The notes below the pieces were generated by a model. The model was given only the letters and a program-made list of their open reading frames with translations. It did no database searches and was not told where the DNA came from. The translations under genes and the position numbers were made by a program. Positions 1 through 64,000 of a stretch of 64,000 nucleotides of DNA are shown piece after piece (position 1 is the stretch's first letter; each line of letters starts with the position of its first letter). The DNA comes from Octopus vulgaris (lineage: Eukaryota), in the NCBI GenBank assembly GCA_951406725.2, contig OX597825.1, forward strand, positions 2,790,001 through 2,854,000. Direction: 5' to 3'.

Positions 1-9
1 ACGACAACT

Positions 10-53
10 CGTTAGCAGTAAGCAAGCAACTTACCACATAGCCACTCCTGTGC
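10..53 (-). mobile_element. 5' head fragment of tRNA-derived SINE (family B)
   Basis: AAGCAAGCAACTTACCACATAGCCACTCCTG matches the head of the full copy at 12213-12242 (AAGCAAGCATCTTACCACACAGCCACGCC). Confidence 0.6.
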
Positions 54-3000
54 ATAGATAAATAAAAAAAAGTCAACCCTTCTCAACTTGGGGTCATGAC
101 ATCTTTAGATGACATTTTGTGAGTTATTTAATATCAGACACAATGATTTGTTCAACGATATCTACAGTAAATATTCATATTTTCATGTATTACAAATAAT
201 ATTATTCGAAACCCTGCGCTAAGTTTTGAAATGAACGTCGTTGCAGTAACCAGAATTATTTTAATGAAGACGTGGTTGTCACTGGACAATGTATTTCTTT
301 AAGTTAATTTCCCATTTAATGTCGGTGAATGATTAGGATGACACTAATTTGAAACTATAACAACAAACACAGAAATTGTTTTGTCACTTCAATGTGCAGG
401 TGCATCATCTGACAACCAATAGGCCGATGCTTACATTGAAATAAATCCACATCGGGGAAGTGTCATCCAGTATCGCTAATAAAAACCGAGAAAATTAATT
501 TAACTTCATTATCCGTTAACTGCATGGAGTAAATTCTGAGAGAAACCAAATTATTTGGTATTTTTCACTTGTACGTTATTTCTGTAGCACAGCAAATTTG
601 AAAATAGTCATATGACGTGGAAAATGGCAAAGAAAAAGAAAGAAAGAATCAATGTAACTGTAGCGCGAGATTAACACAAAACTGACGATCTTGTTTTGAT
701 AGGGTTGGAGAGAGATTACAGAAATTATGTGTTTGGAAAATCACTGGGAATCAAAAATATTAAAGGAGCATACAATGAAATAACAAAAACAAAACAAAAA
801 TACTCAAACGAAACTTAAAATATAATTTAATTCAAATAATAAAGAGAGAAATCAATTATGAAAAAAAAAAAAGATTTTTTCCAGCATGGTAGCTAATTAC
901 ACAATAACATTGTTTTAAATTACTATTTCCTTTCAAAGAAATTTCCCACTAGAACATGGGAATAATATCCAAATAAGAAACAAAACAACATATTACGCTG
1001 AGAAGCAGCAAAGCTACTTTTATTAAAAATAGTTTTCCAAAAATGTAGAACAAAATAAATGAAATAAAATATTAAAAAATCACATTTTTTTTTTCGAAAT
1101 TCCCTTTAGGAGACTTCTAGTTGCAAATTTCTACAAACATAAATGTGTGCATATGAGAATATATGCATGTGTGAATATGAATGTATATATACGTGTATAA
1201 ACACATACATAATGTGATTAAATGAAATAATTTGTTAATAATCCAATATGGCAGACATAGAATGTAAAGTAAACCAGAATAAACATAAATTTATTGCAGT
1301 AAACATATGCGTGATTAGATTGTATACAATGCTATCAATATCAAAATTGGAATTAAAATTTGATGGTAGAGTCATGTATGGTCTCTTCGAGAGAACGGTT
1401 GTTCGAACATGTGATTGATTACTAAATAATCTGTGAGGATGATGTTTCGATGCAGCCGCCATATTATATTGTAGACACAACATTCAATTTAACACTGGAC
1501 TTTTTTAATATTGACAGACTATTTTAATGTAAGGATTATTTCGTAATGTGGACAGAGGTTTTCATTGCAGACTGGACATTTTAGTGTACATAGAAAGATT
1601 TAAAATAGCGCATTGTATTGTAAACAGTAAAAGTAGTTGCTGACAGAAAAGTTTAATGATAAAAGGTTCACACTATGTGTCGGCTTACCCCAAAGGAGAT
1701 TAGCGGTTATAGACATTTCAATGAAGTTAGGTTGATATTTTATGCGTATATGGCACGTTTATGTGCACATCAAATATTTCATGGATCTAAGCTATCCCGA
1801 TGTCTGAATGATTTATTTCAAGGAACCTGTGAAATCGTTTTCCTAAAATGCCATGCTTACAATGTATGTTCTTCCAATCCGTAGAAAAATTTACATTGTA
1901 AGCAGAGCACTAAAGTATTACATAATATGTAGGAGACGCGCACTGATCGATGTCAAGAAGTGTTTTCTGGTCATCATAATGAGCTGGCTGTTTCTAATAA
2001 GTACCAAGTATATTTATGAAAAAGAGAAACATGCGGACCATCGGTAATCAATGTGAGTCAAAGAAAGGACCATCATCTGTTTTGTGTTTCGAGATGCTAG
2101 GTATGCCAGAAAAGGTCCTTAATATCTTCAACAGATTAGAGATGTTTTGGATAGTGTAATATTATGTCACCTGTATGAAGAAACGATTATGAAAAGAAAG
2201 TAGTGACACGAATGGAAATAATTCGGTTATAGCTGTTCTGTTCAATCTTTATATTCAGGCTTGCTTAATGGCTACACATTAAGAACATTGAAAGTAATAA
2301 AGCCATATGGGACGATGTAGTCCCAGATACACATTATGAGAAATAATATATGATTGTAATGTTTGAATTTTTTCAGCTCGCAAACCAACGCTAACCCGGG
2401 ATTAAATACGGACAAATGTATGAACTAGAATCCTTGAAATGCATGGCTATTTTCTTTGTTATGTGAATGTGGTAGCATGGGCGTTAACTAGTGATAATCT
2501 ATAAGTTTCGCTTTGTTGATATGATTTATTAATATGTTATATTTAGCGAAGAAGGTTGCAAGATTTGTATTTGGCGAAAATTATGTACAGGGCTGTAATA
2601 TATATATATAAAAACACACTAGATGATTTTTTTCAAAAGTTTATTCCCATTTAGATATATAAGATGTCGTAAGGACACCCACATGGTGATGATCTTTATA
2701 AATGGTAGTAAAAGAGAGGCTATTGCTATATTTCATTATAACTATACACACAGTGTTTGTTTTCTGTGTCATACAATCTGTGCAAAGGGACTGAACGCAA
2801 AAGCACAGAAATCTGAATTGTGCTATTATTTGTAATTCTTGTAGAAGTGAAGAACTAAAAATATGCATTGAAATAGGAAAATAGAGAAAAAGAAATGAAA
2901 TTAATGAATGCCTATATTTTTTCAACTGTTATTCTTCAACAATTACATGGATCGTCATTTATCCGCCTCTCTCTTTCCTCTTCACACTATTCAATGGTCG

Positions 3001-4921
3001 TTGTAACTTAGTGTTCAAATGCTCAGATTGAGATTGGCAAAATGTACTTGCTGAGTGTTATAGATGCATAATATTATAACAGTGTAAATAATGCTAAGGC
3101 ATTTCGAGCAATTTCTGCGAGGAGTGTTCTATTGTTAAATGAAGTGAACTATCTGGTATTTGAATTAGCCTGTGAGTACAGAGAAACGGGTACTCTCTAA
3201 GAAATTGTTAAATGGAAATAACGAGAGCCAATGTGACATGATTGAACATTTAAGATATTAGTACAATCCCACGAAAGGCTTCTAAACAGCTTTCATTAAC
3301 ACAGTTAGATTGTTAAAATGTGTGTCTATTCAATCTTTCGGGAATAGGGGGCGCATGGAGCGCAAGTCCCCCCAACCTCCTTTTTTTATGTGAAAGCGCT
3401 TTGAATAGCCTCCTGAAAATATTCATAAATAAAACGAACCACCGTCGTACCGTAACATTTTTGGATTGATTTGACACATTGATTTTCCATTATTGCATTT
3501 AGCTGACTTGGATAACAATGTTTAGTTGCAACCCGAGGTAAACTTTGTCTCCGCACTCACGATAAGCAATTTTAGTTGAATACCTCGCAAAGGAACGAAT
3601 TAAGGACTGTGTGATTATGCACTGAATTGCCTAAACATCCGACCTTGTTGCGTAACATAGTTCTGGCCTAAATTATAATTAAAATAGATATCACTACATA
3701 TTTAATGTAGTGAGTATTAGAAACAAATAAGTAGTAGCATGAAAATAGAATTAATTAAGGATTGCATATTTAATTCTGGTTCCATTTAAGAGCCTAGGCA
3801 TTTATATAAATCTATCAATCTGATAACATACATGCATTAATTATGTAAAGTTAAATATCCATGATTTGAATATTTCAAAGTTCATATTGATTTCCATGGG
3901 TATGGCATATCGTTGTATTGAATATATTAAATACTTCTCGAGCAGTTTTACACTAAATATTCCGAAACAAAAACACATGATAGGCAATATTAAAGACAAC
4001 GGAAATTTGGAAGATAACCTATCCCCCCCAATCATAGCATATATGATTAAACAGCTCTAAAATAAACTGTTTTCTGTTCGTGTGTATTTAACAAGTTTTC
4101 AGTAATCGCGTATGCGACACTACATTACAAAATATTTTCATTTTCAAAACCTTAGCGTATGATGTGATGAATGTTTTGCCGCTGTTTTTCGCACTCCGAA
4201 CCAACACATGTTCTATTTACAGGACTCGCTTACATAATTCATCTTTAGGTGTGGTGGGAGGCAGGGTGGCTACCGCCTTTACAGCAGCTCCGAAATTGCT
4301 GGAAGGAAAAGAAGAAGTAATCCTCAAATTCGAGGCTTGGCTCGAATCTTTGCTGTAGGGTAGAGGTTGAAAAATCAACTGAGGCCTGATGGATGAGTGT
4401 TACACTAGGCATTAGATTATGTCTATCACCCTCTTCGGTAATAGCGAAAATTCGAAATTAAAGTATTATAAATAGGAGACTGGCTGAAATAATGCTGTAA
4501 TATAATATAATATAATCGCAATATGCTACATCGAGTATTTGTAGTTGATATTGTTGAAACTATACGTTTTACAAATGATATGAAAGGAAAAATCAAGGTG
4601 GGTGTATCTTGTTGTGCTCAAGTGACGTAAGTTAATTCAAACCATGCCTAGTTAATATTACAGGATATTGGAATCAGCACAATTTATCGGTTTTTGGATT
4701 AAATATATAACATTCAGAAAGTGTCGTTTCATTTTTTGTGTGACATTTTTTCATTTGAAATACCAGTCAATAAAAATTCCATTTGAGATGAAAGCTTATA
4801 CGCAAAATATTCAATATTAAAAGCATGTTTGGAACTTTAATAATTGCTTTCTATTAGTAAACGTTATATAGTCCAAACTAATTACCAGGTAGCTTTATCA
4901 AATTATATATAACCATATGCA

Positions 4922-4957
<36 letters not shown>

Positions 4958-5639
4958 AACACACAGGCACTAATATATATGTACGTATGCAAATATACAT
5001 ATAGAGATATATGTGTATTTGTGTATGTGTGTATATTGTGATTCATAGTAAATACTTTTCACGCAATCACACTTTTAATAATTAAAAAAAAAATAAAAGT
5101 TTCATACTTATAAGTAGGAATCAGGCTGAAATATTGGTGTAAAACGTCTACGTAAGGTGACCTCCAAGTATATGGCATTTCAAACGCCCACGAGAGCGTT
5201 TTCGTTATTCGATATACAAATCTTTTTTCAATCTCTTATTGCCTCGGTTGATACCGTACCAAGGTTTAACTCCAATCGTCTCTCACGCAGGCCATCCAAA
5301 CAGACAAAATTCTAAGTTTAACAATGAACCAATCTCAAAGTTTATCTAATATAATAAGCATAACTGTTGTAAGTTTTCCTAGCCTATATGAAATATAATA
5401 ATATATTAATAGCTAGATAAGTAAATACGGGAATGTAGAACTTGTATGTTTATTTTATTCGTTCTTAATCTTCAGACATCATCAGAAGTTCAAACACGAA
5501 ATTGAATTCTTTTTGACTATTGTAATTGTAGTACTTCATTGGATTCTACTCTACATGACCTATCATTTACTTTGTAGTCTCGTCAGGTTCTATTTTAAGA
5601 CTATCATGTACTTTATGGTAGAACATTTGAAAGTTTGAG

Positions 5640-5776
5640 GGAGGGGGCCTTATTGATTACAATGATTTCAGTGTTCGTTGGCTCCCGAAAAAGTCAAACT
5701 CGACCCCGGCGTGTTTTGTACTCAGTTACTCAGTTACTGTCCGGCGTGCTAACGCTCCCAACATCCTCGTTACCTG
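5640..5776 (-). mobile_element. Degenerate SINE family A remnant
   Basis: GTCAAACTCGACCCCGGCG and CCGGCGTGCTAACG match the reverse complement of the copy at 19121-19336. Confidence 0.5.
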
Positions 5777-8312
5777 CCTCAGATGATTGGTATATAAGTA
5801 AGGAGAATTATTTAAAACTGTCGAGACTTTGTACTATTATAGTGGCACCTTGTTGGGAAGGGGGTGGGTCAGTCATTTTTATAATATAAATGTAGTTTCT
5901 CAATCTATGCATGTTAAAAATGTTATAATGTTGGTATGCGTTATATATTCCATAGATCACAATTATTGCACTACATACCTGATCCACTGTATTCAGTGAT
6001 TTTTTTGCAATATTTCGCATATGTGGTTTCCCAAATGATGACGTTTCATCTAATTTTCGATATTTCAATCCAGATGTTATCAGTTTGTGTTGTTACATTA
6101 TTTTGCTTTATAATAAGATCTCTTTGCAATTATAACCATAACGCATCCATCAGCGAAGTACTTGGATCATTCATCATGTTAAGCAATTGAAAATTACGAT
6201 AACCAGCTTCATAAAAGAGTAATCGTCTCTACTTCCCACAGATATCTAGAAATATTACCATTTCTTACTACAACAAAGGAGCCTCTATGCTGTCGTTCAG
6301 TCTAGTAGAAGTATCAGCTTTGTTTGGCTTTAATGCATACGGTTTTGTCTTCAGTAGAGCTGGAGAACATGTGGATAAATTCACATGTATATTGAACACT
6401 AGGAAAACACTATCAGTTTAAAATGTGAAAGCCTTTCGTCATAGTTTTGCATAAATAAAACCGTCATATGACCAAACAACAGGACAACTGCATTAAAAAA
6501 CCAACAGAGTAAACGAAAGTCAACAGGAAGCTAGTAATTGGGAGTTAAACCTACAATAAATATCAGGCAAATCTTCATTTAAATTAAACGGTTCTGAGTA
6601 AATATAAGAAATATTATGTAATGTATTATGTAAATATATTACGTGTATTATATGCCACTCAGTTGCACAGATCTTAAATCTGTTTGATAACAGATCTATC
6701 GTATAAATATTATGTCGTTAATAAAGAGAAACGTATAATATTCAATTAGTATGCCAGTCGTTAGTAGAGATTTAAAGTAATTAATGCTAAAACAGCTCTA
6801 TGCATGATGATCAATCAGAATTATGTTCCCCCACAAATATAATCGCTTCGTGTAACAGAGTATTCGAAGGTAATGAAGATTCATTACAAAGAAAATTCGT
6901 CTTTAGTTGCCACTCAAACGTGACCTTTACAGCATCGGGCAAAAAGTATTGCGTATTTACAGCTGCACCTTGCGTTCAAAGTTCAAATTGCGGTGAGATC
7001 AAGTTTGTCTTTCCAAATCATAAGACGATAGGTTAAGATACATTTCAAGAGTGAGGAAATGTAGAAAAGCTTACAACTTAAAACAAGCGAATACTTTAAC
7101 GTTGCTGGGGAGGATTTGATGGATAACCATTTACTATGTTCAGCAGGTTGATTGAATTGGCATTGATGCATCACGGTCTGATGTGCATATCGTGCACGGG
7201 AGCCTACATAAAACCTAGTTATGTTAATGATATAGCATTATTGTAATTTGGTTGAATGTAGGAGTGACACATTCTAGCCTTGGAGGTTACACTCTTGATA
7301 GCAGAACGATGCCGAATTTTATTCATTTTCAAGTGAATTCAGTACTAGTTACATTTAAAGTCTGCCTTGAACAGTCAGGTATTAGTTTACCTGGAAATAA
7401 ACATAGCGGTTTTTAATATTAAGAGTTGAATTTAATGTAACCGAAATTTTACAGGTCTCGCATCATTCCTTCATAGTCAGCCTATTAACCATATTAGCCC
7501 ACCATCGTATTCCAGTACTAAACACCACTACGTTTTTGGAAGCAGCATAGTCTACTTCAAATATCATCCATATTCAATGTTGGTCCCATTGAAGACGGTT
7601 GGCAATGTGTTCATGACCATTAACAAGTTCAGCGGATCAGAGTCGCCTTATTTTTTTGTTAGTTATTTATACGTCACTAATCATACTCTGCTCCATACTC
7701 TTCTTTGTAGATGTGTGAGAGTTCCGATTGTCTTTTCTTTTCTCTCCTCACAGTTGTGGATGAAACACATACTTTCAAATATTTTTACACATTTTCTACG
7801 AATACGAACAAGTCAAAACCAGTAAAAGACGGAGGAAGAGCGGTCGATTCTTCCGAGGAGAATAGCATGACGCGTTGATGCATTTTTAAAAAAGAAACTG
7901 TTTCAAATCTCTGACAATATTATCGAGTGCCTTCTAAAATATATCATGTTTATATTTTGCTGAACGTCAGAAATAAAAGGTAAAGTTATTATCACACCTC
8001 CATTTCACGGTTTCTGCCTAAGCATGACACTGATGTTCATTGGTTATATAAAAGAAGCTTCCAAACTTTACATGTCAGCACTGAGATTGTCGAAACCGAA
8101 ACAACAGGCCGTGCTGTCAGAACACGCTAAAACTAATTACTTACATCTACGAGAGGCTGTTCCTGACATTTGTGTGTGCGATTTTATAAAATGCGCGTCC
8201 AGTAATTTCTTCAACTGAATTCACTATTCATTGAATTATCATATAATTCGGTATTCTATAAAACGTGTGCCTTTCAGCTAAACTCGGGTCATGTCGACGT
8301 GACCCGTCCTCT

Positions 8313-8320
8313 TAATAATA

Positions 8321-8391
<71 letters not shown>

Positions 8392-8509
8392 CCATAATAA
8401 TGATGATAATAATAATAATAATAATAATACCCATAATAATGATGATAATAATAATAATAATAATAATACCAATAATAATAATAATAATAATAATAACAAT
8501 AATAATAAC

Positions 8510-8559
<50 letters not shown>

Positions 8560-8666
8560 CAATAATAATGATGATGATAATAATAATAATAATAATAATA
8601 AAAATAAAACTACTGAATAATAATAATAATAATAATAATGAGAATAATAATAATAATGAGAATAAT
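8313..8666. repeat. Long (TAA)n microsatellite with CCCATAA/GATGAT/GAGAAT variant blocks
   Basis: Read directly; explains the poly-I and poly-L ORFs at 8278-8698. Confidence 0.97.
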
Positions 8667-9613
8667 TGATATGTACAATTTATCATCTCTGAGCGCAATC
8701 ACGTCACGTCATTTTCCAGAAACTGACAGTTTGTATCATGTCACGCGCCTATAAATTACGAGAGTATTCACATTGATGTTATCTCTCAATAGATAATTTT
8801 TGTTATACCTAGAAAGGTAGAAATGACGCGCGTACCTTCTAAATACTACTATATATGAATGCTATTATATATATATATATATATGTAATATCTATGTGTG
8901 TGCATGCGAATGTGTGCGCGTCACATGTTATGTATACATATTTACATATTTAAACGTATGGAAATATGTACGTATAGTTATGTTTCTGTCTATTTGTGTG
9001 AGTCTGACTTACAGATATTTATTGTATTATGTTAAAACCGAAATATCACGTCTAATGCATAGTAAATGTTACGATGATTACATCTTCACTTACGGTAAAT
9101 AATCCCCATATGAATACCAATATTTAAGTCATTCCATGTAGAAAGATAACCCCATAAAATCCCTAACATCTGTGCAAATGAAATTCTATATTCAACGTGG
9201 AAATTTAGACTTACATCGAAGAATTAAAAACTGTAGATTTCTAACTGAAATTTACATTAAAATTTTAACATGTCCTGTTGCTTACAGGCTTAATAATTAT
9301 CTAATTATGCAGTCATTGGCCGAATTAGCGTCGTTATAATGGTTTTTATATTTGACCTAACAACCAATAGATATGAATTCGTTATGGAAGCAGAATAATG
9401 AGGTTGGATATTGCCTTCTCAGTGTTCAACAAACCATTGAAACATTAAGGGGTTTCTACTTTACTCTGTCTATATTGTGAATAAAGCTGTGAAATTTTCA
9501 CTGTAATGTATTGCAAATCTGTAATTTAAACAATTTACATGAATATCATACTATAACACAGACACACGCACACACACATACGCACATTTATATACATGCA
9601 TACATTCATACCT

Positions 9614-10100
9614 ATACAGGTTATGTAAAATTTTACCTTCCTCAAATTAACCATAAATCAATGTATTTGATTGTCAGAATTGTCTGTGTCACAGGCATAT
9701 TTATGGCATCGGTAGCGAATTGTATTGGTCACGTTTGCACTGGAAATGTGTTGTTTTACACGAAAATTTCAGTCTGGTCTTCCCATGAAAGATAAGTTCA
9801 CGATTGAAGATAGTCAATGCGTTTATACGATCCTTTATCGACAATGGTTGATTTTTGCTTACACAGAAGATCCTGTCTGCGTATGTATGAGAATGCATTT
9901 GTGGCAGTAGGCGCGTGTGTAAACCTTTCCGTTATCGGTTGATCCAAGAGTGCAACAGGGAGAATGTTTAAAGAAGGGAAGAAGGGAAGAATCTGCTTCA
10001 TTGCATTTGAGAAACTGAAGAGGAATATCTTTAAGTCACGTGTCGCATTTTTGACGTTGTGCCGCAACTGATGCAAAGGAAATTTTGGTGCAAAACAGAA
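9614..10100 (+). pseudogene. Degenerate Tc1/mariner-superfamily transposase N-terminus (DUF4817/HTH type)
   Basis: Starts TATACAGG (TIR-like). Frameshifted translation MKDKFTIED / AFIRSFIDNG*FLLTQKIL / YRLIQE / ATGRMFKEGKKGR resembles the N-terminal HTH plus TGS..GRP motif. Many stops. Confidence 0.4.
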
Positions 10101-11772
10101 AGAAAACGATCAAACAATAAGCTACACGAATCAGAATATTTACCTTGAGGTGTTCTTTAACACTTCACTGATTTTCTTAGATTTGTTGTTTCCTCAGTTG
10201 GTTTTAAGCAGTTTAAGATGGTATGTGTTTAAGAAAAGAAAAACAAAAAGATGTTTGATATTGTGAATTGCCACACCTAGACAGGAAATCTTACATAGAA
10301 AGAAATGTTCGATAAATTTCTCGATTATTCTTTCATAAATAAACATTACGTATTGAGGCAAACCTAATTTTATATGCTGTTGGATCCCAGAAGATATTTA
10401 AATTATATATAGAAATTTAATGTTAAAAAGTGATAAAAACTAAAAGAAAAGCATATTTTGTATTTGCTTCCAAATTATTGATTTTTTGTTTCCAATGCAG
10501 AGATGTTTTCAATGAAAAAGTGGTATAAAACGTATCCAATGAAAGACGACTAGAGACGAGAGTAGTGGTATTAATTTATAAGTAGATGACTAGTTTAACA
10601 TCATCTCTCTCTCCTTGGAATAATAACAAATGCATCGCTAGTGATGATGTCTTTGAGAAAGATTTTTCCGATTTTCAGTTCTGTTAGTAGTTCCATTTAT
10701 TCTTCAATCTCACTTTTGAGTGACCCGTTCCCCGGTGATTTATTTAGATTAAATACACTATACTAATACATGTCTTCATGATAAGGTTTTTACGTTTAAT
10801 ATATTTGTTTTCCTTTCAATTTTTACACAATCTTTGAAGTTATCATCAAGTGAATTTACCGCTTTATCGTATACATTTGCAACTAATAGCATAGCAAATA
10901 TCAACTAGATGCTTGGATGATGGTCCCTTTTGGTTGCAGCAGACAACAAAACGTTACTGCCACGGCCACCACTAAAAAAATCAATATTATCATTAAAGGC
11001 GATAACACCAATAACAAACACATCATCACATTTTATCCATTTTTTAAATTCTATTCATTCAGAACTTTTTCTCATGTGTCTACTCTATCTCATTACACTC
11101 TCATGTCATGCAGGTTTTCTATAAAATAAACAGATATTATTTCCGATCTGTGCCCAATTCATAACTTCAGACTCCATTACACTTGCATTAACAAGAAAAC
11201 TAATACTTAGTGGTTTAATGAGTTTTCGGTGAATATTTTGAAAACGCAGTTTGGAAACGGTGTTTCTTTTTTTCTTTTTTGCAGAATTCATTTTCTGAAC
11301 AACTAATAACACAGATTAATAGAAATTGCATTCATTTATGTACATCTACATACATTATGTTGGAGAACGTGAATATATTCTGAGAGAACTGGACTCTTTT
11401 TCAGTGTTAATTTTGGATTTCAATAGTTTCTGATCGTCTATAAAATATAATTACATCTCACATACAAATACTGCGCAAATATCCGTGGATAATATATTAT
11501 ATGAATACAACAATGCGCTGTAATTGATACGTTAATGTCCAGTGACCACCATGATAAAACCAGAAAGCAGACTACCAACAAGTTAGCATCTACGTCCGAA
11601 ACATCACAGTGTGGCTGTTCTGCGCTGTAGTCAAGTGAAGTGGATGGCATTGGATAATATAGTCAAAGTTTCAATATTTGAAATAGTAACTCCCCAGAAT
11701 TTGAATTTTGGGGAGGTTGTTTCTCTCCATACGATTCATTTTCGGAATTATCTTGCATGAGACATTCTATAT

Positions 11773-11987
11773 ATTCTTTTATTATTTCATTTGCTTCATT
11801 CATTTTGACTTCGGCCATGCTGGAACACCGCCTTTAGTCGAGGAAATCGATTCCATGACTTCTTCTTTGTAAGCCTAGTACTTATTCTATCGGCCTCTTT
11901 TGCGGAACCGCTAAGTTACCGGGACATAAACCGACCAGCATCGGTTGTCAAGCTATGGTGGAGGGACCAACACAGACAGCCAAATAC

Positions 11988-12085
<98 letters not shown>

Positions 12086-12242
12086 GATGGGCTTCTATTC
12101 AGTTCCCGTCTACCAAATCCAGGCAGAAGTTTCTGGTCCATCCGAGGCTAGAGTAGATGACACTTGCCCAAGATGCCACGCAATGGGACTGAACCCGGAA
12201 CCATGTGGTGGGAAGCAAGCATCTTACCACACAGCCACGCCT
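11773..12242 (-). mobile_element. Full-length tRNA-derived SINE (family B) with internal (TA)n(TG)n tract
   Basis: Minus-strand A box TGGCTGTGTGG (12227-12237) and B box GGTTCAGTCCC (12185-12195), then CORE-like CATCTTGGGCAAGTGTC, microsatellite 11985-12083, and 3' end GGCGGTGTTCCAGCATGGCCG...AAAAGAATA. Related copies at 49648-50050, 25960-26008 and 10-53. Confidence 0.85.
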
Positions 12243-14714
12243 AAGTTACATTTTGTTGAAGTAGTACAACATCTCTGTTCAAGCAAATGTACTATAAACA
12301 TCATCGAATACACGTTTTCCCTTCATTCATATTTACGATTCCAAAAAGAGAATCTAACAAAGCCGCTCTGATTCGTTTGAGGGTCAGGTACTTTTTTGAT
12401 GGGTAACTCGACCGTAGTACACCATTATTTTATCCAAATATTTCATTGGGTTTCATTCTGGTGACAACCACTTTTTTTCCAGTAAATCATTGTCATTGGC
12501 GTTTGACATTGTAATATTTTTTTGTCAGGTGCTGATTATTTTATTCGCTTGGTTGATCGTACATCGTTCTCGGTGGCAAACCGTGTAGCCATTAAAATTA
12601 TCTAGACTAACATTAGATGAAAATTCTGTAACTATTTCTATGCTAAGGAAGTACAGGTTCAAAATAGTTATCAGAATATAACCGTTTATTCAATAGAAAA
12701 CAATGAACGAGGAAGACAGAATCATTTACTAAATTAATATATTTCCATGTTTAGCTCAAATGATATTCGATATTTATGTCCTCTTCGTTGAAAAGATGCA
12801 CCACTTAATATTACAATTCACTGCTACATATTGTAGATAACAAAGAAAATACAGGGAATCAGATCCGAATACTGCAGGTAGAAACGTGAGTAAATCTGCT
12901 TATATTGAAGATCTGTTGTCCGAAAGTTGTTAGGGCTCACAGAATAGACTTGCGATGCAAGGAAGATGTAAACTTTGGTTTCACTAAACAACTGACAAAG
13001 GAATCATTATCATAATTTGATAATATACCAGTTGCATCATTTTCAAGAAGATTTTTTTTGTTTTTGCGTAGAAGTTACAGAAGAAGTTACAGAAGACAGA
13101 GGTATACAACAACGGGGTCAATGTTAACGGCCTGTATTATTTAAAAAGTTACATATTACTTTACATTTGATAATAATATCAGGAATTTGCGCAGACAATA
13201 TTGCACTAATGAATTGAAGATATGAAATTACATATCATCGCAAACTATTCTCTCCCTTGGGAGAGAACAGAAAAAAGCGAAAGCCTCCTCTTAGTTGTTC
13301 AGAAGCATCTATCATTTTGACAAAAGTTTTATATCTCAACGACATAAAAAAGAGTTTCAGGAATACGTCTTGCGGTAGATGAATTCTTTTGAAGTAATAC
13401 AGTTTTGAACCTCTATTTTTATACACTTCATTTTACATAAACTTAGATTCCGCTGGTAGTAATATATGTTATAATTCTTTGTCTTTATTTCAATACCTAA
13501 AATAATGGCATTGTCTATATCCTTACAAAATTGTTGCCTTCCATTCATGTTTCAGGAAGGAAATTTCCATTACAGTATTTTGTAAAGGAAGTTAATATAT
13601 CTTTGCTCTGACCTTTTAAAACAAATCAACGATATTTTATCCCCTGCCCGTTAGGAATGGAAGTGAGTCTGAAGAGACTTGAGCTATTATATTATGTCTA
13701 TAAACACTGTTACTAAATGTCTATATTTTTGTTTTACATTGTCAACAATGCAGGAAAGAAGAAAACATGTTTGTATAATACAAACGTTTCGAACAGTAGA
13801 CCAGGTGTTGAAAGTAGACTAATAAAGATGGCATATATACGCGAGCGGCATACTGACTCGAACACAGAGCTACATATATTCACACACACAGGTCATGGAC
13901 AGTAACATATTTATTCATATCAAAAACCTACAGGGATGCATATAGAAAGCTACATAAAGACACACAGACAAGAGCGAAAGCAGAGACGCATTTGTATACA
14001 AGAATGATGCACATACACATTTACAAAGCCATACATACACGTGATGGAAACACAAAAGTAAATGTTGAAACAGGCAATTGCATCCGTCATGCTGATAGTT
14101 ACGTTGGTATTTATACACTCATATACGACCATATGCAGGCAATAAGACACAAGCACACAGACAAACACAGACACACGCACACACAAGCAGGTACGCACAC
14201 GCACATATTTTCATACATGTATACAACTGTTCTTATATATTTTTATACGCACATACATACTGTTGGTATTGACACTATAGTTACATAAATATACTTACAC
14301 CTTTCAATGGACACTGTATCGACTGTATCGACGAAATGGCAAGAAATATTGCCAAGTAATTTGTGAAGAATATTAGATAAAATATTCGGAGTTGCAATGA
14401 CACACGTAAAGATTTTAGTGGGATGGTGGCGGTGGTGGTGGTGGTGGTGGTTATGGTTTCTGGTGATATTCACGCTGGTTTAGTAGTGTTGATTCTGTGG
14501 AGATACCAGTAAGGAGGTAATAGGTAGTGATGGTGATTGTAATGGTATTGGAGACGGCCATATTGGTTCTGATGGACTTTGTGGCGGTGGCTTTGTTCAT
14601 GACTGGAATGGCTGGAGTGCTGGTGATTGGAATTAGAATGGAGGAAGTAGTCTCCATTGCAAGTGTATGTGGCAGTTATGGTGTTTAGTATGGTTGCTGT
14701 AGCGAAGGGACTAG

Positions 14715-15890
14715 TATAAGTATTTGGTTAAATGGTATTCCTCCTCTAGGTAATCATGCTAACAATATCATTATGCGTTTCGGCATTCCTAGTAGTGGTA
14801 TTCGCTGGACTACCCATTACATTAAGATGACCCCCTTTCGCCTCCTTCTTCTTTCTTCTAAGGTGAAAGGACAACAACTGGAAGACCACGGAAGAGACAC
14901 AAACATGAATTTGTTGCCACCCTAGGGGAGTACAACATTCCTTTTGAGGCAGATATGGAACATTTTTCTGCGGATCGAAAAGATGACGGTCTCTCTACTA
15001 CCAAACATCTGAGGTCGTGATACAGCATTGTCAATGGATCGATGAGCATCGAGGGAGCTGTACTGTGACGGCTGCTAGATCACCTCCAAGACCAAGCTCA
15101 TCTCTTCCTTGCCCGACTTGGAGGAAATTTCTCCCTCTACGCTTTCAGTCACCGCTCACATCAGCGGGTTCACCAACTGCGTTTGGCATCAATAGGAATG
15201 AATGTCATCATCCTTGTAATAGAGCGACCTGCAAATACCCAAGTCGTGGTAAGCCAAGTGTTAGAAATGTTGTTAGCAACTATAGTGCTGAGAAAAGAAC
15301 GGTAGTATTTTCGTAGTGTGGGTAGGATTAAAACAGTTTTCGTAACAATTGGAACAGTTTTGATATTTATGATATCACGAGGGTAATGCATAATCCCGCA
15401 CTGGTTATAACGGTGCTAGGGATATCAGAGAAGAATGTTTTGAGGAAGCATAAAAAAATTCAGTTTAAATCTGTTACTTGCGTAAATACAGCTTTTGGAA
15501 TATGAACAGAATAAAACTAAAATGTTGGTATGCTAGTCTTTCTGATGATGTACTGTCTCTTCCTTGTCGGGAAACCCAGTTTTGTGAGGATATAAAGGTT
15601 TCGGATAATGTGGTGAGTGTGTTGACAGCGGTCCTATGTTTGTAATTCCATGTAAGTGTGGGTACTTTGGAGGATTTTTCATGACCATCGTGGGTGCGGC
15701 AGCGACACTGAGCCAGCGATGATAATACAGGAGATATACTGTTTGCGATAGTGTTGTACTGTCGAAATGTTAGAATATTTTAGGGGTTTTTAACTTGTTA
15801 TTGTTAATTTTGGCATTGTGATTCTGGAGCATCTGGAGAAGGAGTGGCACATGTGTGTGTATGATGACAATATTTTAGTAGGCTTGACTA
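14715..15890 (-). mobile_element. Heavily degenerate Penelope-like element (linker + GIY-YIG region), interrupted by an RTE fragment
   Basis: Minus-strand peptides KILSSYT / [13 protein letters not shown] (PLE linker pattern SYS.MP....I..HN.KI, ~15810-15880), YHKYQN, TTWVFAGRS and, beyond the RTE, THNDIVSM / EEYHLTKY occur in the expected order. Multiple frameshifts. Confidence 0.45.
14862..15225 (+). mobile_element. 5'-truncated RTE-clade LINE 3' end
   Basis: GERTTTGRPRKRHKHEFVATLGEYNIPFEADMEHFSADRK fits the RTE C-terminal pattern G.R..GRP.KR....L....I...E....DR..W. A frameshifted C2H2-like finger CPTW...SHRSHQRVH follows at 15110-15173. Confidence 0.7.
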
Positions 15891-15923
15891 TGTATATATA
15901 TATATATATATATATACATATAG

Positions 15924-16001
<78 letters not shown>
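15890..16001. repeat. (TA)n microsatellite
   Basis: Read directly. Confidence 0.97.
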
Positions 16002-16004
<3 letters not shown>

Positions 16005-16981
16005 ACGACGCGTCTTTATGTTTTTCTTTTTTTAGCAGTAGAAATGTGGTCAGATGACGATTTTCGTTACTATAACACAGAGTACTAGTTGCCACGCAGG
16101 TCCATACTTTGGGTCATAAACTGTCCTATAGAAGGAGTTGTAAGAGTGGTAACAGCAGTCGAAAGCAGTTATGGTGGCACCAGCAGCATCCAAAGTAGCG
16201 ATGATAGCAGCAGAGTTACGAAAGTCATAACGTATATGAACACATTGGTATTAATATCAATATAAATATACGTTATTACATTATTATTAATATATCATTA
16301 CGAACACAGAGGATGTTATGATGTCAGTCTCCGCCACAGACGCTGCTGTAGCTGCAGTGGTGGAGCAGCAGTAATGCAGCAGTGATGCATTAATGCTGAG
16401 ATGATGCAATGACTATAGAATTAATTTTTAGACATGATAAATGTTTTTGGTGGAACTAAAGGCAATGTCAGATACCTGTAAAATGATTGTAATACTATGT
16501 GTAGTGTCAGTGATAGAATTAATTTCCTATTTTAACTGCAATACACCTTCCTTCCATTGGCATCCGACAGAACAATTCAACCATTCTACACCACTCCACG
16601 TCACACAACGCATTCATCTCTCGCCTTTAATATAACTCTATAAGTTAATCAGTTTTAGAAGCAGGGGTCTGTAAGTCTTTCTTTTGTCCAAACATTCTCT
16701 GATAAACTGTGGCTAACCGCCAGTCTTACACTAAAGCATTTCTTTGATTAATGTTTACAGCGAGCAACTTTTCTCTTGGCACATTTGACCTTTTCTTATC
16801 ATCATTTTTCTTCTTTTTTTAATAAATATCTGTTTAGAAAGAAGAGGAGAAAAAATAACTATCTCTTACATTAGATTCTTTATTTTCACCATATATTCTA
16901 GACATTTACAGTTCGAACCAATGAATATACACAATGCAAATAAATACACATCTGCATATACATATGTATATATACACACAC

Positions 16982-17061
<80 letters not shown>

Positions 17062-17629
17062 GCACACGAAAACAGACATGCGCACAGGCACAGCGACATG
17101 CACACACTCAGAATCATAGAGTATATGCTTGTACATATGTATGTATGTATATTTATCTATGTATCCATCTCTCTCTATATATATATTGTATGTATATGTA
17201 GATGTGTGTGTGTGTGTGTATGTTTGGTTCTATGCTTGTGTATGTATACAATCAAAAGTAACTACGTAAATATTTCCTTGGATGTGTCCATTTGATTTTG
17301 TTAATACCAAAGATATGTTTCTTAAGACCAGTTTAAAGTAAAATCAGTCCTATTTTCCTAATTTTCTTCATTAATATTATTAAGAATATCATCATCTTCA
17401 GCATCGTCATCGCCATCGTCATCTTTATTACTGAAAATCCAATATGGATGGAGGACAACCAATATCGCTTGTTTCGGGCAGGCCGGTGTTTGTGGATGGG
17501 TTCTTATTACTTGCGTTATGTTTGAAATAAACGATTATCATATTATTTGTGTCGTAAAATACACATTTCGATTTCGATGCTTCTAAAAACAACAATGTCA
17601 TTATTTTTATACTCACATTCTAAGCGTTG

Positions 17630-17688
<59 letters not shown>

Positions 17689-17690
<2 letters not shown>

Positions 17691-19010
17691 TAGCAGAAGA
17701 GCCCGGCGTTGCTCGGGGGTTAATTGCTTTAAAGTACTGTTAATTATGGTATTCTATTATGATTACTGAGGCAAAGACTGATATTAGTTTACGGCCAACC
17801 AATCGATTTGCAACTGGATAGAAAGGCCTGCAAAGAGCATTTCAGCCCTCTCAGAAGGAGGGAACAATAGAATGTGAGGTGGCCCTGAAAAGGATGTGCC
17901 ATCGTTCTCACAATTGTAACAATTTGGTAGTTGGTCCTGGAAGGGTGTGTAATACGTTCGCAGGTGAATACAGTGTTTTTGTTTTTCACCAACGGCAGCG
18001 GACGTGTTATTAGAAAACTTCATGCTCTGTGAAAAGAGAATAGATGCCCTATGGAGGAAAGAGGGGGATTAATCATGGGTGAATAAATATGTGTAAGTTT
18101 GAAAATATAAAACAAAGCATCTACTCACCGCATGTCGGAACGTCGATGGAAAAATTCCCCCAGCTTTGTCCTGGACAGAATTAATAACAGAATTGTAAGC
18201 GAACTTCTGTTGTGGAAGGAGCTTTGGCTCATTCTCCGCTATATACTGGGCTATGTAGAGGGATAAGCACACGCAATGGCCTTCGTATATTTGTATATAT
18301 ATTTGTATATATTTATATAGATATGTGTATACACATTGCACTCAGATATCTACGTATTATATTTAAAATTGCCATACACAAAGCTATTCTCTTCTTTGAT
18401 CAGATTTCGGTTGAATTTTTAACCAATAAATTACCCGTAATTTGGTTCTCCTTTTAATCACTGAAGTGTGTTGTAATTGACCAGCTAAATAACGAAATCC
18501 CATTGGACAAGACGCTATCAGGGTTGCCGTACAACCTTGTGAATTAAAGAATAAGAATCAAAGCAAATTTATGAATTAGGGAACGAGAATCAAGGCAAAT
18601 TTATGAATTAAGGAATGATAATTGAAATAGTTAAGGAGCGAGAATCAAAGAAATTTTATGAATTACGGAATAAGAATCAAAGTAATTAAATGAATTAAGG
18701 AAGGAGAATGAAAGCAATTTTTGTATTCAAAAATAAAGATGTATGGCAAACAGTATTCCTGGCTTAAATATCTTTTAGTTTGTAACGCTGCAGAAAAAAG
18801 ACAAAGATATTCTAGGTTTATATCAATTGAATTTTTCTTCCTCGAGCATGTTTCTAGTACAACTGTGAAAAGGTTTGATTCGTTTTGTAATTTCTTTATC
18901 CCCAGAATGAAACTATTATTGTAGCATTATTGCGAACCGAGAACCGTATGTATTGTGCTGAAAAAAATTCAAAAGGACAGATAATAACCCAGCTTAAGTA
19001 TTCTTATATA
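17689..19010 (+). mobile_element. Non-autonomous Helitron/Helentron-like element next to a (TA)n tract
   Basis: Begins ACTAGCAGAAGAGCCCGGCGTTGCTCGGG (ACTAG plus GC hairpin, typical of these heads) right after (TA)n and contains a 32-bp minisatellite. The 3' boundary is uncertain. Confidence 0.5.
18541..18720. repeat. 32-bp minisatellite, ~5.5 degenerate units
   Basis: Unit approximately GAATTAAGGAATAAGAATCAAAGCAAATTTAT. Confidence 0.9.
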
Positions 19011-19120
19011 AACACAAGCACATATTTTTGTGTGTGTTTGTGTATGTGTCTGTGTTTGTGCGTATGTGTGCCTGTGTGGTTCAAATGTATATATATACTC
19101 ACACATATATAAACGTACAT

Positions 19121-19337
19121 AAGGCGGCGAGCTGGCAGAGTCGTTAGCACGCCGGGCGAAATGCTTAGCGGTATTTCGTCTGTCGTTACGTTCTGAGTTC
19201 AAATTCCGCCGAGGTCGACTTTGCCTGTCATAAATAAAGTACCAGTTAAACACTGGAGTCGATGTAATCGACTTAATCCCTTTGTCTGTCCTTGTTCGTC
19301 CCCTCTATGTTTAGCCCCTTCTGGGCAATAAAGAAAG
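19121..19337 (+). mobile_element. tRNA-derived SINE family A, with target-site duplication
   Basis: A box TGGCAGAGTCG (19133-19143), B box GAGTTCAAATTCC (19195-19207), central GAGGTCGACTTTGCCT..AAGTACCAG domain (Meta-SINE-like by recollection; ~15-bp deletion relative to the 29394 copy), tail ending AATAAAGAAA. TSD ATATATAAACRTACAT at 19105-19120 and 19338-19353 (1 mismatch). Confidence 0.9.
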
Positions 19338-19364
19338 ATATATAAACATACATGATCACACGCA

Positions 19365-19412
<48 letters not shown>

Positions 19413-21793
19413 TAAGCACACATATACACTTGCATATACAAGCATAGAGAGATAATTACCTCCAAGACATTGTAGTTATATTGAGATTTTCCTATTTACG
19501 TACCACGGTGTATGCACCTACGGTACTATATCTACAATGAAGTTTGAACGGGTACTAAACATTACATTGGCGTATATCTAAATACTCGTATGTATTTGCA
19601 TTTATCTGTTTTTGCCTATGTTTGTGTGAGCACTTGTCTGTGTCTGTGTGTGTGTTTGTCTGTGCCTGTGCGTCTGTATGTGTGTGTGCGTATGTGTATG
19701 TCTGTGCGTTTGTCGGGTGATCTGTGCGTGAGTGCACACAATAGTTATTTTATTGCATATCGATTTTGTTATAATTAGTCCTTGTGACGCCGAAAATTTC
19801 ATCTCTGTTAAAGAAAAGGAAATAAAAAAAAAGATTCTGAAATAAAAAATAAAATAATATTCACCTCCGTCACCTAAAAAAAAACATGAATAAGAAATAT
19901 AAAAAATAAAACATTTATCCTACTGTCTGTGTGAAGAATCAATGGTTCTTTAATAATGATATTTCGGCTCTCCAATTTTTGGTCATCAAAAGATCAAAGT
20001 CGTAACAGGTCATTGCACCAAAAATTGGTCACCAAAGACAAAGCGACTTAGTCAATGAATAAATATTTAGTAGAATAGTTTTATTGTTATCGGAGTATAT
20101 ATATTGTTGTTCTTGATGTGAATGCCCGATCATGGTCTTACTATTGTTTTGTTTTATATCTTGGCCATCCTGTTATTTCCATTTTACTCTAAATTGTTTT
20201 TAAGTTGTCTTCATGTTTTAATTACAAAGGAACTTTTTTGTTCATCACACACTTTTAGTTCGAGTGTTTTAATATTCGTTTCAGGAAATATGTTTGCTGT
20301 TTTTTTCTATCTTTTACATCAACATACATAACCATTTTCCACACTTCTATCAATTTGATTTTTGTTAAGATTTATGTTATATTTTTTGTTTGTTTTTTTG
20401 CTATTTTGTTTTCACCTACTTACATTTTGATATATTATCCTATTGATTTAACTGTTATCCAATCAATATATTAGTATTCAATTCATGATTTAAATATAGG
20501 TTTAGAAACACGAGTCGAGGTCATCAGAAGACCATTTCTTCTTCCTCTCCTCCTGTCTATTTCTCTATTGAACTTGTCAGCTTTGAAAGATTAATAAGCT
20601 TTCAGATGACAGCTGTTATCTTTGAAGCTGGAAGTTTTCTACTAATATTTCTTCTGCACATAATCCAAGTTAATAAGTACCAAAAGTGATATCATAGTTG
20701 TGTTTACTAAAATCGCTTCCTGTAAGTTAGCTTTAAATAGAAAACAAATTGCTTCGAGTAAAAATAATAATAAAAGGGAAAATGCTTGGATAGCGGATGA
20801 GGCTTAATCAGCTTCTGTAAAACAGCCTGAAAAAAGAGACGGTCGCTTCATGATGTATCCAAGATTGGTATTCATAAATTTATGCAGAAAATCTTCATTG
20901 AAAATACAATGGAATGTGCTTTTATTAATTAGAATTTTTCCTACGGCACATCACACATGTCTCATTAAATTAGAACCTGCCATTTTATTTCTGTCGTGTA
21001 AGTGCATACAGTAAAATTTAACTAGTTTATTTGCATTTCAGAGCTTTTGACATTTTCACTGCTTTTAATCGCTTCTATGAAGAAGCGATTGAAAGCGCCG
21101 AAATTGTCAAACTAATCATTTTCTGGTGAGATGGTTAAAACACCGTTTCGTTAAATATCTACTTATTCTAATTTGTATTTATCCACTTTGTATTTACTAT
21201 AAATAGATGCTGCAGATTCAGCTGACTTATGGCTACATAGCTAACGCTTTCGAGTGTTTCAATTTTCAAATTAAAGATCCTATTTACATACGTCTCTTCT
21301 TTCCACTCCGGCTCATTAATTCATTAACTTTAGACTTGCATTACATTGTTTCATTCACAGTCTGGAGCCCCCGCAGATGCAACAACACACAGATGCTAGC
21401 GCCCATGTATTTGTGTATGTATGAGCTACGAAACGGGAAAGAGTGTCAGATAGAAATGAGTGGACATAGAGAGGTATCATTAAGTTAATATTAAATAGCA
21501 GTTATCCCTCGAAATAAATAATGAAATTATTTAACGAATAGAGGCAAAATCAACGAAATGTGTTTTGCTAAATTCTGACTATTAACTTCGAGGTGTATCT
21601 ATATTAGATTTATGAATGACTGTAACTCGAAAATTTAAAGAAATTAACAGCCATGAAACGATCGTAGTGTTATATTAATTATATATTTTTTAATTGTGTT
21701 ATATATTTAAATAATATAAATTAAACAATCTTATGTATTGGCTTAAGTTTTTCATTGTATGATTTGCCTAATAGTGGTTTTATCACTAATTTA

Positions 21794-21847
<54 letters not shown>

Positions 21848-23162
21848 AGTGTGTGTGTGTATGTGTGTATGTGTGTGTGTGTCAGTGTACAAGGACACGT
21901 ATGTATATATATATATATATATATATATTTATACGTGTGTGCGGGCGTGTGTGCGGGCGTGTGTGTGTATGTGTGTGTATTTGTGTGCGTGTGTACTTGC
22001 ATTCATTTTCCCGCTTTTCACCTGCTTGAATTTTAGTAGTTAGTCTGTTTCACCTGAGCCTAAAGTTAAATATAATTACAGACAACCATAAAAGGCTCGG
22101 AAAGAAAAAAACGCAACCACGTATGAAGCCTGTCACATTTTGCATTTCCCCCGACAAAAACCAAAATTCACAGTCACATTGAATATTAAGAATAGTTCAC
22201 CAGTGTGTGGTGTAGAAATCAGTCTTCTTCGATTCGATTTCACCTTAGATCTCAGAGTCTAACTCAATGCCCTTATGCCTGAGTGAATATTTGTTCATTT
22301 GTCTGGCTACAAGAATCTTTTAATCTATCTGAAAGACAAGCGTTCATCATAAGTAATGCATTGTATTATTTGTATATTCCTGGCACTCAATAAACTTATG
22401 TCAACTGAACGGTATTTACCAACTGAATATGAAGAATGTGAAGAATGTGGGAGAAACGTAAATTCTTTTCAGAAACATGCATTGATGAAGTGTTCATGTA
22501 GTAATTTTAAATACTGAAATCCTTAGATATCTCGTTGCAAATGTAACAAGAGTATTATATCCAACAGACGATGTTTGAGCCTCAGAGTCGCCTCCTAAAA
22601 TCGACAGCCGAACTTATCTCCAAAACCAATTGAGTTCCTTAAATAATGAATATGTTGGATGTGGTATCTATAATTGATGACAAAAATGAGATTGTCGAGT
22701 GGAAACACATCTAATGAAATGCAGGCTTACAGAAATACAGATTAGCAGTGACCGATGCAACCAATATTTCAAAGAGACGATGTGGATATAACTGATACAG
22801 CGTGAGAAATACATAATGTATATTTCTCTGAGTCTGTCGTAACATTTGGTGGGGTGTAACAGGGCAAAAACAGGGTTTATTATTTCAGGTGTGTTTGGTG
22901 TGTGAAAGTAGGTAAGTTATCTTCAAACTGTACCATGGCCCGAATACTTGCAACGGACAACATGATGTCTATCTACTACATGGGGAAATCTCCTCTTTAA
23001 ATTGTTTCATTTTCCGAGTCTTAAGAGTAAAGATAATAAAAAATTTTCACACAATCAAAAGTGAAAAAATATGAATGACTTTGTATTCTCTTCTTTCACT
23101 CGTTCTGTTTCTGTCACTGAATAAACAACACTGAAGCTTCGAAAACATCAGGTTTCAACTAC

Positions 23163-23166
<4 letters not shown>

Positions 23167-23218
<52 letters not shown>

Positions 23219-23241
23219 GAGAGAGGGAGAGAGATAGAGAG
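23167..23241. repeat. (GA)n microsatellite
   Basis: Read directly. Confidence 0.95.
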
Positions 23242-23354
23242 AAATAACATGAAATAAAATCTGATATTACCTTTTATTACGTAACCAAATGTTGGATCGG
23301 ATTCAACAGATATATGAACTTTAACATACAATAGAATTGAAAACATCCCATATA

Positions 23355-23408
<54 letters not shown>

Positions 23409-24255
23409 TATTGTATATATTCTCCTGTGTGTCCAAAAGTTTTGTAAAATGAAGGCGTGATCTGAATTCAATTTGGCTATTAGTTCGTTCTCGGTAACCA
23501 GTCACGTAGAAAAGCTATCATGTCAGTTAGTGAAGATGGTTTTAAGTTTTTCTAACATAAGTGTACGTATAACTTGCAGTTTAGTTTCATGTATTAACAT
23601 AATGCAGACACAGTTTGCTGCAATTTGTTATTCTATATCTTCATTTAGCGTTGTTGATCAGAAGAGAGAAATGCAATAAATAGCAAAATAAAAGGAAAAT
23701 ATATATACTTACAATATATCCTAAAAATAAGGTTGCCATTGTTTTTATTTGTGCCAAGAATTTGTGTATAACGGTTTGCTATTTTTAATAAAGGACATTT
23801 GGCAAATAGAAACGCATAAATGCTCATGCATATTTCATGTCTTGTATGTTGAAGATTTGGAAATTGGCAAACATGTTGAGTTTTTCGGTATCTATATTTG
23901 TGGATTTCAGGTATTGATGTTTTTCATTTTAAATGAAAGTTGACTATTGTTGTACGAGCTAGCTCTTTTTATAACTACATGTCTGGACCCATAACTGTTG
24001 TGTTACAGAACATCGAATTTGAAAGGGATCAGAATTCAAATTAGCTATGTATTTATGTAAGAATATTTTGCGGGTAAGTTATATTCTTCTCAGAATATTA
24101 ATAATGAAACCATTAATTATTGTAAAAAGAATCATTCTAACTTCAAAATTAATTAAAACACGTGAACACTGTGTCTCATTTGACATCTAGACAGAAAATA
24201 ATTTATTTACCTTATTTACATTTCGCGGATATTTGTTCTTACCTCGTTTGTTGTT

Positions 24256-24301
24256 AACACAACGTTTCGGCTGATATACCCACCAGCCTTCATCAGGTGT
24301 C
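24256..24301 (-). ncRNA. Minimal type I hammerhead ribozyme
   Basis: Minus strand GACAC-CUGAUGA-A-GGCUGG-UGGGUAUA-UCAGCC-GAAA-CGUU-GUGUU: stem I GACAC/GUGUU, intact CUGAUGA and GAAA core, 6-bp stem II, palindromic AACGUU stem III, predicted cleavage after GUU (between 24261 and 24260). Confidence 0.8.
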
Positions 24302-24379
24302 TTGGGGAGATTCCGAACCTGAGGTTCTCATTCCTAAGGTATTTTTCGATGATATATTATTATTCGTATTATTATCTAT

Positions 24380-24451
24380 GTCACTGCTTGGAATCGAACA
24401 CAGTATCTTGGGATTAGTACGCCGGGTTATTCACCATTATGCCTTATGTCC
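24380..24451 (-). promoter_or_regulatory. tRNA-like type 2 Pol III promoter inside the PLE 3' repeat
   Basis: 72-nt segment GGACATAAGGCATAATGGTG...GTGTTCGATTCCAAGCAGTGAC with A box AGGCATAATGG (24434-24444) and B box GTTCGATTCC (24390-24399) at tRNA spacing. No valid acceptor stem, so not a tRNA gene. Confidence 0.6.
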
Positions 24452-25511
24452 GTGAGAAATTATGGAGTGGATTTTAGGGCTTATAAATCTAAAATTATCC
24501 TATCATTCCTTAATACCGGTTCCCATATGCTATTCATATCTGGACTCGGACTGCTTACGAGATTGTTATGCCCAAGTATATGAGCTGCTTCTTTTAGTTT
24601 TCGTATTTTCCAGTGGTGTTCTCTGTCAAATATTTTAACTTCATCCCACAGGAGTAGAACAAAATAGAACTATAATTTAAAACAAATTAGTGTTATTTAT
24701 AATACAAATATTTGTGATTTTGTGTATATATTCCATGGCAAATCTGATGAATTTTTTTAACCCATACATTAAAATTGCCTTCATCATCCGTGGAGAAGTG
24801 TATTTATGTATTATTCTTATTTGGTATCTTATTTTGCTTTAACTATTTTATATGTAAAATTTGACACTCAATGAGATTAACTTTTCATTTAACCAAGCAG
24901 CATAGATAAAATAAGATTCAGGGAAAATCTGAGACGAATTTATTAAGTTTTCTCCCGAAATTTATAGCGTTAAGCCGCAACTGAAATTAATACATGCATA
25001 CTTTGGTTTTCATGCACGAGCTTGAAACCAGCACCGCTCCTAATTAATTATAGATATTGCATCATTTAATATTAATATTGACAATAATGAAAAAGGCCCT
25101 CGTTATTAAAATTCAGAAATCTGTAGCACATAACCTAAATCTGAGACGTATTAATATCCTACAATATAGGCAGAATATGCTGATGAACAGCAGCATAATT
25201 GCCATCGGCGTTCAGTTGTATTTGGACATGATGAATTTAATAAATAATATCATTAATTAACACGTGTATATAAGAATTCTGAAAACCTAACTAGGTTACA
25301 TGATTGATAATTAAATGTCTAAAGGTCATAGGCGAAACCAAATTAAACTCTAAAACTTGAATATTCAAGTGAGATATTTATTTATATTATATGCTCACTT
25401 TATGGTTGCATGATTATTTCTTAAATAACTTCCAGTATTTCCACTGGGAATACATATTTTTAATATATATTCTACCTGGAATTAGGTTGGCAGAAGCGTC
25501 GTTATTTGTTT

Positions 25512-25735
25512 ACATATATACATACATACATACATGCATACATACATACATACATGCATACATACATACATATATACATACATACATACATGCATACATA
25601 CATACATACATACATGCATACATACATACATACATGCATACATACATACATACATACATGCATACATACATACATACATACATACATACATACATACATA
25701 CATACATACAGACATACATACATATACATATACAT
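25512..25735. repeat. (TACA)n/(TGCA) tetranucleotide microsatellite
   Basis: Read directly; explains the HTYI and MYVC ORFs. Confidence 0.97.
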
Positions 25736-25959
25736 ATATATATATGTGTGTGTGCCTGTGTGTGTGTGTGTGAGTGTGTGTGTGTGTCAGTAGGAAGAAG
25801 TAAACATCATGAAAAAGCATAAAATATAAACAGAAATAGAAAGACAAGAAGAAAATAGGGATATGAACAATGAAAATAAATGTTCCAAGAAAGGAAATGG
25901 AGCGGCTTGGAACGGAACAAAAAAAAAGAGAAAACGTAAAAGGAAATGATATGATTGGA

Positions 25960-26008
25960 TTTGATCTAGTTTCAGGTCATGGGCTGTGGCCATGCTGTAG
26001 CACCGCCA
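25960..26008 (-). mobile_element. 3' end fragment of SINE family B
   Basis: CTGTGGCCATGCTGTAGCACCGCC matches TTCGGCCATGCTGGAACACCGCC at ~11810-11832. Confidence 0.5.
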
Positions 26009-26392
26009 TATATGTAACCATATACATATGAACTTCTCTGACCTGAAATTTCAAGAACTGAAATGTAAGATATTCTCTTTACTCTGCTGACGGAGTGCCA
26101 TTCAGCGAATACTTATTTGCTTCCATTGTTGGCTGCAGATTTTGGCGAAATACTTCTTCCAAAATTATAATGGCTAGACGGGACTCCAAAAACACCTATC
26201 GGACTTGTATAGACTTACCTCTTCCCCTTTTCTCTGTCGTTTGTACTGCATATAAGTTCGATTTATTAACATATAACTATCTAGAAATTTGTACTTAAAT
26301 ATTCATCACCTGAAAAATCTTTAGTCTCTTCTTTCTGTTTACATATATACACAAACACACACACACATACAAAGACAGGTACAAACACGCAC

Positions 26393-26410
26393 ATCTATCT
26401 TATCTATCTT

Positions 26411-26467
<57 letters not shown>

Positions 26468-26487
26468 ATACCTATCTATCTATCTAA

Positions 26488-26569
<82 letters not shown>

Positions 26570-26588
26570 CTCTATCTATCTATCTATA

Positions 26589-26622
<34 letters not shown>

Positions 26623-26638
26623 ACTATCTAACTATCTA
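26393..26638. repeat. (TATC)n microsatellite, left of LINE insertion
   Basis: Read directly. Confidence 0.97.
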
Positions 26639-27224
26639 ACTTGAAAAGGAAAGTGAGAGTAGAGAGGCAAGTTTTGTCTAGCGAATGTTTTAAAAAAAGA
26701 TGGGTGAATGTAGCAAGGATGGCACGTATGAATGACGAAGCCACCTTGAGCATAGTCCTATGAACCCAGAAATTGAAAACAGAGGGTTACCCACTTGCAA
26801 ACAAATGTGGTAACATATAACAATATTGACCAAGGTTACCGTGGTCTTTTTCGTAGGCTTTTCTTCCCATGGATAAACCTTACTTGCTTTCCCCTTTACA
26901 CCATATATCATAACACTATGATACACGATCCCTATTGATCGCTCCTTTTTTTTTTCCTCTTCCCCTTTTTTTCACCTTTTTCTTCTTTTTTCATTTCTCT
27001 TTTCTTTTGTTCCTTCCCCTTTCTTTTTTTCTTTTATTCTTTTTATTTTTCTTCTTTTTTTTCTTTTTTTATTATTATTATTTTTTTTGTTCTTTTCTTC
27101 CCCTTTTACGATCCCTCTTGATCGAAAACCTACGTCACCCCCTTTTTTTCATCCCCCAAAAGAAAAGCTCTATCTTGTAACTTGTCCCATCTGTGTGCAG
27201 CCCTGTGTGGCCAATAAAGAAACT
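26639..27224 (+). mobile_element. 5'-truncated L1/Tx1-clade LINE 3' end inside (TATC)n
   Basis: Open frame 26641-26763 LKRKVRVERQVLSSECFKKRWVNVARMARMNDEATLSIVL* fits the Tx1/L1 ORF2 terminal F..RW pattern. T-rich 3' UTR ends AATAAAGAAA. 14-bp TSD TATCTAACTATCTA at 26625-26638 and 27225-27238. Clade call is motif-based. Confidence 0.7.
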
Positions 27225-27231
27225 TATCTAA

Positions 27232-27305
<74 letters not shown>

Positions 27306-27366
27306 GTCTGTCTGTCTGTCTGTCTGTATATCTGTTTGTCTATCTATCTATCTATCTATCTATCTA
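27225..27366. repeat. (TATC)n/(TGTC)n microsatellite, right of LINE insertion
   Basis: Read directly. Confidence 0.97.
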
Positions 27367-27578
27367 TTCATTTCGTACTGTCGAATTTAATCCCTATTTT
27401 TGTGGTTATAGAACCTAGCTGTTCTTTCTAGCGTGTTGAAATCCTATAGGTGGATTCCTCATGTGTTTAAATATACACTATATCGTATGACTAATATATA
27501 ATCCTTTGGACTAAATTTTTTACACGTTAGACAACTGGAAATGTAAAGTTTAATTAATTTCAATTTCCCTTTGATATG

Positions 27579-27712
<134 letters not shown>

Positions 27713-28384
27713 TAATGTGTATGTGTGTGTGTATGTATGATTTTATGTGTATGTATGTGTAGCTGTGTGTGTGTATGTATGCCTGTGGTTGGATGTATAT
27801 GTATCTACGTAAATAACAGCAAAAATACATGTGTATTCCTAAGCTGAACTTAGATTTATTGTAACATGCATAGCAAGTTACTGAGAAACTCTTAATTAAA
27901 ATTCTTAATGAAGTGGCAGGTTTACGTTTGTGAAACGGTATTTGTAGCCACGGAGGGCGTTTTAGCGGAGTGGAAATTAATTTCAAAATTCAGAAACATA
28001 TATATATCCCGTTTTTGAAAAGTTCTGTTTCTCCTAGTAAGCTTTTTTTCATTCTGGTGTAATATCTTAAATTTACGCATTCAAATATATTCATATTTCA
28101 AATATAACTCTCTTATGGAGCACTGTAAGATACATATCTCTCAAGTTCCATTTGCTGAGACATAAATCAGAACGCTTTCACGGATTGGTTTTAAAAAAAT
28201 CAAGTTATTTACTCTAGAAATGAGAGAACTACATACAAAGCTTTTAGTGGTCCATTTCCTGTTGATATTGCTGTGAATAATCAATGCTTATGACAAATAT
28301 TTCTGAAAAATTGTACACATACAAACATACACATCAATGTAGGTATGTATGTATGCATGTATGTATGTGTATATGTATGTAAGT

Positions 28385-28721
28385 GAAGGCGCATGGATCA
28401 GTGGTTAGAGCGTCGAGCTTACGATCCTGAGGTTGTGGGCTCGAATCCCGGACCGGGCTGCGTGTTGTGTTGTTGAGCAAGACACTTTATTTCACGTTGC
28501 CCCAGTTCACTAAGCCGTAGGAATGAGTTGCGGCGTCACAGATGCCAAGCTGTATCGGCCCCTTTGCCTTTCCCTAGGACAACACTGGTGGCATAGAGAG
28601 GGGAAGCCGGCATGCATGGGCGACTGATGGTCTTCTATAAACAAACTTGGCGGGCTTGTGCCTGGGAGGGTAACTTTCTAGGTGCAATCCCATGGTCTGT
28701 GTCGTGACCAAAGGGGGTCTC
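28385..28721 (+). mobile_element. tRNA-derived CORE-type SINE (family C), near full length
   Basis: A box TGGATCAGTGG (28394-28404), B box GCTCGAATCC (28439-28448), then CORE-like GTGTTGTTGAGCAAGACACTTTATTTCAC..CCCAGTTCACT..GTAGGAATGAG. The GC-rich body ends GGGGGTCTC and is flanked by microsatellites. Confidence 0.85.
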
Positions 28722-28724
28722 AGA

Positions 28725-28801
<77 letters not shown>

Positions 28802-29393
28802 GTATAGAGCTTTTCACGTGTGTGTATGTATGTGTAACTGCAGATGAAACAAATTGTCTGGGGTAGGTAGAAATAAAGAAGTGAAGAATATCATATTACC
28901 TATGATGGGAAATATACTACAAACATTATACAAAATTATATTTTATTTAAACATGTAAATGAGCTTGTGCTGTGGATAGATTAAATATTTTCTTTTTGTC
29001 TTTATGCTGAAAATCACTTCTTGCAGACGATCAAATTTATTTGATTTAGATTTCTAATTAGGAAACATGCTGCAACATGTCTTACAGTGAGGTAACCAAT
29101 GACGTTTCAATGGTTTATTCGATCCTAAATATTATCATAGCAATTGAAAGCTGGAAATGTCACATAGAAACGTTTATTTGAAAGGTTATTAAACATCGAA
29201 GATACGTAGTCGAGAACTGGCTTTGCCTATGAGGTTTCAAAGAGAAATGAAGAAATACTATGGTGCTAACACTGTTAGTACGTCAGTGTTAGACCATATC
29301 AAGGAGATCTGTAAGTTACAAAACTGGAAAACATACGAGACAGGCGCAAAACTGCTCGGCGACTCTTGTGATATAGGTGCATAATACACGAGA

Positions 29394-29543
29394 AATTCTG
29401 CCGAGGTCGACTTTGCCTTTCATCCTTTCGGGGTCGATAAATTAAGTACCAGTTAAGCACTGGGGTCGATATGATCCACTTCATCTGCCTGTCTGTCCTT
29501 GTTTGTCCCCACTGTGTTTAGCCCCTTGTGGGTAGTAAAGAAA
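29394..29543 (+). mobile_element. 5'-truncated SINE family A with target-site duplication
   Basis: Matches 19201-19336. Flanked by ATAGGTGCATAATACACG (29373-29390) and ATAGGTACATTATACACG (29543-29560), 2 mismatches. Confidence 0.9.
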
Positions 29544-30049
29544 TAGGTACATTATACACGTGATTATGTGTGCACGCTTACGTATATATTGAACTATTTG
29601 CGAAATGATAATTGAGTAAAGGAGAATGGCAAACGAACCAGGGTTATACAATCGAGTCACTCAAAACCTAACAGCAATGGTATAAGCCCTTTTATTCCCT
29701 TGTGTCTGTTTCGTTCACAATTCATTTCAGCAACAAACTGGCAGTTTAAATAATGCGATGGCACTCAAATAACAACTCAATAGTTCTCTATGGAGACTTT
29801 GTTGATCAAAAACATATTGTGGTGTGCTATTTTTTGTCCATGGTTTCTTATATATTTTATCAATATGGTAAACATTTATTATAGTAGCGTATTTTATTTT
29901 ATCATTTATCGTATATTATGTTTCCATATCTAGAAGCACAAAGCAAAACATGTGCATACTGATAACCAGACTAACACTCGCACAGAGACACACAGACACA
30001 TAAACGTGCGACAAATGATTAAAATAGTATAAGTTGTATAATTCCGAAA

Positions 30050-30093
<44 letters not shown>

Positions 30094-31211
30094 ATACACA
30101 AACAAACACTTATATAAATTTATGTGCGTATAGGTAATTATGATAATTAATCATGTATAAATAAAGCTGTATAAAAGATCTATAATTAAACACGTGATGA
30201 CGGTTGTAATATCAGCTGCGTAATATATAATTTTTCACATTGACTAATTATTTTTTATTTATATATTGTTTTATTTTTTTTGTTTTGTTTTTTTGTGCAG
30301 TATTTTCATTAGTCTCATTCCATTATGGCAGCGACAGTTCTAAGTATTCACGAACTTAGTAATGTGTGCTACCGAATGACAAATTTTCTCGTAGAATGAA
30401 TCGGTTGGAAAAGTAAATGTGCAAGGATAAAAGAGATCATTATTAGCAATTTTGCATATAATTCTATGCCTCTAGATCTAACGTATGGTATTCTATTTCC
30501 AGACTTAGTATCAAAATCATCTCTGTAGAAGACCATTAGTGCACGCATCCTCAAATTGTTCTGCTTTCCCAGCTGCCACGGTTACTTTGAACTCTGAAAC
30601 AGTTAACCAGCTCTGTGGCATTTGAACTTATCTAACACTTCTCTGAACTCCCCTTGCAGTTCATAGTTGGCTAAAGAAAGTTTCAATTTCCATTCTTTTG
30701 ATGAATATTACTGACGTTATTTATGGTTTGGCTTTTATACATTCCGTTCTTTGTTTCAGAATCTGTAAGCTTTCTGAAGACAATTTTTTGGTTTCACAGC
30801 CGAGATGAATTTGTCAAATGATGCATGAACGATGAATCATTTATTTGTATATTGAACGTTTCTTAATTTTATTCTATGCATTTTTTCTGTTTTAGTCTAC
30901 CAATTTATCAAACAATCCTTTACTTACTAGAGCTTGTGTCATATATCTCGTTTTATCCCGCAGGAAATACACAGCAGAGGAGAATATATAAATTTCTGTT
31001 CCACGTTCTGCTATATTTTTTAATGCTATATTTCTCAAAACAAACTCATTGTGTCGAAAAACAAACGAATTTCAGTCGTATGTGTTCTGGTGGAAACAAT
31101 TACCTGATTTATCCATTTGAAGTGTCGTTCTTGTATGATGGCATGCTTATGGTTAATATTTACCAGATTCCTACAACTAAATAATATATAGTATAATTGT
31201 TTTCATCTATA

Positions 31212-31440
31212 GCGGTGGTTACCAAAATTATCGGGCTCCCGCCCCCTTGAGACCTAGGCGACATTCCTAGCGCTCCCACCCTAACTAACCATCACAAACT
31301 TATGCTCTTTTCTAAAGCAAATTCAAAGCAACAGTATTTCACAAATAAAACTTAACTAAAGGAAGCCATTATTTTGTTTTTACGTGAATCACCACCCCAT
31401 TATCGCTCTATTTGAACTTTCCACTGTCCGCAAGGGACCA
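31212..31440 (+). mobile_element. Possible hAT (Charlie-type) MITE remnant
   Basis: CGGTGGTTACCAAAATTATCGGGCTCCCGCCCCCTT resembles CAGTGGTTCCCAAACTT...CCGCCCC termini. No second TIR seen. Confidence 0.35.
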
Positions 31441-31448
31441 ATGCCATG

Positions 31449-31503
<55 letters not shown>

Positions 31504-34046
31504 ATGTATCTATATTCATATATATATATATATATATATACCAGAATATGCACATAAATATGAAGCAAGGTGGAAAAATAGTACTCGAATACCGGAGGTA
31601 GAGTTATATGCTGAAAATATATGTATGTGCGTGTGTGTGTGTGTTTGTGTATGTGCGTGCGTGCACGTATTTGTGTGGTGGAGTGTATGCGTATATGTAT
31701 ATATATCCCAATATTTTTATGTATGTTTCGCTTATAATTACATATGAGCGTTAACGAAAATGTCTTGGCTTTACGGCTATCGTCAATGTCTGGATGGAGA
31801 CCCAAACTTCGGAGTTCTTTTGCAGGGTTTAGAAAAACTGAAGGACCGTTGCAATAAGTGAGTGAATATAGTAGGGGAATACGTTGAATAAAAAAAATAA
31901 TTCACTGACCCTGTTGTATTTTCATTTATCCAAATCCGGGACCTCTTCAACGTACCCTGGTAGATCATAAATATTGCGTTTACCAAACACAAATACATAT
32001 ATACTGCACATAAATTACACGAACATATATCAACCAGAGTTGCCCTCGCACAAGCAGCGGAGTCAAACCTGACTTGTTGCAAGCGTGATGCAACAGTGAT
32101 GGAAATATTTTATCTAGAACAACATAACAATAGATATAAGTTGCATACTAATCATATCGATGTAAACAACGATGAAATAATACAGAATTATTTGCAAGTG
32201 TTGTTGCATACAATCACATTGGCAGAAAATAAATCTGTACAATCCAATCCTCTAAGTAGACTTTGTCTTTTGAAATTTCTTTTTTCGGAAATTTACCAGG
32301 AAATATAGGTAAAGAAATGCAAATACTATTCAGAAGAGTTTTACAACTTCCTGTACAATTCAATGAAGTATAAATTTCTATCGGTTTAGTGTATAGAGGT
32401 GAAAAGATTTATTTGAAAAGACTAGCCGTAATATTTATCATAGCTATATGAAAAGGGAACCAAACAAAAGCTAAAATGTAGTGTGTCTGGTTTGGTCTTA
32501 GCTAAACATTTTTCTTTTCATATGAAATCAACTTCATCCGCTTCAGACATTTTTTTTTTCACTGATAGCTTTGTGATTAATTTAAATAATGATGACGATG
32601 CCGATAATGATGTTATTTACAACGATGGTAATGATAATAGTTAAGTAAACGGTAGTAAGTTCTAATATTTGACCGACAATCGCCCAATTTTAACTTATTA
32701 AACTCTCTCTTCAAACACCATTTTGTTTACACTTTGAAGAAAATGATCATATGTGGGTGAAGTATGGGTAAACAGATCTAGACATACACATAAATATTTA
32801 GCTATACAAACACGCATCCATGTGTATGTGTGCGTATGTGTGTGTGTGTGTGCGTATGTGTGTGTGTGTGCGTATGTGTGTGTGTGAGAGAGATCGTGTG
32901 TAGTTAAATGTGTTTTGTTTGTATGTGGAAATTAGAATTGTATGTGAGCTACATAACGTTTATTTTGATGTATTTATCTATATTTACATCCTCGTAACCC
33001 TGCTCCCCCCAGCTGCACACAGACCAACTGATACTGTCCGTGACTTTGATAATTATAGTATATAAACGTCTGCCAATCAAGAAAAATTTCCAATAAGTAA
33101 AAGCCATTTTATTGAATTTGTTATTGATTGCACTAATTAAATATTTTCTCAAATAGAGTCTTTAAATCATCTGCGTTTGTTTAATTTTTTCTCCTAAAAT
33201 TACAAGAATCATATTATTTTAGAGATAAATTAACTCTGTACAATTCACACACATATGTTAACGCATAAATATTATTTGGACTGTATAACAGAGTGGATAT
33301 CGTGCAAGGTGTCTAATTTTTCCCTCAATTTTTTTTTTTTTGCTTTTTATAATCTATGTCTAATACAATCACACGAAAGCAATTATTTTTCTACCTTAAC
33401 AAAGTCATAAAACAAATTTTAGCTTATGCTGTGATTCAAGGTTAATCCGCATGATTCACTTCAACATGACGGAGTTTTAGAAATAATTTATCGATTAGCC
33501 ATTTTAAAGGCCGGTGCTCATGAGTGTATATCAGGACATCGGGGCTGGTGAAATTTCATAGAAAGAGCACTTTAGATAATGTGAAAATGGATAACTCCTA
33601 AACAGATGTGGGTTTTCCATGGCAGTTGTTATTTAATCGAGACTGACTCAAGTTTAAACAACAACAAAATCTATAACGAAAAATGTCTTTATTGCATTTC
33701 TTAGACATATTTTACATGAAGTTCAATGGTATCATTAATCAGGTTGGAGAAAATATGAATTTAGTGTGGAATCCTTTGTGAATTTGAAACTACCATAATC
33801 TTGAAACGCTCAAATTTTCCGAAGAGACAAGCATATAAAAATTGCAGCCAACTGGCTGCAAATAAATGGAAATACGATGCCAAAAGCCATAACATTGCGA
33901 TGTGCTGTTCCAAAGAATTCTATCAACTGATCACACTGTTAAGAGTCTTTCAAATCATAAAACTGAAAATTTTAATAACGGCGAATTACCAAGTATACTT
34001 ACATATAGATATATACACATTATATATATATATGTGTATGTATATA

Positions 34047-35282
<1,236 letters not shown>

Positions 35283-35299
35283 TACTATCTGGATATTGA

Positions 35300-35620
35300 A
35301 AAGGTGTTGCTCTTTTTCTGATGATCATATCATGTTGACATTATGGCTGTTACTTAACGGACTGGGAACCCTGAAACCGATGTTAGACCTAATATGGAAA
35401 GCTGCAACAGTGTCTGTTATGCCGTGGTTAGCAGGAAAGGAAACAGCGAACGTTCTGACTGAGTCTGCACGACCGGTTTCCTCGAACATGTTTGAAGCTG
35501 GCCATAAGTACCATTCACAGGGCTATGTGAAATGTGGTTAAACTCTTGTTTCAAAATGCTGCTGCTGGAATGCCATATATCTAGCAGAATGAGTCGGTGC
35601 CTTACTATTGTCTCCACAAA
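35300..35620 (-). pseudogene. Possible degenerate Gypsy-type integrase fragment
   Basis: Frameshifted THSARYMAFQ / YGQLQTCSRKP / SGFPVR*VTAIMST*YDHQKKSNTF loosely follows the H2C2 finger and GLP....AIMVVVD..SK..HF. Weak. Confidence 0.3.
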
Positions 35621-35744
35621 GAGTCAGAAGTGGTTGTTCGTCAATGTTTACAGATTCACTGGCAACAATTTATACATTCATAATTAAGAAAGACGCCAAC
35701 CAACTCAGCCTGCAAAGCTAAGGCTGAGTTGGAGGCAAAGACCT

Positions 35745-36176
35745 AAGAAGAGATCTTTCAGTAGTCACAGAGAAATGATCAAATTTCTTCCGATAGTCAC
35801 AAAGAGGCGATCCAAGTTCTTCCCTTTGACACAAAAACGTAATCAAAGTAATTTGCATGGACACAAAGAGGAAACCGAAGTTCTCGGGGACACAAAGTGG
35901 TGATAGATGTTCTTCACATGGACACAAAGACGTGATCGAAGTTCTTCTGATGGACACAAAGACATGATCGAAGTTCTTCACATGGGCACAGAGAGGTGAT
36001 CGAAGTTCTTCTGATGGACACCAAGTTGTGAATGATGTTCTTCACATGGACGCAACGTGGTGAAAGAAGTTACCATGGGAACAAAGAGGTGATCGAAGTT
36101 CTTTGGATGGACACAATGGTTGATCGAATTCCTTCACAGTGACAAAAAGAGGAGATCGAAGTTCTCATGGACACAG
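35745..36176. repeat. 32-bp minisatellite, ~13-14 units
   Basis: Unit approximately GACACAAAGAGGTGATCGAAGTTCTTCACATG, with three shortened 29-bp units. Confidence 0.95.
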
Positions 36177-37143
36177 CGAGAAAAGCATGGCGCCAGGTTC
36201 ACGAGCCATAATCTAGTTTCCATTTTTATGTTTCCTAAATTACTGTTTATTTATAAATGGAATACTTTTCTCTTTCCTTTGCAGAAACTCTCAAATTAGC
36301 TCAAACATTCTGTAATTATCAGGCATTATAAATAACCATTCGGAGTAAATAAACACTCACAAAACATCCTCAATATTCACGTGTGTGTGTGTATGTGTGC
36401 ACATATGGATTTATGTATGAGTGTATACATATCATGTGTGTGCTTATATGAGTGCTTATTTTGCCACACAAACATTCATATATAAAAGTATGAGCGTGTG
36501 TGTATATATAAATTGTAAACGTATATTTAGGTTTTTGGGTTCTGTTGTTTCCCTTCTCTCTTTATTGTAATTTCTCGACAGTAACCATGCTAAAACACAA
36601 GTATTCGAGGCAAGAAAGCCGTCTTTCAGTTCTAGTATATTTTCCTCCTAGAACTAAACTATGTAAGCCATGTTTGTAGGATATATGTAAGATGTAGTTT
36701 TTAGTGTCTTCAACTTTTCCAGTCTAACGATATTGCTAACTATTCAAAGCACTTTCGTTGATATCAGTGTTGTCAATACTGCTGCAACTTCCACTGTCAG
36801 GTTTCTGACTACATATATAGACGAAATTCGTAAGAAAATATGTCGAAAAAGTGAAAGAGTCATGAACAATTAGAACGAGAGGGAGAATATTACCAACACC
36901 ACCGTACAAAATCACATAACAGATTTGTGAGTTGTCCCTCCGCCTGTGCATATAAGGAATATTGCAGTGTGTAGACAGGTGTGAAATCTAATTTAAAAAA
37001 ATGCATTAACTCTAGATCTACCTGTCATCAAAAGATCCAGGCTGAATTCCTTTAACTTGCGTTAATCCGAATTCATTCTCTTATGTTTCACTTGCACTCC
37101 TCCCGTCTAAATACGAAGATAATTGTTTAATATTCTATTCTGT

Positions 37144-37330
37144 AAAGCAGCGTGCAGGTACAACTGTTGGCAAGCCGGACGAAATGCTTAGCGTCATTTC
37201 TTCCGGCATTATTTTCCGAATTTCTGTTACGGCAAGGTCGATCTGTTGTTCATCCATTTTGTGTTGCTAATATAAATATCCGATAAAAAAGTTGAGCAAT
37301 GTCATCAATCCACTTCCTTCACCCAAAATG
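37144..37330 (+). mobile_element. Old degenerate SINE family A copy
   Basis: GCCGGACGAAATGCTTAGCG..ATTTC and AAGGTCGATCTG..TTCATCC match 19151-19230 and 29404-29425. Confidence 0.65.
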
Positions 37331-38860
37331 TTTAACATTTTTTTGCCATTTGCCTAAAGCAAAAGGAAATATTTCGAGTCTCAGTGGGGCTATTTTAATT
37401 ATTGTCACTTCTCCTTCACACAAATCATAATATCATAAGGAAATTTACAGGGACAACATTGTCAAATGTATACCTATATGTTTAATACTGGAATATTAAG
37501 GTTTAGGGACAAATTTGGCTGACATAGTTGGATAAATATATAGTCGTGTCCATTGCCCGATGGTACTTTAAGATTTGGAAATCATAAGAAGAAACGTTTT
37601 ATTTCTATCTTCTTTTTATTTACATCTTAGTTGATGGAAAATCCTCAATCATAGTATAATATTTTATTTGGCATAAAAATGTTTTTTTAAATTCTTGAAG
37701 TGAATAATTTTGCAAATGATTGAAGGAGATTTTGTGTAACAATTGCAACATTTGAGTAAAGTAAGGTAAGTCGATACATTTGTAGAACATGAGTAAATTA
37801 TCTGAAGTTTATATAAATTCTTGCACGAGGAAGATCATTTTGGAGAGATAAAGGAATCAATTGATTTCCGTTGTGGAATTAGTCATGAAATTAAACTTTC
37901 ATTTCACCATTCTAAGTCTCTCTTCGTTTCCATCTTTTTTTTTCGCCCTTCCTTTTGTCTGCATGCCTGACCGTCTTCTTGCTTTGTCTCACGTTGTTTT
38001 CTGCTTCACTCACTGCATATCTTTCTTTCTCTGCCTCTCTTTGTCTCTCACTCTCTCTGTTTCACACACTCTCTGTCTCTTTCAATTCCTTATAAACTAT
38101 TCCATTCAGGTATACATAATTTTCTTTTCCTGATTTACATCTGTAAGTTATTATATTTTTTAACGACAATAGATAAACTTTGCCATTGTCTTTGGATCTG
38201 CATTTCGAATGATTAGTACGTTTGTCTACCTCAACCTTTATATAAATTATTTCTTGTAGTGTGTGATGAGTGTGTAGTGTGCAGGAGTGTGTGCCTGCTC
38301 TCGTGTGTATGTTCAGTCAATGCATTACGTAGAATGATGTGAATCTGTGATTTCGAATTCAAATTTCATGCATATTATTATCTTCTACGCTAATTTACAG
38401 ATAAGCGCCGTTCATTTTCGCCCACTTAAATATGGCGAACCGATGATTAGTCCGTCATCAATCTTCGGGAAATGACGTTACAGTTAGAATCACATAATCT
38501 AAAGCGCAATAAAATCAATATAAATAATTAAAGGGTCAAAAATGAATTCGTCGCTGTAACATTTTATATTACCTTAATGTTTTTCACTAAATATCCTTGC
38601 TTCGAAATGTTTGTTGTAATATTTTTTCAATAAGAATTTTAAAGGAGAACAGAGGAGAAAAAAAACGGTAAATGCCTCAAGACGCTAATGACGTTCTCTG
38701 TTTGGCAAGGATTCAGCCAAGTTAATTGAATTTGTAAAAATAAGTTAAGATTGTAAGTTGTCAGAGATATACTTCAGTTTTGAATTTTTTATTATGCGAT
38801 AGCAATTCTTGGAAGCAATGATAAGACTTCAATCAGTGCTTTAAATAGTAATACCATTAC

Positions 38861-38900
38861 ACAAGAGCTCAAGTACCCGGCGTTGCCAGGAAACTAAATG
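38861..38900 (+). mobile_element. Helitron/HINE-like terminal motif
   Basis: ACAAGAG..ACCCGGCGTTGCCAGG shares the CCCGGCGTTGC hairpin core with 17702-17717. Confidence 0.35.
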
Positions 38901-39288
38901 CTACATTTCGTGTATAAAAATAGTATCATTATAATCAAGCTATTAAATCATTAATACATATCCAAATATATTTTGATTCCGAATTAGGAAAACAAAAAAT
39001 CTATAACCTTTATTAACATAATACGCTGCTGCGTTTTTGTAAAGATCATATATCGTAAACTAGATATGCCATATTAGGAAATTATCATCAGATACGCCAT
39101 TAATCCTATATGAATTGTTATTGTTAACAATATCATCATGATAACTTGGTTAATACTAGCGAGACTGATTCCAGTTTGGTAGCGATGGTTTCAAGTCTAA
39201 TGTAAGATTCAATAATAGTGGAGGTAATGGACTTTACCTGAATGATAATTCAGTTGTTGAAGGTGGAAGTAAGGGGGAGAATTTCCTT

Positions 39289-39696
39289 TGTGATTGAAGA
39301 AACAAAGACAATTGTTTTTTGGTAGTTTTTTCGTAAGCGTACGGAAGTCGTCAATCTAAAACTTACTTCTGAAGGTAATGATTACTTTTATATTCGTTCT
39401 TCTGCTAATTATATTAAGAAGGGGATTTCGAATCATTGTCATTCCTTTAAGAACAGAAATATGGCTTCTTCTACTAGTCTAAGTAATTTAATCTGGAATC
39501 CTAAAGATAAAAGTACTTTATTGAAGGAGCATTTTGGAGAGGGCTCCGGATTATAGGATCAGTAATAGGCTCTGCTGTCTTTGTTCTGAGGAACTATTTT
39601 CGATTATATTTTCTAGAGGCAAGCTGTTAAACTTTAAATTCTGAAAGGGTTTATTTCTGTGTTCATAAGAATAAATGTGTGTTTAATAAATATTAA
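39289..39696 (+). pseudogene. Penelope-like GIY-YIG endonuclease domain, frameshifted
   Basis: CD*RNKDNCFL / EVVNLKLTSEGNDYFYIRSSANYIKKGISNHCHSFKNRNMASSTSLSNLIWNPKDK / SILERAPDYRISNRLCCLCSEELFSIIFSRGKLLN / FCVHKNKCVFNKY*: Cys linker, degenerate VVY-YIG, H..SF, T.LS..IW..K, C.LC..E and LLN..C.H motifs in order. Confidence 0.8.
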
Positions 39697-40300
39697 TTAG
39701 GGATGTATATTATAGGAGCTTTCTTCTATCTGGTTTTATTTTGATTTAGTGGTTTTTGAGAGTTTAATAATTTCGCTTTCACGCTTTGTATTTACTACTC
39801 AAGTTGATTCCTCTCGCATTGTTTGCATTTAAATTTTTAAAAAAATTATTTTTCAGAATTAAAAACAAAAATAATTTATATAATTTTTAATTTAATTTCT
39901 TAGATATTGTGAGTATATTAATTTTGGTCCATCTGTAATTGTGAGACGGCCGATTTTTATATTTAATTCATTTAATTATCTTACTACCGTTTTGATATTT
40001 CTAGATATTTATTTATTAGATGACCCCGAGCCGTTTATAATTAATGTCTAATTGTTACTTAAACAAGGTAGAAAATGAAGTAGGCATTCACATACTTCTC
40101 AAGCACACATATACACTCAAACAGAATTGGAATTGTGTCAGTTTTTGTCTTTCAAAGTTGTACTTTTCCAATTCTTCTCATTTATATGTTGAGAACAGAA
40201 GATACACTCCGTGTTCTTCTTTCCCAGACGGTTATTACTTTCTCTCACTCTCTCAGTTATAGCTATTACTCTTTGTACCGCCCCTTCGCTGTAATACTAT

Positions 40301-40400
40301 TTTCTCTCCTCTCAGGGTCAATAAAATAAGTACCAGTTGAGCACAGGGGTTGATGTTATCAATTTAAACAACCTTCGAAATTTCTGGTCCTGTGTCATTA
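40301..40400 (+). mobile_element. SINE family A 3' fragment
   Basis: GGGTCAATAAAATAAGTACCAGTTGAGCACAGGGGTTGATG matches 29431-29470. Confidence 0.7.
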
Positions 40401-40442
40401 TATATAAATATCCATTAATAGTGCCATTCCCGCCATACGCAT

Positions 40443-40584
40443 ATTCTTTTCTACTCTAGACACAAGGCCCGAAATTTTGGGGGAGGAGGGCAGTCGATTA
40501 GATTGACCTTAGTACGCAACTGGTACTTAATTTATCGACCCGAAAGGATGAAAGGCAAATTCAAAATCAGAATGTAAAGACAGA
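40443..40584 (-). mobile_element. SINE family A fragment with an alternative 3' tail
   Basis: Reverse complement TTTGCCTTTCATCCTTTCGGGTCGATAAATTAAGTACCAGTT matches the family A body. Tail is CCCCCAAAATTTCGGGCCTTGTGTCTAGAGTAGAAAAGAAT. Confidence 0.8.
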
Positions 40585-41284
40585 GTTACAGTTGGAGCAA
40601 CAATTTCGAAACATTCTAAACTGCACTTTAGTTACTCCGTAAATTTACCAGGAGTCTAACAGAGAAAGCAAGCGTATACGTGTGTGCGTATTTAGGTAAA
40701 TGCACTTGCGTGTGAGAAAGAGCGCGTTCGCGGGCGTATGTTTTTACCACGAGAGGGATTTTAAAAAAAACTATGATAATGAATGCATGAATCAACCTCT
40801 GCCACTATCAACACCACACTAACTGTCTTTTACTTCTCTCACCTACAAATATATATGCGCATATATATATAAATAATTGGCAACATATATGTGTGCGTAT
40901 GTATGAGCGCATTCAAACACACACACATGTACGCACACATACACATACATAATTTGGAATGATTTACATCTAAACACAAATATTATTGTCTGTTGATTAG
41001 TTTCAATTAGGAAAACTGGCAAAATACTGATCTGCTTTCCTGTAATTTGTTATCAACACTTTTGATTTACCGCCAAACGTAACTATTCAGTTCTTGTTTC
41101 ACTCCAAGAGAAAAGTAAATAATTAATAATGGTAAATGTAGAAAAACTTTAAAAAAATGGAGATTGAAACAATGAATTAGATTTAATGATGAAACGCGTT
41201 TAGTGTTTACTTTCGTAAATTCAAATATATACAATTGCTGCTCGTATAAATACACAAACATGCGGGTCGTGTGTATATTTATAT

Positions 41285-41420
41285 TTCTGTGTGTCTCATT
41301 CTGACTGTAGTTGTTCTCTGTAACCTAGCGGTTCAGCATAAGTAAGCAATAGAATGAAAACCGGGCAAAAATATTTGAAGGTAGCCTTCCATTTCTTCTG
41401 TATCGGATCTGCTTCGATAA
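41285..41420 (+). mobile_element. Degenerate 3' half of SINE family B
   Basis: GTAACCTAGCGGTTCAGCATAAG..CAATAGAAT matches the reverse complement of 11884-11918. Confidence 0.45.
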
Positions 41421-41471
41421 CATTATTCTACAAAGAGAATTATTTCAAAAATTTGCTAACGTCTTGTGTCG

Positions 41472-41543
<72 letters not shown>

Positions 41544-42650
41544 TATATATATAATCAAAATAAGCAACAAGGATATTCAGAGGTAATGCAGTTCGATCGT
41601 TTCATGCGACTCCGTTTAATTGTACAATGCAAATATTACATCAGTTTTAAAATGTAGAGCAATCGTTAGCTGCATAAAAATATAGAATTTAATTAAATTC
41701 AAAGGATTCATTTGTATAGTTATAGTATTCCATCTGACAGCCATTTAGAAGGTATTCCTTCCAGGCTATGGTCTTGCATAATTCCATTCGAAAAGTAGAT
41801 TATTTTTACACATTACCTCTGATATTTAATATTTCTTATAATCGAAAATTGCCTCAACGAAATTAATTTATTTGCATAGATAACATTGTATAGAGTAAAA
41901 TAGAAGCGGAGATGGGATGTATTACAACATTTATTTTGTAAACATGTGTGCTCGTTTCCATAGAAACTCATACATTTACTCTTTCGAATATCAGTGTGCA
42001 CATGATGACACACACACTCATATATTTATACACACGTTTGTGCGTGCGTTTTTGTTTTTATGTATGTGCGTCCTCGTGTATGTGAGTATATTTCTGTCAT
42101 GGGAGTGGGTCTGATAGTAAAATTGCAGTACGCCATTTTCTTTTCATCCTATGAAATGTGTAAGCCTGTTAATAATCGTGAAGATTGTAATTATGATCAT
42201 GGTGTAATCTGTTTGCACTGAAATTGTTCAATAAATAATTTTCACATTTAAGCTTGTGAAAATCTCGGAGAGATCTTTTCATTTAACAGGAAATCAACAT
42301 CCGATGGAAACCGAAAGCATAAAGAAAAGGTACATCCTGGTTCCCTTGTATTTTCTCATTCATTAATATTATTCTCTTTAATGACTTATTATTTTCTTCA
42401 CTAGAAATCAACAACCTTGAATATATAAGTTGTATTCCTCTCAAAATATAATGTACATCCTTTCATAAGATCTGGAAACAAGTAATGAAAAAAAGTCAAA
42501 ATAGAAATTTTCCTGAACAAAGAAATATTCATATTGACATATAATCATGTTAATTATAATTTCTTCAGAGATCTCTGACTTTCTCCCTCTTCTCTCTCTA
42601 TCTGTCCATGCCTGCCTATCTGCCTGTCTGTCTCTGTCTCTGCCTGCCTG

Positions 42651-42685
<35 letters not shown>

Positions 42686-42739
42686 TTTACTCTTCCTCAC
42701 AATTTAATTTGTATATCAAAGTGCATTACTGAGGAAATA

Positions 42740-43860
42740 TGTTCCCTAAACGTCGATAAATGCTGCGAAATTAAACTAGAAAAAAGGACAAATGTACAGG
42801 GTAACTGTTCTTTTTTTCAGTAATCTCCGTCATATTCAAGCGTCTGGCCGTATCTTTATTTTACCAGAGGCTACATCAGTGCATAAATGTTCTCATTCCT
42901 GGTGTCGAAAACAACATTTGAGAGGAGATAATATTTTGATGGAGAGTGCACTTCAGTTATGGATTCAAAATTGAAATGGGAAGCAGAGCTTGCTTCTGTC
43001 AAAGTGGTGAACATTCATTCAATGACGTCATCTTTTCAGTGATACTTCTACTTGCAAAATCAAAAATGTGTTAAATGCATCAAACGTTTATAGAGATTGA
43101 AAAACATCTTCATTAACACAATTACAAATCCATATTTTCCTGCTCGTTACAATATTTTTGTCATATTCTTTTCCTAAAGGGGACTGGTGTCTGTTGGAAT
43201 TTTATACATAAAAACAAATTTGTTTTCTACAATGATCGCAATTGCTTCACTTCTACGTAAACTTTCTAAGCACAGTTTCAAGCTGGCCATTACGATGCAG
43301 CGCCATATTATGTCTGCTACAGATGAAAATTCAAGTGACCTTTTCTCATATCGTAAACATGTTAAGCAAAAGAGCACCTAAGTGACAAAACTGATTGTAA
43401 ATTTCAAGTTATCTATTCTAGCATTCCTTTATATAATTAATCATTATCCTCCACTTTAAGATATTTTAGAAGAATCACATTATTATGCGACATATATTGA
43501 TTGGCCTGACGGCTGCCATCGAGTTTCTAGTGAAGCATTCATTTCTGGATTGGAATGTTTGTCTGGAATAAAAAACATTTTATAAGTTCAATTAATTGCA
43601 GATCGAAATATTTCTTAACCAGACTAATTATTGACCATCATTAAAGTATATCCTTTCCAATTGTTATTATTGCAAAGATCAACAACAATAATTTGCGTCA
43701 TCAATTTTTGATTGTACTTTATTGTTAACAACATCACATTCAGCCAAAACAACATCTGCAGTTGATTGCGTTACTAAATTTATCCAAGATCAATCTTATT
43801 TCAAAAGGAAGGCTGGGAACCAAAAGAGTCATATTTAATTTTAGCAAGACGCAAAATGCT
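42740..43860 (-). pseudogene. Possible highly decayed piggyBac-type transposase
   Basis: Ordered weak motifs on the minus strand: VPSLPFEI, WKGYTLMMVNN (cf. G..v.tDN), MKMFFNL / AFNTFLIL (cf. W..K.FF.L....N..I), KRTVTLYICPF (Cys-rich tail). Many stops; no TTAA termini verified. Confidence 0.3.
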
Positions 43861-44825
43861 TTAAAATGAAATCAATTCAAATTGTATTATTTTGCAGATG
43901 AGTGTACATTTATATTGAAATACAAGAGTATATGAAATGATATACATTCATCGAAAGGCATAACATTTTCATTTTGAATTCCATTTATTCATAGAAAATT
44001 TGTTAATCAAAATTTCTGTTATTTCCTTTACAGATAAATGAGAGAATTGTTGGGGAAGCGCAAATCATTTTCTGAAATATTCGCACATTTAACAATGGAT
44101 TGATAGAAACATCATCAAAAACATCAAACTGTAACATAATGCCATCTTTTTCAGCAGCATTTGATTTTCGTAATATCGGGAAAATAATGTTTTGGTTATT
44201 TTTGAATTTTCACTCAATTTTCCTAGATTCTGCAAAGTATTTTCAAAACAAATAGTTTCAAAGAATGTAAAATTCACCTTATTTAAAATATAAAAAATAT
44301 GACGCTGAAGTTGAAAAGTAGCAAGCAAACGATTCTTATACTTAACAAATCAAAATGTGGTTAAATGTGTAGAAATCTGGAAGATAAACTAACAAGCACG
44401 AAAGGCGGATGCAAGCAATGAAAATTAAAACGACAATAATGGTAATAGAAGAAAATCTATCGATTCAAGGTACGCCGAAAAGAACATCTTAGATTGGAGT
44501 ATAGAAAAGGAGGAAAAGTAAAAGAGAAAAGAGCAAAATGAGCTTTAGAAATTCTGAAGTGGGATTCCATGTAATGTAAATATCAAACCTACAGTTTTCA
44601 GAAGAAAAACGGTGTTTCTAGATGGAACATATCTCAACATATTGGGCAGTCAAGAAGATTTTCTTTTTATTTAAATGTCTCACCTTCTTTACAATAATAT
44701 GGGAGACAACATCAAAGTGAAATTTTATTAAGAAAGTTATTATTAGATATGAAAAAGGGTTTGTCATGACACGTTCTTCATAGTTGTTTCTAATAATCTC
44801 GTCAAAACACACTATTATGATACAT

Positions 44826-45037
44826 ACAAGATCACTCAGAGCACAAACCACCGCCAAGTCAAGACCAATGACTTGTCAACCATTAGTCGGAGTTGATTTC
44901 AAAAATAAGGATATCTGAAATAAATGCGACTGCACTCAGAAACGAGAATACTAAAAATGATCCCGACAGCTCTCAAAAGTGAAAAAAGAATCGGAAAAAT
45001 AATCCTTAGTCCTTGTCCGGTACCTGATCGATTCCAA
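44826..45037 (+). mobile_element. HINE/DINE-1-like non-autonomous element, 5' part
   Basis: Starts ACAAGATCACTCAGAGCACAAACCACCGCCAAG; its last ~40 bp are similar to 45673-45712. Family assignment is from recollection. Confidence 0.45.
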
Positions 45038-45672
45038 TGGTCGTCATGGATTGTGAAGGTGGGTATGCGAGCCGTGTTTCTAATGCTGCGTGTGTGTGTC
45101 GTCTGCAAGGAGACAAAGACCATTTTTCTCTATGAATCCCTTTTTTAGTCTATCCACTGATATAGCGTCTTTACGATCATCAGGGCCTATAGTGAATAAT
45201 GTTTCCGTGCATGAAAGAAAACAGAAAGGAACTGTATACAGTGTTGTTAACAGAGAGGTTCAACAACATCGATTCGCACAAAAGCGTGAGCCAAGGAAGT
45301 AAAACTTCCTTCAATGCAAAGCTATGAATGCAATTGCCGAGTAGGTAAGATGTTTTCAACTGAAGCGATGTATTCAAAATTGGTAAAAATAAAAATTGTC
45401 GAGGATCAATCAAGTTTATTATTGTTACTGAATCCGTTAGTGTTATTTAATTTCTGGACGGTTTTGAGGCCGTTTGTTTAGGTAGTTTCATTTATTTATC
45501 CATCAGTTTCTACTAAGATAGAGACGCATGTAAGATTAATAATATCAAACCGAAAATGAAACGTTGGTAACAGCAACGCCGCCATAATTCACGTGGAAAA
45601 CAAGGGAGACAATCAGAGAAAGACCTGAAAGCTAACATAAAATCTAAATAGTTCACGTAAAGTAAATATAAT

Positions 45673-45850
45673 AAATAATCTAGAATCCTTGTCGGTAGCG
45701 GATCAATTACAAACTATAATTATTTCGTGCCAGTTATGAGGCCAAACATCCCTGGAAGATTCATCCGAATCCATCCAGCGGTTCTTGAGATATCTTGTCC
45801 ACGTCAAAGAAACAAACAAATACTACTAAAACTGATATTTCATTACTTCC
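45673..45850 (+). mobile_element. HINE/Helitron-like non-autonomous element, 3' part
   Basis: TTCATCCGAATCCATCCAGCGGTTCTTGAGATATCTTG followed by (AAAC)n is typical of the 3' core plus microsatellite of such elements. Confidence 0.5.
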
Positions 45851-46672
45851 CTGATGTTCCGCGTCTGCACGACAGATATATACGATCATTCCTAATAATT
45901 TGTTATTACCCCTCTACTCTGATGAATTATTATTACTCTTTACCAGTCCTTCTATCTCTCCTTCTGACTCTCTCTCCCTTAACTTACATATCCAGAAAAC
46001 ATTTTTGCGTACGAGCATAAACGTTCCTGTTATTATGCCGCCTACGGCCTAGAGATTCCATGTACAAAGAGCTGTATCGGTATGACACAAGATAAGTATA
46101 AGAAAGGTAAAGATGTCCGAGGATTTTGAAAATTGTATTGAAACCCTCACAGGAATGCACATTATCATCATGGAAAATATGAGATATGTGGAAACGCGCA
46201 TAGCGATACATTAAGGATATTTGTATATTGATTGGCTTATTAACATTACTATACATGCATACATACATATGTAGGTACATATTTATGTCTTTTGCTTATA
46301 TGCTTATATTGCGAATTGCTTGGAATGGAACACCGGGGAAGCTTGGAATGGAACACCGAGCATCAAAGGGGACTTGCAGGACAAAGTCAGGTCGAGATCT
46401 CACGTCTTGCATTCACCAAGTAGAATAGAAACCAATATTTCGGCATTATTGTGGCTTATGTATTTAAATAATCTCGAACCGGAGTGATTCGCTATAGTAA
46501 AACATAAGGAAATAGATGAAAACGCATATTCTTATGTCCTACGCAGTAGCATTCAAGAAGTAAAGTAAATCACGAATGGAAAGCAGCTGTAGTAATGCCG
46601 ACTTTATTGCTCGCACATACATGTATATATACTTAAAGAAAGATTCATGTATATGCATGGTATAATGTGTGA

Positions 46673-46674
<2 letters not shown>

Positions 46675-46711
<37 letters not shown>

Positions 46712-46743
46712 AAATATATATATTATATAGATATATAGATATA

Positions 46744-46774
<31 letters not shown>

Positions 46775-46827
46775 GTAGATATATTATATATATATATATA
46801 TATATAATATTATATATATATATGTGT

Positions 46828-46874
<47 letters not shown>

Positions 46875-46936
46875 TATATATATATATGTATTTTATATAT
46901 ATATATATATATATACATATTATATATACATATATA

Positions 46937-46987
<51 letters not shown>
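46675..46987. repeat. Long imperfect (TA)n tract
   Basis: Read directly. Confidence 0.95.
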
Positions 46988-47281
46988 CACGCACATATGC
47001 ATAACATGTTAATTTTCTCTGTGCTCCTGGACGATATTCTACATAAATGTGTGTATTTGCTTATATCTAAATATTTACGTTAAGTGCGCATGTGTGTGTG
47101 TGCTACCGTAATCGTTTTATTTTCTGGGGCAAATCACTGAAATTATAGTCACCCAATATATTTAGTTGAACGTAAGGTACCAATCGGGTAAGGGCTCAGT
47201 TCTCACTGATGCAGCATTAAGTTCCAACGCTAATGTTTCTTTGAATACCATTAACCTACAAGTGGGTGACACAGTAACTGA

Positions 47282-48060
47282 GTTGCTGCTGCCGCTATTA
47301 CCAATACTACTGCTACTTCTACTAGTACTACTACTACTGCTGCTGCTGCCGCTGCTGCCGCTGCTGCCGCTGCTTCTGCTGCAGTACTACTACCACTAAC
47401 ACCACCAACACGACCACTGCTGCTGCTACTACTACACCTATTACTACTATTTCTACCCGGAATATTTATTAATGATAACCATCTACGTCGTCGTCGTCGT
47501 CGTCATCATCATCGCCATCGTCATCAGTAGGTCAGCGCAGCATTATCATCAGATACGCCATTAATCATATATGAATTGTTATTGTTATCAATATCATCAT
47601 GAATATCCTACTCCTCCTCCTCCTCTTCATCATCATCATCATCATGAATATTCATATTATATTTTATAATTAAGTTTTCACTTCTTTAACAGTTATTGCG
47701 AATTGTTTGTTGCTATTTTCCCCTTGTTGTTAATGTTGATCGCAACACTTTACACGACGAAAATCCGCCATTGCTTTATAAAATTCTTTAATTATTTATT
47801 TTTGGGGTACGCATGTGTACTTTCCAAAGAATGTTGCGTCCTTGGTGCCAATGCAAGAAGTATTTTTCCTACTTCTTCATCATCATCATTATCATCAACT
47901 TCCTCTTCTTCTTCTTCTTCTTCTTCTTTTTATTTTTCTTCTTTTGTTCTTCTTCTTTCTCTTCTTCTTCTTCTTCTTCTTCTTCTTTTTCTTCTTCTTC
48001 TTCTTCATCTTCTTTCTCTGCTTGTTGCTGTTGTTCTTCGTCTTCTTTTCTTCTTTTCCT
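47282..48060. repeat. Cluster of trinucleotide repeats (CTG/CTA, CGT/CAT, TTC)
   Basis: Read directly; source of the poly-L/S/F ORFs. Confidence 0.9.
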
Positions 48061-49647
48061 TTCACATTTCCTTTTATTTTTCCTTTTTTTTCATCTCCTT
48101 CCTCATTATTAATTATTGGATATTTTTTGCAACCCCCCTCTCCACAGCCCTTCCTCCTTCTAGTGCCCCTCCTTCTCTTCCCCTTACTCTCTATCATCAA
48201 GATCACTACTTCCAGTATTTTTATTAATATAATTACTACTGCAACAATTATTTCCCTTCATCCATTCCTCATTATTAGTATTATTATTATTGTCCTCGGC
48301 TTTTCTAATATTATTATTAATATTTTAAATAAACTATTTTTAGTATTGTATGTAATATTTTTATTATTTCAATTCCGAATCTGGTGAATTTAGGTGGAAA
48401 AAAAATTCATGCATTCAAAAAGAGAAAAAAACCCCCAAAAACAGGAGAATAAAACTAAAATAAAATTAGTAAAAAAAATAAAACAAATATATCTGCAATG
48501 ACAGCAACACCAATAATGGTATGAACAACAAAAGTAGCATCGATACCAGCAGAAAAAAGAGAAAAAAATGAACGTAGCCTTAATTGTAGCGAGAATCATT
48601 AATGTTATCCAACATCATCATAATTCAAAGGATTCAAGTACCTCGTGGTGGTCGTCATCAACGTCGATATTCATCTCCTACAATGACAAGACAAGGATGA
48701 CAACGATGGTAATCATCATCATCATCACCACCACCAACAACAACAACGACACCACCACCACCACCACCATCATCATTATAATCATCATCATGACCATCAG
48801 CGTCGTCGTCGTCATCATTAAACTATAAAGCATCAAATATCTTAAAGAGAAAAGTTGATAGTTAGCTGCGGTGCATAGCAACAATGGCATGGAGAAGAAA
48901 ATTAAAAAGGTAATGTTCACATTAATTAAGGTCTATTTACACCAGGTTGAAGAAAATTACTTCAAAATCAGATTTTCCTAAGCCTTTTAGCATCGACCAA
49001 TCTTTATCGTTCTAACTTCCTCAATCCTACCTGAAGCTGTGTGTCTATACGTGTATAGGATGCGCACATAACACATCAGCAAATGCATGATAATATGTTA
49101 GCATGTTTAAGGTTGGCCTCTATGTTTACAATGATTTCTTTAAAAGAATGGTGTGACGGTATAAGTAAATGTGTGTGTCTATGTGTATGGGTGTACGTGT
49201 GTGCGTGTAGATGTGTGGATCTCTGCGTCAATCTGAGGCAAGCATGTGGATTTTGTTTGTTGGTGTGTGTAAAACTATACGCAGGCATTCCTGTTAACCA
49301 GGCGTCTCGATATATTTATGCATATGTGAACCGTTTTTTTAACAGTTTCTAAGCATTCTTTTTAATTATGCACGCTTCTGTGCATATTTGTGAATGTTGT
49401 GTAACTCTACCTGTAGTCATTCAGATTGAGTAGATTCATAGGTGTGTGTGTGTGTGAGTGTTTTATCTAAAGGAGCGTTTGAATGCGTATACGCGTTCAT
49501 GTTAATCATAGAGGGAGATGTAAATATTCGTGAGTGTGTGTTTAGCTCTAAATGAAGGCAGTGATGTTAATCAAGTATGAATGTGTGCTTATGGTTGCGT
49601 ACATCAAATTGCGGGATGACATTTTTCAAGCATACACATAAACATAA

Positions 49648-50050
49648 GGGCAGGCGTACCACTGTGTTAATAAGTTTGATTTCCAATCGCATTGCAATGA
49701 GTTCGGTCCCACTGCGCTGCATGCTGTGCAAATGATTTCTACTATAAATTCGAACTACTATGAACCATGCCAGTTCATTTGATAGATGGAAACTGAAAGC
49801 AGTCGTATACGCGGGCGTATGTATCTCTATGTATTTGTGTCATTGTGTTTCCCTCCACCTACACCACGGAGCAACGGCTTTCAATTTGTCTGCGACCCCG
49901 CATCGAAACGACTTGGCAAAACAATCATTCACGCTCAGTACTGGAGTAAAGAATAACTACAGGAGACAATCCGTTCGTCTAAATCCTTTCAGGGTTCAGC
50001 CACAACATGGCCGCAGTCAAGTGACAGAAACATATAAACGATAAAAGATA
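49648..50050 (+). mobile_element. Old full-length SINE family B copy
   Basis: GAGTTCGGTCCCACTGCG, GATAGATGGAAACTGAAAG..GTCGTATA and CATGGCCGCAGTCAAGTGAC are collinear with the reverse complement of 11773-12242. Confidence 0.75.
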
Positions 50051-51291
50051 CATATAGAAATGTTTTGCTGAGCAAGTGTCTAACAATGCATATATAACAA
50101 GGTGGAATGAAATCAAAATTCCTACGCATGTATTTGGACGCGAAATGTTTCTGTAAGTGTAAATCGGCGTTTAGGCATTTGCGTGAAACATTTAAAGAAA
50201 CATAAACTCTGCGTTTACGAATGTGTTACTGTGTCGGCCATCATGTCAATACTGCAGGCATTGCTGTGTGTGTTTACTAAAGTACATTTAACTCTATTAC
50301 GCATTCATATTAACCATGGCTTCAATTATATTTATGATAAGCTTGGATGAGTGCGTATAATTAAGATTTCATTAGCCTTGCTAGTAGAATTCCTGAAGCT
50401 TCTGTACGAGATTGTGAGCATAATTCTATGTCTAGGCATCCGTTGTCTTCCTCTCTATAAATATATTTCGCAGAGCTTTGGTTATGAGATTCTCTGCACC
50501 GTCCTCTCCGTAGAAATTGACTATAAGCATGTATTTAACTTTGCCCGTACATGTGTGTGTGTATGTGAGTGTGTGTGTGAATAAGTTTTTCGCAAGTTAC
50601 ATATATAATTTATTTTGGGTAACCTTGTGTGTGGCAATTGACGTAGATATAATTTCTTGTGTATAATAACGTGTGTATAGCGTATATATTGCTGAAATAT
50701 CGTGTGTAATTCGAAATCTATGCGTATGCAGACATCAATGTGTTGATTCAGGGATTTATATAAGCATTAATGTGAATAACTAAGTGTCTAGGAATATAAG
50801 TGTAAATTTTAGATGAAAGTTTCAATGTATATCCATAACTGAATGTGCAATAATTTATGTACATATGAACGTGTAGTTTTGTATTAGTAATTCTGAATGT
50901 GTAACACTATAAACATATGTGTGTGTGAGTGTGTGTGTGTGTGTGTGTGTGAGTAGGAATGTTTAAATAGGTGTCTCCAGTTTTGAATGTGTAACTGTAT
51001 GTGTGCGTAGGTTATGGATTGCTAAGTATATATTTGAAATCACAGGCTTGTAGTTACGTGGAGGAGGATAAAAGTCAGTAGCTTATATGAGTAGAGTTCA
51101 AAGTAAAATGTGTAGATAATGTGTAAGTGGGTGTTTCAATTTTTGGAATATCGAATGGGGTAACGAATCTGTGGCTGCATTCCTATCTGTACACATACAT
51201 ATACACATAATCAAATACACATACATACACACGCACCATGTATATGAATATGTACACATATAAATACATATATATATATATATATATAAAT

Positions 51292-51364
<73 letters not shown>

Positions 51365-51376
51365 CAAACAGACATA

Positions 51377-51496
51377 GATGAGGCAACGTCTGGATGTCCT
51401 GAAATTGCTACCAACGAGGAAAACATTATTACTGTTTACCACATGATGATGGACGGCATGTGATGCACTATAAATCAAACAGCCAGTGCTATTAGA
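51377..51496 (+). pseudogene. Mariner transposase fragment (GRP linker and second HTH)
   Basis: DEATSGCPEIATNEENIITVYHMMMDGM*CTINQTASAIR fits D..RSGRP...T.ENI..V..M...DRR.TI..IA. Confidence 0.7.
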
Positions 51497-51868
51497 TGAA
51501 ATTCGACAGGAAAGAAATGAAAACAAAAGAACCTTTTACCATCTACTTCCCTGGACCAATTGGTTTCTGATTTTAGTTTAGCAAGTAAATAACATTTACC
51601 CGCTAAGTAAAATCGTCCTCAACAGGTACACCTTGGGTTAAATATATAAGCACAAGGCGATCAAACTATGTGCCTCTTGTTTATACATCCTAATGTTTTA
51701 AAAACCGAAATTTATCCCCCAAACTTACAATACTTAATCATATGAAAAGGAAATGGAAATTATTTAAAATTTGTCCTTTCCAGTGGTTTAACGTGTAAAA
51801 TTTTTGTCCAAAGACTGTGTTAGTCATAAAGTACAGTGTACATTTATGTGTTTAAATGTATACTGTAT

Positions 51869-51940
<72 letters not shown>

Positions 51941-52645
51941 ACTTAACTTAACTATATATGTATATATATATCTAAACCTCTCTCTCTCTATATATATATA
52001 TATATACATGCACACATACATATAGGTATATTTATGCGTTTGTGTATATAAATGTGTTGCTTACACACACGTTGCTAATATGAGGGACGTACATTAATAT
52101 GAGTACTATATACGCAGGCGTATAAAAGTGCATAGGTTTAACGTTCAAAGAAAGATCTTTCCAACTATGATTCATCATGTGTGACTATCTACGTACAAAT
52201 CACAAATGTTTGAATAAACGAACATGTGACTGCGGGAATCTTACCTTCTATACATGCATATATACCTGCATGAATTTCCTATGCTCGCGCGCGCGTGCGT
52301 GTGTGTATATATAGATATAGATAGATAGTTATATGCATACATGCACACACATGATACGTATATACATAATACATACATACATACATACATACATACATAC
52401 ATACATACATACATACATACAGGCTTAGATACAAAGAAGATGGGAATGGGTTTGTGCGTATATCAGAGTGATTATTGCTTATGCTTAGGCGTGGGTGTAC
52501 TCAATTTTCTATTTATAGATTTTATTTGACAAGCACACGTCTTGTACTGAAAGACACTCACACACTCACAAACACACACACAAACACATACACACAAATA
52601 CTATGACTCAATTAATAATCCTTAAAATGTTTCCACTTTACACAG

Positions 52646-52713
<68 letters not shown>

Positions 52714-53012
52714 AAAGCCCGCTGTTACAAGCCATCACCCACTCAAGTAAATACACGTTTAACAACCCAGATATGATGGCAAGGTGGTGACGTATGTACA
52801 GGAAAGGAACAAAGGTGTGAGCCGCAGCTCATTAATGTGGGGTTGTTTTCTGCTGATGATCTTCAATTAAGACCCGTTTAGATTGACGTTGCTTACTCCT
52901 TTATTCTGTAGCACTTAACTGTCATAATTTTTATCCGTCCTTATCCATAAATCTATCTGAATATGACTCAATCCCTCTCTGCTTCTCTCTCCACTCTCTC
53001 TTTCCTTATGTA

Positions 53013-53013
53013 C

Positions 53014-53061
<48 letters not shown>

Positions 53062-53111
53062 ATATCTATCTATCTATCTATCTATCTATATGTATGTACA
53101 TAAATATGTAT

Positions 53112-53170
<59 letters not shown>

Positions 53171-53320
53171 TATATGTATGAATATATGGCTAGCTAGCAA
53201 GCTAGATATCTAGATAGATAGATAGACAGATTGATAGACAGACAGATAGATAGATTGATTGATTGATAGATAGATAGATAGGTAGATAGATATATAGATA
53301 TATAGATAGAATGATTGATT

Positions 53321-53380
<60 letters not shown>

Positions 53381-53501
53381 TATAGATAGACAGATTGATA
53401 GACAGACAGATAGATAGATTGATTGATTGATAGATAGATAGATAGATAGGTAGATAGATATATAGATATATAGATAGAATGATTGATTGATTGATAGATA
53501 G

Positions 53502-53532
<31 letters not shown>

Positions 53533-53548
53533 GATAAATAAGTAGATA
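53013..53548. repeat. (TATC)n, then (TA)n(TG)n, then complex (GATA)n array
   Basis: Read directly. Confidence 0.95.
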
Positions 53549-53837
53549 GGCCTGTATATGTTTTCTAGCTAGATAAGTTTACCGTTCTAAATATCTCTTT
53601 TTCGGTCGTTCTCTCGACCATCTCTCTTAGATTAATTTTAATAGCTCTTCTCTTTTCACCCGTTGCTTCCTCTTTTCTCTCTCACGATTTGAAACATCGT
53701 CTCTTATCTTTCTCTGTCTTTTTGCTCCATTAAAATCCTACTCTCATTTCATAAATTCTCTCATCACACACGCAGCTCCTACTACGTCCTTCGCTTCACA
53801 CATAGTTTCACACCTACACACACACGCACGCGCACAC

Positions 53838-53891
<54 letters not shown>

Positions 53892-55363
53892 ACACACCTC
53901 GAAATCTCTTCTTTTTTCTCCCCCTTTAAAGAACTGCAATCAACTCAATTTGCTCTTAATACTAATTACCTCCAGCTCGTCTCTTCTTCTCTCCTGTTTC
54001 GTTCCTCTTCCTTTCTGCAACTTTCTTCTTCAATCTCTCTATCTCTCGCTCTCGTTCTCTTTCTCTCCTTTGTTTTCTTCCTCAGTCTTTCTTTCTCCCC
54101 TTGTCTCTCTCTCTCTCTCACACACAAACACACATACACACTATCTCAGACACAAAACACCTAAATTGAAGAACGTGTGCAGATACTGATATACCCGCAA
54201 GCATGCCACACACACACAAGCACACACACACACACACACATACACACACACACATAGACACACACACATGCACAGACAATCATACGCAAACACAGAGGCA
54301 CATACGCACACACATTCACACACATACGCACACAAATATGTGGACTTATATATCATTTGTTTACATTCATTTCCTGAAAGCAAAATGCCACCTTTTCCTC
54401 ACCAATATTTGCGTTGCACTCTTGTTTTCTCCCTACTTCTATATATCTCTTTCTCTTCTTCATATTCTCTTATTCTCTATCTAACTGTATGTCTGTCTGT
54501 CTCTCTGCATGTCTATCTATCTATCTATTTATCCATCTATCAATCTAACTTACTAGTTATCTTTCCAACCTATATCTCTATGCCTGGTTGTGTGCGTGTG
54601 TACGCATCGACTGAGTGCGACAATGTCTTTATAGAAATATCTATTTCTTCTGAAAGTTGCTATCCATATATTTACGATCCAACTTGCCTACATTACTGCC
54701 TGATCACATCCATCCGTTAAAAAATAGTTCCTATGTGCCCTTGCTATATCTTCTTAATGGTAACTATGTTATTTGTATAAACCTCTATTTCATTTTCCTC
54801 AGTGTGTTATGTAGATAATATATATTGATGACGATCGGAGATACTTGTTTGAAACAGTAAGGTGTTTGCCAGTAAATCTTTGGTTAAAGCTTCTATATTT
54901 TAGTTTACATATATTTATGTTATGCACCATTACGCTTGTAATATATTTATAAAAATTTAATCAGTTTCGGCAAATGCGAGAACGTTTAAAATAAATGTTA
55001 GACTTTGGATGTTTGATACTAAGAACGAAATTTATACATATATTATGAAGTATTCTAGATCTATAAAAATGGTTTCAAGTCAGTGTTCAGCAGAGCGTAA
55101 ACAGACCCATAATTATGTTAATTGTTCATACGTTAAGTTTTAATTTGCAAATATGAATATTGAACACATAAGCTAGAAATACGAGAAATGAAAATGAAAA
55201 TTTGTAAAAATTTTCTCTCGAGGCAGGAAAGCTTAAAGAGAATAGCGATGTTCAACATACAACATGAGATAGAGCAAGGAGGCACATTTTCATTTGCTCT
55301 GTTTTATTTTGGCCTTAAAATAAGAGGATTTGAAAGAGAATGCCAGCATCAATATTACATTAG

Positions 55364-55456
<93 letters not shown>

Positions 55457-55564
55457 ATGTATATATGCACCTACTTATCGACACTTATAGCTGTCTATCG
55501 GACATTTTGTGTTTGTCTATCTATATATATATGATAACTTATATGAATTTTATACATATATATA

Positions 55565-56384
55565 TTTCCCAACCGCGCTTTTCGAACTTCTGTGATGTGA
55601 TCTTTGCTGTGTGGGGTCGCGCATCATCCTGATGAAACACCAATCGTGGTCGATTCACTAAAGCGGGTCTTTTTTCCTTTGAAGCTTGGTTCAAACGCCA
55701 TACTTGCTGACAGTAGACTTGAACATTGATTGTCGCATTAAGTGGCAACAATTCAAAGTGAATTACTCCTTTGAAATCTCAGCAGATAGAGAGAAGCACC
55801 TATTTTCCACGAAGTTCTCTTCTCGGTTGTGGTCGACCTTTGCGGTTGCTTTCGAACAGTTCATGAGGCACACATTTTCCAAGATTAGGAACCTCTCCAA
55901 GTTGTTGAAATTGACGATAAACAGTTGTATGGTTTGAACTAAGCTTTATTGCCAATTCTTCAACTGATGATGCAGGATTTTCTTCAAGTAATGCCTCACA
56001 GCCCTTATCATCAAACTCCTGTTCCATCTTCATCTTCAGGGCTGAAATCTCCACTTCTGAATTTTGCAAACCGTCTTCTGCAAGTTCTTTCATTCAAGCG
56101 TCGTTTCCTATAAACTGAGTCTATGTTTCGAGTCGCCTCGCCTGCAGAGTTTCCTCATAAATATTATGTGCCTCAAATACTCTTTGGATACTTCCATGTT
56201 ATAAAAGGTTTTAATCAAAGAAATTTTAATTCTATTATTCTGTAAAATAATATTTCATTAGTTTAAATGTACACAAATGCATAAAAATAATTCATAATCC
56301 CATTAGACATTCTAAAATACTATTAAATTTCCTTCAATTTTAAGAAAAGTTAAAATCGGACAGAACTTATGGGATGACCTGATA
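55565..56384 (-). mobile_element. Defective mariner (DD34D) element, 5' portion
   Basis: TIR TA-TCAGGTCATCCCATAAGTTCTG at 56361-56384. Peptides ALLEENPASSVEELA..LGKCVPHEL (WVPHEL) and YCQQV.RL...KEKRPALVNR..VFHQDDARPHTAKIT. The first catalytic D region is deleted and the copy ends before YSPDL. Confidence 0.9.
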
Positions 56385-57339
56385 ACTTATATGGTTGATT
56401 TATTCCTGGTACCTACAACAACCACACAAAATACAAACACATACATAGATGTAACTCCAAACTGACGAAAAAACTAACGACGAAACTGCGAGAAGGAAAA
56501 AACACAAAAACAATCGCCTTCAATATAAGGACAATCTCCAATATCGGAAATATCACTGTCCGATTTTTAAATATCTTTTTCAACGTCATCAATTGTGGCT
56601 ATTGAAAAAGAAAAAAATCATAGAAGAATTTCAAACAAGTAAACCAGAAAATATCTGAAGTACTCCAGAATCGAAGGAACTCAAATCTAAATTGGAGAAT
56701 GATTCGATAACGATTGTAAGTTATTTGCCGTCACGAGAAGAGCTGTTTCCGTTCAGTGAAGGTGTGTCATCGCAACGAATGTTTGCCAGAGATGCATTAT
56801 TACGATATTATACAGTAAACCTCTGAAAGTTGTAACCTGAATTCAATCATTCTTGGCAATAAGCCTGTCCGTATGACGTGATACCTATAGAAATCATGTA
56901 AATTTGAAGGCTGAAAAGACAAGTTATCGTCGTATTATTCATTTGCAGGGGGGTAGGAACGTACAACATTCACCATTAAATAATAAGTCGCAGTGTGAGA
57001 CCCGATATCATTGTGATTTTTGAAATGCAATAATACAAAATGTCGTTCTTATTCTTGGCCAACAAGGAAGTTGCAGTTTCATTTAAGAAAATCTTCGGAT
57101 TCACTTTAAATAAATGTCATAAGTATCATTAATGAATATGCAAGTATATATTCATGTGTCACAGACATACATGAATATACATATGAATATCTATCTATTT
57201 ATCTGTGTGTGCGTGTTTGAGTTTGGATATGCGGGTAACGTGTGTGCGTACGCGAGTGTGGTGCTTTGCATGCATATAACTCCTGCATGCTAAAATCTTA
57301 AAGGTATTAACCATATTTGTGAATTTCTCGCAACATATT

Positions 57340-57500
57340 GGCAAGAATATTTCCCGAAACGCCTCATTTGCCATCTTGCTCCAATCATCTGCCAAGAATC
57401 CAATGCAACTTTCATTGCGAAAGTGGTCCTATTGATAAAAATCGTTCTGTGAAAGAAATGCAGCAGAAATCTATACGAAACCTTTTGTTCATCTCTCCAA
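57340..57500 (-). mobile_element. Possible mariner 5' end remnant
   Basis: TIR-like ATTGGAGAGATGAACAAAAGGTTTCG, then SKMANEAFREI resembling the first HTH. Weak. Confidence 0.3.
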
Positions 57501-58362
57501 TCCATTTGACAATTAATATTGAGCAGGGGAGAGCATTTAACAAACGTGTTTCACCGCCTACGTTTGTTCATGTATCCTGGTGTGACAATTACATGCTACA
57601 AAACTGCTGAGTTTTATATAAACAGTGGTATTATTCATAGAGCAATGTTAAACACGGAGTGATATATGGATGTGTATAAGCAAACGTTCCTTTCACTAAC
57701 TTGATTTCTACTAGATTTGAAAAGCTCTTTAATTCACATGAAATATTGGTTGGGACAAAATATTACATGAAATACATGTACTATTGTAGGTCACAAAGTG
57801 AAGCACCTAGCTACTTGTAAACCAGCGTGTGCTAGCTCACAATATATTCAGCATGCAAGCTTGTTCGATCACTTTTCGAACACTTGTCTCAAATTTGGAT
57901 ACCTATCAGTTCTGCTGATATGGAAGCACTTTTGAATTCTTACAGGATATATGCAGAGTGCGTTCAATCTTGGATTTATCAAGCATGTCTGAGCTCAAAG
58001 ACAAAATTGTTTGAATAATTTCAAGGAATGTTCTCAAATGCCATCATTGGGTTTAAATATTTGTATTGTCTTTTGAAATGTGCGTATGTATCGAATTCAA
58101 TTTTGTATTAAATTCAATTTTGATTTTAACATATTTTCTCCATTTTTATACTTGTATATGGTATCTTTGTACCTAAAACGAATTTTTCAATTATTATTTT
58201 CAAATCTTGATACTTGGTCTTGGAGATTTTTAAGAATATGATGAATGTTTGATTGGAAATTATTATTTCACAGTTTTGGGATCATTCAAAAAGTATAAAT
58301 TCTTCTTTTTGAACTCATTTTCTCTCATCTATATATATACACACACGCACGCACACACATAC

Positions 58363-58466
<104 letters not shown>

Positions 58467-58483
58467 TACGTATATACACCTCA

Positions 58484-58529
<46 letters not shown>

Positions 58530-58658
58530 TATTATATTATATTATAATTTTTATATATATATTTTTTATATATATATTTTTTATATATATATTTTTTATA
58601 TGTATTTTTTATGTATATTTTTTATTTTTATTTTTTTTTTTTTTAATTTTTTTTTATT

Positions 58659-58731
<73 letters not shown>

Positions 58732-59046
58732 TATTTATCCATTCTTTCATCTAACTTACCACTGACTCCTTGACCACTCCCCCAAGTATGATATTTTGCG
58801 CTATGCCTACCCCCAAAAAAGCCCCCACCACCACTCCTTTAAACCTGCCTAAATGTATAAATGCTAATACAATTCTTGTTAAATAGCTTCCTGAAGATTT
58901 CTCTTGAATGAAACAGTACTAGTCCTGTAGAAGCTCCTTCTATATAATAAATTAATTTTACTCTGCTATGTATTGAGTACCTTACTTACTGTGGTTAACC
59001 CCGAATCAACCCGGGACCTACATATATATATATATATATATACACA

Positions 59047-59883
59047 TATCAGGCTGAGTAAAAAGTAAGCAACGTTTTGTAACATTAAATTCATCACAGT
59101 ATTTTTCAACAATACACAAATGTATTCATCAAACCCAATAGCATCACAATCAACACATTTTTGCCAATGAGTTTCAAGTTTGTTTATTCCGGTAACATAA
59201 ACATCTGGAGGTCTCGAGCTGATGAACTCTTTGTACGCACTCTCGGCATCGGTTTGATTTTTGAACTCCTCTCGCAGGAAAATATCAAGGTGCTTCAAAA
59301 AGTGGTAGTAGCTAGGAGAAGGTTCTGGAAAATAAGCTGGGCGGGGGAGAACTTCGTAGCCAAGATTCCTCAGCTTCGGGAGCGTCGTAGTGGATGGGTT
59401 TAGCAGTAAACCACCATAACCTTCCTTTTGAAGAGTTCGGGTTTAGGAAAGATTTTAAGGTGCTTCATTTTGTTCCAGCCACTGCGTAGAATATTTAGTA
59501 TTGTACAGAATCCGCTTTTCATCGCATAGAAAATAAAATGGTCTGGTTACGAAGAAGAGGCGACAAGCAAGTTTCTTATCTGAACATATCTGATTTTCAT
59601 TCAAACCATCTGGTTTCCAGTTGTCGAGATTTTTCTGAATTTCCGATGGCATGCAAATCGGTGCAGGCGGTTTTGTGGCTAACCTGAAGTTCTATTGCCA
59701 GTTCTCAAGTGGTTTTACGTGGATCTTTGTCAATGACAGTCTTTAATTGAACGTCCACTTTGCTCACGACGTCCACTTTGCTCACGACCTTCAATCCTGA
59801 AGTCTCCACTGCGAAATCATTTAAACCATTTTCGAGTTGATCATTCACTGGTAATTTTCTCATCAAACCTTTCGTTGATAATT
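59047..59883 (-). mobile_element. Defective mariner (DD34D) element, 3' portion
   Basis: TIR TA-TCAGGCTGAGTAAAAAGTAAGCAACG from 59047. Peptides QLKTVIDKDPRKTT, CDEKRILYN..QWL, GYEVLPRPAYFPEPSPSYYHFLKHLD and GINKLETHWQKCVD. The HDNARPH region is deleted; 18-bp tandem duplication at 59751-59786. Confidence 0.9.
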
Positions 59884-59888
59884 GTGTG

Positions 59889-59985
59889 TGTATGTATGTA
59901 TGTATGTATGTATGTATGTATGTATGTATGTATGTATGTATGTATGTATGTATGCATGTATGTATGTACGTATGTATGTATGTAT
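59889..59985. repeat. (TATG)n microsatellite
   Basis: Read directly. Confidence 0.95.
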
Positions 59986-60401
59986 ATATACAGAAACACA
60001 CACATACACACGCTTCTATATATATATACATGTGAGTGTATCTTGATATATAAACACATGTATACGCATATATCAATAACTTTATTCTTCTGCTCCATTT
60101 CTAATGCATGTCATCCAGTCTCATCAGAGTTCATTCACCAAAGAGGCCGTCCGTGCAGACCTGCAGCAAACTAAATCCACAATATCCCTTAATTAGTTTT
60201 AGAATCAAATAAACGAACGCTATTTCTGGGTGGGGAGCATTTAATTGCTTCATTGACAGCCTAATCCTTTTATAGGTAATTATCGTGGGTAGGTTTCAGA
60301 CTATATGCAAATGATTTTATCTGTTGACAACAAAGTATATGTTAGTACACGTTTTCCCGATGTATAAAAGCATTGGTTTATGTGTAAGAGTGTGTTCGAA
60401 T

Positions 60402-60413
60402 ATATCTAACTAT

Positions 60414-60501
<88 letters not shown>

Positions 60502-60502
60502 A

Positions 60503-60553
<51 letters not shown>

Positions 60554-60570
60554 TTATATATATATCTATC
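60402..60570. repeat. (TATC)n microsatellite
   Basis: Read directly. Confidence 0.97.
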
Positions 60571-60686
60571 ACTTTCTCTCTCAGCCTTCTCTTTCTCTGC
60601 TCATATATATGTATACGTAGATACATGCATGTGAGTGTTTGTGTATGTGTGTGTGTGTGTGTGTTTGTGTTTGTGTGTGTGTGTGA

Positions 60687-60730
<44 letters not shown>

Positions 60731-62100
60731 ATATACATATGCATTTGATGAAAGTTTTGGAGAGAAGTAAGAGCAAAACCGAATATACTCGAAAGTGGAA
60801 CGATTTATAGTAGCATGCAAAACTAATAACTGGAAGGGAAAGAGAAAGAGAGAGAGAGAATTTGTGTAAGCGAGAAAGAAAAATGTGATTGAGTGCTTCA
60901 AAATACGTGGATGCGTATGCGAGCTTATGTATGCTTATACGCATGAGCAAATTTGCGTTTGAGTTTATCAGAATTTGTGCAAGATGGTTTAGGTAAGTTT
61001 ATGTAATATGTAACGCCATCCATCTTGAGATAGTATGCGGATATACGTATATAATAATCTCAATCACAATTTCTTGGAGGGTTCCCTATTTTCCTTCTGT
61101 AAATCATTAGAAAGAAACAGTTTCGTTGTCAACCCTGGTCTCGTGATGTGTACATCTATAACAAAAGCAAGCAACTATGATGAGGATGAAAAGTAAAAGC
61201 GAAGAAAGATCAGTTAGATGAAATAACAGTGGAGAGTACGAGCAAAAGTTACGGTGAGTAAGAGAATTATTTAACTCCTTAATAACCGGAAATTTGTCGA
61301 GGCGGATTATCGGAAGCGGATTATCAGATTTCTGGCATAAAATGTTGCATTGTATTTTGTTCCATGTCGAGACCTGTACTTAAGGATGAAATATTCCATT
61401 TTATTTTCGAATTAAATTTTTATTCTTCAATTCCCAAATTGTGCGGAACAATGCGGTTTCATGACATCTATTGGAATCACATAATCCTGTGCGTAAACAT
61501 ATTCGACTGGAAATTAAAAGAGATCAACGTATGCCTAATACGCACCACAGTGGTATTATTAAATTATTCAGAGCTTTGTGGAAATCTACCACTAGCAAAG
61601 CATGTAGAATCTAGAAGGCAGATATTACGATTAATGAATTTAATATCAATAGTGTATTCTTAAGTATGATATAGGTGAAAGTTTGATTGTTTGCAGGAAA
61701 TTAGCAGAACATTTTCATTTTACATTAGTACACAACCTAACAAAGGAAAGCAAAATTCTTTTATTTCGATGTTAGCATTAGTTAAGTGGAAGTTAAATTT
61801 TGGATATTTTAAACTTTTGGATATATTTACAAATATCTATATATTTAGAACATCGAATTACCAGTAACTGCAATATTGAATTAACAAATATAAAACAAAT
61901 TAATTGGATTACATACGCAGGTACTCCAAGAAATAAGAATATTACTGAAATCAAAATTTTCGAGAGATGTTTGGTAGAAAGAATTTGGCTTAAATCCTAT
62001 GTGAATAAGCCTAAGTGTAATTGAAGGGTCCAGGTTTCTGAGAATGTTCCTTGTTCAAATCGGTTAAGGATTAACATGTGTGTATGTGTACAGACATATA

Positions 62101-62222
<122 letters not shown>

Positions 62223-62529
62223 TGTCTGTACACATACACACACATATACACATGCAGTGCGAGAATAAGGCAGAAAGTTCAACTACATTATTGCAACCTG
62301 TCTTCCAGATACGTTTCTATGAACAAGTATCAAACACCTTAAGATAAAACCGTTCAGATATTGTTGGGTGGAATCTCGATGAAAATATATATCGTATTGG
62401 GGGAATCAGCAGTATTCTGGACAAAAAATGGTTAGAAAAATACAAGATTAAGAAGATATTTATGAACCATTGATAAGGTGTTTGCAAATCAACAACCTCA
62501 AATACACATTCGGTTTCATACCTATTATT

Positions 62530-63200
62530 ATTGGAAGAAAAGGATAACTACCAATCCGTCTGGAACACTTTTTTGATGAACGTTGGTTCTTGAGGAGAGA
62601 CCATAAATCCTTCATTCATAAACTACAAATAATCACGGTATCTGTGATGATAAAACCTGCAATCATTCTTCAGATTAAAGGATGATGAACAACAACTGCT
62701 ATTAGCTATTAGCAATTCCATCATGAAAATTTTCAAATCTTCCTCTTTAGCAATATCTGTTAATTGAAGTGGATTTTGTAGAGGTTTTGCTTTCCCGTCT
62801 CTATTCGCAACTTGATTTAGTTTTATTTGCATCAATTCCTCGTTGGATAAACTTTCGCTTCGGGTCACTAGGAAATCGATAACATCAACGAGTGCAAGTT
62901 CTTTCAAACGCTATATTATTTAGAAGTGCTACAATACCTTCCCGAAATTAATATAGACTTTCTGCTGGTGGAATACACATAAAATAAAGCATACAATCAG
63001 GTCGTATATTTTACAGGGCACCATTTAAATGTGAGGGTTGCTTTTCATTCTCAGTGGTGGTATCACTTCGTTTCTTAACCTAAACGTCTCTCGGATGATA
63101 ACAACTGTAAGTTTATTCTGGATGTTTTCGTAAGCTACTGGAAAGGGCTTCTCAAAATAGAAGTTAAATATTCCACATTACTCTGTTAGCTGGAAGAAAG
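62530..63200 (-). pseudogene. Tigger/pogo-type transposase C-terminal remnant
   Basis: QPSHLNGACKNIRPDC (cf. ..tmNg.WKklwP.c), DVIDFLVTRSESLSNEELMQI (cf. DV.ELL.SH.E.LsNEEL), YHHRY and KKVFQT in Tigger order; frameshifted. Confidence 0.6.
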
Positions 63201-63318
63201 ATGTAATGCTGACGATGTATTCTGTTATCTATTGATCGGAAAACTTATTTAAATCCACCAATTGGTTTGGTACAGAATCTAATGCGACAATGTTCTGTTG
63301 GAAATATTACGCCTGGCA

Positions 63319-63362
63319 AATGCGACAAGCTGGCAAAATCGTCCGTTCTAAGTTCAATTCCA
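63319..63362 (+). mobile_element. Internally deleted SINE family A head
   Basis: GCGACAAGCTGGCAAAATCGT joined to CGTTCTAAGTTCAATTCC, matching 19124-19144 and 19189-19207. Confidence 0.45.
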
Positions 63363-64000
63363 CACATTTGCTATCATATTTCTATAGATATACGAACTGC
63401 CGTGAGAAGAATAAATGATGAATAAAAGTACGGGATGTGGTTTTGTATGATTAATTTAATTGACGGGTCACTGACGTCATGGGTATTTTACCTTTGCTAC
63501 TCTGAGTGAGCCATTGAAACTCCAAACACTACACTTTGTCTTTCTCCACACACACCGATTTCTTGACAGGAAGCATATGAAGCTACAGACATTGCCATCC
63601 TGTTCGTAATATTATCAGTGCTGGTTACCAATTGGTTATTCAAGAGTTGATGGCGCAGTAGAGGAGATAGTGCTGTGTGCTAATCTTAGTGATGGTCGTG
63701 CAAGCGAGTTTCGATCTATCATTGGTGTTTAGTCAAAAACCATTGACCTATGATCAAAGACAATTCATTCAACAGTTCCAAATAACACTATAGTACCGTA
63801 TTATTTTCTGTGATTGTTATTTTATTTTCGATGCAAATCTTTTTATAATTCATAACATTTTTGTTTTTTCAGTTGTGTATTAATTAGTGGTATTGTAATG
63901 ATGCTATTTGTTTTGGTCGCGGTTTTATGCATTCTTTTGTTTCTGATAGACACACAACCAAACACATGCGTGCGCGCACACACACACACACACACACACA

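Follow-up and report, generated by a model that had tools for sequence, protein, structure and literature searches.

The window, the whole 64,000-nt stretch of Octopus vulgaris DNA analysed here (contig OX597825.1, positions 2,790,001 to 2,854,000), holds on its minus strand a 5'-truncated copy of an abundant Penelope element, probably of the Penelope/Poseidon type (Table 1). A first-pass annotation had described a stop codon at 24481, a tRNA-like start at 24451 and a hammerhead at 24301-24256, and this layout was found again. The open frame ends in TAA at 24483-24481. Its 57-aa peptide matched no Pfam family, and sequence comparison identifies it as the C-terminus of a Penelope endonuclease, since other copies extend upstream into GIY-YIG-type and reverse transcriptase (RT) sequence; the GIY-YIG end that had been read upstream of the tRNA-like head was thus correctly named. 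Junctions with an inverted remnant, as in the window copy, also occur in copies L084 and L007.

Table 1. Features of the element copy, in the order in which they are met along the minus strand
Feature	Position in the window	Strand	Remark
Target-site duplication TAAATTAT, 5' side	24672..24679	-	Identical 8-mer at both junctions; candidate, AT-rich
5'-junction remnant of the 3' tail, short and inverted	24655..24671	+	Tail sequence of the family
Penelope GIY-YIG endonuclease, final 57 codons with stop	24481..24654	-	5' truncation at ~24654
Short spacer from the stop codon to the terminal repeat	24458..24480	-	From comparison of copies
tRNA-Arg-like head, including a 6-nt leader; opens the terminal repeat	24377..24457	-	tRNA +1 equivalent at 24451 (= head position 7)
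A box	24434..24444	-	Decayed in the window copy; family form TGGCGTAGTGG
B box	24390..24400	-	GTTCGATTCC core intact
(AAT)n tract	24352..24376	-	Length varies between copies
ATG	24329..24331	-	Non-coding in the window's 3' repeat; opens the 826-codon frame in the 5' repeat of full elements
B-box-like motif inside the reading frame	24309..24319	-	GGTTCGGAATC in the window; family form GGTTCGAAATT, not a canonical B box
Minimal type I hammerhead with palindromic helix III	24256..24301	-	Predicted cut 24261/24260
AC-rich 3' end, no tail	24206..24255	-	The family has two end sites; this copy stops at the inner one
Target-site duplication TAAATTAT, 3' side	24198..24205	-	T4 24198-24195 begins here

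Compared with the family majority, the window copy is identical at 181/197 positions upstream of the head, 63/81 within it and 133/143 downstream, which amounts to about 92% outside the head. The head (24457-24377) is about three times more diverged than the neighbouring parts of the same insertion. Its A box reads AGGCATAATGG in place of the family form, and because this box has decayed, the window copy is unlikely to be a good template for RNA polymerase III (Pol III). Of the tRNA-like A/B-box cassette proposed for this locus, the tRNA derivation and the B-box core stand, but the A box does not, and the promoter anatomy belongs to the family rather than to this copy. The same annotation had proposed a self-contained Pol III RNA of about 255 nt that would cleave itself to about 190 nt. 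The first run of four T residues (T4) 3' of the head does begin at 24198, with none before it, as had been stated. This T4 belongs to the target duplication or flank, so such an RNA would be an accident of the window locus; the repeat itself lacks a terminator, and in full-length elements it continues into the ORF.

Longer copies showed the organization of an EN+ Penelope-like element (PLE), with an RT (RVT_1, E 5.8e-8 in Pfam) followed by a C-terminal GIY-YIG endonuclease in one ORF. The C-terminal segments of these copies gave no match to Pfam GIY-YIG; the endonuclease was read by eye from the motif YSIPCSCG.LY.GET..PL..R..EH, which we take to be the GIY-YIG signature. In L203 and 30 loci chosen by the 5' end of the ORF, the head-to-hammerhead unit also lies upstream of the ORF. 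The pseudo-LTR is present as a partial tandem with the ORF starting inside it, and there is an inverted 5'-truncated arm and an optional 30-40-bp tail. The terminal repeat comprises a tRNA-Arg-like head, (AAT)n, the ORF start through the minimal hammerhead, and two 3' end sites. The majority frame has 826 codons in three in-frame segments and opens at the ATG in the repeat; in the natural copy L243, the frame is open through both the B-box-like motif and the hammerhead. The second B-box-like motif reported at 24319-24309 is indeed present in the window, but it is coding sequence, and its family form departs from a canonical B box. Two copies of a sister subfamily carry in-frame length changes directly after the ORF ATG, as judged by eye. 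The RT is 29-37% identical to those of other PLE families in this genome, which are presumably Neptune-type, and a motif by which Penelope/Poseidon membership is tested was not seen in the translations of the copies.

Several ORF-start copies (L242, L252, L253, L260, L262 and L265) jump from mid-ORF straight to the hammerhead/tail segment, and these joints suggest template jumps during second-arm synthesis. In 4/100 hammerhead-anchored copies (L086, L131, L166 and L171), and also in L245, L265 and L268, the (AAT)n tract is joined not to the head but to the tail of one other repeat; a target preference and a chimeric family are the candidate readings. A different Penelope-like family, young, intact and possibly still active, was seen at L338:1719(-) and L340:580(+). 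It has a 781-aa RT-GIY-YIG frame, a separate 479-aa frame upstream and many equal-scoring copies.

Relatives of the window element were searched for in the genome (2.8 Gb, 227 contigs), and the DNA search gave 5,267 candidates, of which 40 were scored and 30 loci fetched. The head was found between the stop codon and the hammerhead in 30/30 of the closest copies, some of them with internal deletions. Thirty further loci, collected with a different repeat nested in L201, were excluded as evidence; four of them duplicate L201/L202. A count of exact 30-mers across the genome gave 550 matches for the sequence directly before the head, 3,135 for one within the head and 4,460 for one at the hammerhead. 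A one-off SINE insertion as the origin of the head, which would have undone the earlier reading, is ruled out by the 30/30 closest copies together with the 3,135 exact matches.

The majority head is collinear with host tRNAs from head position 7, the best of the 35 host tRNAs sampled (not all isotypes) being tRNA-Arg. Identity to tRNA-Arg is 49-51/73 for the majority head (z ~7) and 43/73 for the window head (z 4.4-5.9), and on this alignment the head is tRNA-derived. Both boxes of the majority head are canonical (TGGCGTAGTGG for the A box, AGTTCGATTCC for the B box), so that what had been read in one copy holds for the family as a Penelope terminal repeat with an A/B-box head and a minimal hammerhead. 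ARAGORN found no tRNA in the window and none in 28/28 head-bearing loci submitted. The Rfam check suggested at the outset was negative as well: at E<=10, neither a tRNA nor a hammerhead was reported on the window stretch or on copy L039. The predicted 5' end of the RNA, in the family form of window 24457-24446, would fold into a C(CACG)G tetraloop hairpin, a loop that we take to be UUCG-like and extra stable.

In a sister subfamily with 80-85% ORF identity, the head, leader and A box are kept in 2/3 copies. Diverged copies of this subfamily lie at L411:4043-4236 (minus-strand reading), L426:3930-4179 and L417; the A box of the subfamily, TAGCGTAGTGGATAA, is closer to tRNA-Arg, and its stem II loop differs. 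No free-standing donor SINE made of the head and (AAT)n was found among 63 head anchors and the fetched DNA. Of these anchors, 14 were flagged as lacking the hammerhead segment and 4 of the 14 carry one on inspection, which leaves 10/63 without it on the same arm, most of them with the break at the AAT tract. When other A/B-box heads of the fetched DNA were compared with this head, their scores were low. A head-less ancestral subfamily was not found in these searches; L417, L408 and L429 lack the head, apparently through jumps at AAT.

We then considered where the copies begin. Of the 3,135 head matches, the first 63 met along contig 1 made up the head-anchored sample, and removal of 3 duplicates or second arms left 60 insertions. 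Forty-seven of these insertions start at head positions -2 to 14, fold-back forms being scored by hand as position 1, and 13 continue at least 20 nt upstream. Only 2.9 starts at the head would be expected from the upstream truncation rate of 0.0024/nt (28 events in 11,895 nt of 30 copies). Most head starts lie at positions 1-7, that is, at or upstream of the tRNA +1 at position 7, and the start position is about 13 nt 5' of the canonical A box. In the hammerhead-anchored sample (the first 100 of 4,460 matches, giving 95 insertions), 13 starts were upstream, 2 at -19 to -3 and 39 at -2 to 18; a further 8 fell in the rest of the head, 25 within the AAT tract and 8 past it.

Such a pile-up could also arise if a longer RNA were cut, or if reverse transcription stalled at a tRNA-like structure or 5' hairpin. 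We consider this very improbable. In its favour, folding predicts a small, stable hairpin where the head begins (-5.2 kcal/mol), and a few starts fall exactly at tRNA +1. However, 22/47 head starts lie at position 2 or earlier, so that they include the whole hairpin and precede the point at which an RNase P-type cut would fall. The degenerate acceptor stem and the lack of a cloverleaf fold in the window head (z +1.5) also speak against it.

An adjacent inverted arm accompanies 29/39 of the insertions starting at head positions -2 to 18. The leader GCCCAC and the GGGC that follows it form a palindrome (GCCC-AC-GGGC), and genome-wide the fold-back junction ATATGCCC has 543 matches, perfect palindromes being counted twice, and the element-continuous AATTGCCC 401. 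Inverted PLE junctions are known to carry palindromes, which have been interpreted as self-priming (PMC3846280, accessible part).

Two observations limit what the pile-up can say about the polymerase. Among the 30 copies selected by the ORF 5' end, a single one begins where the head begins, about 10 have their start at B104-174, and 3 hold pre-head sequence adjoining the head. Many of these ORF-start copies look like jumped second arms; still, head starts are fewer than predicted from a head-started full-length RNA, and this counts against such an RNA. In addition, a head-less, T-rich hammerhead repeat family also has a sharp 5' end, in a similarity sample drawn with a query that itself included this end, so the pile-up alone is insufficient to show Pol III. 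This head-less repeat is about 200 bp long, has 5,086 candidates and is lodged in (TA)n (L086:1249(-), L178:1840(+) and L271-L300); it has no A/B boxes, and no match to the proteins of the tRNA-head family was found within 1.5 kb of it.

The sense strand of the element was examined for terminators. The 2,632-nt sense majority contains 14 runs of three T residues and 0 T4, and the antisense strand 30 T4; having no T4 terminator on its sense strand, the whole element could be read by Pol III. The expected number of T4 was 2.9 after synonymous shuffling (P 0.028), 3.2 when codon usage was taken from the controls (P 0.029), 4.6 after base shuffling (P 0.006), and 2.6 and 1.7 under first- and second-order Markov models (P 0.075 and 0.19), and the absence of T4 is weak against the Markov nulls. 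Natural copies contain 21 T4 in 74,926 nt (0.28/kb), and a second set of 49 loci contains 30 in 75,605 nt (0.40/kb). Four other Penelope-like ORFs of the genome contain 21 in 5,979 nt (3.5/kb), but these control families belong to another clade and encode about twice as much Phe; a same-clade control was not found in the genome. In three raw-read RNA runs (unstranded, fragmented, about 6/100 of each read), the family is present with a depth that tracks genomic copy structure. The organism label of these runs differs from that of most copy holders, and no site with many read starts or ends was seen at the head, although reads of this kind are incapable of showing starts or ends.

It is also conceivable, though we regard it as unlikely, that the head is a passenger, a tRNA-derived insertion at an ordinary Pol II start, and that the short copies are solo repeats of a Pol II RNA. 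Known Penelope repeats do hold Pol II promoters and a start site (PMC2377424, PMC3846280 and PMC6765202, accessible parts), the head-less hammerhead family has an equally sharp 5' end, and the T4 statistics are modest. On the other side, the start has the position expected under a type 2 Pol III promoter, the A box is still canonical in the diverged subfamily, there is no T4 in 2.6 kb, and none of the 15 joints listed between repeat and ORF is of the splice type.

The window hammerhead (stem I GACAC/GTGTT, CTGATGA, stem II, GAAA, palindromic ACGT, cleavage triplet GUU) is the sole match to a minimal-hammerhead descriptor in the 64-kb window. It has the conserved core, stems I and II and palindromic helix III of a minimal type I hammerhead. 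The only frequent non-CpG change in the core sits at the free N7 position (T78/A19). The predicted minimum-free-energy fold is inactive and lies merely 0.6 kcal/mol below the fold with stems I and II. With the minimal type I hammerheads of metazoan PLEs (Cervera and de la Pena 2014, PMC4209133, accessible part), it shares the core CUGANGA..GAAA, the extra base before helix II, the palindromic helix III and the expected need for a dimer or helper; nothing differs in the predicted ribozyme itself. Those PLE hammerheads cleave poorly in vitro, and only as multimers (same part of PMC4209133). The 3' ends of hammerhead-anchored copies fall at B140-149 (49/100) and B171-174 (36/100), with the predicted cut site at B90. 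Since hammerhead-bearing copies end 50-85 nt downstream of this site, their templates were uncleaved.

Short units outnumber endonuclease-bearing copies among the 60 head-anchored insertions (47 vs 13), and with a tRNA-derived head carrying A and B boxes, as seen by alignment (ARAGORN and Rfam being negative), they resemble tRNA-derived SINEs. The first-pass annotation had gone further and proposed a SINE/retrozyme-like module, which in its independent form would be a head, (AAT)n, hammerhead and tail unit with its own masters and a short self-cleaving RNA, mobilised by Penelope. A precedent exists in the schistosome SM-alpha repeats, which pair Pol III with a hammerhead (PMC6765202, accessible part). 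However, no master copies of their own could be discerned. Non-CpG divergence was 3.6% for 86 head-start copies and 4.1% for 67 endonuclease-bearing copies, haplotypes are common to both, and 0/220 sites differ after correction (best p 5.5e-4, inside a variable tandem). The short copies thus have no private diagnostic variants and are of the same age as the long ones. Thousands of head-hammerhead units do stand alone, but the head-to-tail arrays typical of non-LTR retrozymes are rare, with few tandem flags, and an internal terminator is absent. No cut-site-to-cut-site joint was seen among the joints listed from the unstranded, fragmented RNA reads. By analogy, the Poseidon_Ac template needs ORF sequence beyond the tail, which the solo copies do not have. 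An independent lineage is therefore improbable. Because they share haplotypes and age with endonuclease-bearing copies, the short copies are likely solo repeats made from the element's own RNA rather than a separate SINE lineage.

In the explanation that we favour, the RNA would start about 13 nt before the A box and continue into the ORF across a hammerhead that stays uncleaved. By analogy with Poseidon_Ac, reverse transcription by the element's protein would then begin at internal positions, the two end sites. Copying that starts in the first repeat would run off the 5' end of the RNA and yield SINE-like solo repeats of about 250-300 bp, the cDNA of which could fold back at the GCCC-AC-GGGC palindrome and prime the inverted arm. 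Copying that starts in the second repeat of a read-through RNA would give truncated, endonuclease-bearing copies such as the window copy. Taken whole, this account (head-started RNA, internal RT starts, solo repeats by run-off) seems to us reasonably probable, and Pol III is probably the source of the template of the short copies. That Pol III would also read the whole ORF is doubtful; its processivity has been argued to limit such elements to about 1.3 kb (Kojima 2024, PMC10886601, accessible part). We hold equally tentatively the strongest version, an autonomous Penelope element with a tRNA promoter, transcribed by Pol III from end to end through 2.6 kb free of T4, translated from uncapped RNA and giving rise to thousands of solo repeats.

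Much of this anatomy is familiar from Poseidon_Ac of the green anole (PMC11167929) and Adineta Pen2a (PMC3846280, accessible part). Like the octopus element, they have a single ORF for RT and C-terminal GIY-YIG that begins inside the terminal repeat, a hammerhead that overlaps the beginning of the ORF, a pair of 3' end sites separated by about 25-30 nt (the tail), inverted 5' arms, a palindrome at the 5' end of the repeat and AT-rich targets. In Poseidon_Ac, the ORF starts at the hammerhead, and the tail is defined by two internal sites at which reverse transcription begins; ORF sequence past these sites is required, and hammerhead cleavage is dispensable (PMC11167929). The octopus repeat differs in beginning with a tRNA-derived A/B-box head, whereas the described Poseidon/Pen2a repeats have TATA/Inr-like or TATA-less Pol II promoters; the sense strand of the octopus element is free of T4.

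Pol III-type promoters upstream of a hammerhead are found in the schistosome SM-alpha/Sj-alpha repeats (PMC6765202, accessible part), but those are non-coding and often tandem; the octopus unit serves a protein-coding element as its terminal repeat and is dispersed, mostly in inverted pairs. TRIMp3 elements (Cassandra, Helenus and Ajax; Kojima 2024, PMC10886601) likewise have a Pol III promoter derived from a small RNA in the terminal repeat. They are, however, short non-autonomous LTR elements, whereas the octopus element is an autonomous-type Penelope, and the word 'Penelope' is absent from the accessible text of PMC10886601. Animal non-LTR retrozymes (bioRxiv 10.64898/2026.07.22.740005, accessible part) are hammerhead units from PLE terminal repeats, like the octopus unit, and unlike it are defined as tandem arrays; the terms tRNA, Pol III, promoter and octopus do not occur in the text of that preprint. 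Similarly, 'hammerhead' does not occur in the accessible main text of the O. vulgaris repeat paper (PMC13282606). PLE hammerheads, Pol III with a hammerhead in schistosome repeats, Pol III promoters in short LTR elements and PLE-derived retrozymes are thus already known.

No PLE with a tRNA head in its terminal repeat was found in the literature searched, with Repbase, Dfam, SINEBase and supplements outside its scope; the element is of a known kind with an apparently undescribed promoter arrangement. Octopus SINE families derived from tRNA, of tRNA-Arg origin, were reportedly described by Ohshima and Okada in 1994; these SINEs likewise have tRNA-derived heads. The unit may already be filed under a SINE or Penelope name in Repbase, Dfam, SINEBase, the 1994 work or the repeat library of PMC13282606.

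The use of Pol III would be unusual for a protein-coding jumping gene. To our knowledge, autonomous retroelements are held to use Pol II (R2 relying on Pol I read-through), and Pol III promoters mark the non-autonomous SINEs and TRIMp3. If true, a Penelope element started by Pol III would break this division of polymerases between autonomous and non-autonomous elements and show how SINE-like repeats can come directly from an autonomous element. If Pol II is used instead, this would be an ordinary PLE with a captured piece of tRNA, the solo repeats of which could be mis-filed as SINEs. The family is a test bed for where the template RNA of PLEs starts, for the priming of inverted arms, for which the fold-back palindrome gives an exact prediction, and for the role of the hammerhead, a question of interest because the inserted copies came from uncleaved RNA.

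Elsewhere in the window, a 32-bp tandem array lies at 35734-36177, and two perfectly complementary 110-nt arms, 603 nt apart, lie at 34460-35282.
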